A stretch of 64,000 nt of DNA from Dehalococcoidia bacterium (GTDB lineage: Bacteria > Chloroflexota > Dehalococcoidia > Dehalococcoidales > Fen-1064), in the NCBI GenBank assembly GCA_011171075.1, contig DUFD01000045.1:4835-68834 (forward strand), read 5' to 3'. The position numbers and the translations under genes were made by a program. This document shows positions 1-64,000 of this stretch, piece after piece (positions within the stretch are counted from its first letter, which is position 1; each line of letters begins with the position of its first letter). The notes under the pieces are model-generated. The model was not told where the DNA came from and did not search any database. It saw only the letters and a list, made by a program, of their open reading frames with translations.

Positions 1-8
1 ACATTGAA

Positions 9-1781
9 ATGTGCGGAATCGTCGGATATATCGGAAACCAGCAGGCTGCTCCAATCCTGTTGAACGCCCTTAAAAAGCTGGAATACCGGGGTTATGACTC
101 GGCCGGCCTGGCCACCATCACGGACAGCCACGTCTGCATCAAAAAGGATGCCGGCACTCTGGTCGAGGTCAACACCAAGCACCAGCTGAACGAGCTTCCC
201 GGCATAGCCGGTATCGGGCATGTTCGCTGGGCAACCCACGGCGCAGTCACGGCCAGCAACGCTCACCCGCACCTGGACTGTAACCAGGAGATTGCCATTG
301 TGCACAATGGCATCATCGAAAACCACCAGGAACTCCGTTCCCGTCTTAGCGCACGGCACCGTTTTACCTCGGACACGGACACCGAGGTAATCGCTCACCT
401 CATCGAAGAGTATGCCAGCACCGGGTCTTCTCTTGAAGAGGCTGTACGTCTTACCAGCAGAGAACTGAAGGGTTCCTATGCCATCGCTGCGGTATCTGCC
501 AAAGAACCGGGGAAAATGGTGGCGGCACGCAAGGATAGTCCTCTGGTAGCCGGTATAGCCAATGGAGGCAACTTTGTTGCCAGCGATTGTCTTTCCTTCC
601 TGGAACAGACCGACCGCATTATCTATGTCGAAGACGGCGAATGCGTAATCCTCACAGGGGACAAAGTCTCTCTATTTGACAATGACGGCCACGAGATAAA
701 GAGGACACCGAGTAAGGCCAGCTGGAAGGTAGACGAGGCCACCAAGCAGGGCTACGACTTCTTTATGATGAAGGAGATTCTTGAACAGCCACAGGCAATA
801 CGCCATGCCCTAATGCAGGACCGAACCCTGATGATGGAAATGGCCCTCGAGATTTTGCGGGCCAGACAGGTGTTATTCACGGCTTGCGGCACCTCACGAC
901 ACGCCGCTCTCATCGGACGGTACGTCTTCTCCAGGCTCTCAAGTAAGTTCTGCGATGTTGTCATGGCCTCGGAGCTGGGGTACTTTTCTGACTCGGTCGA
1001 CAAGAACACGCTGGTGATTGCCGTTTCCCAGAGCGGAGAGACCGCTGACGTCATGAACGGCGTAAAAAAGGCCAAGGAAAATGGTGCTACTATCTTTTCT
1101 CTGGTCAACGTGGTCGGTTCCTCGCTGGCACGCATGAGTGACCGTGTCGCCTACCTGAACTGCGGTCCGGAGATTGGTGTCGCCGCCACCAAGTCATTCA
1201 CGGCACAGCTTACCATTCTCTATCTACTGGCCTACACCATGATAAACCGGTTCGACCAGGGGGTTGGACAGCTGAACGCGGTCTCCGATTTGATTGCCGA
1301 CAACCTGCAGCACAATGGCCTGGAAGTCCCCAAGATAGCCAACAGAATGAGCCGGAAGAACGATTTCTATTATATAGCCAGGGGGATTAACTTCGCTACC
1401 GCCGGAGAAGGTGCCCTTAAACTAAAAGAGATTGCCTATGTCCACGCCGAGGGTATGCCTGCCGGCGAGTTGAAACATGGCACGCTGGCACTGATTACAG
1501 AAGGAACACCGGTAGTAGCCATATGTCCCGGCGACTACACGTTCGACGAAACGCTGTCCAACATTGCTGAGACCAAGGCACGTGGAGCGCGGGTTATCGG
1601 GGTATCTGACCGCCAGGAACCTGCGTTTGACGAGTGGATTGAGATTCCAGAGGTCGACGAGATTTTCTATCCGCTGGTGAGTATTATTCCGCTTCAGCTC
1701 TTTGCTTACCATTCCGCCGTTGCCAGAAACCTCGACCCCGATAAACCGCGAAACCTCGCAAAATCAGTAACCGTCAAGTGA
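9..1781 (+). CDS. glmS: glutamine--fructose-6-phosphate aminotransferase (isomerising)
   Basis: 590-aa ORF. N-terminal 'MCGIVGY' Ntn-amidotransferase nucleophile, two SIS-like halves, and C-terminal 'KPRNLAKSVTVK' typical of GlmS. Confidence 0.95.
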   Translation: MCGIVGYIGNQQAAPILLNALKKLEYRGYDSAGLATITDSHVCIKKDAGTLVEVNTKHQLNELPGIAGIGHVRWATHGAVTASNAHPHLDCNQEIAIVHNGIIENHQELRSRLSARHRFTSDTDTEVIAHLIEEYASTGSSLEEAVRLTSRELKGSYAIAAVSAKEPGKMVAARKDSPLVAGIANGGNFVASDCLSFLEQTDRIIYVEDGECVILTGDKVSLFDNDGHEIKRTPSKASWKVDEATKQGYDFFMMKEILEQPQAIRHALMQDRTLMMEMALEILRARQVLFTACGTSRHAALIGRYVFSRLSSKFCDVVMASELGYFSDSVDKNTLVIAVSQSGETADVMNGVKKAKENGATIFSLVNVVGSSLARMSDRVAYLNCGPEIGVAATKSFTAQLTILYLLAYTMINRFDQGVGQLNAVSDLIADNLQHNGLEVPKIANRMSRKNDFYYIARGINFATAGEGALKLKEIAYVHAEGMPAGELKHGTLALITEGTPVVAICPGDYTFDETLSNIAETKARGARVIGVSDRQEPAFDEWIEIPEVDEIFYPLVSIIPLQLFAYHSAVARNLDPDKPRNLAKSVTVK

Positions 1782-1836
1782 GCTGCGGAATCAATGACTG
1801 GTACCCGGCACACCTAATAAACCAACCCCTTTTACT

Positions 1837-2418
1837 CTAGTGGGTGGATGGCTCTCGAACCCGCTCGGCAAACTCATCAGGCTGAACAGCATCCAGAGCC
1901 TCAATCAGGGTAGGTCCGTGATACCAGTAGGTGCGTTCTGAGGGCTTATAGATATTATCACCCTGCATTGCTGATATAGGAACAAACCTGTTCCCGGTAT
2001 ATCCCAGTGCAGCAAGCAGGCCGGCCACTTCTACTTTAGTACGCCGGAAAATCCATTCGTCGTAGTCCACCATATCCAGCTTGTTAATGGCAACTATGAT
2101 TTCTTTTATACCAAGCATACTGACAAGGCGGACATGCTGGCGGGTTTGCTCCTGGATACCATCAATACAGGAGACTACCAGGATAGCCACCTGGGCATGG
2201 GAAGTTGTGTTTCTGGCAAATCCATGGTGGCCGGGTATGTCCACGACCTTGTAGAAGTCCCTTTCCTTAGACATGATACGTGCAGTATCTACGGCACATT
2301 CTTCGGACAGGGCTGCCGATTTACGGAGAAGTCGATTAATCAGGGTCAACCTGCCGTGACCTGTGTGACCGACAATAGCAATCTTCAAGCCCATACCTTT
2401 ACTCTCCGCATTCATCAC
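1837..2418 (-). CDS. stand-alone EF-Tu/EF-1A/CysN-like GTPase domain protein with a non-canonical P-loop
   Basis: 193-aa ORF. G1-like 'GHTGHGRLTL', G3 'DIPGH', G4 'NKLD', G5-like 'SAM', and CysN-like 'YWYHGPTLIEALD'. Beta-barrel domains II/III are absent. Confidence 0.6.
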   Translation of the reverse strand: MMNAESKGMGLKIAIVGHTGHGRLTLINRLLRKSAALSEECAVDTARIMSKERDFYKVVDIPGHHGFARNTTSHAQVAILVVSCIDGIQEQTRQHVRLVSMLGIKEIIVAINKLDMVDYDEWIFRRTKVEVAGLLAALGYTGNRFVPISAMQGDNIYKPSERTYWYHGPTLIEALDAVQPDEFAERVREPSTH

Positions 2419-2663
2419 GGAATCATATACGGATTACCAATTGCGAATATAGTTGCATTCTACCCACAACCGCCCACACAAGTCATCAGCCTTGTTATTT
2501 AAAATGGGCGGCCAGGGGAAGAGGTAAGGCTATACCAGAAGATGTACTACCGGAGGAGAAAACCATGGTAGTTGACTGACAAAGCGAATAAGTAAAGGCG
2601 AAATAGTAATACTGCTGTTTATTTGTATAGAAGGTCTAATAAAGAACGGAGGCCAGGCCCTCT

Positions 2664-3482
2664 CTACTCCCCACGAAACTCTGGCTCTCTCTTCTCAACG
2701 AATGCCGTGGCCCCTTCCTGGTGGTCCCTCGTCTTATTGAGCTCCTGCATCTTGCCCTGTATATACTTCAATGTCTCTTCGAGGTCCATGTTTAATCCCT
2801 CGTAGATAGCCTGCTTCGTTTTTTGAATCGCCAGCGTGGGCCCATTGGCCAGTTTTTCAGCCAGCTCCAGCGTCGCTATTTCAAGCTCATCGTGAGGCAC
2901 GACCATGGTCACCAAACCGATACGCTTTGCCTCTTCGGCATCGACCATATCACCCGTCATCGCCATGAGTAGAGCGTTATCGATGCCGACAAGCCTTGGT
3001 AGAAAGAAGGTACCACCCGCAGCAGGCAACATACCACGCCTGATAAAGACCTCGGCGAACCGTGCTCTATCGGAGGCAATACGAATATCACAGGCACAGG
3101 CAAAATCAAGACCCCCTCCGACCGCAGCGCCATTGATTGCCCCGATTATCGGTTTCAGGCATTTCTGCATCAGGAGATGGAGCGAGACACGGTCAGGCCT
3201 ACGCTGCCCCATTGCGGCCGGAGAATCCGGTTGCTTAAAACGCTCTGCCATCGCTTTAACATCGGCGCCGGAGCAAAAAGCCCGACCGTTGCCGGTAATT
3301 ATTATTACCCTGATATCGTCATCACTGGCACTATCTTCCACCGCCCGGTAGAGGCTATCAGACATCTCCGGTGTGAAGGCATTCATCTTGTCAGGTCGGT
3401 TCATAGTTATCGTCGCAATATGGTTTTCCTTGGTATAGATTATATCCGGATAACCCTTCTGAACGTTCTTTTTCCCTGCCAT
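2664..3482 (-). CDS. enoyl-CoA hydratase/isomerase (crotonase) family protein
   Basis: 272 aa. Crotonase motifs 'FCSGADV' and 'GGGLDFACACDIRIAS'. Confidence 0.85.
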   Translation of the reverse strand: MAGKKNVQKGYPDIIYTKENHIATITMNRPDKMNAFTPEMSDSLYRAVEDSASDDDIRVIIITGNGRAFCSGADVKAMAERFKQPDSPAAMGQRRPDRVSLHLLMQKCLKPIIGAINGAAVGGGLDFACACDIRIASDRARFAEVFIRRGMLPAAGGTFFLPRLVGIDNALLMAMTGDMVDAEEAKRIGLVTMVVPHDELEIATLELAEKLANGPTLAIQKTKQAIYEGLNMDLEETLKYIQGKMQELNKTRDHQEGATAFVEKREPEFRGE

Positions 3483-3503
3483 CCTTCAACTTCTCCTTCG
3501 CAG

Positions 3504-4232
3504 TCAGGACGATTTCTTCTCACAGCCAAGCTCTTCCGGGAAGCGAATCGCCGTATCGTAATCTTTAAGGGCTTCACGAAGAGTATCGATACTGATAGGT
3601 TCCATCCTGATATATACCGGCCTGCGGCCAATCTCATCAAGGGCATGGGCATCAGAGCCCTGGGTACAGGCACGCTTTCTGGGGTAGCCGCGTACTGTCC
3701 CCGCATTCCACCGGGGCTTGTTCCGGGGAATGGTAATCTCAAGGGCACTGAGATAGTCGCTGGCATGGATTGCCATTTTCACCGCGCGCGGCTGCTGTGT
3801 CTCCAGAAAGCCGCTTGGCCAGCGCTCCACATGGGCGGCTATCGCCAGTCCACCTCTCTCATCTATCTTTCGCAAAGCCTCCTCGGTATCACCGCTGGTT
3901 ACATTAATAGAATCCCCCCACTGCTTTCGGTCAAGCCCGACATAACCAAGAAAGTCCCTCAGCTCCACCAGTGAAGTGTCCAGCGGAAAAAGGGCCAAGA
4001 TATGCCCGCCGACCGTAGACAGTTCGATACCAGGGAAGACGATGAGCCCCTTCCCATTAGATGCCTGTCGTACCTCATCTATTGCTTCAGCCGAATTATG
4101 GTCAGTTATAGCTATCGCCTCAAGACCAGCAGCCAGAGCGGCATCCACTATCTGCTCAGGTGTAACTGACATGTCACTGAAGCAGGCCGATTTCGGGGTA
4201 TGCACGTGTAAATCTATCTTCCTGAATACCAA
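3504..4232 (-). CDS. PHP-domain metal-dependent phosphoesterase
   Basis: 242 aa. 'IDLHVHT', 'ITDHN' and later His/Asp motifs of the PHP (histidinol-phosphatase-like) fold. Confidence 0.75.
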   Translation of the reverse strand: MVFRKIDLHVHTPKSACFSDMSVTPEQIVDAALAAGLEAIAITDHNSAEAIDEVRQASNGKGLIVFPGIELSTVGGHILALFPLDTSLVELRDFLGYVGLDRKQWGDSINVTSGDTEEALRKIDERGGLAIAAHVERWPSGFLETQQPRAVKMAIHASDYLSALEITIPRNKPRWNAGTVRGYPRKRACTQGSDAHALDEIGRRPVYIRMEPISIDTLREALKDYDTAIRFPEELGCEKKSS

Positions 4233-4347
4233 CTCTCTGAATCAACCGTCGTATCATAAAGTAGGGTCTGCAAGTCTGTCTGTTATTTAGGTTAGCAAGC
4301 ATTGCCTGTAATGTCAAAACGGGATAGCTGATTCCAGCCCTACCAAA

Positions 4348-4376
4348 TTGACAAACTCACCGTGAAATACTATTAT
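4348..4376 (+). promoter_or_regulatory. sigma70-like promoter upstream of the NIL-ferredoxin/MoaD-like pair
   Basis: TTGACA (4348-4353), a 17-nt spacer, then TATTAT (4371-4376). It sits about 115 nt upstream of the ATG at 4493. Confidence 0.4.
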
Positions 4377-4492
4377 TCAGGCAAGTCACATTACAAAAAG
4401 ACACCCGTCTATACCGTAGAGAACCGTCCGGGTCTTCACCAGAAAGCGTAGGCCTGACTTCATGAATAGATAACAACTGTGGAGGTGGTGGA

Positions 4493-4903
4493 ATGCCTGT
4501 TTCACGAAGAATTGTGCTTCATTTCCCGCGTCGACTGGTAGACCGACCCATAGTATACAGGTTGATTAAGGACTATGACCTGGAGTTTAATATCCTCAAA
4601 GCATCGGTCACCCCGGAGGAGGAAGGGCTGATGGTGCTTGAGCTCAAGGGCGACCAGAAAGATTATGACCAGGGCATTAATTACCTCAACGAGGCCGGGG
4701 TCCAAATCCAGGCACTTAGCCAGAACGTAACCCGTAATGAGATACGCTGTACCCACTGCGGTGCCTGCATCACCATCTGCCCTACGGCGGCCTTTGAGCT
4801 GGACAAGAAAACCCGTGTGGTCGCTTTTGACAACGACAAATGCATCGCCTGCGGCCTGTGTATCAAATCATGCCCTCCCAGGGCAATGGAACTACATTTC
4901 TGA
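4493..4903 (+). CDS. NIL-domain / 2x[4Fe-4S] ferredoxin fusion protein
   Basis: 136 aa. N-terminal NIL-like region ('IVYRLIKDYDLEFNILKASV') followed by 'CTHCGACITICP' and 'CIACGLCIKSCP'. RBS GGAGGTGG lies upstream. Confidence 0.8.
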   Translation: MPVSRRIVLHFPRRLVDRPIVYRLIKDYDLEFNILKASVTPEEEGLMVLELKGDQKDYDQGINYLNEAGVQIQALSQNVTRNEIRCTHCGACITICPTAAFELDKKTRVVAFDNDKCIACGLCIKSCPPRAMELHF

Positions 4904-4959
4904 CCAGAGCATAACCCTGTATCACCGAAAGCTGATAGGAAGGAGGGGGCTGTCACGTT

Positions 4960-5232
4960 ATGAGTGTTAAGGTTAACATCCCTTCGTATCTGCAACCCTT
5001 TACCAGCGGTTACGAAGTGGTTGAAGTCACCGGTTCCACTACCGGTGAGTGTCTTAGAAATCTCAGCAAACAGTTCCCTGATATAGGTAATAAGCTATTC
5101 AACGAAGGGGGTGAACTTATCAGCTACATCAGTATCTATCTCAATAAAGAGTTCGTCAACACGGACGAACTAAACAAACCGGTCAATGACGGAGATGAGC
5201 TCCACGTGTTTTATCTCCTCGGTGGTGGCTAA
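4960..5232 (+). CDS. MoaD/ThiS-family ubiquitin-like sulfur-carrier protein
   Basis: 90 aa. Beta-grasp-like size, and the ORF ends in '...YLLGGG' directly before the stop, i.e. a C-terminal Gly-Gly. Confidence 0.75.
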   Translation: MSVKVNIPSYLQPFTSGYEVVEVTGSTTGECLRNLSKQFPDIGNKLFNEGGELISYISIYLNKEFVNTDELNKPVNDGDELHVFYLLGGG

Positions 5233-5297
5233 TAACCGTAACGAACAACCTACGGAAACTATTAATACTAAACAGTCAGGGGAAAAGAAGGAGAATT

Positions 5298-6275
5298 ATG
5301 TTTAAGACCAGAATCACAGAACTACTCGGTATTGAGTATCCTATCCTCGCCGGACCAATGGCCTACATGTCAGGGCCCGAGTTAATCTCGGCCGTCTCCA
5401 ATGCTGGTGGGCTTGGTATCATAGCCTCTCTGACCTATCAGACGATAGATGAGCTGCGGGAAGCCATCAAGAAGACCAAGAGCCTCACCGAGAAGCCCTT
5501 CGCCGTCAACGTTACGCTGCTGCCCTCGGCCAGGCCGGTCAACTATGAAGAATACTTCCAGGCAATTGTTAATGAAGGCGTAAAAATTGTCGAGACATCA
5601 GGGCGTAGTCCTGAGCCGTACATCAAACTGCTCAAGGACGCTGGAGCGACTGTGCTGCACCGGGCAACCAGAACCAAGGATATCAAAACGGCGGAACGGG
5701 TTGGCGTAGATGCGGTCACTATTCTCGGCATGGAAGCGGCCGGGCATCCAGGACAGGAAGAGGTCGGTACTATGGTCAGAATCCCGATAGCCTGTGACGC
5801 GGTAAAGATACCTGTCATTGCCGGAGGAGGTATCGCGGACGCCCGTGGCTTCGTTGCCGCCCTGGCAATGGGAGCGGATGGTGTGCTTATGGGCACGCGC
5901 TTCATGGCAAGCAAGGAGTGTCTCATCCACAACAACGTCAAAGAGTGGCTGCTGACACTTGGCGAAATGGACACCATCCTTATCCAGAAGTCAATCAAGA
6001 ACGCCTCCCGTGTTGTCAGGACAGAACACTCGGAGAAGATACTGGAGATGGAGAACCGCGGTGCCAGCCTGGAAGAGCTAATGCCCATGATTAGCGGTCG
6101 GCGCGGGCAGAATGTTTATGCTACCGGCGACATCGGCTCTGGAGCGGCAATATCAGTAGGACAGGTTGTTGGCCTGATACATAGCATTCCCACCGTTAAG
6201 GAGATTATGGACGGCATAGTCAGTGATTCTAGAACCATTATGCAACGCCTGGAGAAGCTGGGGTTGAGCGCATAA
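5298..6275 (+). CDS. nitronate monooxygenase / FabK-like FMN oxidoreductase
   Basis: 325 aa. 'YPILAGPMA' and 'GGGIADARGFVAALAMGADGVLMGTRF', typical of the NMO/2-nitropropane dioxygenase family. Confidence 0.85.
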   Translation: MFKTRITELLGIEYPILAGPMAYMSGPELISAVSNAGGLGIIASLTYQTIDELREAIKKTKSLTEKPFAVNVTLLPSARPVNYEEYFQAIVNEGVKIVETSGRSPEPYIKLLKDAGATVLHRATRTKDIKTAERVGVDAVTILGMEAAGHPGQEEVGTMVRIPIACDAVKIPVIAGGGIADARGFVAALAMGADGVLMGTRFMASKECLIHNNVKEWLLTLGEMDTILIQKSIKNASRVVRTEHSEKILEMENRGASLEELMPMISGRRGQNVYATGDIGSGAAISVGQVVGLIHSIPTVKEIMDGIVSDSRTIMQRLEKLGLSA

Positions 6276-6388
6276 TAACGCCAGAGAGCAACAGGAGGTG
6301 ATAAATAAGCGTTTTGTATCTAATTACTGCTGGAGAGACGGGTGGATGGGTCTTAACATAGACGTTTGATATAAGGAGATAGTGTGTC

Positions 6389-7459
6389 ATGAAGACAAGA
6401 ATGACCGAGCTATTTGGAATAAAATATCCCATCATGATAGCCGGGATGAACTGGCTAACCACCCCGAAACTGGTTGCAGCCGTCTCTAATGCCGGTGGCC
6501 TCGGTGTCTTAGCCGGGAATCACCAGACCCCCGACGGATTAAGAGAGGCGATTAAAGAAATCAGGGAGCTAACCGATAAACCATTCGGCATCAACCTCAC
6601 CCTGGGAATCGGCTCCGCCCAGCGTGTACCGGTAGTGCTAGAGGAGAAGGTACCGGTATTGAACTACGCACTGGGCAGACCCCCGGAGATTGGTCCTTTA
6701 ATTGAGGCAGTCCATGGTTACGGGGGCAAGGTTATCGGCACGATAGCCATGCTCAGGCACGCTCTTCGCTCCGAGCAGCTTGGGGCTGATGCGCTTATTA
6801 TCACCGGGTATGAAGCCGCTTCTCATTCTGGAAATGTTGGTGCCCTGGTGCTGGTACCCACCATCGCTGAGGCGGTGAAAGTGCCCTGCATCGGGGCCGG
6901 CGGCTACGCGGATGGTCGTGGCCTAGCGGCAGCCCTGGCCCTGGGTGCTGAGGGCATATCTATGGGTAGCCGTCTGGCGGCCACTCAGGAGGCCGAAGTA
7001 TCCGATGCTGTCAAGCAGACCTGGGTCAACGCCAGTGAAGAAGATACCGTTATCGACCCGGCCTTCGACGGCATCAACTGCCGGGTGCTGAGGAACAAGG
7101 CCGCCGAAGACCTGCTTCAGAAGAAAGCCTTCCCGCTGTTTGATTCCATCTCAGCGGGCCTGCACATGAAGAAAACACTGAACATGTCCTGGGGAGAGTT
7201 TCTCCGTACTGCCAATAATATGCGGAAACAGCCGTCAGGTGTCGGGGGTGGTCAGCGCGGCCTGGCTTCATCAATGCGTTTCGCCGTTGGCAGCCGGCTT
7301 TTCAGGGTAGCCCTGGAGGACCCCGTGAACGGTATCCTGATGATGGGACAGACTGCCGGCAGGATAAAAGATATCCCCACGGTAGCCGAGGTCATTGAGC
7401 GTACTGTTAAGGAAGCCGAAGAGATACAGAAAACGATGGCCAATCAGTTCGCCAACTGA
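6389..7459 (+). CDS. nitronate monooxygenase / FabK-like FMN oxidoreductase (paralogue)
   Basis: 356 aa. 'YPIMIAGMNW' and 'GAGGYADGRGLAAALALGAEGISMGSR'. Tandem paralogue of the preceding gene. Confidence 0.85.
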   Translation: MKTRMTELFGIKYPIMIAGMNWLTTPKLVAAVSNAGGLGVLAGNHQTPDGLREAIKEIRELTDKPFGINLTLGIGSAQRVPVVLEEKVPVLNYALGRPPEIGPLIEAVHGYGGKVIGTIAMLRHALRSEQLGADALIITGYEAASHSGNVGALVLVPTIAEAVKVPCIGAGGYADGRGLAAALALGAEGISMGSRLAATQEAEVSDAVKQTWVNASEEDTVIDPAFDGINCRVLRNKAAEDLLQKKAFPLFDSISAGLHMKKTLNMSWGEFLRTANNMRKQPSGVGGGQRGLASSMRFAVGSRLFRVALEDPVNGILMMGQTAGRIKDIPTVAEVIERTVKEAEEIQKTMANQFAN

Positions 7460-7470
7460 GAGCAGGCAAC

Positions 7471-8652
7471 CTAAATATCGTTATTGCGTGATTGCAGCCA
7501 CTTCTGCTTCTGGTCTAGCCGCGTGGCCTCATCGGTAGGACGGTAGCGTACCATGAAGTCTTCCCTGAACAATGGAAAGGTACCATTGAGGATAGCATCA
7601 CGCATACGGCACACCAGGTTGCTGATGAAGGTCAGGTTATGGATGGTTGCCAGCCGATAGGCAAGCAGTTCCTTTGCCTTGAAGAGGTGATGCAGGTAAA
7701 CGGCTGAGAAGGTACGACAGGTATAGCAGTCGCACGCCGGGTCCAGTGGCCGCTGCTCTTCAGCAAAGGCAGCGTTAAGGATATTGACCCGTCCCGAAGA
7801 CGTAAACAGAGCACCGTTCCGGGCGACCCGTGTCGGCAGAGCGCTGTCGAAGATATCAATTCCGCGGGCAACACACTCGACCAGGTCCTCCGGGGAACCG
7901 ACCCCCATCAGGTAGCGCGGTTTGTCCTGAGGTAACAAGGCAGCCGTCTCCTCTGTGATACTCAGGGTTACCTGCTTCGGCTCACCGATACTCAGCCCGC
8001 CTATGGCATATCCGGGGAAGTCCATTGATGTCAGAAACTCAACTGACTGTTTTCGAAGTTCAGGGTAAATCCCGCCCTGGACAATCCCGAATAACGCCTG
8101 GTCACTGCGCCGTTTCGCTTTCAGGCACCTCTCGGCCCAGTGGTTTGTCCGTCTTAGTGCCTGCTCGACATGGGCGTAATCACTATCTATGGCAGTACAT
8201 TCATCAAGTACCATAATAATATCGGCGCCGAGCGATTCCTGATACTGCACTGCCAATTCGGGTGTTAGAGTGTGCTCACTACCATCGATATGTGAGCGAA
8301 AGACGACCCCTTTATTATTGATGCGCCGCAGTCCCGCTAAGCTGAAGACCTGGTATCCGCCGCTATCGGTGAGAATAGGTCCGTCCCAGGCCATGAACTT
8401 ATGTAAACCACCCGCCCCTTCAATCACCGGGATACCGGGGCGTAGATACAGGTGATAGGTATTGGCCAGCAGCATTGTCGTACCGACATCACGGACTTCC
8501 TCAGGAGTCAATGTTTTCACCGAACCCTGACTGCCTACAGGCATGAATACTGGTGTGGGTACAATCCCGTGAGGTGTAACCAGCTCGCCAGCCCGTGCCC
8601 GGCTGCCAGGGCACGTCTTTAACATTTGAAAGCTAACAGGGCTGTCTGTCAT
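7471..8652 (-). CDS. tgt: tRNA-guanine transglycosylase (queuine tRNA-ribosyltransferase)
   Basis: 393 aa. 'LTDSGGYQVFSL' and zinc site 'CDCYTC...YLHHL'. Confidence 0.95.
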   Translation of the reverse strand: MTDSPVSFQMLKTCPGSRARAGELVTPHGIVPTPVFMPVGSQGSVKTLTPEEVRDVGTTMLLANTYHLYLRPGIPVIEGAGGLHKFMAWDGPILTDSGGYQVFSLAGLRRINNKGVVFRSHIDGSEHTLTPELAVQYQESLGADIIMVLDECTAIDSDYAHVEQALRRTNHWAERCLKAKRRSDQALFGIVQGGIYPELRKQSVEFLTSMDFPGYAIGGLSIGEPKQVTLSITEETAALLPQDKPRYLMGVGSPEDLVECVARGIDIFDSALPTRVARNGALFTSSGRVNILNAAFAEEQRPLDPACDCYTCRTFSAVYLHHLFKAKELLAYRLATIHNLTFISNLVCRMRDAILNGTFPLFREDFMVRYRPTDEATRLDQKQKWLQSRNNDI

Positions 8653-8698
8653 CTCGGCTTGAGACCTTTTCGTAAGAAAGCAATCCAGAAAACTCTAC

Positions 8699-9106
8699 CT
8701 AACGCCCCTCTTCCAGATAAGCCTGAAGTATAACGGCCGCCGCAGCCGCATCGTACCTGGGCTTCTTCTTCGCCTTGCGCCCGGTACGCTGCATCAGCCG
8801 CCGGGCAGAGACCGTACTGAGACGCTCATCACGGAACTCTATCGGTATTTGTGTGTGGTGGCGTAGCTGCTCGACAAACTCCTCTACTTTAGATGCCTGC
8901 TGACCAACTGTGCCATCCATCGAGCGTGGCAGCCCCACGACTATCTTACCGACTTCACGTTGCTCTATTATGTCAAAAATAGTCCCGATATCCCTTTCTT
9001 CGCCGGTGCGTTCGATAATAGTAAACGGACTGGCCATTATCCCACCGGGGTCACTGAGGGCCACCCCTATCCTCTTATCTCCAATGTCCAGTCCCATGAT
9101 ACGCAT
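8699..9106 (-). CDS. ruvX: Holliday-junction-resolvase-like / pre-16S rRNA nuclease YqgF
   Basis: 135 aa. 'GLDIGDKRIGVALSD' with the YqgF-family layout. Confidence 0.9.
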   Translation of the reverse strand: MRIMGLDIGDKRIGVALSDPGGIMASPFTIIERTGEERDIGTIFDIIEQREVGKIVVGLPRSMDGTVGQQASKVEEFVEQLRHHTQIPIEFRDERLSTVSARRLMQRTGRKAKKKPRYDAAAAAVILQAYLEEGR

Positions 9107-9120
9107 GTATAACTATCGTC

Positions 9121-11736
9121 TTATATCAGGTCTTTGACCAGTCGCAGGCCCTCTTCCAGCTTACTCTTGTCCTTACCGCCCGCCTGGGCAAGCGTAGCCT
9201 TACCGCCGCCACCGCCGCCGGTCACCTGTGCGACCTGTTTCACGATGTCCCCGGCATTGTAACCACGCTCCACCAGGTCAGGCGTGACCGCCGCCAGGAA
9301 AAACGGCCTGTCGCCATGGACGGTCCCCAGCACCACAATTACGCTCTTCAGTTTGTCCCGCAGGAAGTCGCTCATCTCACGCAGTACCTGCTGCGGGAAA
9401 GGTCGCACGGCTGTGGTCAGTACCTTCACCCCTTTGATTTCCTCTACTTTATCAAGCAGGCGTTCGGCCACCATCCGCGATAGTTCCCGCTCCAGGGCCA
9501 GCGTCTGCTTCTGCCCGGCATTCAACTCGGAGACCACTCCAGATACCTTTTCCTCAACATCATCTGTAGAAGAGCCGATTGATTGGGCAATCCTCTCAAG
9601 TCCTGCGAAACGCTGCTCTACCAGCTTCTCGGCGCCCCTTCCGGTGACGGCCTCAATCCGACGCATCCCGGAACCGATACTGCTCTCACCGGTAATCAGG
9701 AAAAGGCCAATCTCACCGGTGGCAGTCACGTGCGTGCCGCCGCACAGCTCGGCACTGACCGTTGGCTCACCGCTCTTCACCACGCGGACAGTGTCCCCGT
9801 ACTTCTCATCGAAAAGGGCAATCGCCCCCTGAGCAATCGCCTCGCGGTAGGCCATGTCCTCGGCACAGACAGGCAGGTTCTGTCGGATATGCTCATTTAC
9901 GATTTCCTGCACCTGCTGTATCTCCTCCGGCATCATGCCTGTCAGATACGAGAAATCGAAGCGGAGTCGCTCCGGGGCCACCAGCGAGCCCCGCTGCTGC
10001 ACCTCGTTACCGAGTACCTGGCGCAGGGCTGCCTGCAATAAATGCGTGGCGGTATGGTTACGGGCGATGTCGAGTCGGCGCTCTTTATCTACTGTAGCGG
10101 TAACTACATCGCCTACCGATATGATTCCTGTTTTTACCTCGCCTACATGCACCATAATAGTGCCAGAGATGCTACCTGTTATAGGCATCCGAATCGTACC
10201 AGTAACTTGGAACAGGCCTGCTGGTCCGTGAATCTCACCTGTATCCCCAACTTGCCCACCCATTTCCCCGTAGAATGGTGTTTCATCAAGGAATATATCA
10301 GCTGTCTCTCCATTGCTAACTGAGTTAACAGTCTGATCTCCAGCAAGGATAGCCACCACTCGTGTCTCCATTGTGAGGCATTCGTACCCAACAAAATGGC
10401 TTATTACTGTTGTAGTCCTCTCCTGTATATTCTCGAATCTCTGGGCTTCCTTGGCCCGCTGCCGCTGTGCCTCCATCTCCCACTCGAAACCTTCCATGTC
10501 CACGGAAAAGCCTTTTTCAGCGGCGACCTCTTTCGTAAGCTCCACCGGCAGGCCGTAGGTATCGTACAGGCGGAAGGCATCAAAGCCAGTAATCTCCCCC
10601 ATCCGATCAGTTTCACGTTCATCCATTATCTCCGCCAGCACTTCTAACCCAGACCTGAGCGTCTCGCTGAACCTGGCCTCCTCAAGCTCGATAACGCGTG
10701 TAACGAAGTCCTCCCTCTCCTTCAGTTCTGGATAGACATGCCCCATTTTCTCCACGGTAGCCCGGGCAATCTCGGCAAGGAACGGCTTATCAAGCCCCAG
10801 CCTCAGTCCAAACAGCGTCGCCCTCCGAAGCAGACGCCGCAGTACGTAGCCCCGCCCTTCGTTACTCGGCATGACACCATCAGTAATGAGAAAGGTAATT
10901 CCACGACCGTGCTCCACGATGACCCGCATGGCATGGTCTGTCTCCTCATCAATCCCGTATTCCTTACCGCTCAGTTCGGCGATACGCTTAATCAGCGGAG
11001 CAAAGAGGTCTGTTTCGTATACCGTCGCCTTGCCCTGTAAAACTACGGCCATCCTCTCTATTCCCATACCGGTATCAATGCTTGGTTTGGGTAACAGGGT
11101 ACGGTTTCCTTGCTTATCCTGGTCATACTGCATGAAAACCAGAGTTCCAATTTCGTTGAAACGACCACAGGCGCAATTTGGTGCGCAGGAAGACTTTCCA
11201 CAACCATACTCTTCGCCGGAATCATAAAAAATTTCGGTATCTGGTCCGCAAGGCCCTGAGTCGCCGGCCGGCCCCCAGAAGTTATCTTCTTCACCAAATC
11301 TCAATATTCTTTCCTCAGGAAGTCCTGTCTCTCGCCAGTATTTGAAAGCCTCATCGTCATCGAGAAAAATACTCGCCCAGAGTCGTTCTGGGTCTATACG
11401 CAGGTGTTCTGTGGCAAACTCCCACGCCCAAGCAATCGCTTCCTTCTTGAAGTAATCGCCCACGCTGAAATTACCCAGCATCTCGAAGAACGTAAGGTGT
11501 GTCGAATCACCTACCGACTCAATGTCAGTGGCCCGGAAACATTTCTGGCACGATGCCAGTCGGCTGCTGGGAGGCACAGCTTCACCCAGGAAGTAAGGTT
11601 TCATCTGCACCATACCGGCGCTGGTAAGCAGCAGGGTCGGGTCGCCGTGTGGTATCAGCGAAGAACCTGGGACAACCTTATGCCCTTTTTCCTCGAAATA
11701 TTTCAGAAATGCCGTACGTATTTCATCGCTATTCAA
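9121..11736 (-). CDS. alaS: alanine--tRNA ligase
   Basis: 871 aa. Class II core, editing-domain 'HTATHLL' and 'CGGTHV', and C-terminal DHHA1-like 'GGGGGGKATLAQAGG'. Confidence 0.97.
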   Translation of the reverse strand: MNSDEIRTAFLKYFEEKGHKVVPGSSLIPHGDPTLLLTSAGMVQMKPYFLGEAVPPSSRLASCQKCFRATDIESVGDSTHLTFFEMLGNFSVGDYFKKEAIAWAWEFATEHLRIDPERLWASIFLDDDEAFKYWRETGLPEERILRFGEEDNFWGPAGDSGPCGPDTEIFYDSGEEYGCGKSSCAPNCACGRFNEIGTLVFMQYDQDKQGNRTLLPKPSIDTGMGIERMAVVLQGKATVYETDLFAPLIKRIAELSGKEYGIDEETDHAMRVIVEHGRGITFLITDGVMPSNEGRGYVLRRLLRRATLFGLRLGLDKPFLAEIARATVEKMGHVYPELKEREDFVTRVIELEEARFSETLRSGLEVLAEIMDERETDRMGEITGFDAFRLYDTYGLPVELTKEVAAEKGFSVDMEGFEWEMEAQRQRAKEAQRFENIQERTTTVISHFVGYECLTMETRVVAILAGDQTVNSVSNGETADIFLDETPFYGEMGGQVGDTGEIHGPAGLFQVTGTIRMPITGSISGTIMVHVGEVKTGIISVGDVVTATVDKERRLDIARNHTATHLLQAALRQVLGNEVQQRGSLVAPERLRFDFSYLTGMMPEEIQQVQEIVNEHIRQNLPVCAEDMAYREAIAQGAIALFDEKYGDTVRVVKSGEPTVSAELCGGTHVTATGEIGLFLITGESSIGSGMRRIEAVTGRGAEKLVEQRFAGLERIAQSIGSSTDDVEEKVSGVVSELNAGQKQTLALERELSRMVAERLLDKVEEIKGVKVLTTAVRPFPQQVLREMSDFLRDKLKSVIVVLGTVHGDRPFFLAAVTPDLVERGYNAGDIVKQVAQVTGGGGGGKATLAQAGGKDKSKLEEGLRLVKDLI

Positions 11737-11879
11737 ATAATTACTCCGGATTTTTTATGGGGCCAATTATGTCTGATTTTAGTGCACCAGCTATCACCTG
11801 TCAACGAGACTGACGTAACTGCCATTCGGCAACACACAAATTGACAACCTTCTCCTGTGTCACTTAAACTGTTTCTGGT

Positions 11880-13256
11880 ATGGCAGGCATCGAGGCAATC
11901 AGCCACCAGCTGGCGGAAGCAATCAAAGGGCAGGACGCCGACTATGTTGAGGCCCGGCTAACCGAGGGCGAGAGCAGCAGCATTACCTATCGCGGTAGAA
12001 AGCTGGAGTCCATCGGGCGAAACACCGCCACCGGTGGCAACGTACGCGCCCTGGTGAAGGGCGGGTGGGGTTTCGTCTGCTTTAACGACTTCGATAACCT
12101 TCCGGAGAAGGTCTCCCTGGCGGTCAATCAAGCTCGTTTTGTCGGCAAGGAAACGAGCCAGCTTGCCCCGATAGAACCTGCCGTTGAAATCGTCCCCTCA
12201 ACAATCGGTGAAGACCCCAAAGCCGTACCGCTTGCCGAGAAGAAACAGCTTCTCGATGAGTACAATGACATCATCTGTGGTTATCCAAAGATACAGACCT
12301 CCATGGTCAGCTACAGTGACAGTCATAGAAAGACCATCTTCCTGAACTCGGCAGGGAGCCGGATTGAGCAGGAACGTAGGGATACCGCCCTGAGACTGGC
12401 AGCCATCGCCGCCAGCAACGGTGAGGTACAGCAGGCAGGAATTAGCCTGGGTGGTCTAAACGATTTCGGTGCCGTCCGTGGTCTGCACTCGCAGGCCGAA
12501 CAACTGGCCAAACGGGCAGTCGACCTGCTCTCTGCACCCCAGGTCAAAGGCGGAGAGTATACCGTGGTGCTCGACCCGATACTGGCCGGTGTCTTCACCC
12601 ACGAGGCCTTCGGGCACCTGTCCGAGGCCGACTTCGTCTACGAAAACGACAGCCTTCGCGAGATAATGACACTCGGCAAGACGTTCGGAGAAGCCCATCT
12701 CAACATCGTGGATACGGCGACGCTGCCCGGACTGCGCGGCAGCTACAAGTACGACGACGAAGGTGTCCCCGCCACCAAGAACTACCTGATTCGGGAAGGT
12801 AAGCTGGTAGGCCGGTTGCACTCTCGCGAGACAGCCGCCAAGATGAATGAGAAACCTACCGGCAACGCCCGTGCTATCAACTATCGCCACCCACCGATAG
12901 TGCGCATGACTAATACCTATATCGAGCCGAGCACTACTTCATTCGGGGATATGATAGGCGATATTAAAGAAGGGGTCTATGCGAAAAACTGGTACGGAGG
13001 CGTCACCAGCATGGAAATGTTCACCTTCTCCGCAGGCGAAGCCTATATGATACGCAACGGTAAGATTGCCGAGCTGCTGCGGCCGGTAGTACTCACCGGC
13101 AATGTCTTCAATACCCTGGTTCATATCGACGCCATCGGTAATGACCTCGATATGAACCAGGGAGGCGGCTGTGGTAAGGGGGGTCAGTCCCCGCTGCCCT
13201 GCAGCAACGGTAGCCCCCACATTAGGATTAGCACCTGTCTGATTGGAGGCAGGTAG
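11880..13256 (+). CDS. tldD: TldD-family metalloprotease
   Basis: 458 aa with the 'HEAFGH' metal-binding motif. Directly abuts its PmbA-like partner (TAG then ATG). Confidence 0.9.
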   Translation: MAGIEAISHQLAEAIKGQDADYVEARLTEGESSSITYRGRKLESIGRNTATGGNVRALVKGGWGFVCFNDFDNLPEKVSLAVNQARFVGKETSQLAPIEPAVEIVPSTIGEDPKAVPLAEKKQLLDEYNDIICGYPKIQTSMVSYSDSHRKTIFLNSAGSRIEQERRDTALRLAAIAASNGEVQQAGISLGGLNDFGAVRGLHSQAEQLAKRAVDLLSAPQVKGGEYTVVLDPILAGVFTHEAFGHLSEADFVYENDSLREIMTLGKTFGEAHLNIVDTATLPGLRGSYKYDDEGVPATKNYLIREGKLVGRLHSRETAAKMNEKPTGNARAINYRHPPIVRMTNTYIEPSTTSFGDMIGDIKEGVYAKNWYGGVTSMEMFTFSAGEAYMIRNGKIAELLRPVVLTGNVFNTLVHIDAIGNDLDMNQGGGCGKGGQSPLPCSNGSPHIRISTCLIGGR

Positions 13257-14558
13257 ATGGAGGAAATCCTTGCCCGTGCCAGTAAAGCCGCCGAGGAAGC
13301 CGAGGTCTTTCTGGTCACCTCGGAGGAGACGCCGGTAGAGTTTGAAACCAACCGTCTCAAGCACATCCAGAGCAAACAGAACAGCACCGTGGCGCTCCGC
13401 ATAATCAAAAACGGCAGGATTGGCTACGCCACTTCCACACGATTAGATGACATCGAAGAACTGATTAGTAATGCCCTGGCCACCGCCGAGTTCGGCACCG
13501 AGGCACGATTCACGCTTCCACCGCTGACACCTTACCCGGAAATTAAGATTTTCAACCCTGATATCGAGAAGGTTACTCTTGAGCAGATGGCGGAACTCGG
13601 CCAGGGCATGATTGATATACTGACACGGCACACACCAGAGCTTATCTGCGAGGCCAGAGTAATCCGTACCGTCACCGATGTCACTATCATAAATTCCCAT
13701 GGTGGACAGGCCGACTACAAGCAGAGCGTTTTCATTGCAGCTATTGAGGGGCAGCTAATTCGGGATACGGACATGCTCTTTGTGGGCGAACACCAGAGTT
13801 CCTGCCACCCGCTCTTGGAAATCGATGATATTACCCGTAGAGTGCTCCAGCAGCTTGAGTGGGCCCGGGAGAATGCTCCAGTATCCACCAAATCAATGCC
13901 AGTCGTGTTTACGCCTCACGGAATAGTCAGCGCCTTCGCCGGTCCATTGATAGCCGCCTTCAACGGCAAAACCGTCCTCGAAGGGGCTTCACCCATCGGC
14001 AAAAAGCAGGGGCAACTGGTCTTTGATAAAAGGCTGTCACTAAGGGACGACCCGACGATAGACTACCGACCCGGCAGCAGCCCCTGCGATGATGAGGCTG
14101 TCCCCAGTGAGGTCACCCCTCTGATTGCCGAAGGGAAGGTCAGCAACTTCCTCTATGACCTGCAGACCGCCGCCCTGGCCAACACGCGGAGCACCGGCAA
14201 CGGCCACAGGAACCAGGGGGGACAGCCCAGTCCGGCGCCCGGTGCCTTTGTGGTCACCCCGGGCGATACCAGTTTCGACGACATGGTACGTGACATCAAG
14301 GAGGGACTGGTGGTAGAACAGCTGATGGGGGCCACTCAGGGGAACGTCCTCGGTGGCGACTTCAGCGGTAACGTCCTGTTGGGGTACAAGGTGGAAGGCG
14401 GCAAAATCATCGGGCGGGTTAAAGACACTATGGTCTCCGGTAATATCTACCAGCTCCTCAAGCATGTAGCTGCCATCGGCAGCGACACCAGATGGATAGG
14501 CGGCTTCCTCAGCACCCCCTCCATATACTGTTCGTCAGTATCTGTGGCAAGCAGGTAG
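13257..14558 (+). CDS. pmbA: PmbA/TldE-family protease partner
   Basis: 433 aa TldD/PmbA-fold paralogue without the HExxxH motif, immediately downstream of tldD. Confidence 0.85.
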   Translation: MEEILARASKAAEEAEVFLVTSEETPVEFETNRLKHIQSKQNSTVALRIIKNGRIGYATSTRLDDIEELISNALATAEFGTEARFTLPPLTPYPEIKIFNPDIEKVTLEQMAELGQGMIDILTRHTPELICEARVIRTVTDVTIINSHGGQADYKQSVFIAAIEGQLIRDTDMLFVGEHQSSCHPLLEIDDITRRVLQQLEWARENAPVSTKSMPVVFTPHGIVSAFAGPLIAAFNGKTVLEGASPIGKKQGQLVFDKRLSLRDDPTIDYRPGSSPCDDEAVPSEVTPLIAEGKVSNFLYDLQTAALANTRSTGNGHRNQGGQPSPAPGAFVVTPGDTSFDDMVRDIKEGLVVEQLMGATQGNVLGGDFSGNVLLGYKVEGGKIIGRVKDTMVSGNIYQLLKHVAAIGSDTRWIGGFLSTPSIYCSSVSVASR

Positions 14559-14654
14559 GTCAACATCAACACTCATATACAGTATGTTCTCTTGACCGCC
14601 TCAGGCCGACGTTGTACCATTTAGGTAGAACTCTCTGTAGAGGCGTCTGCTGCA

Positions 14655-15476
14655 ATGAGTAATCTTGCCAGAATCAAGGCCCGGCCAAAGCTCGAATCGC
14701 CGGTTATGCTGGCTGCCTGGCCCGGTGTCGGCAATGTTTCGATGGTTCTGGCCAATTACCTTCTTAACAAGCTGGATTTCAAGGAGCTGGGCGAGATAAA
14801 TGCCCCCTACTTTTTTGACCCGATTGGTGTCATTGCCCGTAACAATGTCGTGGAAGCCCCGCAGTTTCCACAAAGCAAGTTCTACTATCGCAAGGCCACA
14901 AGTGAGACGGAACGAGACCTGATACTCTTCATCGGCGATGACCAGCCGTCTTCTAAAGTCTACGAACTGGCAAACACCGTCCTCGATGTCGGCGTTGCTT
15001 TTCAGGTCGAAAGGGTAATCACCTGTGCCGCTGCCCTGACACGTATCCATTTCACGGAGCAGCCCAGGGTCTGGGGGGTAGCCACCAATCAATCGATAAC
15101 CTCAGAGTTACAGGAGTGTGGCCTTATAGATCGGGGCAACATCCAGATTGCCGGACTGAACGGCCTGCTACTCGGGGCAGCTAAAGAGAGAGACATAAAC
15201 GGTATTTGCCTCCTGGGTGAGGTGCCCGCACACGCCTCACGAATCGAGAACCCGATGGCTGCTCTCGCGATTATAGAAGTCCTCGCCGGAATACTTGGTA
15301 TCGAGGTGGATGTTGCCGAGCTTTCCGAGACCGCCAGTGAAACAAGAGAGCAGATTAAACAGGCAACCTCTATCGCCATGGGAGAGTACATTGAGCATTT
15401 CACCCAGCCCATCTGGCAACAGGGTGGAAATGGCGAAGAGAACGACTACGATGAAGATGACGACGAGGAGGACTAG
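14655..15476 (+). CDS. PAC2 (proteasome-assembly-chaperone-2-like) family protein
   Basis: 273 aa. 'PVMLAAWPGVGNVS' N-terminal region and an acidic C-terminal tail ('NDYDEDDDEED'), as in the bacterial/archaeal PAC2 family. Confidence 0.65.
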   Translation: MSNLARIKARPKLESPVMLAAWPGVGNVSMVLANYLLNKLDFKELGEINAPYFFDPIGVIARNNVVEAPQFPQSKFYYRKATSETERDLILFIGDDQPSSKVYELANTVLDVGVAFQVERVITCAAALTRIHFTEQPRVWGVATNQSITSELQECGLIDRGNIQIAGLNGLLLGAAKERDINGICLLGEVPAHASRIENPMAALAIIEVLAGILGIEVDVAELSETASETREQIKQATSIAMGEYIEHFTQPIWQQGGNGEENDYDEDDDEED

Positions 15477-15504
15477 GCAAAGCTCACGGTCAGGGAATGA
15501 TTAA

Positions 15505-16416
15505 ATGTCTATCGAAGAGCTTCTGACCAGGCTTTCTAACAGCGACCTGTTAGATTCCGACCTTTCCGAACTATCAGGACTCGATACCGAACAACTGGCG
15601 CTATTCGAGCAGGCCTGGGGGAAAATTGAAACGGAACAGCGGTGCCGGATAGTCAGCCAACTCGTGAAGCTGGCCGATGAAAATGTCGGACTTAACTTCA
15701 ACGTCATCTTCAAGAAATGTCTTACAGACCCTGATGCCGAGGTCAGAAGACAGGCCATCGAAGGGCTGTGGGAATGCGAGGAGTCCTCACTGGTACCACC
15801 ACTTATTGATTTGTTCGAGAATGACAGCTCGGAGATGGTCCAGACCGAGGCAGCCGCTGCTCTGGGCAGGTTCGCCATGCTCGCCGAACATGGCAAGCTG
15901 CATGAAACCACGACAACCAGCCTTGGTCTGGCCTTGCTCTCCATAATTAGTGACGAAAATAAGCCAGTAAATATCAGATGCTGCGCCCTCGAGGCAGTCG
16001 CCCCGTTAAGTCTCCCCGGAGTTAGCAACGCCATCAGCGAAAATTATCAATGTGCCGATGACCAGCTCAACCTCAGCTCTATTTGTGCCATGGGCATAAG
16101 CTGTGACCCTTCCTGGCTGCCGACCCTGCTCGAGGAGTTGACCAACCCAGATGCCGAGAGACGCCGTGTTGCGGCCTCCGCACTTGGCGAACTGGAAGAG
16201 GAAGACGCCGTACCACAGCTAGCCGAGCTCGTTTATGACGATGACATCGACGTCCAGATAGCCGCCATCCGGGCACTGGGGGAGATAGGCGGCGCCGAAG
16301 CCAGGGAGTGCCTGGAGCTATGCCTTGACGACGATGAAGAAACCATACGCCTTGCCGCCGAGCAAGCCCTTGATTCGGTGGGTGGTAAAGAAGACCTGCA
16401 ATCTTTCAGTACCTAG
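15505..16416 (+). CDS. HEAT-repeat (PBS-lyase-like) protein
   Basis: 303 aa with repeated 'D.D..VR..A..ALG' units (e.g. 'DPDAEVRRQAIEGLW', 'NPDAERRRVAASALGEL', 'DDDIDVQIAAIRALGEIG'). Confidence 0.7.
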   Translation: MSIEELLTRLSNSDLLDSDLSELSGLDTEQLALFEQAWGKIETEQRCRIVSQLVKLADENVGLNFNVIFKKCLTDPDAEVRRQAIEGLWECEESSLVPPLIDLFENDSSEMVQTEAAAALGRFAMLAEHGKLHETTTTSLGLALLSIISDENKPVNIRCCALEAVAPLSLPGVSNAISENYQCADDQLNLSSICAMGISCDPSWLPTLLEELTNPDAERRRVAASALGELEEEDAVPQLAELVYDDDIDVQIAAIRALGEIGGAEARECLELCLDDDEETIRLAAEQALDSVGGKEDLQSFST

Positions 16417-16431
16417 AAATCCTTTATTGAT

Positions 16432-16971
16432 ATGACAAACGATAGCAAGATAAGACTGCGTAATAAACGGCTCTCCGATGCCAGGAATGACTACGAATGG
16501 CATAGGGACTACGAGCTGGCCGGTTTGGATGCGACCACACCGATATCCTGCTCCTTTCAGGAATATCTGACGGACTATACCGATGAAATCCAGTACCCCT
16601 CCCCCTACCGCTACCCTTTCTCCGTGGAGACTCTGGACGGCAAACACATCGGTAACTGTGTCTATTACAACGTAGACGAGGGAAGGGGCGAAGCCGAGCT
16701 TGGTATCATGATTGGTGACCGCGAGTACTGGAATAAAGGCTACGGTACGGATGCCGTATCCGCCCTCATAAACCATATATTCCGCCGGACAGCACTGGAC
16801 CGCATTTACCTGAAAACCCTTGTTTCAAATACCCGAGCGCACAGGTGCTTCATGAAATGCAACATGAAGCCCTGCGGTTATCTGCAGAGGGACGGATACG
16901 AGTTCCTGCTTATGGAAATCTATCGCAATGAGTGGAAGCAGCAGTCGGAAGGATCACACGCACCGAAATAG
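16432..16971 (+). CDS. GNAT-family N-acetyltransferase (RimJ/RimL-like)
   Basis: 179 aa. 'WNKGYGTDAVSALINHIF' acetyl-CoA-binding region. Confidence 0.75.
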   Translation: MTNDSKIRLRNKRLSDARNDYEWHRDYELAGLDATTPISCSFQEYLTDYTDEIQYPSPYRYPFSVETLDGKHIGNCVYYNVDEGRGEAELGIMIGDREYWNKGYGTDAVSALINHIFRRTALDRIYLKTLVSNTRAHRCFMKCNMKPCGYLQRDGYEFLLMEIYRNEWKQQSEGSHAPK

Positions 16972-16989
16972 ACACACACTAACCGGACA

Positions 16990-18399
16990 TTAAGCTTGGC
17001 GATATTTATAGTAGTCCAGAGCGTTTCTTAATGCCACGGCACCCCGTTCCAGGCTGGTAAACGCCGGGATTCCTTTATCCTGAAGCTCTTTTACGATTGT
17101 CCGTGCATCCGCGATAACACGCGGCAGCATGGTCAGCTGGAGGCATACCATCACCGGTTTTGAAGTCCTATTACGCATCTCGGCAATTGCTTTTATATCG
17201 CTATCACGCTGATCATCCATACCCGGCGGGCCGGCACCACTGGCATTCATCAGCATCACGATGTTATCCGTATTGCTATCATGCTCAATAATCTCAATGA
17301 TACGCTTCATCTGAGCGCGGTTTGGATTTCCGGTATCTATCGGGTTCCGATAACTTCCACCAATCACGGTGAAGAACTCCTCAAATTTATCGAAGGACTC
17401 CTGGCTGAGCGAAGGCACCTCCAGTCCTGTTTCGGTAAAGGCATCGGTAATCGCTACCGACTGTCCACCCGAACCACCCGCTAAAACTACCCGGTCTCCA
17501 TAGACTGGCTTCAAATAGAAAAGGGCCTTCAGAGTATCAATCAGCTCATCCATCCCCAGAACCGGAATGGCGCCACCCTGCTTCATTGCTGAAGTCCAGA
17601 TGGTCTGGGAGACCGCCAATGAGCCTGTATGCGAGGCAACCGCCCGACTACCACCTTCCGTACGCCCCCCTTTCCAGACAACCACGGGCTTCTTGCTAGA
17701 GACCTCCCGGAGCACCTCGAGGAGTCGCCTTCCATCCCTGACACCCTCTAAGTACATACCAATCACCTTGATAGTGTCGTCACGACCAAAATAATCGAGG
17801 TATTCAGCCGAGTCGAGCACGGTCCCGTTGCCAAAGCTGACCGACTTGCTGATATCCATCCCCTGAAGGTGGGCTTCAAGACTGAAATTGATAGCGTGGG
17901 TACCACTCTGTGAAATAAAGCCTATTGGCCCGGTTGTTCCCACATACTGCCCCATGTTCTGTCTCAAACCAACTGCCGGATTGAATATTCCCATGCAGTT
18001 AGGACCGATAAGATGAAAGCCGGCTTCTATCGCACGCGTGGTTAAAGCACGCTCAAGGTCAATACCATCCTCGGTGTCGGTCTCGGCGAATCCTGCGGTG
18101 AAGAAATGGGCAGCGGCTACGTCTTTTTTAATGCAGTCCTCCAGTATCTGGAGGGCATACTTCCGGCCAACGGTGACTATCGCCAGGTCCACCGGCTCAG
18201 GAATATCCAGCAGGCTGGTGTAGTTCTCCACGCCCATCTCTTCAATTTGCGCGATGGTTTTTGGGTTTACCTGCACGGAATAGCGTTTGCCATTGAAATT
18301 CTCACTGGAACGAAGCCACTGGAAGAATCCCGAATCCCCCACCACAGCCAGCACCTTGGGATTGAAAGCCCTCTCCAGCTTGGACAAATCTGCTTTCAA
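16990..18399 (-). CDS. CoA-binding / ADP-forming acyl-CoA synthetase alpha-like protein
   Basis: 469 aa. N-terminal CoA-binding Rossmann ('VLAVVGDSG'), 'GPNCMGI', and a succinyl-CoA-synthetase-like flavodoxin domain. Confidence 0.75.
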   Translation of the reverse strand: MKADLSKLERAFNPKVLAVVGDSGFFQWLRSSENFNGKRYSVQVNPKTIAQIEEMGVENYTSLLDIPEPVDLAIVTVGRKYALQILEDCIKKDVAAAHFFTAGFAETDTEDGIDLERALTTRAIEAGFHLIGPNCMGIFNPAVGLRQNMGQYVGTTGPIGFISQSGTHAINFSLEAHLQGMDISKSVSFGNGTVLDSAEYLDYFGRDDTIKVIGMYLEGVRDGRRLLEVLREVSSKKPVVVWKGGRTEGGSRAVASHTGSLAVSQTIWTSAMKQGGAIPVLGMDELIDTLKALFYLKPVYGDRVVLAGGSGGQSVAITDAFTETGLEVPSLSQESFDKFEEFFTVIGGSYRNPIDTGNPNRAQMKRIIEIIEHDSNTDNIVMLMNASGAGPPGMDDQRDSDIKAIAEMRNRTSKPVMVCLQLTMLPRVIADARTIVKELQDKGIPAFTSLERGAVALRNALDYYKYRQA

Positions 18400-18610
18400 T
18401 TCATCACCTCTGAGTATTCACGCTTGTAGTCCGCTCGTTATGAGCTGGCAGATTACTCTATTCTATCTCAGGAAGGCCGACACGACAACCCAGATGACAT
18501 ATTATGTAAATATATCGCACCATTGCTGTAATGGGAAAACAACCGGTCAGCTACATCGAGAAAGATGGCGGCCTTTCTCATTCTGTAGCCGAACCACTAC
18601 CTGAAAAAAA

Positions 18611-19966
18611 TCAATCAGAAGAGGGTAAGTCGCAATCGACACAGAGCATCTCTACAGGGAGACCAACAGCCTCAGCCAGTTCTTCAATTGTAGGGTGTTC
18701 TGCGCTGTCAACGCCCAGAAAGGCAGCCCTCTCCTTGAAATCAGGAATCCTGGCAGCCAGAAGCTCACCCTTTTTAATGGTTTTACCCCAGGGACAATAA
18801 GATAGGGAGTCTGGATTAGAAACCCTTAGATGAACCTGAGTAAAACCCAGGTTCCTGATCTTCGGTATAGTGGTTCGTTGAGTCTGAGTCCCTCGCCTGA
18901 TGGAATCATCACAAACCACTAATACTTTCCCACTGTAATCTTCACCGCTGACGAGTTGTTTGGTGTGAGCGTAAGTCTCTCTCTTTTCCTGGGTTAACTG
19001 CAGGTAGCTCCTACCGGCATATGGATATTTAATCAGAACCTCATCATATACAGGAGCTTTCTCTACCTTCCCCTCATTCTTCTGTCGGACAAACTCCTGA
19101 GCATAACCTATCGCACAGAACCTGCCAGAATCAGGAATCGGAGTAACTATGTCTGGAATGAATCCCCGCTCAATGTCTCTACGAGCCAGAATAGCTCCCA
19201 GCCTCTTTCTGACCGCGGTGACCGGGATATTCCGAAAGACTGCTCCCGGGAAATTGGTATAGACCCATACGAAAGAGCAAATCTGAGTCCTGGCAGTTGG
19301 CATCTTTTCTATCGTTTCCAGGCCCCCGTTCTTCAATAATACAATCTCGCCTGGTTCTACATCACGAAGAGGTGTGAAGCCGCAGTTATGAAAACCGCTC
19401 GGGTCTGTAGTAACGGCTACTGCCCCCTTCTTTTCTCCGATAACCAGCGGCCAGTGACCCGTGGGACAACAAGCTGCGTAAATACCTTCATGAGTTAAAA
19501 CCAGGAGCGCATAAGCTCCCAGTATCTCTTTCGTCATTCTTTTTATGCCATCAACCAGTCCTTCTCCCTGAGAAATTAATTTCACAATTATCTCAATACA
19601 CTTCCCTTCCCAGGCAAAGGAATGGCCAGCTGCTTTATATGCACTTACCAAATCCTCTCGATTGATGAGATTGCCGGAAAAACAAGCCGCGAACTCACCC
19701 AGTTTAGAATCAGCCAGGACTGGTTCTCTAGTATCGCCACAATAACCTATTCCTTCTGTACCCTCGAGGCCAGCTAGGTCTTCACTGAAGGTTGGCCTAA
19801 AGAGTCCCCGGTGTGTGCGTATTTTGATACTTTCTCCAGCATAGGAAGCCAGTCCGGCATATTCTTCACCAAGGTGTTGCTGGTAAAATGTCTCCCAAAA
19901 AAGGTCCTGCAAGAAGTCGCCATCGTATTCTTTCGGCTCTATACTTAATCCGAAAAGTCCTGGCAT
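18611..19966 (-). CDS. amidophosphoribosyltransferase-like protein lacking the Ntn cysteine
   Basis: 451 aa. Starts 'MPGLFGL', which aligns with the 'CGVFGV' of PurF. Retains the PRPP loop 'VLVVCDDSIRRGTQT' and a C-terminal 'CVDC'. Confidence 0.7.
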   Translation of the reverse strand: MPGLFGLSIEPKEYDGDFLQDLFWETFYQQHLGEEYAGLASYAGESIKIRTHRGLFRPTFSEDLAGLEGTEGIGYCGDTREPVLADSKLGEFAACFSGNLINREDLVSAYKAAGHSFAWEGKCIEIIVKLISQGEGLVDGIKRMTKEILGAYALLVLTHEGIYAACCPTGHWPLVIGEKKGAVAVTTDPSGFHNCGFTPLRDVEPGEIVLLKNGGLETIEKMPTARTQICSFVWVYTNFPGAVFRNIPVTAVRKRLGAILARRDIERGFIPDIVTPIPDSGRFCAIGYAQEFVRQKNEGKVEKAPVYDEVLIKYPYAGRSYLQLTQEKRETYAHTKQLVSGEDYSGKVLVVCDDSIRRGTQTQRTTIPKIRNLGFTQVHLRVSNPDSLSYCPWGKTIKKGELLAARIPDFKERAAFLGVDSAEHPTIEELAEAVGLPVEMLCVDCDLPSSD

Positions 19967-20039
19967 TTTCTCCCCCTCTCGGTTTATGTGCTGCCAGCTC
20001 TACAAGTTTGACCTTCGCTTAAAGCATAACATAATATGC

Positions 20040-21566
20040 TTATGTAAAGCTGGCTATTTGATGCCCTTTCTCTTGAAGTGCTCTGTCCGGGATTTCCAGC
20101 GCCAGTTTGTCCATCTCCAGCTGGACAGGCATCGGGTAGTCGCCGGTGAAACAGACCATACAGAATAGCTCCCTCGGCATAGCTACCGCCTTGAGCAATC
20201 CTTCAACACTCAGGTAGCCCAAGGAATCGGCACCGATAAAGTTGCGAATTTCCTCAACACTCTTACGGGCTGCGATGAGTTCCTGGCGGGTGGCCATATC
20301 TACACCCAGGAAGCACGGGTAACGTATTGGCGGAGCACAGATACGCATGTGGACTTCTTTGACCCCGGCTTTTCTCAGCAGGTCAACGACCTTCGGGGTA
20401 GTGGTACCCCGGACGATGCTGTCATCCACCACCACCAGTCGCTTGCCATCCAGCATTTGAGGTAGAGGGTTGAACTTCAGCCGGACACCGAGGTCCCTTA
20501 TCCGCTGGTCGGGCTGAATAAAGGTACGCCCTATATAGCGGTTTTTCATCAGCCCTTCACAGAATGGCATACCGGTAGCAAGCGAATAACCGATGCCAGC
20601 GGCTGTCGCCGAGTCCGGCACACCCATCACCATATCGGCCTCGACCGGATGCTCTTCGGCCAGACCGGCACCCATGGCCTGCCGTATGGGATAAAGCAGC
20701 TTGCCGTTGATAATACTGTCGGGTCGGGCAAAGTAGATATACTCGAAGATACACAGGGCCCTTCTCTCAACCTGCTCCTGATAGCTATCGAGGCCGTTCT
20801 CGCTGATACGAAGAATCTCCCCAGGCTCGATTTCACGTATGAACTGCGCTCCAATGTGGTCTAGCGCACAACTCTCTGAGGCAACTACCCAGCCGCCGTT
20901 TATCACCCCGAGACAGAGAGGGCGGACACCCCAGGGGTCACGCACAGCGTAGAGGCTATCCCTGGTTAGAAGACAGAGAGAATACGCTCCCTGGAGCCGG
21001 TGCATAGCATAGCGAATTCTGTCCACCCAGTCCTTTCCTGGTGACGAGATAATGAGGCTGGCGATGACTTCGGTATCTGTGGAGGTGCGGAAGGTATAGC
21101 CGTGCTGGACAAGTTCCTCGTGGAGAAGTTCGGCATTAATGATATTACCGTTGTGGGCGATGCCAATGGTATGATTGCCTTTTCCGACGAGGAAGGGTTG
21201 CACATTGGATACCCGACTCGAACCGCGGGTTGAGTAACGGTTATGGCCAATGGCAATGTGCCCGATGAGGCCACTCAGGGTCTCTTCATCAAAGACGCGG
21301 GAGACAAGCCCCATATCACCGGCAACCTGCATCCGCTTGCCGTCGGCAATGGCGATACCGGCGCTTTCCTGACCGCGGTGCTGTAAAGCAAAAAGAGCGA
21401 AGTATGTGAGTCGGGCTACGTCCTCACCGGGACTATAGACTCCAAAAACTCCGCAACTCTCGTGCAAGGTTGCCCCTCTTCGCTCAGCTTGTCCACCTTC
21501 ATTATATAACAGGGGGCGAGGAGGGTCAATCATTCCCCTAACCTGAGCGTTCAGACTTACCGGCAC
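20040..21566 (-). CDS. purF: amidophosphoribosyltransferase
   Basis: 508 aa. 'SCGVFGV' nucleophile after a leader peptide, PRPP loop 'LVVVDDSIVRGTT', and C-terminal 'CMVCFTGDYP' Fe-S ligands. Confidence 0.92.
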   Translation of the reverse strand: MPVSLNAQVRGMIDPPRPLLYNEGGQAERRGATLHESCGVFGVYSPGEDVARLTYFALFALQHRGQESAGIAIADGKRMQVAGDMGLVSRVFDEETLSGLIGHIAIGHNRYSTRGSSRVSNVQPFLVGKGNHTIGIAHNGNIINAELLHEELVQHGYTFRTSTDTEVIASLIISSPGKDWVDRIRYAMHRLQGAYSLCLLTRDSLYAVRDPWGVRPLCLGVINGGWVVASESCALDHIGAQFIREIEPGEILRISENGLDSYQEQVERRALCIFEYIYFARPDSIINGKLLYPIRQAMGAGLAEEHPVEADMVMGVPDSATAAGIGYSLATGMPFCEGLMKNRYIGRTFIQPDQRIRDLGVRLKFNPLPQMLDGKRLVVVDDSIVRGTTTPKVVDLLRKAGVKEVHMRICAPPIRYPCFLGVDMATRQELIAARKSVEEIRNFIGADSLGYLSVEGLLKAVAMPRELFCMVCFTGDYPMPVQLEMDKLALEIPDRALQEKGHQIASFT

Positions 21567-21673
21567 GGTCGACCAAGACTATCTGCAACGGGGCATATAG
21601 TCCGATAGTGCTATTGAAATATATCGGGCGGAGTGTTAGACTGCCAGCACAGGATTAACAGAGGTAACAGCTA

Positions 21674-21835
21674 TTGAGTCGTTTCCTGCTGGTCATATCC
21701 GCCTATATAATAGCCGAGGCAATTGTCGTAGCCCTGGCGGTTATCTTTATCGATATCATCTGGATACGGGCTGTCCTGATGGCAATCATCCCCATCATCT
21801 TCATCATTGCCGCGATACGCAGCGATAATGATTAA
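21674..21835 (+). CDS. possible small hydrophobic (two-helix) membrane protein, below the ORF-track cutoff
   Basis: TTG start 8 nt after GAGGT. 53 codons: MSRFLLVISAYIIAEAIVVALAVIFIDIIWIRAVLMAIIPIIFIIAAIRSDND. Sits just upstream of the methyltransferase gene. Confidence 0.3.
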   Translation: MSRFLLVISAYIIAEAIVVALAVIFIDIIWIRAVLMAIIPIIFIIAAIRSDND

Positions 21836-21868
21836 GCACCAGGGCAACACTGAAAAGAGCTACTAACT

Positions 21869-22522
21869 GTGAAGGCAACCGGTTGGGAGAGGATATACCG
21901 AGAGCAGGGCGACCTCCAGTATGACGTTTTGCCCAAGATAGAGAAAGCGTCCAGACTTTTCAAGAAGAAGGGCTACAGGAATGTCCTCGACCTCGGATGT
22001 GGCACCGGCAAGCACAGCGTCTTCCTGGCACAGGAAGGATTCGAGGTATACGCCACCGACATGTCCCGGACCGGCATTGAAATAGCCAGAGAAAAAGCCG
22101 AATCTTTAGGACTGTATGACATCCATTTCAAGCAGCATGACATGGTAAGGATCCCCTTTACAGATTGTTTCTTCGATGCTGTCATCTGTATATGGACGAT
22201 ATATCACGGGACACTGGACAGGATTCAGGAGACCATCAACGAGATATACAGGGTTCTGAATCCGGGCGGGATGGTGCTTACTGACTTTCTGACGGTCAAC
22301 GATGATACATACGGGACTGGCAAGGAGATTGAGAAAAACACCTTTCTCGGTGAAAAGAAGACGGAAGAGGACGTGCCACACCACTATACCACCAGAGAAG
22401 AGCTTGTCCATCTGTTCTCACGCTTCGGGCAACTCCAGATTAAGGCGTCCTCTAACTCTTACACAGACGAGACCGGCAAGCATTATACCAGACGCTACTA
22501 CGATGTTGATGCCGTTAGGTAG
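21869..22522 (+). CDS. class I SAM-dependent methyltransferase
   Basis: 217 aa. Motif I 'VLDLGCGTGKH' and motif post-I 'EVYATDMS'. Confidence 0.8.
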   Translation: MKATGWERIYREQGDLQYDVLPKIEKASRLFKKKGYRNVLDLGCGTGKHSVFLAQEGFEVYATDMSRTGIEIAREKAESLGLYDIHFKQHDMVRIPFTDCFFDAVICIWTIYHGTLDRIQETINEIYRVLNPGGMVLTDFLTVNDDTYGTGKEIEKNTFLGEKKTEEDVPHHYTTREELVHLFSRFGQLQIKASSNSYTDETGKHYTRRYYDVDAVR

Positions 22523-22557
22523 ATGACTGCTTTCCCATCCCTGCATGAGTACTGTTA

Positions 22558-23022
22558 TCACGCCGACGGCAGTTCAGAAGTGCAGTTCGGGCACCTTGTC
22601 GCCTTAATTGAGATATTTGTGTAGCAATACGGGCATTCTTTAGTGGTCGGTTCCGCCGCCACCTCTGCTGCTTTCTGGCGTGCCTGCATTTTGGCTATTG
22701 GCCGCACTATAAAGAAAAAGATAGCAGCCGCCAGGATTAGAAAGCTGACTATGGCATTGATAAAAATACCGTAATTTATGGTAACGGCTCCGGCTTCCTG
22801 GGCGGCAGCAAGGGAGGCATAGGGGCCAGCCACGGTACCCTCTTTCAGGACGACAAACAGGTTGGCAAAATCCACGTCCCCAAGTGCCAGTCCAATTGGT
22901 GGCATAATAACATCTTTCACAAATGAATTGACAATGGCAGCAAAGGCTACACCGATTACTATACCGACAGCCAGGTCAACCACATTCCCGCGGGTTATGA
23001 ATGCCCTAAAATCCTTTAACAT
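22558..23022 (-). CDS. mscL: large-conductance mechanosensitive channel with C-terminal zinc ribbon
   Basis: 'MLKDFRAFITRGNVVDLAVGIVIG' is the canonical MscL N-terminus, so I trimmed the start to the internal Met at 23022. C-terminal 'CPYC...RCPNC'. Confidence 0.9.
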   Translation of the reverse strand: MLKDFRAFITRGNVVDLAVGIVIGVAFAAIVNSFVKDVIMPPIGLALGDVDFANLFVVLKEGTVAGPYASLAAAQEAGAVTINYGIFINAIVSFLILAAAIFFFIVRPIAKMQARQKAAEVAAEPTTKECPYCYTNISIKATRCPNCTSELPSA

Positions 23023-23114
23023 CAGTACCCCTCCACATTTAATGTACGGAATAATCACATAAATGATTCAGTTTGTCAATAGGGATTCTTCTGTCAATAA
23101 ACTTTTCTCCAAAC

Positions 23115-23146
23115 AAAAAAGGGGAGCATCTCTGCTCCCCTTTTTC
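23115..23146. terminator. bidirectional rho-independent terminator
   Basis: 'AAAAAAGGGGAGCA-TCTC-TGCTCCCCTTTTT': an 8-bp GC-rich stem flanked by an A-run and a T-run, downstream of the minus-strand gene ending at 23175. Confidence 0.75.
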
Positions 23147-23174
23147 TTCATACTGGCTGGACCATAACTACATA

Positions 23175-23846
23175 TTAGTCAAAGAAGCTCTTGTCCAGGT
23201 CACCGCTGTTGGAATAGCCCCGGCTCTCCCAGAAGCCCCGGTAGTTTACGTCATCAGACAGCTCTATTTTCGTTATCCACTTTATCCACTTGTAGCCCCA
23301 CTTGCTCTCGGCCACCAGCTGAAAGGGGAAACCCCTCTCCGGGGGCAGTGGAACATCATTCATCTTGTAGGCCATGATGATGTCGTTGTTCGCTACGTAC
23401 TCAATCGGGAAAGAGGTGGTGTAGCCGTCATAGGCGTGAAATATAACTGTCCTGGCATCATCCGTAGGCTTGACTTCGGCGAGCAGGTCTCTGACCAGAA
23501 AGCCTTCCCACAAAATGGTGGCATCCCACCCCTCGACGCAGTTCAGCGTGACAACCTTTTTATAGCTCTGGTGGTCTCTTATAACCTCGTCATAGGTGTA
23601 AGATTGAGGGCACTCGACCAGCCCTGTGATTTCAAGTCCGTAATCCTCAATATCAACGTACTGCGGCCCCCTGATAGAATTCTCTCTGAAATCGTTCACC
23701 GAGGAAAGGTCTTCACCCTGATATTCCCTGATTTCCTGAGATTCAAGCACCTCTACTACGTTCGTCGTACAGCTATTGATAGCCAGCAGCACGACTGATA
23801 AAGCAGCAAAAAATGCAATCGCCGCAACTATGACTTTCTTCCTCAT
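23175..23846 (-). CDS. exported molybdopterin-binding oxidoreductase (sulfite-oxidase/MsrP-like fold)
   Basis: 'GFPFQLVAESKWGYKWIKWITKIEL' and 'LNCVEGW' resemble the Mo-co binding domain. I placed the start at 'MRKKVIVAAIAFFAAL...', a signal/lipobox-like 'INSC' region, preceded by GGAGG. Confidence 0.7.
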   Translation of the reverse strand: MRKKVIVAAIAFFAALSVVLLAINSCTTNVVEVLESQEIREYQGEDLSSVNDFRENSIRGPQYVDIEDYGLEITGLVECPQSYTYDEVIRDHQSYKKVVTLNCVEGWDATILWEGFLVRDLLAEVKPTDDARTVIFHAYDGYTTSFPIEYVANNDIIMAYKMNDVPLPPERGFPFQLVAESKWGYKWIKWITKIELSDDVNYRGFWESRGYSNSGDLDKSFFD

Positions 23847-24069
23847 ACCTCTACCTCCAGCCCCCACACGTGCAATCTGAATCCAGAACATGATATAGGT
23901 GACCTGCACCGATTCATACACGTACATTGTGAACGATAACAGGTGTTTTAAATATGACTTTTATCTCACTCGTAAAAAAGTGGGTATCATCCAAACGGAT
24001 AAAAAGCCATATATAGGAAAGGCTAGACTGAAGGGTATGCATACTTGGCGGCACGATGTTCAGATGGCG

Positions 24070-26436
24070 CTATGAGCTTGAGCGTATGACGTAGTGCGTG
24101 GTGCCCCCGGTCACGGTCTCACTGCGAAGTGACAGGATGATATATACCAGGTTCCACGAGTCGACACCGGTGGGCAGTTCAAGCTGTGCGGAGGTATCGC
24201 CGGGCTCAAGCAAACCATCCGACCACTTGATTTCGAAGGTGTCAATGTCCACGCCGTCTTCACTCATCCCGTACGAACGGGAGTTCCAGACATTGTTCCA
24301 TGGATTCTGCCCGTTGGAAAGGGGTACCCCGTTGAAGTACAGGGAGTCACCCCACCAGACGTAGTCGCCCTCACCCACGAAGATGGTCATCTTGGCGGCA
24401 TTACCGTCCACTTCCTCACCCCCGATAGGCTCCGGCACTATGAAACCGGTGATATTGCCCCCTGCCTCGCCATCACCATCGAAGTCGATGTTGGAGGCAT
24501 TATGAGCATAGATAAAGTCGTCGTAGAGATAGAGCTGGTGCCCTTCGGTCTCAACACTGCTGTAAACTATAAGGAGAGACCAGCCGGCATATGACCAATC
24601 GTTGCCGGTATCGCCGTCAACGCCACCCACGGTGTAGCTCCCGTTACCGGGGTAATTGGTAGCCGGGTCAGGGGCTTTGGCACTGAATGTTCGAACCAGG
24701 GCGGTTACATCTCTAAAGCAGGCATAAGAGAAACCGTTCGGGTCACCATCGGAATCGAAGTTTGGCAGGACCTGGCTGCCACCGGCTATCAGCGCCTGAG
24801 TACCCTGCGCAGGTTGACCATCGCCATCGAAGTACACCCGGTTACCGTCTATTTCAAAGACAATACTGGTGTCGGGGGCATATTCGGCAAAGGTAATCGA
24901 GAAATTATCGATATAGCAGTATTCATCACCACCACCAAAACCCTGCAGGTAGAACCGCATCTTGAAACTATCAGTTAAGAAATCGTTAGGGATGATATAG
25001 CTAAAGACCTGCGGTGAGCTGCCAATATTACCCGCGAAGGCTGTATTCATACTCCCCCAGGTCACGCCGCCATCCCCCGAGAACTGGAACAGGAGGGCAT
25101 CGAAGTCTTCCAGGTCTCCCCACTCGTACTGCTGCCACTGGATACGCACCATTCCCTCTTCATATGAGGACAGGTCGTCAACGACACCGTCTTTCAGGGC
25201 CAGATACCTGTGCCAGTCGGGGGCTTCGCTGATATGATGCCCGACAAAGCTCTTCCCGCCACCTCCCCAGTTCCTAATACCCCAATCATTAGCCGGGTTA
25301 TCCCAGTCGCCGAAATTAGAGCAGCTATTCTGATATATCACGCCCACATCGCAATCTAGCCAGCCCGACCAGTAAAGGTAAGCGGCCACCACATCAGCAT
25401 CGTCAGGGATATCGGTAACCGCCGTGGTGCTGTCTGCAAGAAGCAGGTCACGGATGCCATTCGAGTCACCATTGATATCTATCATCAGTGAATTGCCGAT
25501 GGCACGATAGTCGCCCTCTAAAGCTGAACCGAGCTTACGAAGCCCGTATTTGACAAAGTAGACTTCTATCTCGGTTCCCCCGGCGACAGAGACGACACGG
25601 AATACCTTGGTCTCAGCATCCCACGAAAGGGGAACATCACTGACTCCACTGGTGGTTGTCCATGACACAGCTGAAGGACTGGTATTTTCTTCAGCCGCCG
25701 TGTATTCGAGAGTAATTTCTGTAATCTTGGGTGAGCCTACTGAGCCGGCACCTGGAAAAGACGTGAACGGCACAGACATGAAGTTCCAGATAATTGCCTG
25801 TCCGCCACAGTGGGATTCAACCTCCGGTACAGAGTAGTAATCTGCAAAGGCGTCATCCTCCAGGCTGCTGGAACCGGGCACATAGGTAAAACCGAGCGGG
25901 AGCCATATCCCGATAGTCTCTATCCTTAAATCATCCTCTTCTCCCGCTTCCGGATAGAACGTTATCTGAATCTGATAAGTAGAGACTTCAGGAGAGTTGC
26001 CAGTCACCACCAGTTTGCCCGAATCGATGATGGTCTCTCCCTCCTCCTTGGTTAGGGCGGGAACATCCTTGGGAATCCAGATATTTTCGATGCTGACAGT
26101 GGTGTCCTTCTTGTTAATCTGCTCACTGAGACCGTAGCTCCAGGTCGTATCGAAATCATAAGGGCTGTAAGCAGGTTCGGTCAGCAGAGACTCAAGACTG
26201 TCGTTGTTTATCCACCACAGGACGTCTTCAATACCAGAGTCAGCCGCATAAAGCTCGTCTGTCTTCTTCTCGTATAGGCGTCCAGACTTTAGTGAAGTCT
26301 GCATATATGACAGGAGAGGAGGGAGGCTGAGACTTCCCAAAAGGAGCAAGATAAGGACCGGAATCAGTGCCTGGCCCTTCTGTTCAGGCAGGACTCTTCT
26401 AAGTTTACTTCGTATCTTTCTAATCATAACAGACAC
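24070..26436 (-). CDS. large secreted protein with a PilX-like pilin-type N-terminal anchor
   Basis: 788 aa. 'KGQALIPVLILLLLGSLSL' hydrophobic anchor followed by 'LYAADSGIEDVLWWI' (PilX-N-like). The rest is Gly/Asp/Trp-rich beta-type sequence. Third gene of the pilin-like operon. Confidence 0.55.
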   Translation of the reverse strand: MSVMIRKIRSKLRRVLPEQKGQALIPVLILLLLGSLSLPPLLSYMQTSLKSGRLYEKKTDELYAADSGIEDVLWWINNDSLESLLTEPAYSPYDFDTTWSYGLSEQINKKDTTVSIENIWIPKDVPALTKEEGETIIDSGKLVVTGNSPEVSTYQIQITFYPEAGEEDDLRIETIGIWLPLGFTYVPGSSSLEDDAFADYYSVPEVESHCGGQAIIWNFMSVPFTSFPGAGSVGSPKITEITLEYTAAEENTSPSAVSWTTTSGVSDVPLSWDAETKVFRVVSVAGGTEIEVYFVKYGLRKLGSALEGDYRAIGNSLMIDINGDSNGIRDLLLADSTTAVTDIPDDADVVAAYLYWSGWLDCDVGVIYQNSCSNFGDWDNPANDWGIRNWGGGGKSFVGHHISEAPDWHRYLALKDGVVDDLSSYEEGMVRIQWQQYEWGDLEDFDALLFQFSGDGGVTWGSMNTAFAGNIGSSPQVFSYIIPNDFLTDSFKMRFYLQGFGGGDEYCYIDNFSITFAEYAPDTSIVFEIDGNRVYFDGDGQPAQGTQALIAGGSQVLPNFDSDGDPNGFSYACFRDVTALVRTFSAKAPDPATNYPGNGSYTVGGVDGDTGNDWSYAGWSLLIVYSSVETEGHQLYLYDDFIYAHNASNIDFDGDGEAGGNITGFIVPEPIGGEEVDGNAAKMTIFVGEGDYVWWGDSLYFNGVPLSNGQNPWNNVWNSRSYGMSEDGVDIDTFEIKWSDGLLEPGDTSAQLELPTGVDSWNLVYIILSLRSETVTGGTTHYVIRSSS

Positions 26437-26442
26437 ACCCGG

Positions 26443-26958
26443 TTACAGTCCGGGTCTTGGTGCTACCTCGCGCACCTTACCCACGCTAACTGCATGCAAT
26501 CCCTCACCAATAGTGGCGGTTATCTTCAATGTAAGTACCTCGCCTGAGAACGTGCAGTTGGTCATTTCAGCATCCGGGTTGATATATTGAGCCACCACGG
26601 CTTCAGTCTCCTCACCACTATCGTTCGAATACGACCGTGTAAGGTTACCATCTACAATTGAATAGACCACCTCGTGCCCGACATTATCCCAGGCAACCCA
26701 CCTCAATGTGAGAGGGAATCCAGAAGCCCCTTCCGGAGACACGGTCTGCGCCATCTGAACATCACGGCTCATCCAGTGAATGGCATTTAATGCTTGATGC
26801 CTCGCCGAGGTTGCAGCCGTATTCTGGTCGCTCTGAGTCATAACATGGTAGGTAGCTGCGCCGGCGCCCAGGCCGATTATGCCAGTTATAGCGAGGGCCA
26901 CCACCAGCTCGATTAAGGTAAAACCTTTCTCTTTCTTTATCAATCGCCTGAACTTCAT
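26443..26958 (-). CDS. type IV pilin-like protein (prepilin-type N-terminal cleavage/methylation motif)
   Basis: 171 aa. 'KGFTLIELVVALAITGIIG', the classic G/FTLIE class III signal with Glu+5. Confidence 0.8.
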   Translation of the reverse strand: MKFRRLIKKEKGFTLIELVVALAITGIIGLGAGAATYHVMTQSDQNTAATSARHQALNAIHWMSRDVQMAQTVSPEGASGFPLTLRWVAWDNVGHEVVYSIVDGNLTRSYSNDSGEETEAVVAQYINPDAEMTNCTFSGEVLTLKITATIGEGLHAVSVGKVREVAPRPGL

Positions 26959-27305
26959 CGGTTTACCTTGTAGCTTTCCAGAGTAGCCACTTCCTTGTTA
27001 CGATGGGTGATTGTTACCGTAATCTTCTGAATGCTGCCGTTCCGAAAAGGGTCGATATCTACTACGGCGGAGTAGCTGGCATACTCGTCTGAGATAGGGA
27101 TAGGATCATACGTAAGGGCATAACTCATCTTCCGCAGCTCCTCCATCTGGCTTTCCGCCAGGATTCTACCGGAGGTCTGCTCATCGGCAATCATACGGGA
27201 ACTAGATGAAGTGGCGACTGCACTGAGAAAGCAGACCCCGATGATGCCAATTAGAGCCAGGGCTACCGCCGCTTCAACCAGTGTATTTCCCCTCTCACCA
27301 CTCAT
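26955..27305 (-). CDS. pseudopilin-like protein
   Basis: 116 aa. 'RGNTLVEAAVALALIGIIG', a pilin-like signal with Glu+5. Its stop overlaps the next gene's start (ATGA). Confidence 0.6.
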   Translation of the reverse strand: MSGERGNTLVEAAVALALIGIIGVCFLSAVATSSSSRMIADEQTSGRILAESQMEELRKMSYALTYDPIPISDEYASYSAVVDIDPFRNGSIQKITVTITHRNKEVATLESYKVNR

Positions 27306-27615
27306 CTGCCCGAACTCCCCCGACCAGATTCACATGCCCTGAAGATATCTCCATACTTAGGTATTGATACATATTCTTCAATAAGGAAATACACGTATGA
27401 ATTCTACGTATATCCCCAAGTGCTTACTAGATACCCATCTGTACCTACAATTATCAACGGTGAAGGTGAAGGTATCAATTGCTCGTTAGTCATGTTAGAC
27501 ATGGTATTTTCGTACCACACGGTTGAAGTCGCCCTTCAGACAAAGGTTAAACTTGTCCCTCATTTGCGCTCGCTGACTCAAGCGGGATATAATCGGCAAG
27601 GCAAGGAGAGATTCT

Positions 27616-30051
27616 ATGGCTAGGGGCAAGAACCGCCAGATTGTGCGCACCACTACCTGGTCTGCCGGGCCCGGCTGTCACGGCGGCTGCGGTGTGCTGG
27701 CACACATTGAAGATGGCAAGCTGGTCAAGATTGAAGGCGACCCGGAGCATCCATGGAACCAGGGACGTCTCTGCTCGCGGTGTCTGGCCATGACACAGTA
27801 TATCAACCATCCCGACCGATTAACCCGTCCCCTCAAAAGAGTCGGGGAGCGCGGTGAGGGTAAGTGGCAGGAGATATCCTGGGACGAAGCCTTCGACCTT
27901 ATAGAGCAGAGGCTGGGCAGGATTCGAGAGGAATACGGACCGGAAAGTGTTATCTTTTCCATGGGGACTGGCCGGGACATCGGTGCCTGGATATGCATGC
28001 TTGCCTATGCCTACGGCAGTCCCAACGTCATGTTCGCCCTGAGTGGAATTGCCTGCTACAGCCCGAGAATCTCAGCGGTAGAGACCGTACAGGGCGACTA
28101 CTGCATCCTTGACGCCGCCCAGTGGTTCCCGAAACGCTACGAAGACCCGCGTTATAAAGTGCCGGAATGCATCGTGGTCTGGGGCTATAATATCCCGGCC
28201 TCATGCCCCGACAACGTCTTCGGACACTGGATAATCGACCTGATGAAGAAAGGTACCAAGATTATCGCTATCGACCCACGATTGTCCTGGTTTGCCTCGA
28301 GAGCGGAAAAATGGTTGAGGCTCCGTCCCGGTACAGATGGCGCTCTGGCCATGGCCTTTCTCAACGTAATTATTAACGAGAACCTGTACGACAAAGAGTT
28401 TGTCGAAAAGTGGACTAATGCGCCTCACCTTATCAGAGCAGACACAGGGAAACTGCTCCGGGAAAGCGATTTGGTTCAGGGTGGCTCTCCGTCAAACTTC
28501 GTCGTATGGGATACAGCCAGTAAGTCACCGGTAGTATGGGACTCCGAACAGGTAGATTACAAATCTGCCGATTTAAAACCAGCTATCGCAGGCGAGTATG
28601 AGGTCACTCTTACCGACGGTACCAGAGCGCCTGTGAAGACGGCCTGGAGCGTATTTGTCGAGCAGGTCAACCAGTACCCCGTAGAGCGCGTATCCGAGAT
28701 AACCTTGGTACCACAGAAAGACATCGTCGAGGCTGCACGCCTTTATGCCAGAAGCAAACCCGCCGCGATACACTGGGGCGTACCGATCGATATGACACCG
28801 GCGATTACGCCGACAGTGCAGGCGATTACCAATCTGTGGTGCCTCACCGGAAACCTGGACGTGCCCGGCGGAAACGTAATATCCCGCTATGCCTTTGATG
28901 CCGTTGCCTATGCGCTGCCCGGCGCGAAGGGTGTAATCAAGCTGAAGTCTAAAGAGGATGACGCGAAAAGGATAGGTGCCAACCAGTATGGTCCGCTGCG
29001 CAAATTCATCTGGCGGGCGCAGACCGACCTCACTCTGGAGCAAATCTTTACCGAAGACCCCTATCCCATTAAAGGCATGTGGCTACAGGCTTGTAACCCT
29101 GTAGCCGGTATCGGACTTGAGCCTAAAAAGTGGGTCGAAGCCCTGAAGAAACTTGACTTCGTGGTGGCTGTTGACCTTTTCATGAACCCGACCACCCAGT
29201 TGGCCGACGTGGTCCTTCCAGCAACCACCTTCCTTGAGAAAGATAGCGTCCGGAGCTGGTGGGTACCTCTACAGAGCATTAACAAGGCGATTACCGTCGG
29301 CGAGTGCAAACCCGATATTGAAATCAACTTTGAGCTTGCTAGAAGATTCGACCCCGATTTTCGCTGGAACAATATCCACGAGCTTTTCGACGAGATTATC
29401 AAGCCTTCCGGCCTGACCTTCAAGGAGTTGCAACAGAAAGGCTGGGCTTTCCCACCGGAAGGTCATCCCAGCCACCCATATAACAGGTACCAGAAAGGGC
29501 TGCTACGCCCGGACGGAAAACCCGGCTTCCAGACCCCATCAGGTAAGGTAGAGCTGTACTCCTCGCTGCGTGAAGAGTGGGAACTGGAACCTGTGGCCCA
29601 TTACGAAGAGCCGCCTTTCACACCTGTCAGCCAGCCGGAAATGCTAAAAGAGTACCCCCTGATATTGTCCACAGGGAGAAGGTCGCCGGTCTACTTTCAT
29701 GCCGAGCACAGGAATATCCCCTGGCTGAGGGAAATAGACCCCGACCCAATAATGGAAGTCCATCCGGCTACAGCCGGAAGACACAACATTGCCAACGGCG
29801 ACTGGGTATGGGTCGAGAACTGGCTTGGCAGGTGTAAATTCAGGGCGAAGATTACCCTGGTGGTGCCCGAGTGGATGGTGATGACCGCTCATGGCTGGTG
29901 GTTCCCCGAGGAGGCCGGTGAAGAGCCCTCTCTATTCGGCGTGTGGAAATCTAATATCAACCAGCTTATCCCCATGGGTTTCCAGGGGAAGGACGGCCTG
30001 GGCTCCCCGATGAAACACCTGCTCTGCAAGATTTACAAGGTCGACGAATAA
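27616..30051 (+). CDS. molybdopterin/tungstopterin oxidoreductase, DMSO-reductase superfamily, acetylene-hydratase-like branch, no Tat signal
   Basis: 811 aa. N-terminal Cys-rich Fe-S region ('GCHGGCG...CSRC'). 'NVIINENLYDKEFVEKW', 'TPSGKVELYSS' and 'KEYPLIL' match acetylene hydratase as I recall it. Confidence 0.8.
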   Translation: MARGKNRQIVRTTTWSAGPGCHGGCGVLAHIEDGKLVKIEGDPEHPWNQGRLCSRCLAMTQYINHPDRLTRPLKRVGERGEGKWQEISWDEAFDLIEQRLGRIREEYGPESVIFSMGTGRDIGAWICMLAYAYGSPNVMFALSGIACYSPRISAVETVQGDYCILDAAQWFPKRYEDPRYKVPECIVVWGYNIPASCPDNVFGHWIIDLMKKGTKIIAIDPRLSWFASRAEKWLRLRPGTDGALAMAFLNVIINENLYDKEFVEKWTNAPHLIRADTGKLLRESDLVQGGSPSNFVVWDTASKSPVVWDSEQVDYKSADLKPAIAGEYEVTLTDGTRAPVKTAWSVFVEQVNQYPVERVSEITLVPQKDIVEAARLYARSKPAAIHWGVPIDMTPAITPTVQAITNLWCLTGNLDVPGGNVISRYAFDAVAYALPGAKGVIKLKSKEDDAKRIGANQYGPLRKFIWRAQTDLTLEQIFTEDPYPIKGMWLQACNPVAGIGLEPKKWVEALKKLDFVVAVDLFMNPTTQLADVVLPATTFLEKDSVRSWWVPLQSINKAITVGECKPDIEINFELARRFDPDFRWNNIHELFDEIIKPSGLTFKELQQKGWAFPPEGHPSHPYNRYQKGLLRPDGKPGFQTPSGKVELYSSLREEWELEPVAHYEEPPFTPVSQPEMLKEYPLILSTGRRSPVYFHAEHRNIPWLREIDPDPIMEVHPATAGRHNIANGDWVWVENWLGRCKFRAKITLVVPEWMVMTAHGWWFPEEAGEEPSLFGVWKSNINQLIPMGFQGKDGLGSPMKHLLCKIYKVDE

Positions 30052-30064
30052 GAGGAGTCCTGAG

Positions 30065-30409
30065 ATGCCGGAGAAATGTGAATACGGCCTGTTGATAGAC
30101 TACGAATACTGCACCGGCTGCTATGCCTGTCAGGTCGCCTGTGCCCAGGAATACAAATGGCCAGCGGGGATGGGAGGAATCCGGGTCATTGAAGTGGAGC
30201 AGAAGTTACCCAACGACAGGGCATACCTCACCTACCTACCCTTTCCTACCGAGTTGTGTATACTGTGTGCGCCCCGTACCAGGCAAGGGCTAGAGCCAGC
30301 CTGTGTCAAGCACTGCATGGCATCCTGTATGAAATACGGGAAAATCGAGGACCTCGCAAGGGAACTGAGCAAGAAACCGCGCATGGTACTCTGGGTACCA
30401 CGGTCGTGA
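30065..30409 (+). CDS. small 4Fe-4S ferredoxin-type subunit
   Basis: 114 aa. 'CTGCYACQVAC' and 'CILC...CVKHCMASC'. About half the length of typical four-cluster beta subunits. Confidence 0.75.
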   Translation: MPEKCEYGLLIDYEYCTGCYACQVACAQEYKWPAGMGGIRVIEVEQKLPNDRAYLTYLPFPTELCILCAPRTRQGLEPACVKHCMASCMKYGKIEDLARELSKKPRMVLWVPRS

Positions 30410-30457
30410 TTATCCAGGATATTACATCCCTTTTAAGATTCACCGGAGAATAAAGAC

Positions 30458-31426
30458 ATGTCGACAATTATTCTAGACCAGAAAGCAATACGTGACCTAA
30501 TCAGTATGCCAGAAGTCATTGGAGCGGTGGAACAGGCTTTCAGAGACTGGGCTCAGGGTAGTGGCAGCATGCCACCGAAGGCATACCTGCTCCTTGACCA
30601 GGGTGACTTCCGGGCGATGCCGGCGGCCTTGCCACAGGCTGCCGGAGTAAAGTGGGTGAATGTACATCCTCAAAACCTATCTCAAGGTTTGCCCACGATT
30701 ATGGCTATTATGATTTATAATGACCCGCAAACAGGTTACCCGCTGGCGGTGATGGATGCCACTTACATTACCGCGTTTCGAACCGGAGCTACGGCAGCCA
30801 TCGCCTCCAAATACCTGGCAAAACGAGACTCTCGTACTCTGGGTATTATTGGTGCCGGGCGTCAGGCGTATACCCAGATTGAGGCTCATATGCAGCTGTT
30901 TGACCTCGAGCTAATCAGGGTATTTGACCGTTCCAGAGATGCCACCATGGCGTTGATTAATCATCTCCCTGACTATAACCTCCAAGAGTGTTCATTGGAA
31001 GAAACGGCAGCCTCCGATATCATCTGCACCTTGACGCCAGCGCGCGCACCATTTCTGAAAAAGGAATGGATTGCCCGGGGAACACATATTAACGCTGTTG
31101 GTGCTGATGCAGAAGGAAAGGAAGAGCTGGAACCCGCCATATTGGGAGATGCGATGGTAGTTGTCGACGATATAAGGCAGGCCAGCATTGCCGGAGAAAT
31201 CAATGTTCCTGTCACCAGGAAAATCTTTTCCATTGACGAAGTCTACGGAACTCTGGGACAAATTATCATCGGTGAGAAGCAGGGCAGGACGGACAACGAC
31301 ACAATTACCGTTTTCGACTCTACCGGAGTGGCTATCGAGGACTTAGCTGTGGCAAAACTGGCATACGAGAAAGCCAGTAAATCGGGTAGTCATGTGTCTA
31401 TGGACATCATAGAAGTTTCGCCATGA
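30458..31426 (+). CDS. ornithine cyclodeaminase / mu-crystallin family NAD(P) enzyme
   Basis: 322 aa. 'ITAFRTGATAAIASKYLA' and Rossmann 'IIGAGRQA'. Confidence 0.85.
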   Translation: MSTIILDQKAIRDLISMPEVIGAVEQAFRDWAQGSGSMPPKAYLLLDQGDFRAMPAALPQAAGVKWVNVHPQNLSQGLPTIMAIMIYNDPQTGYPLAVMDATYITAFRTGATAAIASKYLAKRDSRTLGIIGAGRQAYTQIEAHMQLFDLELIRVFDRSRDATMALINHLPDYNLQECSLEETAASDIICTLTPARAPFLKKEWIARGTHINAVGADAEGKEELEPAILGDAMVVVDDIRQASIAGEINVPVTRKIFSIDEVYGTLGQIIIGEKQGRTDNDTITVFDSTGVAIEDLAVAKLAYEKASKSGSHVSMDIIEVSP

Positions 31427-31564
31427 GTTGTACAACCGACAACTATAATAAGATTTAGTTATCTAGATGATGGGCCTTGCCAGACAAGTCTTGAACCTGA
31501 TTTAAGAAGAAACGGCCCATTCCAACCATTCATGAAGCACTGATTTCGCATCACATCCGTAGGT

Positions 31565-32356
31565 CTATTGTTCTTCTGCCAGCGAATACGTTAACAACCA
31601 GTCGTATATACTGATATCAAACGGGTCATATTCCTTGCTTTCTTTGCCCATTCCGGTTAAATCATACGTACTGTGCCAGCCACCGTGGTCTACATCCGGA
31701 TAAACAGTTAATCTTGCCTCGGGTACGTTACTGAAGCCTTCTTTCATTTCAATGGCCGTCTGTAAAGGCACCACGTCATCAAAGGCACCATGAAAAATCC
31801 AGATTGGAACCCTGGCCTTTTTTGCTTCAGCCGCATTTCCTTCACCACAGATAGCTACGGCGGCCGCCACAAGACTTCTGTTACCCGTCTCAGCCAGATA
31901 CCTGTAAATACCATCTGCCCCCCCGCTCAAGCCAGTCATGTATATACGTCGTTTATTAACACGATAGTTCTTAATAATATAACGAATGAACTTGTCCACC
32001 TTTTTTGCCTGCCAGTATTTATCATGACATTGGGGACTGACGACGAGCATTGGATAAGCGGGATTCCATCTGCCCTGGCGGATTAAGTACGGCGGGCCGT
32101 GTACTAATACCAAGTCAATAACCCCGCCAATCTTGGAGCTATTCCCCTGCTCACCATCACCGTGAAGGAATAACAGCATCGGATAAGTAGCTGAAGTCTG
32201 CTCATACCCCCCCGGAAGATATATGAAAAAACCATACGGCGCGTCTGTTTTATCCAGAATGTATGAAATATGCCTCCCACCCGTATCTGGTGGTAAAGAC
32301 TTCAGGTCTGTAAAATCATTGCTCTTTACAGCCCTGAAATGCTGGTAATCACTCAT
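31565..32356 (-). CDS. alpha/beta-hydrolase esterase
   Basis: 263 aa. 'LLFLHGDGE', nucleophile elbow 'GLSGGA', and 'FHGAFDDVVP...DHGGW'. Confidence 0.7.
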   Translation of the reverse strand: MSDYQHFRAVKSNDFTDLKSLPPDTGGRHISYILDKTDAPYGFFIYLPGGYEQTSATYPMLLFLHGDGEQGNSSKIGGVIDLVLVHGPPYLIRQGRWNPAYPMLVVSPQCHDKYWQAKKVDKFIRYIIKNYRVNKRRIYMTGLSGGADGIYRYLAETGNRSLVAAAVAICGEGNAAEAKKARVPIWIFHGAFDDVVPLQTAIEMKEGFSNVPEARLTVYPDVDHGGWHSTYDLTGMGKESKEYDPFDISIYDWLLTYSLAEEQ

Positions 32357-32493
32357 TTCATATTATTCCCATCTTATTCCCATCGCTTAGTCTAAGTAAT
32401 TTCCCGTCCTCAGATTCCATACTCTTTCATTATAGCTGAGGCAGGTCGTTAGCTCTGACATCATCCGAACTAAAGCCAATACCAGCTACGGAC

Positions 32494-33390
32494 TCAGACA
32501 ATATGCCGCTGGAAAAACTGGGAGACCTGACTTACATATGTATCCGGCATCCTGCGATAGACGTTAACGTGCTCGGTATTAGGCACAATCCATATCCTGT
32601 CTTCCGGGTTATCGGAGATAGCGTGAAGCTCAATGGTTTCGTCGGCGGATATTACCTGGTCATCCTCACCATGGATGAAAAAGATTGGCTGGTCCACCTC
32701 TTCTACTACCTGAGCCGGCCTTACCCTACTGAAGTCTGCCTTAAAGAAAACACGTCCGGTAAACGCCACGAAGATGGCGAACCAGGAGGGGAGGTGGAAC
32801 GGTCCCACGTACCAATTTTGCAGGTCTATCATGTAATCCAGGAATCCACCATCACTGACAACCGCTGGAATACGAGGCTCCTGTGCTGCCACCAGGAGCG
32901 CTACTCCGGCTCCCAGTGAAAATCCCAGCAGCCCGATACGCTCCATTGGAATGCCGCGTCCAGTTACGTAATCAATAGCACCGAACACATCCCATTGTTC
33001 GCGGTCTCCCTCCGAACTGCGCTGCCCTTCGGATTCCCCGCGAGCCCGAAAATCAAAAAGCAACACGCTAAAACCGCGGTCAACCAGGTCCTTTCCCAGT
33101 CGCAAGGCCCTAATCTGCGGGCTGTTCCTGTGGTGCCCCGTACCCTGGAGCAGAATGACACACCGGTCGTCCGCGGTAGCCGGCAGATACCAACCGCTCA
33201 ATTGAACTTCATCGCCTCTGCTGGGGAAAGTCACGTCTTCCCACGAGAGCCCCAACATGGAGGGATGCCCACCCACAGATACCCTCTCAACCATGGTCAA
33301 CTTGTGGGCTACCCAGGTGGCATATGCTAGTATGACCAGCAAGACCAGGAGGACTAGCCCCGCCAATCCGAGGAGAATTGGTGTCATCAA
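32494..33390 (-). CDS. membrane-anchored alpha/beta hydrolase
   Basis: 298 aa. N-terminal TM helix, 'GFSLGAG' nucleophile elbow, and 'HGEDDQV...EH'. Confidence 0.75.
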   Translation of the reverse strand: MMTPILLGLAGLVLLVLLVILAYATWVAHKLTMVERVSVGGHPSMLGLSWEDVTFPSRGDEVQLSGWYLPATADDRCVILLQGTGHHRNSPQIRALRLGKDLVDRGFSVLLFDFRARGESEGQRSSEGDREQWDVFGAIDYVTGRGIPMERIGLLGFSLGAGVALLVAAQEPRIPAVVSDGGFLDYMIDLQNWYVGPFHLPSWFAIFVAFTGRVFFKADFSRVRPAQVVEEVDQPIFFIHGEDDQVISADETIELHAISDNPEDRIWIVPNTEHVNVYRRMPDTYVSQVSQFFQRHIV

Positions 33391-33401
33391 CTGTCGTTAC
33401 C

Positions 33402-34430
33402 TTATATCACACCGGACTTACGTACCCGCGGTTTCCGTTTAGCGAGCTGCTGCTTCTCATACCGGTCAGTGTGCGATGCCTCGAGGCTGGCGTCAAAGAA
33501 TCCGCGTCTTTTCATAATAACGCGCCTGCCATCCATGACCAGCATCCAGACGATGTGCCGGACAAGCTCATCGGGTACGCCGTCGGCAAAGTAAGACCTG
33601 GGATTCATATCAGGGTCGGCGTTTATGTAGTCCACGACGTAGAAATTACCGTCCTCGTCAAGGCATATCTCCGAAGTGAAGAACTTCATCTTGGAGACGC
33701 GAGCAATGTCTCTCATAATACGGCCCAAAGGAGCGAGACCGTGATATCGGCTCTGTGCGGGTGTGACCATCTGGTACTCGCCGTCTGAGGGGTCCCACCA
33801 GCAGGGGATTACTTCATCGATGATGTGGAACATGCGGAACCAGCCCTTATGTGACCCCAACCATTTCGGAGCGAGCCGCCGCTGTACCAGGAAGGCGCTG
33901 GAGTTCGGGACCTGTTCCGCTGAATGGAGCAAGTCTTCGTGGGAATGACCCTCGACTATCACACCCATACTGGAATCTCCCCAGGCAGGTTTAACGACGA
34001 ATGGCTCTCCCACCCGGGCCTTGATATCGTCAGTGATTTTGAAATCTTTGAGTTCTTTACGGTCGACGATGACGGTTTCCGGAACAAGTATGTTGTTTTC
34101 CAGCATGATCTGGTGAAATAAGGCCTTGTGTGATACTACACTGGTAATGTCAGGGTCGTCCACCACATAAGCCCCCTGCCGCTTGGCCTCCTTGGCAAGC
34201 ATCAGGAAGGGGTCCTCCGGGTTGGTCTGATTATTACTCAGGTCGAAGAGCACCCGTACGGCGACTTCCCTGTTCCGTAACTTCTGGAGGAAATCACCCA
34301 CCCACACTTCATCCGCCGGGAAGAAGGTATGGTTGAGCTGGCCGCACATCTCACGCATCCGGTGCGCAAAGAAGTCGTAGTTGGAGAAGGGACTGGAAAG
34401 AACGAAGTCATAGGTTTTTACCGGCATCAC
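33402..34430 (-). CDS. ATP-grasp-like protein
   Basis: 342 aa. 'FVVKPAWGDSSMGVIV' and 'FYVVDYINADPDM' resemble ATP-grasp (RimK-like) strands. Assigned by eye only. Confidence 0.45.
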   Translation of the reverse strand: MMPVKTYDFVLSSPFSNYDFFAHRMREMCGQLNHTFFPADEVWVGDFLQKLRNREVAVRVLFDLSNNQTNPEDPFLMLAKEAKRQGAYVVDDPDITSVVSHKALFHQIMLENNILVPETVIVDRKELKDFKITDDIKARVGEPFVVKPAWGDSSMGVIVEGHSHEDLLHSAEQVPNSSAFLVQRRLAPKWLGSHKGWFRMFHIIDEVIPCWWDPSDGEYQMVTPAQSRYHGLAPLGRIMRDIARVSKMKFFTSEICLDEDGNFYVVDYINADPDMNPRSYFADGVPDELVRHIVWMLVMDGRRVIMKRRGFFDASLEASHTDRYEKQQLAKRKPRVRKSGVI

Positions 34431-34651
34431 ACACCTCCTTGCCTGACACTATACCGATAGAGTCAGGCCTTCTCGGACAGAGTTACTCTTAAATTATCAT
34501 TAATAAAAAATGATTATAACATATACGTGCAATACGATAAATTACCCTCATAGCTCGAACCGACTGACCCTGGCTTACCCATAATACACAATAACTAAAG
34601 CAATTATACTGAAGACCGACTAGATGGAAAGAGGCTGCTGCCCTGTTAGAC

Positions 34652-35371
34652 TCAGTTTTCGCCAAATTCGGCAAAACGGTAACCAATCCCCCGCTCACCC
34701 AGAATATACCTGGGTTTCTTGGGATTCTCCTCCAGTTTCTGACGCAGATATGTTATGTAAAGCCAGACATACTGGTCCTCATTCCGGTACTCGTAACCCC
34801 ATACCCTCCTCAGGAGCGTCTCGTGCGTGAGAACACGACCAGCGTTGCTAACCAGATGGTAAAGAAGACGGTACTCGGTAGGTCTAAGCTTAACCTCTTT
34901 ACCCCTGACCAGTGCTCTGCGCCGAGCGAAGTCTATGGTAAGATAATCATCCACCCGTATCTCGGTCTTTGGTGCAGCGGTAGGCATCTCAGCTCGTCGT
35001 AATGCCGCCCTGACCCGCGAAACGAGCTCTCGGGGGCTGAACGGCTTGGTGATATAGTCGTCAGCCCCAAGGTCTAGTCCCTTTACCCTGTCCGTCTCCT
35101 CACCTTTGACGGTGAGCATGATGACCGGTACATTAGAGACCTCACGAATGGCCTTCAGTGTCTCAAAGCCATCCATTTCCGGCATCATGACATCAAGAAT
35201 GACCAGGTCTGGCAACTCCGAGGTCACTTTGCCAAGAGCCTCGGAACCGCTTGATGCTACCGAGACCTCAAATCCCTCTACTTCCAGGTTCATGCAGACC
35301 GCCTCAATCAGGCGCGGTTCGTCGTCCACAACCAGAATTGTTTTAGTCTGCGTTGTTTTCAGTTCTTCCAT
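34652..35371 (-). CDS. OmpR-family response regulator
   Basis: 239 aa. Receiver domain ('VVDDEP', '[13 protein letters not shown]', 'LTVKG') plus a winged-helix output ('[11 protein letters not shown]...VWG'). Confidence 0.92.
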
Positions 35372-35400
35372 AACAAAACCACCAATGATTACCCTTTTAT

Positions 35401-36582
35401 CTACTGCTTTACAGCAATCGGCAGCGTAAAAGTGAACTCCGAACCCTTACCGCGGCTGCTCCTCACCCATATCCTGCCCCCATGCGCCTCTACTATAGAT
35501 TTGCAGATATGCAATCCCAGTCCCACACCCTGAACAGCCTTCACCACAGCATCTCCTGTCCGGTAGAAACGGTCGAAGATGAGTTCCCGTTCACCAGACG
35601 CAATCCCAATCCCCTCATCTGCAACGGTAATCTCTACCTCATCATCACCAATTGCACCTTTCACGGTGATTCTGCCCCCTTTCGGGGAGAACTTAATTGC
35701 GTTGTCCAGAAGATTGGTCAGCACATCGCCAAGTCTCTCCGGGTCGGCCAGGACCGGCGGGAAATCAGGAGGGAATTCGACATCTATTTCGTGTATATCC
35801 GATTTGCTCGTCAACCTTTTTGCTACCTTACGCACTTCTTTCTTTATGTCGACCACCATTCTGTTCAGGGGAATTACTCCGCCGTCAATTCGGGACGTGT
35901 AAAGCAGCCTTCCCACCAGTTCACTTAAACGGTCGCTCTCTTCTTCAATGGATTGTAACTTGTCCTTGATTGTGTCCTCGTCCCATCTGACATCAGGACG
36001 GGCAAGGGTACCGGCATACGCCTTGATGATAGAGATTGGCGTCTGGAGCTCATGTGATACGGTAGCTACCAGAGTGGAACTGAGGCTTTCAGTCCTGGCC
36101 AGCCTCCTCATATCCCGAATATTGACCACAACAGGAAGTGATGATTGACTATCTGAATGAGGCAGGGAGTACCTAATCGCCACGTCAAGCTTATGACCGT
36201 CTCTGGTAGTAAGCATCCCCTCAAGGTCATAGTAGCCGCTGACCTCTTGGAGAAGCGGACATTTAATCTGACAGAGTTTGGCCCCCTGATTATCTTCTAA
36301 TCTGAGTACTTCGAAACAATAATGGCCGATTATCTCTGTTCTGGTCAGGCCAGTGAGCTTTTCCAGAGCAGGGTTTGCTGTCAGTATACGACGTTCCCGG
36401 TCCAGTGTCAGGATAGCATCGGCACTATTTTCAAGGACGAAGTCGGCGCCAACAGTGTCCCTGGCAGATTCCGCTTGACTTCCGGAGCTGGTATCTACCT
36501 GTAAGGCTGACACATCCTTCTTTGCTAACTCTGGTGATTTCTCTCTTTTCGCCACGATACCCTGCACCCGCTCTCTAAACAA
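35401..36582 (-). CDS. PAS-domain sensor histidine kinase (soluble)
   Basis: 393 aa. PAS region, H-box 'SHELQTP', N-box 'DNAIKF', and G-boxes 'DEGIGI' and 'GVGLGL'. No obvious TM segment. Confidence 0.9.
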
Positions 36583-36725
36583 AATCTAAGGTTTCTCTAT
36601 GCTGATTTCAACTATTTTCTAGCTTTATTTTATCACAGGCACCACTAGAATAGACACTGGAAGACCGTAGTAAAGACCTTCACATAAGGGTTAAAACTAC
36701 GTGGCAGGAGAGAGGAGGAACAGAA

Positions 36726-37079
36726 ATGGCTAACTTTCTTAATTCTATTCTAGACAAGGTAAAAGGCAAGCAGACATCAATCGAAAGCAACGGCCACCAA
36801 GTGCTACGCGGGGACATGCAGACATACCTGGTGCAGCAATTTCGGATGGACCCCATGGAGGTGGCAAATTTACGGTACGTGGCACGCCAGGAATCAGTGG
36901 GCACGTCATCTTTTTACGTGCGCGTCTTCAACCCCGACCAGGTCCGAGCCCAGAACATTACCGTCAGGAAATACCGTGACCTAGACAGCTACCCGGAGCT
37001 GGTACTGTTCTACGGGCGTCTCAACAAAGGTAAAGTGGGCTACCTCAAGAAACACTTCGTACCATCCGCCAGGCACTGA
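36726..37079 (+). CDS. hypothetical protein
   Basis: 117-aa ORF with an upstream GGAGG. No recognisable motif. Confidence 0.4.
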   Translation: MANFLNSILDKVKGKQTSIESNGHQVLRGDMQTYLVQQFRMDPMEVANLRYVARQESVGTSSFYVRVFNPDQVRAQNITVRKYRDLDSYPELVLFYGRLNKGKVGYLKKHFVPSARH

Positions 37080-37166
37080 GGTTCCAACAGTAAGACTAAC
37101 CAGCTACAAGCTGGCTAGGGACAATTAAGCAGTACTTATTTGTACAAGATGAAGGACAGATAGGCT

Positions 37167-37931
37167 ATGCAGACAATCAACACAGGCAACCACCGTACCG
37201 AAGGTAGCCTGATTCCTGGTAGCTTAAGCCGGAAAAAGATACTGCTAAAAAAACTGGTAAGCGAACTGGGTAACAGCTGCTCAGCAGACCTGGGTATTGA
37301 CCTGGTGAGCATGCAGTCGGACGAAATTTTCAAGTGGTTTGTGGCATCGATGCTACTCGGTGTGAACACGAGTCAGCATGTTGCCATCAGGGCTTATCGT
37401 GAGTTTGAAAAGGCTGGATTGCTCGCACCCGAGCGATTGTTAACCGCTGACTGGCAAAGCCTGATTGATACCCTGGACCGTAGCGGGTACATAATGTACA
37501 ACTTCAGGACCGCTACAGGACTAATAGAAGCGACCTGGACCCTTAACCAGCAGTATCAGGGTGACCTTAACCGGCTCCACTTCTTCGCTAATGATGAAGC
37601 AGACCTCGAGAGAAAATTACAGGGACTGGGCGAACGGGTTACGCCGGCAGTAGTAAGGCCTTTCCTTAGAGAAATGAGGGGACTCTGGGAAAAGGCAGAG
37701 CCCCCACTGGCAAAGGATGTGCTACTGGCATTGGAGAAACTACGATTGGTAGATACTACTTCGCCGGTACTTGCCCTGGAGGAATTGAGAATCCAGTGGG
37801 AAGATAGCGGGCTTAACCAGACACAGCTCTCGGTCCTGGAAACCGCCCTCACGAGGCTCGGTCGAAGCTACTGTCGAAAAATGAAATGTGATAAATGTCC
37901 TATGCAAACAGAGTGTCGGGCTGTAACCTGA
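37167..37931 (+). CDS. HhH/endonuclease-III-like fold protein (tentative)
   Basis: 254 aa. 'LQGLGERVTPAVVRPFLREM' resembles a helix-hairpin-helix element, and the C-terminal 'CRKMKCDKCPMQTEC' is a four-Cys loop reminiscent of the EndoIII Fe-S cluster loop. Confidence 0.4.
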   Translation: MQTINTGNHRTEGSLIPGSLSRKKILLKKLVSELGNSCSADLGIDLVSMQSDEIFKWFVASMLLGVNTSQHVAIRAYREFEKAGLLAPERLLTADWQSLIDTLDRSGYIMYNFRTATGLIEATWTLNQQYQGDLNRLHFFANDEADLERKLQGLGERVTPAVVRPFLREMRGLWEKAEPPLAKDVLLALEKLRLVDTTSPVLALEELRIQWEDSGLNQTQLSVLETALTRLGRSYCRKMKCDKCPMQTECRAVT

Positions 37932-38281
37932 GGTGTGGCGAGCATTGCAACAGAGACGTGTCACAAACAGAGATAGGTGTCCGATTGGGCTGAGGGTTTG
38001 CGTTCTATGCTACTGGAGAAAGGCTTCCAAATGTGCCTTCCCACCCAGAGGCTATGGTATATATGGACAACCAAAAATAGAACGTGCATTTGAGAGGTGC
38101 CAAGTGGACAATCGTATTAAGAGCGAGCGGAGACTAAGGCAGGAGGCAAGAGCTGTAAAAGTAAATTCTCTACCAAGCAGCCACAGAAACAAGCGTCATA
38201 ACAAGGTCTTACACCACATCTCCGCGAAATAGCAAGACGCCCGGGGCAGGATTATGCCCTGACAGAAAGAGAGGAGTTTCT

Positions 38282-39262
38282 TTGACGATAACCAGTGAAA
38301 AAACGGCCCTGTTCGCCAGGTATAGGGCAAATCCCATACTGACTGCCAGGGACTGGCCATATCCTGCCAACTCGGTATTCAATGCCGGGGCGACTCGTCT
38401 CAAGGACGGCACAACCCTGTTACTGTGTCGCGTGGAGGACCTTCGAGGGCACTCTCATTTCTGTATTGCGAGGTCGGACAATGGTCTTGATGACTGGCGA
38501 ATAGACGCTGCTCCAGCCATGATGCCTGATGCTGACAATCACCCGGAAGAGATATGGGGAATTGAGGACCCGAGAATCGTTTTCCTCGAAGAGATGGGGA
38601 AGTATGCGATAACATACACTGCCTGGTCAAGGGGTGGACCGGGTGTATCACTCGCCCTCACTAGCGATTTCAGGAGTTTTGAGCGGTTAGGAATGGTGAT
38701 GCCCCCACATGATAAGGATGCCGCCTTTCTCCCGAGACGACCAAACGAACACTGGGCAATGATACACAGGCCCAGCACTCCCGGACAGGACTCGCATATC
38801 TGGATTTCTTACTCGCCTGACCTGAAGCACTGGGGGGAACACCGGATTATTCTCATGGCAAGACGTGGAGCCTGGTGGGACTCGGGTAAAATCGGTCTTT
38901 CGGCCCCCCTTATAGAGACCCCGGAAGGTTGGCTAATGATTTACCACGGCGTTAAGCAGACCGCCTCAGGGAGCCTGTATCGACAGGGCCTAGCCCTCCT
39001 TGACCTGAAGAACCCTGAGAGATGTCTGCTCCGCGGCAGCCAGTGGGTTTTTGGGCCTGAAGAGGACTACGAGCTGGTCGGCGACGTGGGGGGCGTGGTC
39101 TTTGTCACCGGATACACGCTGCAGGACGACGGTGACACACTTTATATTTATTATGGAGGAGCCGACAAGTGCGTGGCGGTAGCCGTCACAAGCGTTAAAG
39201 GACTTCTCGACTGGATAAGAGATTACGGTGAAACAGATGCTGCGCTTGATGTTTGGTTCTAA
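38282..39262 (+). CDS. GH130-family glycoside phosphorylase/hydrolase (DUF377-type beta-propeller)
   Basis: 326 aa with a TTG start. 'FNAGATRLKDGTTLLLCRVED', 'GIEDPRIV' and 'YHGV' are typical of GH130. Confidence 0.75.
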   Translation: MTITSEKTALFARYRANPILTARDWPYPANSVFNAGATRLKDGTTLLLCRVEDLRGHSHFCIARSDNGLDDWRIDAAPAMMPDADNHPEEIWGIEDPRIVFLEEMGKYAITYTAWSRGGPGVSLALTSDFRSFERLGMVMPPHDKDAAFLPRRPNEHWAMIHRPSTPGQDSHIWISYSPDLKHWGEHRIILMARRGAWWDSGKIGLSAPLIETPEGWLMIYHGVKQTASGSLYRQGLALLDLKNPERCLLRGSQWVFGPEEDYELVGDVGGVVFVTGYTLQDDGDTLYIYYGGADKCVAVAVTSVKGLLDWIRDYGETDAALDVWF

Positions 39263-39309
39263 AAGCAAGATAAGTCTGTTCACTACCAACTGAAGAAAGG
39301 AAAATAGCA

Positions 39310-40629
39310 ATGACATCTATTTGTTTTGCAGGACCGTACAAGCCCATCATGTGCGGAATAGGTGATTACACGGAGTTCCTCACCCGAAAAAGCCCTGGCG
39401 CCAGGTGGGGGGTACTGTCCTTCAATCTGAGTGCATATGGCGGACCACTGGTCAGCAATGGTACGCCACAGAAAGGTCCGGTCTGGTACGGCATACCCGA
39501 CCGGCACAGCTACGGCTCTGCAGTTATTCAGCAGGGACTTGATATACTCGGCGTAGATACACGGGACTCCGTTGTCTGGTTTCAACACGAATTCGGTATC
39601 TGGCCACACAATGCGCTGTTCGTTAACATGCTTAAGGGGCTGGATATACCGGCGGTGGTAACTTTTCATACCCTGCACTTCCAGAGTACTGAGACCAGGT
39701 ACGGACTACGCAAGGAACAATTTGACTTTCTCCGTACGCTGCTACCCTATGTTGATGGCATTACCGTCTTCAGCCGGGGAGTATATGGTGCGGTAGCCGC
39801 CGCGTTCCCTGAATATATCGATAAGATACACGTCGTCAAGCACGGCATACACCACTATCCGGAGGTAAGCCGCCTGGCACGCCGCGAAGCCAAGGAAAAA
39901 TTGAACGACTATCTGCTCTACGATTCTGACCTTGACTCAAGAACCAGAGAACGACTGCACGAGCAGCGTATTCTCCTTGACCCGGAAACAATCGTTCTCG
40001 GTCAAACGGGCTTCCTCTCGCCGGCAAAAGGCTCGGAACTTCTCTACACTGTCAGGAATAGCCTTGATAGAGTAGTCCCACAAAAAAGAATAGCGGCACT
40101 GCGGATTGGTACCCCCCGTGATAAATACCAGGAAGAATATGCCGCCCGACTACAAAAAGCGCAGGATGGCAAGCCTAACTTCCTGTTGAAAGTCTGGCTG
40201 CCTCAGGCGATGTTGCCGGTAGCCCAGCGTGCTTTTGATATGAATTTCTACTGGCCGGTGGAATGTACTCAGAGCGGCGTCCTTGCCCACGCATTAGGCG
40301 CCGGAGCTGTTATCGCCAGTCGCGACATCGAGGGCGTCGGTGAGACCCTGAAAGACGCTGGGGCTATCATTGATACCGATTTAGCCAGGCTAATGGTTAA
40401 AATGAAAAGCCTCATAATAAACCCGGAACTCTCCGAAGACATTTCGGAAAAAGCCCTGGACTATGCTGAGGAATACTCCTGGGATAATCAAGTCCGGCGG
40501 CATTATGAACTGTCCCAGCAAATTCTCCAACGACAGCCGGTGCTATCGGAATCAGGCACATCAGAAGACTACCGTCATCTCCAATCCTTTCGGGCTACGG
40601 TGGAACAGGGTACGGTAGGGCACCATTAG
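39310..40629 (+). CDS. GT-B fold glycosyltransferase (GT4-like)
   Basis: 439 aa. Layout and the C-terminal half resemble GT4/GT1-type retaining glycosyltransferases. Adjacent to GH130. Confidence 0.65.
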   Translation: MTSICFAGPYKPIMCGIGDYTEFLTRKSPGARWGVLSFNLSAYGGPLVSNGTPQKGPVWYGIPDRHSYGSAVIQQGLDILGVDTRDSVVWFQHEFGIWPHNALFVNMLKGLDIPAVVTFHTLHFQSTETRYGLRKEQFDFLRTLLPYVDGITVFSRGVYGAVAAAFPEYIDKIHVVKHGIHHYPEVSRLARREAKEKLNDYLLYDSDLDSRTRERLHEQRILLDPETIVLGQTGFLSPAKGSELLYTVRNSLDRVVPQKRIAALRIGTPRDKYQEEYAARLQKAQDGKPNFLLKVWLPQAMLPVAQRAFDMNFYWPVECTQSGVLAHALGAGAVIASRDIEGVGETLKDAGAIIDTDLARLMVKMKSLIINPELSEDISEKALDYAEEYSWDNQVRRHYELSQQILQRQPVLSESGTSEDYRHLQSFRATVEQGTVGHH

Positions 40630-40738
40630 GTAGCGGAAAGCCGAACTGCAAGGATTGCTCTCCGATTGTCTACACCCCACGTTTAACACAGGATGGACTC
40701 AATGTGGAGAGATTGGAGATTCTGCCTATTGTACACTA

Positions 40739-40782
40739 TGGTGGGCGGTACTGGATTTGAACCAGTGACCTCTGCGATGATA
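40739..40782 (-). other. orphan tRNA 3' half (att-like remnant), isotype undetermined
   Basis: The reverse complement reads '...CGCAGAGGTC-ACTGG-TTCAAAT-CCAGT-ACCGCCC-A-CCA': a perfect T-arm, acceptor 3' strand, discriminator and CCA. No matching 5' half (GGGCGGT...) lies upstream. Confidence 0.6.
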
Positions 40783-40963
40783 TGACATTGGTTTTCTAAG
40801 GAACCGGTAATTAACCGGTTGTGATTGTTCGGATTTTTCATAAATTCACCTCCAATAATCTATCTGAAGTATACATTAATTCAAAACAGGTATGATAATA
40901 CCCATTATTTTTCGATATATCCAAAATCATAGAGCCACCTAAGAGCTTAGTTTTTAAAATTAA

Positions 40964-41206
40964 GTGATGGATATTGCCAAGTATTTAAAACATCTCATAT
41001 ATCGTAAAGAGAGACAGGGTACAGCAGCTCCACCACAATATCAAATTGCACAATATAAGCAATTGTTGGACGGGGAGATTGAGCAGAATCAGTCTCTTCC
41101 TGAAGCAGTATTTGTTTGGTTGGTAAATAAACAAAATACTCAAGTTAATGTAGTTAAGTTTCGATATACAGCGGCTTCGCCATACTATCTGTTGAAGTCA
41201 TTTTGA
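40964..41206 (+). CDS. hypothetical small protein in AT-rich island remnant
   Basis: 80-aa ORF. Its stop codon overlaps the first unit of the tandem-repeat array. No recognisable motif. Confidence 0.3.
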   Translation: MMDIAKYLKHLIYRKERQGTAAPPQYQIAQYKQLLDGEIEQNQSLPEAVFVWLVNKQNTQVNVVKFRYTAASPYYLLKSF

Positions 41207-41800
41207 GAGTAACCATAGACAGCCCCTCTTGAATCCGTATTGAAGGTGCAGAACACATCCTCTAGAAGCTGCTGTGAGGTACTATCGTTAACCATTATAG
41301 AAGCTGTTTCGAAGGTACAGAAGTCATTGCTCTATGAAGGTATTTGTGTGGGTTCGGAGATTATGTTCTGTAACCTGCCTTGCGAAGGCGTTTCTATGGA
41401 CTCTGCAACCCTGCTCTGCGACTATACCCTGCGAAAGTAAATCGAGAGTGCAGAAGGTATTACTCAGCAAACTCAATGTGAGAGTACCAGAAGTTAGTGC
41501 TCTGCGAAGTCAAATTGAGAGTACTGAAAGTAGTACTCTATAAAAGTTAATCGAGAGTGCAGAAAGTATTACTCAGCAAACTCAATGTGAGAGTACCAGA
41601 CGGTAGTTCTTTGTGAAAGCAAAATGAGAGTGTAGAAAGTAATACTTTTCAAACTTGATTTGAGAGTAACAGAAAACATTCCCCTGCGAAAGGTAATTCG
41701 AGAGTAACAGAAGGTGTCAACGCAGGCGTAATTTGAGAACGCTGAAGGTGACAATCTTGTAGAACCAGCGAAGGTGCAGCCTTTCAAATTTAACCAGTAC
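41204..41800. repeat. tandem array of about 16 degenerate ~36-nt units (GAGAGT-phased), with a ~109-nt higher-order repeat
   Basis: 'GAGAGT' recurs at 41444, 41480, 41517, 41553, 41589, 41626, 41662 and 41700 ('GAGAAC' at 41735), spaced 35-38 nt. 41440-41491 and 41549-41600 match at 51 of 52 nt. Several units carry an internal inverted repeat, e.g. 'AGAGTACT-GAAAGT-AGTACTCT'. Confidence 0.85.
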
Positions 41801-41889
41801 AAGAGAGGTTAATCGGGGACGGAGTAGGCAACTACACAGAAAGATGAAATGTTGGATAGCGATAATTCACCGAAAGCAACGAAAAAATT

Positions 41890-42015
41890 ATTAGCTGTTA
41901 ACCGTTAGGTTGTAGGTTCGAGTCCTAGGCGGGGAGCCAGGCTCAGATGTGGGGGGGCACGTAGGTTAATACACAGAACTCTTAAGCTGACATTCGGCCA
42001 TAGTGTTGACCAACT
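41890..42015 (+). repeat. junction module copy L (tRNA-like 3' half plus conserved flank)
   Basis: 'ATTAGCT...GGTTCGAGTCC...GCCA...TTAAGCTGACATTCG...TTGACCAACT'. Recurs inverted at 50831-50940 and, shortened, at 63343-63406. Confidence 0.7.
41895..41939 (+). other. orphan tRNA 3' half, tRNA-Asn-like (att-like remnant)
   Basis: 'CTGTTAA-CCGTT-AGGTT-GTAGG-TTCGAGT-CCTAG-GCGGGGA-G-CCA'. A GTT anticodon-loop-like start, T-loop, A72/G73 and CCA resemble bacterial tRNA-Asn. There is one T-stem mismatch and no 5' half upstream. Confidence 0.5.
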
Positions 42016-42101
42016 GTTCGAATTTCTAGTTTGGCGGGTTTTTAGAGACATTCAGCCAAGAAAGATAATATTACCTCACGCGATGAGGTTGTGGTATCTA
42101 T

Positions 42102-42128
42102 TTAAGCCCCCAGTATCTCCTTGTGCCC
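42102..42128 (-). repeat. orphan copy of the kinase-gene 3' terminus (R1-A; reads GHKEILGA-stop)
   Basis: 42106-42127 is a 22-nt exact match to 43327-43348. The reading frame and a stop (TAA) are preserved. Lies just downstream of the beta-lactamase-like gene. Confidence 0.8.
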
Positions 42129-42148
42129 GACTAAACAATGGACTCTAG

Positions 42149-43288
42149 TCAGAGAGCAGCATACAGGGCACCAATGATGGGAACGATGCGTAGATTCGGA
42201 GTACTGCCCATCTTATTCATCACGTAAGAACAACTGAGTTTGGCATCGATGTCCATTACCACCACTGAACCACCGTATCCACCCCAGTATAAAATCCGAG
42301 GATTCGGACCAATCGGTATCTCCTTGCTAGTAAGTCCAAAACCGAGGCCAAACCTCACGGGTGATGGCCAGGACTGGGGTTGTCCATAGTACTGCTCTTC
42401 TAGTGCTTTCTCAATGGTCGGCAAACCTAATAGATGGACATCATCAAGTTCGCCCCCACAGGCGACAGCAGCTGATATACGAGCGACTGAACGAGCGTTT
42501 CCATGTCCATTACCTGCCGGAATCTCGGCAGCTCTGAATGCTCTGTCCCTCGCATTCAGGGCTGAAAAGAAGGGGAAGTTCATGGCTCGATACAACACTG
42601 AATCTGGTGGAATGTACGAAGGGTCGCCAGGTTTGTACTCAGGTGGCGGAATCATCTCGCCTACTCTAGGTTCATGTTCTTCCGGAAGACCAATATGGAA
42701 ATCGGCTGAAAGTGGCGCGGCCACTTCCCCCTGAAAGAATGTACCGAGTGTGTTTCCTGTAATACGACGCACCAGCTCTCCTACAAGAAAACCCGAGGTC
42801 AAAGCATGGTATTCCCATTCTTTTCCTGGCTCCCACCAGGGTTTCTCTGCAGCCAGTAATGAGACCACCTTATCCCAATCATACAGTGTTTCCATAGGAA
42901 CAGGCATGTCGAGTGCGGGTAGACCGGCCGTGTGGCTCATCAGGTACCGAACTGGCATGGTTTCTTTACCTGCTTGTGCAAACTCAGGCCAATACTTGGC
43001 AACTGGTGCATCAGGGTCAAGCAAGCCGCGGTCAATAAGCATCAGTGCACAGATTGTTGTCATCACTTTCGTGGTCGAGAAGACACATACAATAGTATCC
43101 TTCTCCCACGGGCGCGTCTGGGCTTCATCAGCGTAACCGCCCCAGATATCGACTACGGACTTTCCTTCTATCGTAGCTGCGAATGATGCACCAACCTCCA
43201 GACCCTGCTCGAAGTTGTTGGCAAACGCGTCCTTAACTGGTGAAAACCTGTCGTCGCAATGCCCATAAATCTCAACTGTACCGGCCAT
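42149..43288 (-). CDS. serine hydrolase, beta-lactamase/esterase (class C-like) family
   Basis: 379 aa. 'FSTTKV' S-x-x-K motif, with length and layout typical of the EstB/AmpC-like family. Confidence 0.85.
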   Translation of the reverse strand: MAGTVEIYGHCDDRFSPVKDAFANNFEQGLEVGASFAATIEGKSVVDIWGGYADEAQTRPWEKDTIVCVFSTTKVMTTICALMLIDRGLLDPDAPVAKYWPEFAQAGKETMPVRYLMSHTAGLPALDMPVPMETLYDWDKVVSLLAAEKPWWEPGKEWEYHALTSGFLVGELVRRITGNTLGTFFQGEVAAPLSADFHIGLPEEHEPRVGEMIPPPEYKPGDPSYIPPDSVLYRAMNFPFFSALNARDRAFRAAEIPAGNGHGNARSVARISAAVACGGELDDVHLLGLPTIEKALEEQYYGQPQSWPSPVRFGLGFGLTSKEIPIGPNPRILYWGGYGGSVVVMDIDAKLSCSYVMNKMGSTPNLRIVPIIGALYAAL

Positions 43289-43322
43289 TATTATCCTCCT
43301 TTTGTTGGTAGAGGAGGAGACT

Positions 43323-46300
43323 CTACGCCCCCAGTATCTCCTTGTGCCTCAGTGCCCTCTCCAGTGAGGGCTGCATCTTCATCTCGCGGAACTCATTGAT
43401 GGCGAAATTAAGGTGCTCTAATGCTTCTGGCTTTTCATCCGGGTAGTGCTCCAGGAGAAGCTCGGCGAGCTGGAGCCGGGTGAGGGCTAGCTCAGGGCGG
43501 AACTTGATATTCGTAGCGACCTCCAGGGCATCAGCGTAGTATTTACGGGCTTCTTCGTATCTTTCCAGGAGCGCGCACGCTCCACCCAGGTGGCGGTCTA
43601 CACACGTCGGCCAATAGTAACCGGTCATATGTGGCGTTTTCCCTGCAAGTTGGTTTAGTAAGGCTTCGGCTGCTTTTTTATGCCGAACCAGTACAGCTAC
43701 TTCAAGCCAGATTGTATCAGTCCAGTAGAAAGTGTAATCGTCAACGGTGCCAATAAACCGACGTCCACCAAGAAACTCATTCAATATGGTGATTGCTTCA
43801 TCGTGCCGGTTAAGATGTGCCAGACAGAGGGTTCCGATATGGGAGTTGAATTCATTGGGTAACATGGTTTGAAGCATGGAATCGGACATTCCCAGCAATA
43901 CTCCAGCCCTGAATCTGGAGAAATTATACGATACTCTTGTAAATCGTTGCAGACCCCACTCTTCACCACGTACTTGGATTTCATCCGCTAATTGCACAGC
44001 CTCATCTAACCGGCCGTCCAGAGTTCTCAGCATAGCCCGAAACTGCAAGGATTGAATTAAGAAGTTGGTCTGCCCACTACGCTCTGCGAATTCTCTATGC
44101 TTACGCAAGATTTCCTCACATCGCTCGCGTTGCCCGTACTCGAGAAAAGTGATACCGAGTACCGCGAGCCCGCCCACAATCGCTCGCGTGTCCACACCGG
44201 CGCGAGAGCGCATCGAAAGCTCCTTAGTTACCTGTAGTCGCTGCTCAGTATATTGCGGTACAGTCGTATAGATTAACCACAAAGGTACCAACATCCAAAA
44301 GGTCTCATCATCTCCTAGCTTATGTATCCGGTCTATAGCTTGATCCATTAACTGAAATCCCGTTCTGGGATGCCCTGTGGAGTACCTCACCAGACCTAGA
44401 AACATATCTGCCACAGCCCTTTCCCTCGTACCCTCTTGGGCATATAGGTCAGCACGACTCGCCCACTCCATACCCTCCCCAGAACCAAAAGCTCCTACCG
44501 TACCATGTCGCCAGTAGACGAGTGCGGGTAGAGCACGTTCACAGGCCCGTGCTGCACGGTTCTCATCACTAATTCCCTCGGCCAGCGAAAAGGCTTCCTG
44601 AAGTTCAGCATCCAGAGCACGTCGTGATTCGCCTGCATTAACTAAGGTGTCGCTAAGAGTCAGAAGGATGTCACACCGCTTTGCCTTATCCTCCGGATTC
44701 AGTACCTCCTGCACCTTGAGTGCCTGCTCCAGCAATCGTATCGCTTCACCATAAGCATAGACACTACTTGCTTTTTCGGCTGCCATCTCACCGTATGAGA
44801 CCGCCTTAGCCAATCCTTCAGTATCGGGTGAATACGAAAAGTGCTCAGCCAGCTCAGCGGCATGCTCTTCAAGACGCTTTCCGTAAACCTCTTCTAAAGC
44901 CTTTCCTACCTGTTGGTGAAGTCGTATCCGCCGTGGAGCAATTATCTCTTCGTAGAGGGTCTGACGGAAGAAGGCATGGGTAAAGCGGTAGGTCACGGCA
45001 GCCCCTACAGTAGAACGTTCCTCTACTACGGCAGCCGCTTTCGCTTCCTCTAAGGCAACAAATAACTCATCATCAGATATATCGGCTACTTTTTGTAAGA
45101 CAGCTAACTGGAACTCCCGGCCGATGACAGAGGCAATGCTCAATATTCGGTTACACTCCTGACTTAGACCCGAGAGACGCTTACCGACAACATCACGCAG
45201 TCCCTCGGGGATGCTCATTTCAAGTTGTGTGGCCTTCCATTGCCCCCCTTCCCGATTGATGAGACCTTCTTCAACCAGGTAGCGCACCACCTCCTGCACA
45301 AAGAGAGGATTGCCCTCGGTCTGGCGGTGCACCGCCTCGGCTAGGCCCCAGGGGACATCCTGCCTGGTAATACTCTCCAGCATCCTTCTGACCTCATCGG
45401 CATTGAGACCCCGCAGCAGGACACGGTCGAAGGTAGCAACCCGACGTAGCTCGGCTAAGGATGCTGATAAGGGATGGGTACGGTCTACTTCAACATCACG
45501 GTAAGTTCCTACTATCATGAGCCTTGCTCCACTAAGGTTACGTGAGACGTGAGTCAGCATCTCCAGCGTACCCTTGTCGGAGTCGTGCAGATCCTCTAAT
45601 ACAATCAGCAGCGGCTGGACTTTGGCAGCGCTGGTGAGGAAACTGGTGACGGCCTGCATCAGCCGGTAGCGCTCTTCCTCCGGGCTCTCAGACGGCTTTG
45701 GCTCTACCTTGAGCTTCTCCCTTACCTCGGAGACAATACGGGCAACATCAGCTGCCCCGGTACCAAGCTCCTTCCTCAGGTCTCTGGTTTCTCTTGTCAT
45801 GACATAGGAGCGCATCGCTTCGACAAAGGCTAGATATGGTAGCGACAGAGACCCTTCCTCATAGCAGTGGCCGACAAGGGTCTTGCCGCCCCTCAGCGTC
45901 ACGTAAGTGGACAGTTGCTCACATAAGGCGGTCTTGCCGATACCCGGCTCTCCAACTACCATCATGAGGGCACCCTGTCCCGACATGGCCCCGTCAAAGG
46001 CCGCCTGTAGCTGTTTTTGCTCCGGTTCACGGCCAACGAAGACGCGGCGGTAGAGGGGACTCTCCGGGGCAGCCGCCACCTGTGACACCGACTCAGTGAC
46101 CTTTCCCTGTTCGATGGATTCCAGAGCTTTGAGGATATCCCCAGCGGAGTCAGGACGTTTATCCGGGTCTTTCTCCAGTAGCTGCAGGATGAGCACCTCT
46201 AGTCCCGGTGGCAGGTCAGCCCGGTGCCAGGTAGGTGATACCACCGAGGTGTTGATATGCTGTCCGATAATAGCCACCGAGTCATCCCCGATAAAGGGTG

Positions 46301-47135
46301 GTCTGCCGGTAACCATCTCATAAAGCATCGCTCCCAGTGAGTAGAGGTCGGCCTTGGGTGTTATCTTGCCACCCATAGCCTGCTCCGGTGGCATGTAGGA
46401 CACCGTGCCCACCATCATGCCTTCCTGGGTTAATCGGGAGAGGTCAACCGCTACCGCCAGGCCGAAGTCGCCTATCTTGGCAGTTCCGTCGGTACTCAGC
46501 CACACATTGCCCGGTTTCAGGTCGCGGTGGATGATTCCCTTAGCGTGGGCGAACTCCAGTCCTTGACAGACAGACTTGGTGATGCCGATAGCCTGTTCTA
46601 GGGGTAATCGGTGCTCGGATGCCTTCTCGATAAGCCCCTCGACATCGCCACCTGACATCAGAGGCAAGACAATGTAGGGCTGGCCTTCGTGGTCACCGAA
46701 GTCGTAGACAGTGACGATATTCGGGTGGTCACCGAGCCTTCCCATGGCCTGGGCTTCACGGGTAATGCGTGTCCTGGCTTCTTCATCGAGCTTCTCGGTC
46801 TTAATCAGGGCAAAGGCGACGTCTCGGTCGAGCGTGTTGTCATGTGCGAGGTAGACCTTCTTCTTACCGCCTTCGCCGAGCAGTTTCTTCACATGGTAGC
46901 GGCCGCCAGCAAAGGAGGTGGGTTCGGGGGAGGGGAGTGCTTCAGGAGTTGGTTCGGGTACTTCTTCAGTTAGGGAGTAACCACATTCATCACAGAATCT
47001 GCCACCTTGAGGATTAGTGTGTCCACATTGTGGACAAATAAGCTCTGCCTGGACTGGTTCTTGGAGTGATTTACCACATTCTAGGCAGAACTTAGCTCCA
47101 TCGCGATTCTCATATCGGCAATCTGGGCATTTCAC
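43323..47135 (-). CDS. double-zinc-ribbon / Ser-Thr protein kinase / STAND (AAA_16-like) ATPase / TPR multidomain protein
   Basis: 1270 aa with a GTG start. 'CPDC...CLEC' and 'CPQC...CDEC', kinase 'HRDLKPGN' and 'DFGLA', Walker A 'GEPGIGKT', Walker B-like 'LLIVLEDLHDSD', and a long helical/TPR C-terminus. Confidence 0.9.
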   Translation of the reverse strand: MKCPDCRYENRDGAKFCLECGKSLQEPVQAELICPQCGHTNPQGGRFCDECGYSLTEEVPEPTPEALPSPEPTSFAGGRYHVKKLLGEGGKKKVYLAHDNTLDRDVAFALIKTEKLDEEARTRITREAQAMGRLGDHPNIVTVYDFGDHEGQPYIVLPLMSGGDVEGLIEKASEHRLPLEQAIGITKSVCQGLEFAHAKGIIHRDLKPGNVWLSTDGTAKIGDFGLAVAVDLSRLTQEGMMVGTVSYMPPEQAMGGKITPKADLYSLGAMLYEMVTGRPPFIGDDSVAIIGQHINTSVVSPTWHRADLPPGLEVLILQLLEKDPDKRPDSAGDILKALESIEQGKVTESVSQVAAAPESPLYRRVFVGREPEQKQLQAAFDGAMSGQGALMMVVGEPGIGKTALCEQLSTYVTLRGGKTLVGHCYEEGSLSLPYLAFVEAMRSYVMTRETRDLRKELGTGAADVARIVSEVREKLKVEPKPSESPEEERYRLMQAVTSFLTSAAKVQPLLIVLEDLHDSDKGTLEMLTHVSRNLSGARLMIVGTYRDVEVDRTHPLSASLAELRRVATFDRVLLRGLNADEVRRMLESITRQDVPWGLAEAVHRQTEGNPLFVQEVVRYLVEEGLINREGGQWKATQLEMSIPEGLRDVVGKRLSGLSQECNRILSIASVIGREFQLAVLQKVADISDDELFVALEEAKAAAVVEERSTVGAAVTYRFTHAFFRQTLYEEIIAPRRIRLHQQVGKALEEVYGKRLEEHAAELAEHFSYSPDTEGLAKAVSYGEMAAEKASSVYAYGEAIRLLEQALKVQEVLNPEDKAKRCDILLTLSDTLVNAGESRRALDAELQEAFSLAEGISDENRAARACERALPALVYWRHGTVGAFGSGEGMEWASRADLYAQEGTRERAVADMFLGLVRYSTGHPRTGFQLMDQAIDRIHKLGDDETFWMLVPLWLIYTTVPQYTEQRLQVTKELSMRSRAGVDTRAIVGGLAVLGITFLEYGQRERCEEILRKHREFAERSGQTNFLIQSLQFRAMLRTLDGRLDEAVQLADEIQVRGEEWGLQRFTRVSYNFSRFRAGVLLGMSDSMLQTMLPNEFNSHIGTLCLAHLNRHDEAITILNEFLGGRRFIGTVDDYTFYWTDTIWLEVAVLVRHKKAAEALLNQLAGKTPHMTGYYWPTCVDRHLGGACALLERYEEARKYYADALEVATNIKFRPELALTRLQLAELLLEHYPDEKPEALEHLNFAINEFREMKMQPSLERALRHKEILGA

Positions 47136-47167
47136 GACTCACTCGCAAGCACTGGCTCGGTGCCCAC

Positions 47168-47196
47168 AGTCTAAGGGTAAACCGAAGTGATGTCAA
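47168..47196 (-). promoter_or_regulatory. sigma70-like promoter of the kinase-STAND gene
   Basis: On the minus strand: TTGACA, a 17-nt spacer, then TAGACT. It lies about 30 nt upstream of the GTG start. The same arrangement is conserved in the copy at 57488-57516. Confidence 0.5.
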
Positions 47197-47199
47197 GCC

Positions 47200-47257
47200 A
47201 GCTGCTGTAGACTCAGAGTAAGTTGTCTTCTTCTCGAATAGCAGCTCGGGAACTGTC
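47200..47257. repeat. upstream module R3, copy K
   Basis: 'AGCTGCTG...CTTCTTCTCGAATAGCAGCTCGGGAACTGTC'. About three quarters of positions match 50972-51028 by hand alignment. Confidence 0.7.
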
Positions 47258-47423
47258 GCATGTGGTGTACTAAGGTAATGATATCACCATAATATCACCA
47301 TTCCTTAGCTTCAGATTTCTAAATCACTGGAATATCCGGTCTGATTTTGACTTCAACTAAAGGTAATAATGTTACCCAACACACCAATTTTACAATTAAT
47401 TGAATATCACGGGCGCTTGTTCC

Positions 47424-48635
47424 TTATTCAGCCGCTTGATAAGGCGAACTCCTACTTCCAGGCGTACATCGCATAATGAGACCGAAAGCCATGCTGGCGA
47501 CAGCTAACAATCCACCGACTATTCCAAAAGCTGCTTTGTAGTTTAAAGCACTGATTAGCAGTCCACCCACCATAGGACCTGTAGAGTGTCCCACGTCCAT
47601 CACGCTGGACAGTACACCAAGGGCACCGCCATGACTAGATGCCTTGGACAAATCAGCAACCAGCGCCGCAGTTGAAGCAGTAACAGTTGCCAACCCGAGG
47701 CCGAAAAATCCAATGAGCACAGCTAATAACGGATAATTATACGAATAGGTCATAAAGGCCATGGTTATACCGCCCAGTAGAAGCCCGGCTATTATCACCG
47801 GCACACGGCCATACTTATCTGAAAATCGTCCCATTATCGGTTTGGTCAATGTAGCTACTACTATCTGTATTGTGAAAAGTGAGCCAATTTCTATTGTTGA
47901 AAAGCCCGCCTGCTCATCAAGGAAGATGGGTAAAAATACCTCCAGACAACCAAAAGCAAAATATTGAACCGCTTCAATAGCGCTTGTTGCCAGAATGCCG
48001 CGATGAGTCAGTATTGTTTTAATATCACTCCATATATCGCCTCGCCCTCGTTTCAATGCTGCTCCTAAGGAGTCAGAGGTTGCTGTAGCGAGTGATAATC
48101 TGATAGCTGCAATAAGTGCCAGTGTTCCGAAAGTTCCGGTCGCTATATAAACCCACCTGAAGTCGTCCCCGAAAATAAGCGCCCCACCAACGAAAGGAGC
48201 GACAAACCTGCCCACCATGGTCGCCGATGAATACCACCCCATGCGTTCGCCGCGCTTTTCGTCGAAGGTATCAGCCACCGCTGCCATAGCTACCGGGCCG
48301 AGTATAGCAGTGGCAAATCCATGATAGATACGTACCAGCACGAGTTGCCAGGGCTGCGTTACGAGAAGGTATAAAAACGGGGCGCTGGCGAAAACAATAG
48401 CGGCAATAAGAATGACCCGCCGCCTGCCGATGATATCGGAAAGAATACCCGCAGGCAGGCTGACAACAATTCCGACCACAGTAGACGCGGCGGCAATAAA
48501 ACCCACCGTGCCCATTGGTACGTCAAGAGCACGGATGAACAGAGGTAACACGGGGTTTTTGGCCATAGTGGAACTGAGAATGGCCAGTCCACCCATAATA
48601 CAAAGGAGAATAAATGGTGAGATTCTTAGCTTCAA
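47424..48635 (-). CDS. MFS transporter (12-TMS type)
   Basis: 403 aa, multiple TM helices, and 'SDIIGRRR' MFS motif A. Its start abuts the stop of the ChrB-N-like gene. Confidence 0.85.
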   Translation of the reverse strand: MKLRISPFILLCIMGGLAILSSTMAKNPVLPLFIRALDVPMGTVGFIAAASTVVGIVVSLPAGILSDIIGRRRVILIAAIVFASAPFLYLLVTQPWQLVLVRIYHGFATAILGPVAMAAVADTFDEKRGERMGWYSSATMVGRFVAPFVGGALIFGDDFRWVYIATGTFGTLALIAAIRLSLATATSDSLGAALKRGRGDIWSDIKTILTHRGILATSAIEAVQYFAFGCLEVFLPIFLDEQAGFSTIEIGSLFTIQIVVATLTKPIMGRFSDKYGRVPVIIAGLLLGGITMAFMTYSYNYPLLAVLIGFFGLGLATVTASTAALVADLSKASSHGGALGVLSSVMDVGHSTGPMVGGLLISALNYKAAFGIVGGLLAVASMAFGLIMRCTPGSRSSPYQAAE

Positions 48636-49208
48636 TTAAGTCTCACTATTATCAGCTCTAGCATCGTTGTTTCTCGACTCAAGGTTCTGCATTCTTTCAA
48701 AGGTCTCTTGTGTGAATGCCGCCAGGCCTTTTTCAGCTTCTCTTATTAGCTTTTCCACTTCTTCCCGAGCGGTAACGTCCCAAAAGTCACGTTCTTTGGC
48801 CTCAGCAAGCCAGCGGTTTATCTTCCCCAGGTCACCCTCCAGTTCCTGCACTTCTTCAAAATTAAACTCTTGATGCTGGCGCTCTCGCTCTATATGGCGT
48901 AGCATCTTGTGACATTCCTTGATTATCTCAGCGTATTCTCTATCTCTCTCCTGTTGAAACCTCGTTATCGCCCGCTTCTCCTGCGCCTCGGTGAAGTCGG
49001 TTACTGAGTATAGGTTCGCTATGCCCTCCAGTTCCTCCACAGATTGATATATGTCCTTGATTTTTGTCGCAAACGGTTCTGCGTTTGGTATGAGCCAGCC
49101 TGCCCCCTCCATAGAAAGGGCTCCGAGCTTCTTTAACTGCCTCCAGATAAAAACTCTCTTTCGAGATGGTTCTGCCGGGAGCCAGTAGGTGAACAATAGC
49201 CAATCCAT
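48636..49208 (-). CDS. ChrB N-terminal-domain-like (PaaX-like) protein
   Basis: 190 aa. 'WLLFTYWLPAEPSRKRVFIWRQLKKLGALSMEGAGWLIPN' matches the ChrB_N pattern, followed by a coiled-coil-like tail. Confidence 0.55.
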   Translation of the reverse strand: MDWLLFTYWLPAEPSRKRVFIWRQLKKLGALSMEGAGWLIPNAEPFATKIKDIYQSVEELEGIANLYSVTDFTEAQEKRAITRFQQERDREYAEIIKECHKMLRHIERERQHQEFNFEEVQELEGDLGKINRWLAEAKERDFWDVTAREEVEKLIREAEKGLAAFTQETFERMQNLESRNNDARADNSET

Positions 49209-49328
49209 CTATAAAACCTCTTGACAGCCATTCTAGCATATGATTTACTATGTAACAACTGTTACATTCATCCAGTTTTCCATAGAGCATATATCAACTA
49301 CACTAACTACACTAAGGAGGGTACCTAT

Positions 49329-49667
49329 ATGGATAACCAGCTTGATTATTATGCAGATACCGGTAAATTAAGGGACGAGTTTGACCGGGGACTACCAGTA
49401 ATGTCCGCCTATACCGCTTTCCGCAGAGGAGTATATCAAGACGGGGCTTTAAGTCTGAAGAGTAAAAGACTTATCGCTCTGGCCTGTGGTCTACAGTCAG
49501 GTTGCACTCGCTGCGTTCAAGGGCAGACAAAGGACGCTATCGGCGCGGGAGCCACTAAAGAGGAAGTCCTGGAAGCTGTATCTGTGGCCGTGGTAATGGG
49601 TGGGACGGCTGTTAGTGCCGAAACATGGCGGGTGGTTAAAGTCCTGCAAGAACTTGGTAAGTGGTAG
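49329..49667 (+). CDS. carboxymuconolactone decarboxylase / AhpD-like family protein
   Basis: I trimmed the start to 'MDNQLDYY', preceded by AAGGAGGG. 'ALACGLQSGCTRCVQGQ' is the CxxC motif of the CMD/AhpD fold. Confidence 0.8.
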   Translation: MDNQLDYYADTGKLRDEFDRGLPVMSAYTAFRRGVYQDGALSLKSKRLIALACGLQSGCTRCVQGQTKDAIGAGATKEEVLEAVSVAVVMGGTAVSAETWRVVKVLQELGKW

Positions 49668-49725
49668 ATTATGAATCTTTTAACATTCGGAGAACTTGAT
49701 TTACAATCTGAAGGAGGTAAGTATC

Positions 49726-50163
49726 ATGAAATGGGTTACTCGTTCTCATGTCCACGTTGACCGCGTGGCCTGTCCTTGGCTTATCAAGAGGTTCGTTGAT
49801 AATGAAGCCGAGTTTGTCTTTGCTCCCCCCAGCCAGGTAATGGCCATCGCCGAACAGACTGGGGCCATTCCTTTCGACTGCATGGGGAAGGCAGAGTTGG
49901 ACCATCACGAGGGCCGGTGCTCCTTCGAGTCAATCATCCAGAAGCATGAGCTGAAGGACAGAGCCCTTCTACGCCTTGCTGAGATAGTCCATGCCGCTGA
50001 TTCGGCCCAAGATATTGACAAGGATCCTATTGCCCGTGGCCTAGAGGCAATCGCCGTTGGTTACAGTACGCGTTATCCCAACGACGAGGAGAACCTGTCG
50101 TACCAATTCGATGTTTATGATGCTCTGTATGCTTGGTGCCGGTTGCAGGTAGCTAAGGGCTAG
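49726..50163 (+). CDS. chromate-resistance (ChrB C-terminal) domain protein
   Basis: I trimmed the start to 'MKWVTRSHVHVDRVACPWLIKRFVD', preceded by GAAGGAGG. This is the signature N-terminus of the Chrome_Resist domain. Confidence 0.7.
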   Translation: MKWVTRSHVHVDRVACPWLIKRFVDNEAEFVFAPPSQVMAIAEQTGAIPFDCMGKAELDHHEGRCSFESIIQKHELKDRALLRLAEIVHAADSAQDIDKDPIARGLEAIAVGYSTRYPNDEENLSYQFDVYDALYAWCRLQVAKG

Positions 50164-50181
50164 GACATCACGGAAAAGAGT

Positions 50182-50829
50182 TTGTATAACAAACAAAGAA
50201 GCGTTCATAGCTTCATAAGAGGCCTTACCCGGGCTGATTATGCCGAAATTCAGGGATATCTTTCCGAAATTGCGGAAAACAATGATTTCAATGCTAGTCT
50301 GGAAAAGAACCGGACCGGTTATGGCAGGAACCAATTTCCAGGCTGGGGGTGGGGTATAGGGATGACATTAGGCACAGTTTTGTACACGTTATGCAGAAAG
50401 GTAAAGCCTGATGTAGTTATCGAGACTGGTGTAGCCAGCGGTGTATCATCTTCATACATTCTCTGCGGTCTGCATGAAAATAATAACGGTGTTCTCTACT
50501 CAATTGACTTATCTTGGCGAGAAGGGCAAAGTGGCTGGCTAGTCCCTGACTATCTACGGTATAGATGGCAGTTGATTATGGGGAGAAGTTCCGATAAACT
50601 ACCACCTCTCCTCGGTGGCCTGAAGACGATTGATATTTTCCTGCATGACAGTGAGCACACCTACCAGAATATGCTCTTTGAGTATCAGGCAGCCTGGACA
50701 CATTTGCGGCCCGGGGGGCTATTACTGTCACATAATATCGACACCAATAATGCCTTCCCTGACTTTTGCGAAAGCGTAGGGCTCAAAGGTCACGTATTGG
50801 ATAATTTGGGTGGATTATTGAAGAATTAG
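50182..50829 (+). CDS. class I SAM-dependent methyltransferase (O-methyltransferase/Methyltransf_24-like)
   Basis: 215 aa with a TTG start, so the true start is uncertain. 'VVIETGVASGVSS' motif I-like and 'IFLHDSEHTY'. Confidence 0.6.
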   Translation: MYNKQRSVHSFIRGLTRADYAEIQGYLSEIAENNDFNASLEKNRTGYGRNQFPGWGWGIGMTLGTVLYTLCRKVKPDVVIETGVASGVSSSYILCGLHENNNGVLYSIDLSWREGQSGWLVPDYLRYRWQLIMGRSSDKLPPLLGGLKTIDIFLHDSEHTYQNMLFEYQAAWTHLRPGGLLLSHNIDTNNAFPDFCESVGLKGHVLDNLGGLLKN

Positions 50830-50830
50830 A

Positions 50831-50940
50831 TAGTTGGTCAAACTAGGGTCGAATGTCAGCTTAATCATTCTATCTATCAGTAGATCTGGTCCCGCAGTAG
50901 AGCTTGAACCAAACTGGTATCCATCTGTTATTTAGCTAAT
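50831..50940 (-). repeat. junction module copy R (inverted relative to L), including a degenerate tRNA-like 3' end
   Basis: The reverse complement reads 'ATTAGCTAAATAACAG...GGTTCAAGCTCTACTGCGGGACCA...TTAAGCTGACATTCG...TTGACCAACT'. It shares a 15-nt and a 10-nt exact block with L. The tRNA-like part matches L at about 17 of 25 positions. Confidence 0.65.
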
Positions 50941-50971
50941 CTATTTAGATAATTACAGACAGGTTGTGAGA

Positions 50972-51028
50972 AGCTGCTGAATAGTCGGAACCAGTTCCTT
51001 CTTCTCAAATAGAAGTTCGGGAACTGTC
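50972..51028. repeat. upstream module R3, copy P
   Basis: 'AGCTGCTG...CTTCTTCTCAAATAGAAGTTCGGGAACTGTC'. Direct repeat of 47200-47257. Confidence 0.7.
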
Positions 51029-51079
51029 CAGTAAAGTCCGCTATAAATGATTCGAACTCCCAAGATAGGTTGTGCGCTC

Positions 51080-51466
51080 CTATGACAGCATTGTTTTAAT
51101 CTGTGCCACTTGTTCTTCAGCAGTCAGATTCAACAATGGCCTCAATCTCCTCTCAGTTACCATCGAACCACTAATTGGGTCACCTAAAGAATCAATTATT
51201 TCAATAACTTCTGGCGACAGCTTTAAAAGATTCATAATCTGCGTTACTCTGGCTTTTGAGACCTTAAGATGCCTTGCAAGGACAGCGCAAGATGCATATT
51301 CACCGTTGTCTAAAGCTCTACGCCACTCTTTTGCTAGGAAGATGGGATTCCGGTACCGTCGGTTGCCAATCTTGATGAGGTTATGGTTAGATGGGACGAC
51401 TGGTATCTCAAAGATAGCCTGAAAAGTTCTGTGTATTGACCTATGTGGGGAGCCAGCTATTTTTAC
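51080..51466 (-). pseudogene. ParB/KorB-like HTH protein remnant (open frame without a start codon)
   Basis: 128-codon open frame between two stops with no ATG/GTG/TTG until codon ~83. It encodes '...LARHLKVSKARVTQIMNLLKLSPEVIEIIDSL...ERRLRPLLNLTAEEQ', a ParB-type HTH signature. The listed + ORF 51072..51422 is its antisense shadow. Confidence 0.5.
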
Positions 51467-51612
51467 TCATTTCAGTTGACGACACTTGGTTAGCTGGTTT
51501 GGACTGTGGCCAAAGGGAATTCTTACAGAACACTAAGCTAACGTTTTTATTCTGATATTTACTCAATATCAACAGAGTAATGATGATATAGGAGATAAGG
51601 TAGACGAAATAA

Positions 51613-52053
51613 TCAATTGGTGATCTGCCTTTCCATTTTGATATGTTTGATACCGGCTTCCCAAAATGGGGAGCCTCTTGCGCTGTAGCCACAGGCTTCG
51701 TAGAAAGGAATGACGATATATTGCGCGTGCAGGACTACGTGCTTGATATGTCGCGCCTTGAGCTCATTATCTAGGAATGACATCATACCGCTGCCGATTC
51801 CCCTTCGACGGAAAGGCTTCAGTACAGCCATCCGCTCGATCTTAGCCTCACCGTTATCTAAAAACCGTACTCGGGCAGTACCAACAAATTGGCCGTCAAG
51901 AATGACGACCATTTGCAGTGCTTCGTAATCAAGGCCATCATACTCCTCATCTTCCTCGATATCCTGTTCTTCAACGAATACCACCCGTCGGACTGTAAAA
52001 GCCCCCTCGAGTTCGTAATCATTCTCGACCAGCTTATAAGTGATTTTGTCCAT
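51613..52053 (-). CDS. GNAT-family N-acetyltransferase
   Basis: I trimmed the start to 'MDKITYKL'. 'VLKPFRRRGIGSGMMSF' is the acetyl-CoA-binding motif A. Confidence 0.8.
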   Translation of the reverse strand: MDKITYKLVENDYELEGAFTVRRVVFVEEQDIEEDEEYDGLDYEALQMVVILDGQFVGTARVRFLDNGEAKIERMAVLKPFRRRGIGSGMMSFLDNELKARHIKHVVLHAQYIVIPFYEACGYSARGSPFWEAGIKHIKMERQITN

Positions 52054-52253
52054 TACTCGATTATAACGGAACGGTACTACGAACTGCCATAGTATGATTA
52101 ATATAGCTGGCACGCTAGATTAGGAGCACATCTCGGACATGGATCTATGCTATTTACTCTGGCGTAACTGGTTTTAATAATACAATACGTATGTAGACAT
52201 CACTTGTGTACATATGATAAAATCGCAGACAATTCTAAAGGAAAGGTGGGAAT

Positions 52254-53000
52254 ATGAAAAAATACTTAGGATTTGTTTTAGTTGGGTTAATAATGCTCGG
52301 CCTAGTAATTGGTGGATGTAACGGAGAGACAACAGTTATCCGCATCGCTACTGATGCCACCTGGCCACCCTTTGAATACGTTGATGAGGATACTAAAGAG
52401 ATTGTCGGATTCGACATCGACCTGATAAATGCTATCGCCGAGAAGGAGGGTCTCGAAATAGAGATTATCAACGTGGCGTGGGACCCGCTGCTGGCTGGTA
52501 TGGCCCAGTGCACATATGATGCAGCAATATCAGCCATGACTATCACCGAGGAACGTGCCGAGCAATTCCTTTTCTCTGCCCCCTACTTCTTTGCGGGTCA
52601 AATTATTACCGTACAAATCGACAACACTGACATCAACAGCAAGCACGACCTGTCTGGTAAAGTGGTCGGGGCTCAAATCGGTACAACCGGCGCCATTGAG
52701 GTGGAAAAGATCGGAGGGGCAACGCTCAGGACTTACGACGATATCGGTTTGGCCATGCAGGACCTGATGAACGGGCAGATCGATGCCGTTGTCGCTGATA
52801 ATCCACTGGCTCTAAGCTATGTTGGTGAGAATCCAGATGAGTTGAAGACAGTTGGTGATGTCTTTACTGACGAAAATTACGGGATAGCTATCTGTAAGAA
52901 CAACACAGAATTGCAGGATCAAATCAACTCGGGTTTGGAAGCCGTTATAGCAGAAGGTCTGATTGACGACCTGGTTGAGAAGTGGCTTGTGGGCAACTAG
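52254..53000 (+). CDS. polar amino-acid ABC transporter substrate-binding lipoprotein
   Basis: 248 aa. Lipobox-like 'LVIGGCNG' and family-3 SBP motifs ('WPPFEY', 'GFDIDL', 'DAAISAMTIT'). Confidence 0.9.
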   Translation: MKKYLGFVLVGLIMLGLVIGGCNGETTVIRIATDATWPPFEYVDEDTKEIVGFDIDLINAIAEKEGLEIEIINVAWDPLLAGMAQCTYDAAISAMTITEERAEQFLFSAPYFFAGQIITVQIDNTDINSKHDLSGKVVGAQIGTTGAIEVEKIGGATLRTYDDIGLAMQDLMNGQIDAVVADNPLALSYVGENPDELKTVGDVFTDENYGIAICKNNTELQDQINSGLEAVIAEGLIDDLVEKWLVGN

Positions 53001-53056
53001 GGCAATAAGGTAGCGGTAGGCCCCTTGACGGGCCTACCGCTACACTCCGAAGTTTT

Positions 53057-53884
53057 ATGGCAGAACAACTGGAGCCCAGTTCCAACGGCAGCAAGCTGTT
53101 ACGCAGTCTTGGTGTTGAGTCCACCATGCGTATCGACCCATGGTGGGGTCTGGTGGTCTTGGTAATCGTCCTGATCGTGGTACTGTGCTTAGTCAGTACC
53201 GACCCCTTCTGGAATATACTACGCTTCGTAAGCGATGGCATCGTTATTACCGTCATTATCACGGTATCATCGTTCGTTCTCGTGCTGGTGCTGGGACTGT
53301 TCGGCGGCCTTGGTCGACTCTCGCGGAACCGCCTCATCTATGCACTGGCCACGGTCTACGTTGAGATTGTCCGGGGTATTCCTCTTCTGGTACAGCTAAT
53401 CTGGTGGTACTTCGCCTTTCCTGCAGTGATAAGTGAGGTAGGTGGGTGGCTGGGTATCACAGCCCTGGCTGATTATAAAGCCAATCCTATTGCCATGGCT
53501 ATCTTGGGTATGACCGTCTGCTACGGTGCTTATATGAGCGAGATATACCGCGCTGGTATCCAGAGTATCCCCAGGGGCCAGATGGAGGCTGCCCGCAGCT
53601 TGGGGATGACACGTTTCCAGGCCATGCGTCACATTATCCTGCCACAGGCAATACGCGTTGTTCTCCCGCCAGTGGGTAATGAGTTTATTGCTCTCCTCAA
53701 AGACTCTTCCCTGGTCAGTGTAGTGGCCGTAACTGATTTAACACGTCGGGGGCGTGAGTACATGTCCACGCATTTCAACCCTATCGAGACGTGGACAATG
53801 GTGGCTCTGATATATCTAGTGATGACCTTACTATCAGCTCGCGGTGTAGCCTGGATTGAGAAGAGGAGCAAATTCGAAAGATGA
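53057..53884 (+). CDS. polar amino-acid ABC transporter permease
   Basis: 275 aa. HisM/GlnP-type EAA loop '[22 protein letters not shown]'. The true start may be the internal Met at about 53126. Confidence 0.9.
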
Positions 53885-54621
53885 ACTCAGTTGAACCAAT
53901 CATCCAGATTAGGGACGTTCATAAGCACTTTGGTAAGGTCTATGCGCTACGAGGGGTAAGTCTGGATGTACAGAAGGGTGAAGTAGTTGTTATTATCGGC
54001 CCCTCCGGCTCAGGCAAGTCCACCCTGTTACGTTGCATCAACCGTCTTGAAGAATACGACGCAGGTCACATTGTAGTTGACGGTATTTCACTAGATAATG
54101 CCAAGAATATCAATATTGTTCGTCAAGAGATTGGGATGGTGTTCCAGTCGTTTAATCTGTTTGCTCACTTAACGGTACTGAAAAACCTAGTTCTAACGCA
54201 GCGTGTGGTGCGCAAACGTTCCGAAGAAGAATCGGAGAGAATCGCTCTGGAACTTCTAGATAAGGTAGGTATTCAAGATAAGGTCGCGGCCTTTCCGATC
54301 CAGCTCTCCGGCGGGCAGCAACAGCGTGTGGCCATAGCACGGGCTTTAGCTATGAATCCTAAAATCATGCTCTTCGACGAACCAACAAGTGCGCTTGACC
54401 CCGAGATGATTAAAGAAGTCCTGGATGTCATGCTCGACTTGGCCAAGGAAGGCATGACAATGATTGTTGTTTCACACGAGATGGGATTTGCCCGTGCCGC
54501 CGCCGACCGCATGATACTAATTGACGAGGGCCAGATAGTCGAAGAGGCCGGGCCCGAAAAGTTCTTTACCTCTGATAACGAACGTACCAAGAAGTTCCTC
54601 AGCAAAGTGCTGCACATGTAA
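53881..54621 (+). CDS. polar amino-acid ABC transporter ATP-binding protein
   Basis: 246 aa. Walker A 'GPSGSGKST', signature 'LSGGQQQR', Walker B '[11 protein letters not shown]'. ATGA overlap with the permease gene. Confidence 0.95.
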
Positions 54622-55067
54622 ATCTGAGTCGCCAATATTCGTTTGCAGAAATAATCATAAATCAGGATATGCCTAATTGGATAGAGAAGCCCTTACTCCC
54701 CCTCCACCTGCCCCGCTAGAACAAATGCTCTGGGGAAATGGCCATGTCTGGCTAATAACTTTGTAGTTAACGGCACTATCGAATTTGCAGTTAATTCAGA
54801 CTAGAATCGACCCCTCTGTGGAGCCCCATCTGGCGCGTGTGGCCAGTTTTCCACGGTATATGCCTCTTATAACCTTAGATACGGCACACTCTATCTGGAA
54901 ATAAGCTGTTCGTAGATACGATCATGTACTGACGTTTATAAAATGTCGATTTTTAATTAAATTGACCCAAGTAGTGATATATAGAGCTTTTAAACGCGGG
55001 TAGGAGAACGGTTAGTTTGAAACTTTTCGAGCCCTGGAAATTATCAGCTAGTTTTACGTAGGGTGTA

Positions 55068-55097
55068 TTATGCCCCCGATATCTCCTTGTGCCTGAG
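55068..55097 (-). repeat. orphan copy of the kinase-gene 3' terminus (R1-C; reads LRHKEISGA-stop)
   Basis: 25 of 30 nt match 43323-43352, with frame and stop preserved. Lies downstream of the MFS gene, next to a 9-bp-stem hairpin (55096-55122). Confidence 0.75.
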
Positions 55098-55182
55098 TAT
55101 CTTATCTGAAGATTAAGATACTTAATATTCCTGTTCTTAATGGTTTTATCCTGCGTAGAGGCAAATAGGGAGAATAATTCGA

Positions 55183-56625
55183 CTATTTCTCTTTCTTTCC
55201 CAAGCATAATGCCGGCAATATCCCAGCAAAGCATATTCCCATTGAAACTAGAAAAAAGTCGTGAAACAGATTTAGGGCCAGGTTGATGACTTCCTCCGGA
55301 GCGGATATCATTTCTGATAGTGACAAACCGGCAGTCAGGCCATAAAAACGTCCTACCCCCCATGATGTTAATGCTGAAAGCCCAATTATCATCCCTATCA
55401 TACGCATAATTACCACCAATGATGAAGCGATCCCTCTTTGATTCTCTCCGACTGATTCAATAACGGCTGTAGCAAGTGGCGCAACAACAAGGCCAAATCC
55501 AAGACCACAAACAACTAAATGGAGTGTCATCTCCGGATCGGCAATTTGAAGATTCCAGCGGCTCAGAAAGAAGAAACCAACGCCACTCAAGACCAATCCA
55601 AGTATCGTCGGTATGCGATAACCAAATTGACGACATAGAAACCCGCCAATAACAGCACCGACACCGATCATGGCTGTAAGTCGGAATAACCTCAACCCAC
55701 CTTCTAAAGGTGATGAGCCCAGAATTGTCTCGCTCATGAGGGGCACATTTACCAAGGCCATAATCAAAGCCCCCCCGACGAACAAATTGGTTATGTTGGC
55801 GCTACTGAATTTAACATTCCTAAACATATTGAGAGTGACTAGAGGCTGGGGAAATTTCATCTCCCGAAATATAAAAAGGATGAAAAAGAACACTGACCCA
55901 ATCCATAAGGAAGTAGCATAGGCTACAAAATGTGATTGCTCTGATCTTTGGTACAGAGCTAAGCTGACCAGGACAAGTCCAATAGCGAGTAAAATTCCAC
56001 CAAGGTAATCAATCCTGACTCGACTCCTAGGGCTGGGACTCAGAATAAAGAGGATGAAAAGGATGGCTATTAGACTAACGGGTAAGTTTATCCAAAATAT
56101 CCAGCGCCAATCGAGGATTTCTACTATACCACCACCATAGAAGGGTCCGAGTGCAGCTCCACCCTCTACTACCCCGCCGATAATTCCCAAGGGAACAGCC
56201 CTTCTCCCCTCAGGGAAAATATCACCAACAATTGCCATAGCTATGGGTACCACCGCACCGCCACCAATGGCTTGTAACACCCGTGCGGCAACTATCCATT
56301 CAAAGTTAGGTGCCAAGGCTACGAAGATTGATCCAATTGTGAAAAGCACTAAAGACAAGATATAGATTTGATAGTGACCGTATACGTCTGAAACTCGAGC
56401 CATTAACGGCATGGCAAAGGTATAACCTATTAGATATCCAATGACAATCCATGCCGCTCGATCTAACTCTAGCACGGTAATACTAAGGTCTGGCATCATA
56501 TCAGCTAGAGCACCATATATCACCGTCTGATCAAGGGCACCGAAGAAAATACCAATACATACAATGACCAGAATCAAGGATGGAGATGTATTGCGGTGTA
56601 AGGGTTTTTTAAGGATGACCTGCAT
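55183..56625 (-). CDS. MFS drug/lipid exporter (DHA2-like, about 14 TMS)
   Basis: 480 aa with many TM helices and 'ARVSDVYG'-type motif A. Immediately downstream of the LprG-like lipoprotein gene. Confidence 0.85.
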   Translation of the reverse strand: MQVILKKPLHRNTSPSLILVIVCIGIFFGALDQTVIYGALADMMPDLSITVLELDRAAWIVIGYLIGYTFAMPLMARVSDVYGHYQIYILSLVLFTIGSIFVALAPNFEWIVAARVLQAIGGGAVVPIAMAIVGDIFPEGRRAVPLGIIGGVVEGGAALGPFYGGGIVEILDWRWIFWINLPVSLIAILFILFILSPSPRSRVRIDYLGGILLAIGLVLVSLALYQRSEQSHFVAYATSLWIGSVFFFILFIFREMKFPQPLVTLNMFRNVKFSSANITNLFVGGALIMALVNVPLMSETILGSSPLEGGLRLFRLTAMIGVGAVIGGFLCRQFGYRIPTILGLVLSGVGFFFLSRWNLQIADPEMTLHLVVCGLGFGLVVAPLATAVIESVGENQRGIASSLVVIMRMIGMIIGLSALTSWGVGRFYGLTAGLSLSEMISAPEEVINLALNLFHDFFLVSMGICFAGILPALCLGKKEK

Positions 56626-56634
56626 TATCTACCC

Positions 56635-57342
56635 TTAATTTGGAAGGTTGATTTCCACTTCTTGATTAAAGCTAGATAACTTTATTTCTCTTACAATCCC
56701 CGGTATCTCATCCTCGGTAATCTTGCCCTCAAGCCTTACCTGGTGAAGTAAGAATTCGTCTTGGTCAATCCAAATTTCAATGTCGATCCTAGTACCTACT
56801 AAGGAGCTCAAGGTAATTGGCTGTAAATCCTCAGAGAAAATTTCTCCTGTAATATGATAGCAAGTAATGCCATCGACAGATTCATCTTCGACTAGGTTAA
56901 TACCTGAGATGCTATCCAAAATCGCAGTTATACCAGTACCCGGATCAAAGAGGCTAACAGCAGTGAACTCGCTAGGTAGAAGTTCCCATTCCTTGGTAAA
57001 AGGATTTGTCATATATGTTGTTGTTCCAACAGTTATGACACTGACCTCAAGAAGCATTCCAGCTACAGTTGCTGTGATTGTCGTTTTTAGTTTATCCGGT
57101 CGGGATACATCACCAGTGGCCCTGTTTAGTTCTAAACCTTCAGATATAGGCGTCCCACCACCGGCTTGCTCAAGTTCGAAGTGAAAGGCGCTGACTGTTC
57201 CCATCCTCTCCACCGAGTTATGAACTACCTGCGCTGCAGTTAATGACGATTGCGGAGGAGATGCTGTCTTACAAGCCACGATTGAAGTTCCTGACACAAC
57301 GATAAGTGCCGTAACCATTACTAGCGTTAGTCTGTTCTTCAT
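56635..57342 (-). CDS. LppX/LprAFG-family (LprG-like) lipoprotein
   Basis: 235 aa. Signal plus lipobox-like 'SIVACK'. Size and beta-rich sequence are consistent with the LppX_LprAFG fold. Paired with an MFS gene as in the mycobacterial lprG-p55 operon. Confidence 0.6.
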   Translation of the reverse strand: MKNRLTLVMVTALIVVSGTSIVACKTASPPQSSLTAAQVVHNSVERMGTVSAFHFELEQAGGGTPISEGLELNRATGDVSRPDKLKTTITATVAGMLLEVSVITVGTTTYMTNPFTKEWELLPSEFTAVSLFDPGTGITAILDSISGINLVEDESVDGITCYHITGEIFSEDLQPITLSSLVGTRIDIEIWIDQDEFLLHQVRLEGKITEDEIPGIVREIKLSSFNQEVEINLPN

Positions 57343-57428
57343 TCGGCCTTACCTCTCACCTGACAATTTGGACATAGCATCTAGAGCTGGGTACCATAAT
57401 CTGAACAGAACTCTGCCCTTTCAAGGTT

Positions 57429-57517
57429 CTATGTTTGAAAGCTCGGACACTTCATGACTCGCTCGAAAGCACGGGTTCAGTGCCCACAGTCTAGAAGTAA
57501 AATAAAGTGATGTCAAG
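57429..57517 (-). pseudogene. 5' remnant of a kinase-STAND paralogue (promoter, leader, MKCP, then a stop after 8 codons)
   Basis: 57441-57517 matches 47121-47197 at 59 of 77 nt (hand count). This includes TTGACA-17-TAGACT (57488-57516) and the start codon. The remnant ORF reads MKCPSFQT-stop. Confidence 0.75.
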
Positions 57518-57644
57518 AGATGAAAGGGTTACTAAACAAGTATCGGGATGCATGATCGCACTGTACTATGTCAATTTAATTGATAAAAGGGCCATTAGCG
57601 TTGTCCCTAACGAGAACTAGTGACAGAGAATCATTAACTAGGAG

Positions 57645-58322
57645 CTATGAGCTCTTTCTTCCCACCCAGGCTTCGGCAGGCACTTTAGTCTGAGATTCGT
57701 TTAGTATCAAGTAAATCACTGCACTTATTAGAGCCGCAAAGAAGCACCAAATAGATGTTAAATATTGTGCAAAAAATATTCCCGTGACAACGCATGATAC
57801 CGCTATTAGAGTACCAAACAACCACATCCGCCTGATGGACGAGATAAAAAGAGGCGTGATAGTTGAAACCAGGTAGAATATAAATACGATATCTACAAGG
57901 GTTTTAGGAAATTCATCAACATACTTTATATGGAAGCCGTTTATCTGCGGGGTGACATCATAAAAAGCCAGACAGATAGCATAAAATAGTGACACGATAC
58001 CGCCTGTCACTATTAGGCCGGCCAGGATTTTCTTCCTCTTTTTTACCTCCTCCATAAACCACATGGATAGTGGTATCAATACAGGCCAGATAACCAGTGC
58101 TGTTATTAAGAAGATATATGTGGCAACATACTGAAGCCAGTCATACCCACTCGCTCTCAGTGTGACCCATAGTACGCCCTCGGCGAACTGCTGGAAACCA
58201 AACAAGAGCGGTATTCCCGCAAAAAGTCTCTGTGTTGGCTTTCCGACTTTCCTCACGGTAGCAATGCCAACTGCAGATATTACAACGCCTCCTGCAAAAC
58301 TAGCTCCAGCCGAAAAACACAT
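57645..58322 (-). CDS. hypothetical polytopic membrane protein
   Basis: 225 aa with about 6 predicted hydrophobic helices and no recognisable motif. In an AT-rich context. Confidence 0.5.
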   Translation of the reverse strand: MCFSAGASFAGGVVISAVGIATVRKVGKPTQRLFAGIPLLFGFQQFAEGVLWVTLRASGYDWLQYVATYIFLITALVIWPVLIPLSMWFMEEVKKRKKILAGLIVTGGIVSLFYAICLAFYDVTPQINGFHIKYVDEFPKTLVDIVFIFYLVSTITPLFISSIRRMWLFGTLIAVSCVVTGIFFAQYLTSIWCFFAALISAVIYLILNESQTKVPAEAWVGRKSS

Positions 58323-58691
58323 TGATACCTTCCGGTTTTTAAATAATGCTAAACCTCCTAATACAGTAGCACTAATAACTATTTTGTCAACGGGTAATAA
58401 TCAGATAACAGGTTATCTAAAAAGTCCCTTTGCACTTTCGTATTTTCTCTAGGACATTTGCTCGGCCTGCACCTATAATAATCCGGATGACAAAGAGCCA
58501 TCTAGTATTATTCCGAGATAAACAAATATCGGGATGTTTGACCCAGTGGTAGCGGTATGAAAACCTTTGAAATCCATGATGCATTACTGCGTATTTAAAC
58601 CGATCATAAGATCATGAGCTGATGTAATGTCGGTGTGAGTCTCTTTTTCAACATCAAGTCGGATTGCTTCCAATATGGTCTACCAACTAAT

Positions 58692-58728
58692 AAATCAAGA
58701 GGGGGCTTTCGAAACCCCCTCTTGATTT
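58692..58728 (-). terminator. rho-independent terminator-like hairpin downstream of the acyl-CoA dehydrogenase pair
   Basis: 'AAATCAAGAGGGGG-CTTTCGAAA-CCCCCTCTTGATTT': a 14-bp perfect stem flanked by A/T-rich runs on both strands. Confidence 0.7.
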
Positions 58729-58797
58729 GTTAGCCAGTAAAGTCCCTGTCTCGGACTCTACGTGCGTTCGGATCGAGATAGTACAGGATAGGATTAA

Positions 58798-59940
58798 CTA
58801 GAGTTCTAGCACCTCAGCTATACGCCTGCGATGATGGTATGGGTCACCCAGGAAAGAATACAGCGTCTTGGCTTTCTTCGAGTAAAGATAGAGTGGGTAC
58901 TTTTTATCAACACCTACTCCGGCATGGACTTCATGTCCCAGATGACCGCACTCATGGAAAGCCTCGCTGGATACAGCCTTTGCCAATGACGTCGCCTCGT
59001 CTTGCTCATGTTGGGGTCTACCGACATCCAGTTTCCACATTGCCTCATAGGTGAGCCAGCGTGCCTTCTCCAGATGATTAGCCTGGCCGATGATGTAACT
59101 CTGCACCCATTGGAAAGCAGCAATTGGTTGACCAAACTGTATTCTGGTCTGGGCGTACTCAACTGTCATATCCAGCAGATGCTGGCAACCTCCTACCATG
59201 TACGCACACAGAATCACTGTAGCCCTGTTCAGAGGTTCCCTCAAAGCCAGCCAGCTGCCGTCTACCTTCCCGAGTACGTTGGACGCTGGGACTTCGACGT
59301 CTTTAAAGCTGACCTCATACAGCTTCTCACCCAGGTGGCCGGAAAGATTGCGACAGGTCAGTCCGGGAGAATTTCTGTCAACCAGGAACAGAGTAATTCC
59401 GTCGGCACGGTCGCTGCTCTCTTTCGTCCGGGCAACACAGATTAGCTGGTCGGCGATCCGCGCATCATGTACAAACATCTTTATCCCGTTGAGGACAAAG
59501 CTACCATTCTTCTGTTTTGCCGATAAGTGGATGCACTCTGGCGTCCAGCCATAGTCCAACTCGGTGAGGGCCAGCGCAAGAATAATCTCTCCACTCGCGA
59601 TGGCTGGAAGTAACCGCTGCTTTTGCTCCTCACTGCCGATGGCAAGGATGATTGAACCACAAAGCACAGCCGAGGAGAAGTGTGGGCCAGGCAACAGGGC
59701 TTGCCCCATCTCCTCATAGATCACGGCTAAATCAGTCAGGCTGCTACCCATGCCTCCGTGTTCTTCCGGGAGTATCATTCCCAGCCAACCAAGGTCGGCT
59801 ATCTTACGCCAGAGGTCTTCCGAGAACCCGGTATCAGTCTCGTCGATCTCTTTCACCAGTGTCCAAGGGCATTCTCTCTTCATGAAATCCCGGGCAGTCG
59901 TCCTGAGCATTTCTTGTGTTTCCGTTAAAGACAAATCCAT
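58798..59940 (-). CDS. acyl-CoA dehydrogenase family protein
   Basis: 380 aa with the three-domain ACAD layout ('LGWLGMILPEEHGG', 'GSFVLNGIKMFV'). Confidence 0.85.
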   Translation of the reverse strand: MDLSLTETQEMLRTTARDFMKRECPWTLVKEIDETDTGFSEDLWRKIADLGWLGMILPEEHGGMGSSLTDLAVIYEEMGQALLPGPHFSSAVLCGSIILAIGSEEQKQRLLPAIASGEIILALALTELDYGWTPECIHLSAKQKNGSFVLNGIKMFVHDARIADQLICVARTKESSDRADGITLFLVDRNSPGLTCRNLSGHLGEKLYEVSFKDVEVPASNVLGKVDGSWLALREPLNRATVILCAYMVGGCQHLLDMTVEYAQTRIQFGQPIAAFQWVQSYIIGQANHLEKARWLTYEAMWKLDVGRPQHEQDEATSLAKAVSSEAFHECGHLGHEVHAGVGVDKKYPLYLYSKKAKTLYSFLGDPYHHRRRIAEVLEL

Positions 59941-59981
59941 TATCTTACCCTCCTCTAGGAGTCTGCATTCTTATTCACCAA

Positions 59982-61214
59982 TTATCTGGCGGCTTGTCTC
60001 GCACCACGGCCCAGACCCAGACCACGCGACATCATGATTTGCTGTGTCTCCGGTGTGCCACCGATATGGGTGACATCAGCCAGCCGGACCTGGTGTTCCA
60101 CTTCACCAACCAAGATTTTTAACTCGGGGTCGTCAATCAGACAATGCGGCCCTAGGATTTCCATGAATATCTTACCCATTTCGGGAGAGTGACGCTTGTT
60201 GTGGAGAGAGGTTTGTGTGCCGGTGTAGCGTACCCTCGGTATCTGACCTGAAGCCATGGCGAGGTTACGCAGCCCCCAGAGCCGGGTTATCTGGTCTTCG
60301 ATATAGAGGTGTACCAGTAAGTCCTGAATCCTCGGGTCACGGCTTATCGGTTGGCCGTTCCGTTTTGTGTTTTTGCAATAGTCAATAAATCTCAGGCTCA
60401 ATGAACTCAGATGGGGGGCAACCACACCTCCTCCACCGTGCTCGGCGGCCAGGGTTGCCTGAGTTACCAGCCACCCCTTGTTTTCCTCACCGATAAGGCG
60501 GTCGGCAGGACATTGAACGTCCTCACAGGTGACCTCCCACTTGCTGCCTTCGGCAGCGATGAGCTCCAGGGGCGTATAGGTAATACCCGGCAGGTCTCCT
60601 GGGACGAAGAAGGCACTGATGTTCTCGTGGCGGGGTGCCTTGGGGTCGGTGACTGCCGGCCAGTAAAGGTAATCGGGATGAATTGGCGGCGGACTGTGAC
60701 CAACGAAGACCTTTGTGCCGTTGATGACGTAGACATCACCCTTACGGACGGCGGTGCTCTTCATTGAGGCCTCATCTGTCCCGGCATCGGGTTCGGTAAA
60801 AGCCTGGAACCCGTACCACTCTCCCTTCAACAGATGGGGCAGAAGCCTCTTTTTCTGGTCCTCAGTACCATAAGACATCAAACCGCTGGAATGTATTGCC
60901 GAGACTTCCGTGGAGCCAGCCGATGCTATCGGCCAGCGGCGTTCCAGCCTTATCTTGGCAAACTCCTCAGCAAGCACGGCACGGTGCTCGCGGTCCAGAC
61001 CGCCACCACCATACTCCTTGGCGTAGCCAGGTGCGTACCACCCCTTGGCACCGAGTTTGCGCTGAATCTCCCGACCTTTGTTCCACATCTCGGGAGGTAT
61101 CTTCATCGGGTCGACCACTTCCAGAGGTTCTTTGTAGGCGTTTTCTTCGATGAAAGCCCGTACCTCCTTGCGAAATTCTTCCTGTCCTGCGGTGTAATGT
61201 AACTCAAAGTCCAT
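59982..61214 (-). CDS. acyl-CoA dehydrogenase family protein
   Basis: 410 aa with the ACAD layout ('AFTEPDAGTD', 'YVINGTKVFVG'). Confidence 0.85.
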   Translation of the reverse strand: MDFELHYTAGQEEFRKEVRAFIEENAYKEPLEVVDPMKIPPEMWNKGREIQRKLGAKGWYAPGYAKEYGGGGLDREHRAVLAEEFAKIRLERRWPIASAGSTEVSAIHSSGLMSYGTEDQKKRLLPHLLKGEWYGFQAFTEPDAGTDEASMKSTAVRKGDVYVINGTKVFVGHSPPPIHPDYLYWPAVTDPKAPRHENISAFFVPGDLPGITYTPLELIAAEGSKWEVTCEDVQCPADRLIGEENKGWLVTQATLAAEHGGGGVVAPHLSSLSLRFIDYCKNTKRNGQPISRDPRIQDLLVHLYIEDQITRLWGLRNLAMASGQIPRVRYTGTQTSLHNKRHSPEMGKIFMEILGPHCLIDDPELKILVGEVEHQVRLADVTHIGGTPETQQIMMSRGLGLGRGARQAAR

Positions 61215-61689
61215 ACCAAAATACCTCCTTGTTATTCTCTGTTATCAGTCTCGCCAAGCTCTATATTCCCCGATATAAAAACCTGCTTTGCAATCTTAGT
61301 ACCACGCTTCACCACTGTCAAGCTTGCTGGATACACTGAATATTTTTCTTTTTAATGAATGTATAGGATACTTACTATACAGGCTACTGAGTTGAATGAC
61401 GTGTGAACTCATCGCTAGATTTTTAATTTAGCGTGGTTTATCTACCAGAGTGTTTACGCTGGTGTGGGTGGGGGGAGTAAAGACCCTAGAAACTCCTTAC
61501 GCCTCAAAACACGCTCGAGAGACAGCCGCTTCTTCATATTGCTTGACTCTCATATTGACACGAGTATTATAATTAGCGCACAAATTAATTAGGATATATT
61601 CTACTATTCTGACAAATTTTTAAAAATCCGATCCTTAGTGGATGTTAATCAGCTTGTCCTAATACTTTAGGAGAGGGAGATATCAGACA

Positions 61690-62460
61690 GTGAGTAAGAT
61701 TTGTACTGCGGGTGAGGCAATGGCCATAGTCGATGACGGCGACATGATTGCTGCTCACAATTGGGGTATATCCGGGAGTCCTGGATACCTGTTCCGTGCC
61801 TTAGTTGAGCGCGGTGTGAAAGACCTGACGCTTTGCATCCCCAACCTGATCCCATTACCAGAAGGATTCGTGGAAAGAGGATTGACTGACCCGACCATAC
61901 TTATACCCCAGTTGAAGAAGATAATTTCACCATTTATCGGTGCCCGTGGTATCCTGAGCAGCATCAGCGAAACATTCCTTAGCACTCTGGCCAAGGAGGG
62001 AAGGCTAGAGATTGAGACAAGCACCCATGGTATCCTTATGGAACGACTATATGCTGGTGCCATGGGACTTGGCGGTATCTATAGCCCGGTGGGTGTCGGC
62101 ACAATTATCGCAAAGAGTAAGGAGAAGCGTACTATCGACGGGGTTGGTTATATTTTTGAGAAGCCACTCCGCCCGGATGTTGGCCTGATAAAGGCCGATA
62201 AAGCAGATACATTAGGTAACCTGGTATACCGGGGCTCTGCGAGAGGCGCGAACCCGGTAATTGCCATGGCTTCAAAATATACCATTGTCGAGGTATTTGA
62301 TGTTGTTGAACCTGGAGAGCTGGAGCCGGAGATGATAGTAACCCCTGGGGTTTTTGTTGATCGTGTTGTGAGGATACCGGATGAAGATGTATATAGCGGG
62401 AAAAGGCGCCCTGAGTTAATGAAAATTTTAACCGAAGTCATGCTCGCTCGGGGGGGTTAG
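61690..62460 (+). CDS. 3-oxoacid/acyl CoA-transferase subunit A
   Basis: 256 aa with a GTG start after GGAGAGGGAG. 'GNLVYRGSARGANP' is the family I CoA-transferase alpha motif. Confidence 0.88.
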   Translation: MSKICTAGEAMAIVDDGDMIAAHNWGISGSPGYLFRALVERGVKDLTLCIPNLIPLPEGFVERGLTDPTILIPQLKKIISPFIGARGILSSISETFLSTLAKEGRLEIETSTHGILMERLYAGAMGLGGIYSPVGVGTIIAKSKEKRTIDGVGYIFEKPLRPDVGLIKADKADTLGNLVYRGSARGANPVIAMASKYTIVEVFDVVEPGELEPEMIVTPGVFVDRVVRIPDEDVYSGKRRPELMKILTEVMLARGG

Positions 62461-62492
62461 GTCGAAGCAGCTGCTACCGAAGGAGGTGAATT

Positions 62493-63158
62493 GTGAAAGA
62501 CAGACTGACTGAGGAGCTGCTTGCTATGAGGGCAGCTCAGGAGATTAGACCAGGTGATTACTGCAATGTGGGTGTTGGTCTTCCCCAACTCTGTGCCTCA
62601 CACGTGCCTACAGGTGCTATTGTGCAGGCTGAGAACGGTACACTGGGTTACGGTCCTCTGGTAGGTCTGGATAATGTGGACGAGATGGACCTTGATTTCA
62701 TAGATGCTGGTGGCAGTTTCTTTACCACTGCTCCCGGAATGGCTTTTTTTGATATTCTGACTTCATTTGTGATGATTAGAAGTGGTCGACTGAAGAGTTT
62801 CCTGGGCGGACTCCAGGTCTCAGAGAAGGGGGATCTGGCGATACACAGCCTCAGTAGCGTAGACAAATTCCCGCAAATTGGCGGCTCTATGGATCTCGCC
62901 TGGGGTGCGAAGCGACTGATTGTCCTCATGACCCACAACACCAAGGACGGAGTATCTAAGGTAGTGAAGAAGCTTACACTGCCCGTCAGTGCTAGGGCAT
63001 GTGTGGACCTTATTATTACCGACCTTGCCGTAATAGAGGTGACATCCAGTGGTTTGATGCTCAAGGAGTATGCCCCTGGGTGGACTCCGCATGAGGTCCA
63101 AGCACAGACTGACGCTCAACTTATTTTGGCTAATAATGTCAAAGAAATTGAGTTCTAG
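62493..63158 (+). CDS. 3-oxoacid/acyl CoA-transferase subunit B
   Basis: 221 aa with a GTG start after GAAGGAGGTG. 'AENGTLG' matches the catalytic-Glu motif (S-E-N-G type). Confidence 0.88.
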   Translation: MKDRLTEELLAMRAAQEIRPGDYCNVGVGLPQLCASHVPTGAIVQAENGTLGYGPLVGLDNVDEMDLDFIDAGGSFFTTAPGMAFFDILTSFVMIRSGRLKSFLGGLQVSEKGDLAIHSLSSVDKFPQIGGSMDLAWGAKRLIVLMTHNTKDGVSKVVKKLTLPVSARACVDLIITDLAVIEVTSSGLMLKEYAPGWTPHEVQAQTDAQLILANNVKEIEF

Positions 63159-63198
63159 CTAATTCTACGAGGCAGTGTGGGCATAACACTTATGCCAC

Positions 63199-63271
63199 CT
63201 ACGCCCCGAGTATCTCCTTATGCCTCAGTGCCCTCTCCAGCGAGGGCTGCATCTTCATCCCACGGAACTCA
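63199..63271 (-). pseudogene. 24-codon 3' remnant of another kinase-STAND paralogue (R1-D)
   Basis: 68 of 73 nt match 43323-43395. It reads 'EFRGMKMQPSLERALRHKEILGA-stop' against 'EFREMKMQPSLERALRHKEILGA-stop' in the intact gene. Homology ends abruptly at 63272. Confidence 0.85.
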
Positions 63272-63342
63272 GGTTGTTTGTCCGGTACTACGTTAAGCAC
63301 TTAATTGACTGTGTGTAGTAATCCAATAAAATAGTATTTTGT

Positions 63343-63406
63343 TTAGCTAAGCAACAGATGTCCGGAATATCACATTCTGGCTAACTGTCACTTAATGCTG
63401 ACTTTC
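63343..63406 (+). repeat. junction module copy T (shortened, weakest copy)
   Basis: 'TTAGCTAAGCAACAGATG' against the reverse complement of R, 'TTAGCTAAATAACAGATG'. 'TTAATGCTGACTTTC' against 'TTAAGCTGACATTC'. The tRNA-like middle part is missing. Confidence 0.45.
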
Positions 63407-63410
63407 AGGC

Positions 63411-64000
63411 TCATTTCCCCCTGAGATAGCTTATCATCGAGCCGGTAACCAGCGGGACAACATCGCCAATCATGTGTGGTATGAGGTTGTCCATGACCTT
63501 GGGCATCAGTTCCGGCATCTGCTCCCGCATGTATTGGGGCATAGGTATACGCTCAGCAACTCTTTCCAGCATTACTGGCATGACCTTGGGCATCATCATC
63601 GGGAGCAGTCTGGGAAATAATACAGGGAACAGCGGCTTCATGAGGTTGAGAGCACCAGGGATTTTGCCCATAACACGCATCATCTTGCCCATGCCAAAGG
63701 GCATAGCATCGATAAGCTCCGGCCACATCGTACCCATCAATGCCGCAAAGCCTTCGGGTGTCATTAGAGCTATCATGGCCTCGAAGACGGCCCACTGCCG
63801 CTGTACCTCTGGGTTGGAGTTAGGTAGCTCATAGCCGAGTGTTTCAGCAGCGAAGCGCGCCAGATCAACTATCTCTATAGATGACCCTTTCTTCTTGGCA
63901 GTGACGCGGAACTGGAACTGGCAGCAGGGGCATAGTGCCAATACTTTTTCTGCGCCAGTAGCCGTTGCTTCGTCCAAGCGTGCCTTACCGATTTCTGCAG
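63411..64000 (-). CDS. CCG-domain (HdrD/GlpC-like) Fe-S protein with a Met/Pro-rich C-terminal tail; 5' end outside the window
   Basis: The frame stays open upstream of the listed TTG to the window edge ('AEIGKARLDEATATGAEKVLALCPCCQFQ', a CCG-type motif). The tail is rich in 'MPxxMP' repeats. Confidence 0.65.
   Translation of the reverse strand, partial: AEIGKARLDEATATGAEKVLALCPCCQFQFRVTAKKKGSSIEIVDLARFAAETLGYELPNSNPEVQRQWAVFEAMIALMTPEGFAALMGTMWPELIDAMPFGMGKMMRVMGKIPGALNLMKPLFPVLFPRLLPMMMPKVMPVMLERVAERIPMPQYMREQMPELMPKVMDNLIPHMIGDVVPLVTGSMISYLRGK

Follow-up and report, generated by a model that had tools for sequence, protein, structure and literature searches.

Background

Between two convergent genes of an uncultured Dehalococcoidia bacterium lies an array of degenerate direct repeats, and the question that it raises is whether these repeats are a working element with a protein or RNA partner, or what is left of one. 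An earlier note had proposed a partition centromere resembling sopC of the F plasmid, or an array of replication iterons, in the remnant of an island, with a structured or repetitive RNA as the alternative. We follow up that proposal in the whole stretch of DNA that was analysed, 64 kb (64,000 nt) in length and called the window below.

Anatomy of the array

The best-preserved part of the array (41444-41734, + strand), as delimited by a unit HMM, Tandem Repeats Finder (TRF) and pairwise identity, consists of eight units, u1 to u8, with lengths of 36, 37, 36, 36, 37, 36, 38 and 35 nt. Each begins with GAGAGT, at positions 41444, 41480, 41517, 41553, 41589, 41626, 41662 and 41700, a step of 36-38 nt. 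An isolated copy stands apart from these eight at 41205, and 9 of the 16 + strand copies of the hexamer in the window fall in the array. Three phased copies of GAGAGTR were matched six times, against 0.00 expected from shuffles. With the unit HMM all eight units are individually significant (E from 2e-8 to 3.5e-4; 30.7, 29.2, 22.0, 29.7, 26.2, 21.1, 23.3 and 17.4 bits in order), and scores outside the core do not exceed 11.2 bits. No dispersed copies of the unit were found elsewhere in the 64-kb window.

The core units share a plan in which GAGAGT-R-(N1-2)-WGAM-R is followed by a partly complementary, ACTCT-like 3' arm and then by an A-rich linker of about 13 nt that is AAU-like at its end. 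Pairwise identity between units is 51-78%, the exception being u1 and u4 at 97%. The hexamer is invariant in all eight core units, against about 55% identity in the 3' arm and linker, a difference for which column permutation gives a P of about 0.001 that is biased by the choice of unit boundaries.

A higher-order repeat overlies this plan: two three-unit blocks of 109 nt, found by TRF, as repeat family D1 and by per-base comparison, cover six units at 41434-41651 (+ strand). The blocks are nearly identical over their first 57 nt or so (2 mismatches) and about 70% identical over the remainder; within them, 41440-41491 and 41549-41600 agree at 51 of 52 nt. Such uneven identity suggests that part of the block was duplicated or converted recently.

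Towards both ends the units decay. The left part (41204-41443, + strand) holds three or four recognisable unit relics, traced by self-match lags, by alignment, by the HMM (one relic at 41313-41345, E 0.03) and by the few unit-like pieces of repeat families D2, D3 and D5. These 240 nt are weakly periodic, with self-match of 0.39-0.42 at lags of 36, 69 and 106 against a shuffle 95th percentile of 0.386. GAGAGT occurs there only at 41205, and GAAGGT or GAAGGC takes its place at 41242, 41311, 41336 and 41384. The right end (41735-41800, + strand), which has no significant fold, comprises a ninth, altered unit (u9, GAGAAC...) together with a tail in which GAAGGT is found at 41744 and 41770.

Much of the earlier description holds good on this evidence. 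GAGAGT does recur every 35-38 nt at the eight core starts; the TRF run that had been proposed recovers both the unit period of 36 (66-69% matches) and the three-unit period of 109 (2.0 copies, 86% matches, score 328); the stretch is AT-rich, with a GC content of 0.42 in the array and 0.39 in its core compared with 0.51 in the window; and the units abut without spacers, so that the array is not a CRISPR. The count of about 16 units is another matter: eight units are clear, with relics on their flanks, and 16 is an upper bound based on length.

The same array, with the same copy number, is carried by four independent metagenome assemblies, which probably sample one population, and being identical in all four it is not an assembly artefact. 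Short-read contigs break at the array (one, L380, ends at 41448).

A probable mobile-DNA scar between convergent genes

The array lies in a low-GC (0.41) intergenic segment of 1.5 kb (40630-42148), delimited by composition and by similarity to relatives, that we describe as a variable scar. On its left a GT4-like glycosyltransferase gene ends at 40629 on the + strand, and on its right a gene of the beta-lactamase family (bla) on the - strand has its stop at 42149. The left-hand limit of similarity to relatives is 40619, and the right-hand limit is 42103 or 41996.

Two tRNA fragments lie within this segment. The window has exactly two copies of the tRNA 3'-end motif GGTTCRANTCC-N11-CCA, one at 40739-40763 (- strand) and one at 41915-41939 (+ strand), against 0.02 expected, and ARAGORN found no intact tRNA. 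By motif and similarity, the left copy belongs to an orphan 3' fragment of tRNA-Met(CAU) type, comprising variable loop, T-arm, acceptor strand and CCA (40739-40779, - strand), with its CCA end leftward, away from the array. A viral contig (L384) carries a tRNA-Met(CAU) whose 3' end it matches at 33 of 33 nt, and two further contigs (L385 and L386) have it as an orphan too. The right copy belongs, on the same kinds of evidence, to an orphan 3' half resembling tRNA-Asn(GUU), which runs from the anticodon loop (CTGTTAA) to CCA (41894-41939, + strand) and points rightward, again away from the array; the tRNA-Asn of Streptomyces phage Wakanda matches it at 93.2% over 44 nt. Both of the orphan tRNA 3' halves described earlier as flanking the array are therefore recovered by motif.

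Two outward-facing orphan tRNA 3' fragments around an array are the signature of integrase attachment-site scars. Another possible origin of the fragments, an insertion that divided tRNA genes, was rejected, since inspection of 40700-42300 by eye showed no 5' acceptor strands to match them. The window holds no integrase or recombinase, and it is for this reason that the segment is termed a remnant. That an island remnant surrounds the array, as had been suggested, agrees with the tRNA fragments, with a GC content of 39-41% compared with 51%, and with the absence of the segment from sampled relatives.

Occurrence in relatives and in sequence collections

Where a sampled relative has sequence beyond the flanking gene, the segment is missing in every case and the site carries different DNA. 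On the glycosyltransferase side, in relatives with 84%, 80% and 70% amino-acid identity, other genes follow directly; on the bla side, relatives at 91%, 87%, 85% and 79% show four different downstream contents. In one of them (L128) the equivalent place is taken by an unrelated, non-repetitive gene of 255 aa. One relative on this side (L132, with a bla gene 91% identical) shares the right flank, and its contig stops at the equivalent of 41996. No orthologous array was found in the fetched relatives through the flanking genes.

Sequence collections were equally silent where they were searched. The comparison with plasmids and phages that the earlier note had called for, blastn against 72,556 plasmids and 50,697 phages, gave no match to the array. 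None of the 4227 covariance models of Rfam reached its gathering score in the window or an E value of 10 or below in 40600-42200. Patterns were also scanned for: three phased GAGAGTR in genomes and viral contigs, and a tighter three-unit pattern in metagenome contigs. Each scan gave at least 120 matches, and the organism's own contig is not among the genome and metagenome matches listed, so the absence of homologous arrays elsewhere is not established by them. The matches inspected were unrelated (a 12-aa coding repeat in L039, a different 36-nt repeat in L031), and a two-unit pattern that includes the loop gave three chance matches in viral contigs. Among the matches listed, the unit HMM and blastn applied to about 370 loci found only the organism's own contigs, and no homologous array linked to partition or replication genes, the linkage foreseen in the earlier proposal, appeared among them.

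Candidate partner genes and the centromere reading

A Pfam scan of every non-overlapping ORF of 90 aa or longer in the 64-kb window found no ParA, ParB, ParG, ParR, Rep, integrase or Nop/Tas protein; no ToxN-like ORF was found in the window either. A partner gene could be encoded in trans, outside the visible 64 kb. The ParB-like HTH remnant that had been placed at 51080-51466 survives as a faint trace only, a truncated HTH_ParB-like fragment on the minus strand at about 51080-51330 (Pfam E 9e-4; 19.8 bits, below the gathering cut-off of 22.6 bits), 9.3 kb from the array; the + strand ORF at the same place matches no family. Synteny with relatives holds for the bla and kinase genes located between this fragment and the array.

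Directly upstream of the array is an 80-aa ORF (40964-41206, + strand), whose TGA stop (41204-41206) overlaps the first TGAGAGT, so that it does end at the first unit as had been stated. Homologue searches, coding statistics and a structure model make it a doubtful gene. In 5.8 billion clusters and 1.84 billion representative proteins it found only itself, a family search returned nothing, its coding score is 0.034 compared with 0.16-0.33 in real genes (GC3 0.31), and its AlphaFold model has a pLDDT of 58 and is unlike a ribbon-helix-helix protein. As a partner protein for the repeats it was rejected, having neither homologue nor family and only a low-confidence model.

This ORF bears on a further possibility, that the array is a decayed gene for a protein of 12-aa repeats. 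A unit of 36 nt equals 12 codons, and the ORF runs into the first unit. Unit lengths of 35-38 nt and the 109-nt repeat nevertheless break any reading frame, all six frames are closed (as had been reported), relatives have no repeat gene at the site, the gene in L128 being of a different kind, and the ORF itself is without homologues; we regard a coding origin as highly improbable.

More weight attaches to the proposal that the array is a partition centromere, of sopC or parH type, or a set of iterons from a lost or integrated plasmid- or phage-like element. A dimeric DNA-binding protein would then occupy each GAGAGT..(ACTC) unit, which would nucleate a complex for partition or initiation. The repeats are direct, fall within 30-45 bp and in some cases hold an inverted repeat, as such a centromere would; about 12 nt (GAGAGTR..WGAA) are conserved beside a less conserved spacer, a pattern that resembles a binding-site array; the DNA is AT-rich and sits in a mobile-element scar, and the window holds the weak ParB-type HTH fragment. 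The centromere parH of TP228 consists of ACTC tetramer boxes, and the arm core here is GAGT/ACTC. Against these likenesses stand the 64 kb without par or rep genes, a ParB-HTH fragment that is truncated, sub-threshold and behind syntenic genes, and a neighbouring ORF that is an orphan without ribbon-helix-helix features. The inverted repeat is intact in three of eight units and is not maintained, the period of 36-37 bp corresponds to 3.4-3.5 helical turns and places successive units out of phase, and the plasmid and phage collections have no match. Replication iterons are 17-22 bp long, in helical phase, and lie beside a rep gene and an AT-rich unwinding element; here the AT-richness is present, but the period is 36-37 bp and the window has no Rep gene. 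A centromere or iteron function, the earlier note's main claim, is thus not borne out, given the missing par and rep genes, the decayed inverted repeat and units that are 51-78% identical, and we consider it unlikely.

Inverted repeats and RNA readings

The best-kept inverted repeat, located by folding and per-base comparison, is that of u3, AGAGTACT-GAAAGT-AGTACTCT (41518-41539, + strand). As RNA, the 39-nt unit that contains it (41514-41552) folds at -10.7 kcal/mol (z = -3.06), and u3 is the only unit that folds clearly better than shuffles; z is about -1.5 for u2 and u5, and five of nine units do no better than shuffles. A stem of at least 7 pairs, G·U allowed, can be formed by three of the eight core units (u2, u3 and u6). 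Paired cells across units amount to 70.7% compared with 68.2% in shuffles, a value reached by 67 of 500 shuffles, and mismatches in the stem include 10 G·U and 9 A·C. No covariation of the hairpin was detected within the array. Several units had been said to contain a palindrome: the example at 41518-41539 is real, and the stem, present in three of eight units, has not been maintained. Mimicry of an anticodon stem-loop was ruled out, as the loops differ in length (6-10 nt).

A new multi-hairpin RNA on the + strand, serving as a protein sponge or scaffold, would account for the units that form hairpins with purine-rich loops (u3, and to a lesser degree u2 and u5), for the fold of the whole region, somewhat better when read from the + strand (z -2.1) than from the - strand (-1.4), and for the 56% purine content of the + strand. 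It is opposed by the lack of covariation, by G·U changes about as frequent as A·C, by the majority of units that fold no better than shuffles and by the absence of any Rfam match; moreover, sampled relatives would be without the RNA, and the site lies between the 3' ends of convergent genes. The structured RNA that had been offered as the alternative is accordingly very improbable, and the comparison of G·U with A·C, with the missing covariation and Rfam similarity, goes against it.

The unit length recalls type III antitoxins. ToxI consists of 5.5 repeats of 36 nt, in type III loci a terminator and the gene of an endoribonuclease toxin come after the array, and degenerate loci with partial toxins exist (PMC3401426); tenpIN repeats are reported to be non-identical, and toxI and cptI repeats mostly perfect (PMC12283969). 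The array could be an orphan of this kind (ToxI, CptI or TenpI type) whose toxin has been lost or acts in trans: a + strand transcript would be cut at the A-rich AAU linker, and the resulting units of about 36 nt would inhibit an endoribonuclease toxin. Consistent with this are the period of 36-37 nt, the non-coding nature of the array, the A-rich linker before every unit (CAAAUU, AAAAU, UAAU), a promoter-like site upstream on the + strand (40870-40899), a location in mobile DNA typical of abortive-infection cargo, and the degenerate loci and non-identical repeats just cited. Neither a toxin gene nor a remnant was found, however, with Pfam empty at E<=10 on the + frames of 41740-42160 and the - frames of 40620-40970; no convincing terminator-like site follows the array on the + strand; and Rfam, which curates published RNA families, has no match at E<=10. 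Units that are 51-78% identical contrast with the mostly perfect toxI and cptI repeats, their number (8-16) is far above the usual 2-5.5, and a strand-specific sign of RNA selection is absent. We think an antitoxin origin improbable.

Dual-repeat tigRNAs are also about 36 nt, and stem-loop TIGR arrays hold palindromes (PMC12045711); in both respects a TIGR-type array, giving guides of about 36 nt for a Nop-domain Tas protein, would resemble the present one. Its anatomy differs: two conserved repeats of 8-12 nt alternating with two variable spacers of about 9 nt are not seen, the conserved hexamers lie 9-10 nt apart with the remainder a single block of about 21 nt, and the conserved UG...CCA box pattern is absent. 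The ORF scan, which covered those of 90 aa or longer in the 64 kb, found no Nop/Tas protein, and the array anatomy effectively refutes this reading, to which we attach almost no credence.

A more general form of RNA function is conceivable, albeit with a very small chance of being right: the array may be transcribed and cut at its A-rich junctions into GAGAGU-headed RNAs of about 36 nt. These would work in trans, upon a protein whose gene lies elsewhere in the genome, and the array would be either an orphan antitoxin or decoy array for a nuclease like ToxN, or else one of guides or scaffolds belonging to a family not yet described; GAGAGUR..WGAA, rather than the stem, would be what the protein recognises or what directs processing. 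Were such a 36-nt repeat RNA expressed and processed without an adjacent toxin or Tas gene, it would indicate trans-acting antitoxin or guide arrays, a class systematically missed by gene-anchored searches.

A proposed orphaned, decaying minisatellite

We hypothesize instead that the array is an orphaned and decaying minisatellite of 36-37-nt units in a mobile-DNA scar, and we give this reading about an even chance of being correct. Integrative mobile DNA that targeted tRNA genes would have left a scar of about 1.2-1.5 kb between convergent core genes of the Dehalococcoidia chromosome, and the rest of the element, including any integrase and any protein that used the repeats, would since have been deleted. 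With the remainder gone, the array would have no present function and would be drifting, while slippage or unequal recombination reshaped it. A best-kept centre, degenerate edges and a near-identical sub-block are classic traces of slippage during replication or of unequal recombination, and what is expected of a minisatellite is found here, namely a higher-order repeat, a recent near-identical duplicate, and a conserved centre with degenerate edges.

The array also suggests something of its former use. GAGAGT(R)..WGAA has stayed invariant as the complementary arm decayed, which suggests that this motif, and not the stem-loop, was a sequence-specific protein-binding or processing site in the donor element. 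The invariance of GAGAGT is not predicted by pure neutral decay and speaks against a mere relic. Active minisatellites are usually polymorphic in copy number; the four assemblies, possibly from one population, show no such polymorphism, an observation that may tell against a minisatellite.

As it stands, the array matters little in itself, being one more tandem repeat confined to a single lineage, at a plastic site in the genome of an uncultured Dehalococcoidia bacterium. It is useful as a marker of a former tRNA-targeted integration, and it carries a warning: a sopC-like architecture is by itself insufficient for calling a centromere.

Comparison with known systems

TIGR-Tas arrays share with the present array a period of about 36 nt, tandem non-coding units and, in the stem-loop subtype, palindromes; their Tas/Nop gene, their layout of edge and loop repeats with dual spacers and their box C/D pattern have no counterpart here. 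The arrays of ToxI, CptI, TenpI and antiQ have the same unit of 36-37 nt, tandem and non-coding, with A-rich junctions and in mobile or defence DNA, but comprise 2-5.5 units rather than 8-16 and are followed by a terminator and a toxin gene, which are missing here, where the repeats are degenerate and without Rfam similarity. F sopC and the centromeres of ParB, ParG and ParR likewise consist of many direct repeats, some with an inverted repeat, in AT-rich non-coding DNA. Unlike sopC, with its 43-bp period, adjacent parAB and near-identical units, the present array has a period of 36-37 bp in a chromosomal context, no such genes, units of 51-78% identity and an inverted repeat that is not preserved.

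Bacterial intergenic minisatellites of the VNTR/MIRU type differ from the array in that here four assemblies showed no polymorphism in copy number, dispersed copies are absent from 64 kb, one hexamer is invariant, and the site is a mobile-DNA scar instead of the interior of an operon. In common they have non-coding units, some tens of nt long and arranged head to tail, with duplication at a higher order as well; both are homogenised in the centre and degenerate at the edges, are restricted to a single lineage and have no dedicated partner gene. For the site itself, the nearest comparison is with the ssrA islands of Dehalococcoides, genomic islands targeted to tRNA and tmRNA genes (PMC3146451). 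Whereas about 1.2 kb without integrase or cargo separates two different tRNA fragments here, in both cases orphan, duplicated tRNA-like 3' ends mark integration in a plasticity region of Dehalococcoidia.

Structure and degeneracy of the repeat array

The array at 41204-41800 is most clearly defined in its core, where eight units headed by GAGAGT stand back to back on the forward strand between 41444 and 41734 (unit starts at 41444, 41480, 41517, 41553, 41589, 41626, 41662 and 41700, spaced 36-38 nt apart). Nine of the 16 GAGAGT hexamers on the forward strand of the 64-kb window fall inside this 0.6-kb array, the phased triple GAGAGTR is matched six times against an expectation of 0.00 from shuffles, and Tandem Repeats Finder reports periods of 36 (66-69% matches) and 109 (2.0 copies, 86% matches, score 328). 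GC content is 0.42 in the array and 0.39 in its core, versus 0.51 in the window. A profile built from the eight units recovers those eight (E 2e-8 to 3.5e-4) and, run over the window, finds a single extra relic (41313-41345, E 0.03) and no further matches. In the left 240 nt (41204-41443), GAGAGT is retained only at 41205, periodicity at lags 36, 69 and 106 barely exceeds the 95th percentile of shuffles, and a few unit-like pieces are left (repeat families D2, D3 and D5). The tally comes to eight clear units, a degenerate ninth at 41735, and three or four recognisable relics on the left: the array proposed in the earlier note is real, but its figure of about 16 units reflects the room that such a length gives and overstates the count. 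The 51/52-nt internal match and the palindrome AGAGTACT-GAAAGT-AGTACTCT at 41518-41539 were described there exactly, and the array is indeed non-coding, with all six frames closed. It is identical in four independent assemblies and so is not an assembly artefact.

The unit consensus is GAGAGT-R-(N1-2)-WGAAR-GT-A-nTACTCT-GCRAA-n-AAU-nn, in which the 5' arm AGAGTAC is able to pair with GTACTCT. The third unit has a perfect stem of 8 bp, and its 39 nt have a folding energy of -10.7 kcal/mol (z = -3.06); the second unit has a good stem, the fifth and sixth have weaker ones, and the seventh to ninth have none. No covariation was found in an alignment of twelve units (pairing in 70.7% of stem cells versus 68.2% after partner shuffling, with 67 of 500 shuffles reaching the observed pairing), and since mismatches that would be G·U are equally frequent on the forward (10) and reverse (9) strands, there is no sign of RNA-stem selection on either. 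Neither GAGAGT nor the GA at +11/12 varies among the eight core units, whereas identity in the complementary arm and linker is only about 55% between units; the permutation P for GAGAGT conservation (about 0.001) is biased because the units are delimited by GAGAGT. Unit-to-unit identity is 51-78%, except for the first and fourth units (97%). The two copies of the 109-nt three-unit block are nearly identical over the first ~57 nt and about 70% identical in the remainder, a pattern that points to recent partial duplication or conversion atop older divergence. By the unit profile, unit quality peaks in the array centre and declines to both edges, as is usual for arrays shaped by slippage or unequal recombination.

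Gene surroundings

A Pfam scan of all non-overlapping ORFs of at least 90 aa shows the window to be ordinary chromosome, encoding GlmS-like, AlaRS, TGT, RuvX, TldD/PmbA, MscL, two-component system, GH130, GT4-like, beta-lactamase-family, Ser/Thr kinase-AAA-TPR, MFS, ChrB and ABC transport proteins; among these ORFs there are no ParA/ParB, Rep, integrase, transposase, phage, ToxN-type or Nop/Tas genes. The array lies in an intergenic stretch of 1,519 nt (40630-42148, GC 0.41) onto which two genes, the GT4-like glycosyltransferase gene and the beta-lactamase-family gene, converge with their 3' ends. ChrB is split, its N-terminal and C-terminal domains being separate ORFs on opposite strands (48636-49208, reverse, and 49696-50163, forward) with a CMD-family gene in between.

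Whether the 80-aa ORF that ends at the first array unit is a gene is doubtful: homologues are absent from an index of 5.8 billion clusters and from 1.84 billion representatives, and the ORF has no family matches in Pfam, PADLOC or PHROGs, a coding score of 0.034 (0.16-0.33 in real genes), a GC3 of 0.31 and a predicted structure with pLDDT 58. The ParB-like HTH remnant invoked in the earlier note is weakly present on the reverse strand (51080-51330, containing ...ASCAVLARHLKVSKARVTQIMNLLKLSPEVIEII...), but the frame is truncated, has no start codon before an internal Met, and matches HTH_ParB below the gathering cut-off (E 9e-4; 19.8 versus 22.6 bits); it also lies 9.3 kb from the array, with the beta-lactamase-family (bla) and kinase genes, both syntenic in relatives, in between. 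The fragment sits within a patch of 44-45% GC (50-52 kb) that may represent another scar of mobile DNA, separate from the first. The kinase gene (43323-47135, reverse) encodes a protein of 1270 aa that combines zinc-ribbon, Ser/Thr kinase, AAA_16 and TPR domains. The PADLOC PD-T4-6 and mad6 models are strongly matched by the kinase domain (E 5e-85), but the gene is syntenic, as noted, and its product is probably a STAND kinase of ordinary signalling.

A probable tRNA-flanked scar at a variable locus

Against an expectation of 0.02, the window contains exactly two tRNA 3'-end motifs, at 40739-40763 (reverse) and 41915-41939 (forward), and it has no intact tRNA. The left fragment is identical over 33/33 nt to the 3' end of tRNA-Met(CAU) on a viral contig (L384), and the right fragment, which matches a phage tRNA-Asn at 93% over 44 nt, runs from within the CUGUUAA anticodon loop to ...GGGGAGCCA, the U1:A72 acceptor that typifies tRNA-Asn. 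When a tyrosine integrase inserts an element into a tRNA gene, an orphan tRNA 3' part is left at the far end of the element. Both fragments face outward, so what separates them (about 1.15 kb, GC 0.39) should be element-derived DNA, the remainder of the element or elements having been deleted; the island remnant proposed earlier is thereby supported. The ssrA islands of Dehalococcoides are an analogous case (PMC3146451). The same tRNA-Met 3' end is an orphan on two IMG/VR viral contigs (L385 3676-3704 and L386 5288-5316), about 14 nt upstream of tRNA-Leu(UAA), and there looks like a phage att site. Around the tRNA-Asn fragment, an 18-nt direct repeat (41824-41841 and 41961-41978, 15/18 matches, GTAGGCAACTACACAGAA and GTAGGTTAATACACAGAA) could be chance or an integration-made duplication.

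Relatives matched on the glycosyltransferase side (84%, 80% and 70% identity) run directly into other genes. On the bla side, L128-131 (91%) encode membrane proteins and have an island with HNH (L128 7186-13140), window similarity ending at 42103; L257/258 (87%) have different sequence; L133 (85%) has housekeeping genes; in L381 (79%), bla is followed by 1.4 kb free of genes, where a tRNA-Thr-like 5' half is present and the array is not; and L132 (91%) has the window's right flank up to the position corresponding to 41996, where its contig stops. The DNA past bla (42100-42150) thus has at least five contents among relatives with 79-91% identical bla, which marks the locus as a hypervariable integration hotspot, the array appearing confined to one species-level lineage among the sampled relatives. 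The tRNA-Thr(CGU)-like half (L381, about 7300-7375, reverse) comprises acceptor, D-arm and anticodon loop and stops right after the loop; ARAGORN called no intact tRNA there. Two short-read contigs from other assemblies break in this region, L380 at 41448, exactly where the well-conserved array starts, and L132 near the tRNA-Asn fragment, consistent with repeat-induced assembly breaks.

Interpretation and comparison with known systems

The best-supported reading, to which we give roughly an even chance, is an orphaned, decaying tandem array in the scar of tRNA-targeted mobile DNA, which slippage or unequal recombination would still be reshaping and which would have no present function. The invariant GAGAGT beside a decaying complementary arm is the sole feature that neutral decay fails to explain; we read it as a vestige of constraint that once acted, in the donor element, on a sequence-specific site, and this keeps alive both an array of protein-binding DNA, which we consider unlikely, and an array of processed RNA, which we consider slightly more unlikely still. 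Unit-length RNAs in expression data, if found, would raise the otherwise low significance of the array.

Rfam gave no match, either by the gathering score or when hits were allowed up to E<=10, and blastn with 11-nt words gave no match to the repeat in collections of 72,556 plasmids and 50,697 phages. When genomes, metagenomes and viral contigs were scanned for the repeat pattern, the yield was mostly unrelated 36-nt-period repeats, with no unit-like locus among the matches listed (roughly 370 loci). These negative results do not imply absence elsewhere. Long arrays of ~36-nt units with GAGAGT that surfaced in the scans, in a Rubritalea MAG (L031 7395-7972) and a metagenome contig (L279 34-1443), are not homologous to the array.

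As protein-binding DNA, the array resembles sopC-like centromeres and iterons in gross architecture, but it differs in having no defining partner genes in the window, an inverted repeat that is not maintained, overly divergent units, and a period out of helical phase; the centromere or iteron function suggested earlier was not supported. A decayed coding repeat is disfavoured, as the 35-38-nt units and the 109-nt block break frame and no such gene occurs at this place in the sampled relatives. As processed RNA, the array is strikingly like type III antitoxins in its A-rich junctions and in the 36-nt period of ToxI (PMC3401426), but it lacks a downstream terminator and toxin, has too many units and no Rfam match, and is far from the usually near-perfect repeats of toxI and cptI. 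TIGR arrays share the ~36-nt period (PMC12045711), but they alternate two repeats with two 9-nt spacers; that reading was rejected, there being no Tas/Nop gene among the scanned ORFs of the window, and the array instead sets its two conserved hexamers 9-10 nt apart, followed by one block of ~21 nt.

Follow-up and report, generated by a model that had tools for sequence, protein, structure and literature searches.

We analyzed a window of 64,000 nucleotides from a Dehalococcoidia bacterium, in which an unrelated lprG-MFS operon lies between two fragments of a kinase gene (55068-57517). This interval is probably a decayed locus of the kinase gene and not the product of a one-step swap of open reading frames, and the kinase promoter probably now serves lprG-MFS. 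The gene belongs to a multicopy Dehalococcoidia kinase-STAND family, here called K. Related Dehalococcoidia genome and metagenome loci (L-numbers) were collected by a search with a K 3′ pattern. The features of the window that bear on this reading are:

42102-42127, minus strand: free K 3′ stub closing the beta-lactamase-family cassette; 22-nt perfect repeat in common with the K terminus
42149-43288, minus strand: single-gene cassette of the beta-lactamase/esterase family, directly after the K stop codon
43323-47197, minus strand: intact K unit (promoter, leader and 1270-aa protein with a double zinc ribbon, Ser/Thr kinase, AAA_16 and TPR)
55068-55098, minus strand: free K 3′-terminal stub, LRHKEISGA-stop, with nothing K-like upstream
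55183-56625, minus strand: DHA2-like MFS transporter gene (cargo; Pfam MFS_1, E 5.8e-48)
56635-57342, minus strand: LprG-like lipoprotein gene (cargo; Pfam PF07161 LppX_LprAFG, E 1.3e-20)
57361-57471, minus strand: decayed K leader and ~32 N-terminal codons from the zinc-ribbon region; stops in frame, cysteines lost
57472-57517, minus strand: retained K-family promoter module (−35, spacer, −10 and first leader bases)
61478-61550, minus strand: decayed free K 3′ stub, 64-68% identity
63199-63300, minus strand: free K 3′ stub of ~100 nt, 93% identity, the tail of a second shell

The K protein of the window had no exact record on protein look-up, and the best genome matches are ~77-80% identical over K. 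PADLOC and NCBIfam, consulted on membership in a defence system, gave kinase-domain matches only. At least six copies occur in MAG W156, which makes K a paralogue family. Homology between copies extends from the −35 box to the stop codon; a hypervariable part of ~1 kb is fully divergent, and conservation is highest at the 3′ end (93% over the final 60 nt). Third-position synonymous conservation rises over the final 10-25 codons (0.74-0.81 vs 0.61-0.65), and CTG GGG is invariant at the K end in this comparison of synonymous sites. The pattern hints at a function at the nucleotide level, which the decay model does not require. An HNH gene adjoins K in L003 and L005; as it is confined to this locus family, we rejected it as a general homing partner of K.

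The 5′ scar carries a K-derived promoter, with −35 TTGACA at 57516-57511, a 17-nt spacer and −10 TAGACT at 57493-57488. It is the top sigma-70-like site in the 54.6-58.4 kb region (10/12 matches), and ~93% of its positions agree with the K promoter consensus. The first-pass annotation had described 57441-57517 as a copy of the region upstream of the intact K, with the same promoter and leader, and our alignment bears this out: 57445-57517 is 81% identical to 47125-47197 over 73 nt, both on the minus strand. The pattern TTGACATCACTT..TTTAC...TAGACTGTGGGCAC occurs exactly twice in the window, while shuffles gave an expectation of 0. The reading frame (ATG AAG TGT CCG AGC TTT CAA ACA TAG) gives MKCPSFQT-stop, and so the reported MKCP start followed by a stop after eight codons is correct. 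The scar is longer than had been claimed, since an ungapped alignment to the 5′ ends of K paralogues reaches ~57361, ≤18 nt upstream of the lprG ATG (57342). The window's own K matches it at 74% over 113 nt, L010 at 80.5% over 118 nt and L053 at 73% over 157 nt. In total, the scar spans 57361-57517 on the minus strand and is collinear with functional K paralogues, disabled by the stops and the lost cysteines. Decay has reached the neighbouring codons but not the hexamers, which makes capture of the K promoter by lprG-MFS plausible from the sequence. Of the earlier claim of promoter capture, the arrangement stands as described, a K promoter and start without a K body directly upstream of an unrelated operon; the use of this promoter by the operon is a prediction.

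The identity of the two cargo genes had also been called correctly, as the Pfam matches show, and the transporter scores 218.6 bits against TIGR00711 (DHA2 EmrB), just under the cut-off of 230.2. The pairing of lprG with an MFS gene is conserved in Dehalococcoidia (8 homologous loci). The nearest LprG homologues are 56-58% identical, and every one adjoins an MFS gene; beside these nearest homologues no K modules were found. We take the cargo to resemble the mycobacterial lprG-Rv1410c (P55) operon, in which an LppX_LprAFG lipoprotein gene is likewise directly followed by a co-oriented DHA2-type MFS gene; the homology is distant, the likeness concerns the cargo and not the shell, and the function is predicted. 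In L015, an unrelated free tail lies 4 kb away from an LprG homologue.

At the other end of the interval, 55068-55097 is, as first annotated, an in-frame copy of the K end (LRHKEISGA-stop), matching the K terminus at 26/30 positions. The 22-mer GGCACAAGGAGATACTGGGGGC, with ≤2 mismatches allowed, has four minus-strand matches in the window, at 42106, 43327, 55072 and 63203 (chance expectation 0.00). With the decayed stub at 61478, the window thus holds five K 3′ tails, one on a gene and four free, where the first-pass annotation saw a module in two copies. The tail at 63199-63300 belongs to a second shell, the K promoter and first 161 codons of which lie past the window end, in L053, which overlaps the window at 100% identity. 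Scans of the window for tRNA genes and Rfam families gave no matches. Window positions 54695-54855 align poorly with the post-tail flank of L100.

Free tails are abundant in the related loci, where we counted 90, against 26 tails on ORFs of ≥400 codons and 19 at contig ends. They represent at least 52 independent junction types, with 5′ boundaries evenly spread over 25-98 nt, and keep extreme-3′ K sequence only (25 to ~300 nt in the loci). The ~25-nt terminal core is kept in all of them regardless of their 5′ extent, the 25-nt minimum being equal to the detection limit. No internal K fragments were found anywhere by tblastn. Tails align collinearly with the 3′ end of K, and frameshifts or decay mark some of them, as at 61478 and in L014_3025, which identifies them as gene remnants. 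In the protein database, remnants are ORFs of up to 139 aa: a search for tail-like ORFs gave 820 clusters, and 20 of the 27 short ‘TPR repeat protein’ ORFs (71-139 aa) inspected in metagenomes were clear 5′ truncations. These short ORFs appear to be kinase tails, and those on contigs of ~1 kb or less may instead come from intact genes that the contig edge truncates. Two viral pattern matches were chance matches without extended homology, and a viral origin was rejected. A literature search found no description of the tail and shell pattern.

The intervals between tails mostly consist of one co-oriented ORF, forming compact cassettes of one or two genes downstream of K genes, in tail-delimited units of 0.5-2.4 kb. 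The order K, cassette, tail is a common arrangement, found at 42-47 kb in the window and in L003, L009, L011 and L073; the beta-lactamase-family cassette of the window is also the third cassette of an array in L073. For at least nine downstream flanks, the place taken by an intact K in one locus is taken by a free tail in another. Among these native flanks carrying a displaced K 3′ end, tail58 plus F in L003 and the K end plus F in L005 are orthologous (87% over 1.3 kb). One cassette with the same junction is seen with four different downstream flanks and one flank is found behind different cassettes, with the switch at or within the tail.

The structure at lprG-MFS, a shell of K promoter, cargo and K tail, recurs in at least five further cases, making at least six in all. 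The further shells lie in L053, L100 (twice), L072 and L011/L086. The shell in L053, which continues the window, comprises the promoter, 161 codons, a 1023-aa oxidase gene and the tail, while that in L011/L086 is empty and encodes an 88-aa in-frame mini-K. In L100, the cargo ATG stands where that of K would be, with the tail abutting or overlapping the end of the cargo. All shells have intact promoter hexamers, with codons decayed or gone. A GNAT cassette ending in tail58, with the same junction, comes after an intact K in L003, L081 and L099, after a free tail in L043 and, in L072, after a K promoter with ~10 codons. This series of intact K, free tail and promoter stub shows that a shell can form by deletion of a K body upstream of a pre-existing cassette-plus-tail; consequently, the two scars of a shell need not derive from one gene.

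The first-pass annotation had named dispersal of its modules next to unrelated genes as evidence against its reading, and for the 3′ module this is what we found, in the five copies of the window and the 90 free tails of the loci. It had also proposed looking for a kinase paralogue at this position in relatives. Among the related loci, none with the order intact K, lprG-MFS, tail was found, and the syntenic relative L036/L083 carries a ~150-nt K 3′ remnant directly after the orthologous acyl-CoA dehydrogenase pair.

Our model suggests that lprG-MFS was originally a cassette that lay directly after a K paralogue in the same orientation, had no promoter of its own and was closed on its far side by a 5′-truncated K tail, as is usual for cassettes in this lineage. 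The K body would then have been deleted, leaving the sigma-70-type promoter, the leader and ~32 codons, which would have decayed since, and lprG-MFS would now be driven by the K promoter. On this view, the 30 nt at 55068 most likely represent the K remnant at the far end of the cassette and not the end of the gene that donated the promoter. Across the lineage, we hypothesize that K tails are in-situ remnants of K genes and also act as joints for the re-assortment of cassettes and flanks, for which the simplest route would be recombination that depends on the homology of the strongly conserved K 3′ ends. As the tail-making process, gene decay with homology-driven recombination and a dedicated cassette recombination site are both candidates. 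Against the decay model stand the missing relative with an intact K before lprG-MFS and the lack of K modules beside the closest LprG homologues. Moreover, simple neutral deletion alone explains neither why remnants of a 3.8-kb gene in the loci are confined to about its last 300 nt nor the regularity of the cassettes. Detection may account for part of the 3′ bias, since conservation in K peaks at this end and a 3′ pattern search was used to find the loci.

Several known systems resemble these loci in part. In the orphan modules of the polymorphic toxin genes rhs and cdiA, co-oriented, 5′-truncated remnants of a gene lie downstream of its full-length copy, which has both conserved and hypervariable parts, and small genes separate the remnants; the arrays vary among strains and are thought to be built by recombination in the conserved segments. 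K arrays share this layout. In contrast, K remnants keep the conserved extreme 3′ end and not the variable module, the genes of K arrays are assorted enzymes and transporters and not immunity genes, and K is a kinase-STAND protein and not a toxin. Integrative elements accrete at a gene 3′ end in CIME/ICE arrays at fda and in the ssrA islands of Dehalococcoides, where direct repeats of the gene end likewise bound successive segments downstream of the intact gene. K units differ in their small size, in having many paralogues as targets instead of one locus, and in a repeat length that is continuous from 25 to ~300 nt; we rejected an integrase with a fixed att core, since no integrase was found in the units and the repeats have at least 52 boundaries. 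Promoter capture after pseudogenisation or deletion, in which an orphaned promoter drives the next functional ORF, would describe a single shell, and what differs here is its systematic recurrence with one promoter family. A diversity-generating retroelement was rejected: no reverse transcriptase was present among the scanned ORFs, differences between tails and the K end are not confined to adenines, and the hypervariable part is fully divergent over ~1 kb. A MITE/REP-type repeat was rejected on the variable length, the lack of a palindrome and the collinearity of tails with coding sequence.

A doubtful but possible alternative to decay is a dedicated cassette platform with integron-like logic. 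The last 25-30 nt of K (AAGGAGAT.CTGGGGGC.TAG) would be a recombination site for a recombinase or nuclease, gene-plus-site cassettes would be inserted just after the stop codon of K or of an earlier tail and be expressed from the K promoter, and the lprG-MFS shell would represent a platform of this kind that has lost its K body. Sediment Dehalococcoidia would then possess a previously undescribed cassette-capture platform with a trans-acting recombinase or nuclease, in which K is dispensable and shells are working mini-platforms. The makeup of the arrays, in which compact, co-oriented one-gene units apparently lack promoters and each has a repeat behind it, fits this proposal, as do the exchange of cassettes and flanks at the tail, the universal terminal core, the raised synonymous conservation, and the fact that insertion after the stop never disrupts K. 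As in integron arrays (intI, attI, Pc, attC), co-oriented single ORFs lie between repeats downstream of a promoter from which their expression is predicted, and cassette content varies among relatives. However, no recombinase was found among the part of the ORFs scanned with Pfam in the window (41-64 kb) and in the array loci L008, L053 and L083, including no intI or other integrase, transposase or reverse transcriptase. Neither the K end nor the 42102 tail has a significant fold on either strand (z −0.2 to +1.2), the tail is without dyad symmetry, and no GTTRRRY/RYYYAAC core sites were seen on inspection of the aligned tails. The K repeat, unlike attC, is a coding-sequence fragment of variable length without hairpin or core sites; tails decay, and their common minimum of 25 nt coincides with the detection limit. 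Moreover, at least nine tails occupy positions of intact K genes in other loci, which indicates that they originate as gene remnants and not as imported sites, so that at least some of the repeats are in-situ remnants.

If such a site exists, this sediment lineage, abundant and uncultured, would have a new system for gene capture. Even if decay and homologous recombination are the only processes, a fast-turnover paralogue family would seed a streamlined genome with promoters and recombination joints; in this way, unrelated genes for metabolism and transport would be shuffled and rewired. The outcome resembles natural promoter-trap and cassette arrays without obvious mobile-element machinery.

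The model of the first-pass annotation, in which a single event exchanged the body of one K paralogue, from about codon 33 to codon −10, for foreign lprG-MFS DNA with both termini kept, is unlikely. For this locus alone it is the most parsimonious, needing one event and two junctions; the scars share an orientation and stand in the correct order, the GC content of the cargo differs (43% vs about 52%), and the tight fit of the L100 cargo between K start and tail resembles a replacement. The precise one-step exchange is nevertheless not supported, given the dispersal of the 3′ module: the 3′ scar is one of a class of at least 90 free tails, the majority of which lack a 5′ scar upstream. The series of L003, L043 and L072 yields a shell by deletion upstream of an existing cassette-plus-tail, and the K-cassette-tail order that such a deletion starts from is common.

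Finally, it is very unlikely that tails are kept for the expression of downstream genes, with the last K codons holding a ribosome standby or coupling site (AAGGAG) or an mRNA processing site and deletions that remove the tail being selected against: the nucleotide-level constraint on AAGGAGAT.CTGGGGGC within K, the persistence of tail and downstream gene together upon K truncation, and an AAGGAG within a tail of L011 that is the Shine-Dalgarno of the next ORF all agree with this, but after several tails, among them 55068, 42102, L014_4059 and L008_3350, comes non-coding DNA, a convergently oriented gene or a tRNA gene, and most downstream ORFs have their own Shine-Dalgarno 20-35 nt past the stop codon.

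The DNA of shell A (55068-57517, minus strand) reads as the first-pass annotation described it: the promoter, leader and MKCP start copied from the multicopy kinase-STAND gene (K) lie at one end and run into an early stop, an in-frame copy of the K terminus lies at the other, and a lipoprotein gene and a DHA2-like MFS gene sit between these scars.

57516-57488, minus strand: promoter (TTGACA, 17-nt spacer, TAGACT), by sequence reading
56635-57342, minus strand: LppX_LprAFG gene (lprG), by Pfam
55183-56625, minus strand: MFS gene, by Pfam
55097-55068, minus strand: 3' scar, CTC AGG CAC AAG GAG ATA TCG GGG GCA TAA (LRHKEISGA-stop), by sequence reading

On the minus strand of 54.9-57.7 kb, the leader is followed by ATG AAG TGT CCG AGC TTT CAA ACA TAG, and the 5' module matches its K counterpart at 81% over 73 nt (repeat finder). 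The 5' scar is longer than first stated. It aligns without gaps with the 5' ends of K paralogues to about 57361 and therefore takes in about 32 K codons, in which stop codons have been gained and cysteines lost; it ends at most 18 nt from the lprG start codon. The MFS protein scores slightly under the TIGR00711 cut-off. An assembly artefact is ruled out as the source of shell A by contigs L001 and L002, which come from other samples and carry the same arrangement at 99.5-99.96% identity.

The shell A promoter is the top sigma-70-like site within 54.6-58.4 kb (10/12 matches). While the adjoining codons have decayed, both hexamers and the spacing between them are intact, and the 46-nt module agrees with the K-family consensus at about 93% of positions. 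The remaining shells, usually a K promoter, cargo and a K tail (the 3'-terminal stub of the gene), likewise keep an intact promoter next to decayed or missing codons. We infer that the K promoter plausibly drives lprG-MFS, as the claim of promoter capture had it. At the other end of the shell, shortly 3' of where the MFS gene stops, a 9-bp inverted repeat (AAGTATCTTA...TAAGATACT; 55099-55125, minus strand; z about -2, without a T-run) directly adjoins the 55068 tail on its 5' side. Non-coding DNA about 210 nt further downstream than that tail (54695-54855) resembles the DNA directly downstream of a shell tail in another locus (L100 9643-9804; 74% over 163 nt, with a poor global alignment).

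The K gene of the window (43323-47135) encodes a 1270-aa protein that combines a double zinc ribbon and TPR repeats with Ser/Thr kinase and AAA_16 domains; defence and naming libraries gave no matches beyond the kinase domain. A genome scan with the tail matched Dehalococcoidia MAGs only: W156 (7 contigs), the bin10 chromosome CP070842.1, BS750m-G43 and SRP214966_co4_511. As several MAGs match, W156 on 7 contigs, K is a multicopy paralogue family; in the genome collection without the source genome, matches are about 77-80% identical. Mean pairwise identity among five full-length units is essentially nil upstream of the -35 box, 53-68% in the promoter and leader, 75-88% in the kinase and AAA domains, 30-50% in the hypervariable C-terminal ~1 kb and 93% in the last 60 nt. 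A hypervariable C-terminal region between conserved flanks is the pattern of NLR-like sensors with swappable recognition domains. In the window this TPR/sensor region spans 43600-44650 (residues ~835-1180; 30-50% nt and 28-54% aa identity). A K-type promoter at L047 4131-4180 is followed by a hairpin, ~1.1 kb unlike K and then K residues 326-1270, possibly a K variant whose N-terminal domain has been replaced.

The 3' module is far more widespread than one shell. Allowing at most 2 mismatches, a K-terminus 22-mer has four matches in the window, all on the minus strand (42106, 43327, 55072 and 63203; 0.00 expected), and the repeat finder adds a decayed fifth copy at 61478-61550. Only at 43327 is the module a gene end, and no K body was found upstream of the tails at 63199-63300 and 61478-61550. 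The 42106 match is a free tail, that is, one without a K body upstream:

42102-42127, minus strand: free K tail closing a single beta-lactamase-family gene, by 22-mer match

That gene starts 35 nt past the K stop codon. The cassette recurs at 89% identity and with an identical tail junction in L073, as the third cassette behind another K paralogue.

Across the lineage, a metagenome scan yielded 84 loci, chiefly from estuarine and marine sediment. Metagenome and genome loci together hold 26 modules on ORFs of at least 400 codons, 90 free modules and 19 at contig ends, where the class cannot be assigned. The free tails represent at least 52 independent junction types, with 5' boundaries spread evenly ~25-98 nt from the stop codon, plus 22 longer remnants. 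The last 79 residues of K, searched against proteins, matched 820 clusters, the best 120 all of 71-139 aa; the 27 short sequences inspected were mostly 5'-truncated K C-termini called as ORFs, several on 20-105 kb contigs. No locus held an internal K fragment (tblastn, whole K protein). Two pattern matches in viral contigs were due to chance. As to whether the shell modules are dispersed repeats, the 5' promoter pattern has exactly two occurrences in the window (0 expected by chance), but the 3' module has five copies there, besides the 90 free tails.

Intervals between tails usually hold one co-oriented ORF, with 10-130 nt between the preceding stop codon and its start, and 0-90 nt between its end and the following tail. 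Four loci serve as examples.

L008: tail, alpha/beta hydrolase, tail, DUF6815 protein, tail, methyltransferase, tail, tRNA-Arg
L014: methyltransferase, tail, hydrolase, tail
L073: K, Fe-S protein, tail, small ORF, tail, beta-lactamase family, tail
L083: acyl-CoA dehydrogenase, tail, amidohydrolase, tail, two small genes, tail

At least 9 downstream flanks adjoin an intact K in one locus and, in the corresponding place, a free tail in another. The L003 tail (junction type tail58) with its flank matches the bin10 K end and flank at 87% over 1.3 kb, and the K genes of the two are just 77% identical. A GNAT cassette with the tail58 junction has four different downstream flanks, one downstream flank lies behind two different cassettes, and the switch falls at or within the tail. 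By these alignments, K tails are in-situ remnants of K as well as recombination joints. At L003 5264-5551 and at L005 (bin10) 990-1277 and 7427-7714, a K end or tail is directly followed by the gene of a 96-aa HNH-motif protein, which has its own promoter; the second bin10 copy adjoins an 'empty' site without the entire K, cassette and tail block.

Promoter modules without a K body also recur in several loci.

L053 2551-7176: promoter and K residues 1-161, a 1023-aa FAD/Fe-S (GlcD/CCG-type) oxidase, and the ~100-nt tail at window 63199-63300
L100, first shell: promoter, hydrolase, tail
L100, second shell: promoter, aminopeptidase with its ATG at the K ATG position, tail
L072: promoter and ~10 codons, GNAT cassette, tail58
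L011 2931-3197 and L086 1736-1978: 88-aa in-frame mini-K, ~codon 13 joined to codon 1191, promoter kept

L053 continues the window (L053 coordinate + 60648 = window coordinate), and its promoter and 161 codons start just outside the window end. The mini-K, the first 13 plus the last 75 codons, accounts for one of the 27 short C-terminal ORFs retrieved (P0099), the other 26 being mostly plain 5'-truncated tails. An intact K precedes the GNAT cassette with tail58 in L003/L081/L099, and a free tail precedes it in L043. Cassette homology in L072 starts ~10 nt past the position of the K stop codon in L003; the L072 shell therefore represents a K-body deletion upstream of a pre-existing cassette and tail.

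By analogy, the ancestor of shell A would most likely have carried K, then lprG-MFS, then a tail, and we think it reasonably likely that a K paralogue decayed upstream of a pre-existing lprG-MFS cassette. The intact kinase paralogue looked for at the syntenic locus did not appear: none was found at the shell A locus, including the relative L036/L083, which is 81% identical across two acyl-CoA dehydrogenase genes. Directly after this pair L036/L083 instead carries a ~150-nt K 3' remnant, then cassettes and tails, which places a K-derived array at this position in both lineages.

Decay in place leaves unexplained the striking regularity of the cassettes and the confinement of remnants within loci to about the last 300 nt of the 3.8-kb K gene (database ORFs reach 139 aa). 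Both could partly reflect ascertainment, because the loci were found through the 3' pattern, because no part of K is as conserved as its 3' end, so that short remnants of other parts would escape detection, and because biased deletion lets short remnants outlast long ones. A dedicated cassette-recombination site, the chief alternative as the underlying process, seems rather unlikely. Synonymous third-position identity among 27 unique true K ends rises from 0.61-0.65 at codons -80 to -25 to 0.74 at codons -25 to -10 and 0.81 over the final ten, where CTG GGG is invariant; identity at four-fold sites of 11 full-length K genes is ~0.45-0.5 in the kinase and AAA domains versus 0.73 in the last 25 codons. 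Such conservation points to a nucleotide-level function or local homogenisation. The K tail showed no significant fold on either strand and no attC-type motifs, and no recombinase or reverse transcriptase was among the ORFs scanned. A one-step swap of a K body for lprG-MFS, as first proposed, is more doubtful still: its promoter-capture part is plausible, but a swap keeping both termini is not supported, the 3' scar being a dispersed repeat, and the lineage-wide class of K tails probably makes the locus look, misleadingly, like a precise replacement within one gene. The systems compared were rhs/cdiA orphan arrays, integrons and accretion at gene 3' ends; no description of this tail and cassette pattern was found in the literature searched.

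Further repeats lie around K in the window. The 58 nt directly upstream of the K promoter (47200-47257) have a copy downstream of a methyltransferase gene (50972-51028; 79% identity overall and 90% in a 31-nt core). No complete tRNA was found in the window; a tRNA-Asn 3' fragment lies at 41894-41940 (plus strand) and shares 93.6% identity with the 3' portion of an intact tRNA-Asn at L010 6191-6265, a pattern typical of the att remnants of integrative elements. The same fragment lies near a K gene in L009. Between it and the upstream glycosyltransferase-like gene are non-coding ~109-nt tandem copies (41425-41715; 100%, 83% and 61% identity). Beside the fragment, 41958-42004 recurs inverted roughly 9 kb away as two pieces ~540 nt apart (50842-50877 and 51419-51447; 81-86% complementary). 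The two sites flank the block of K, MFS, ChrB and methyltransferase genes and may mark where an island or an interrupted element ends.
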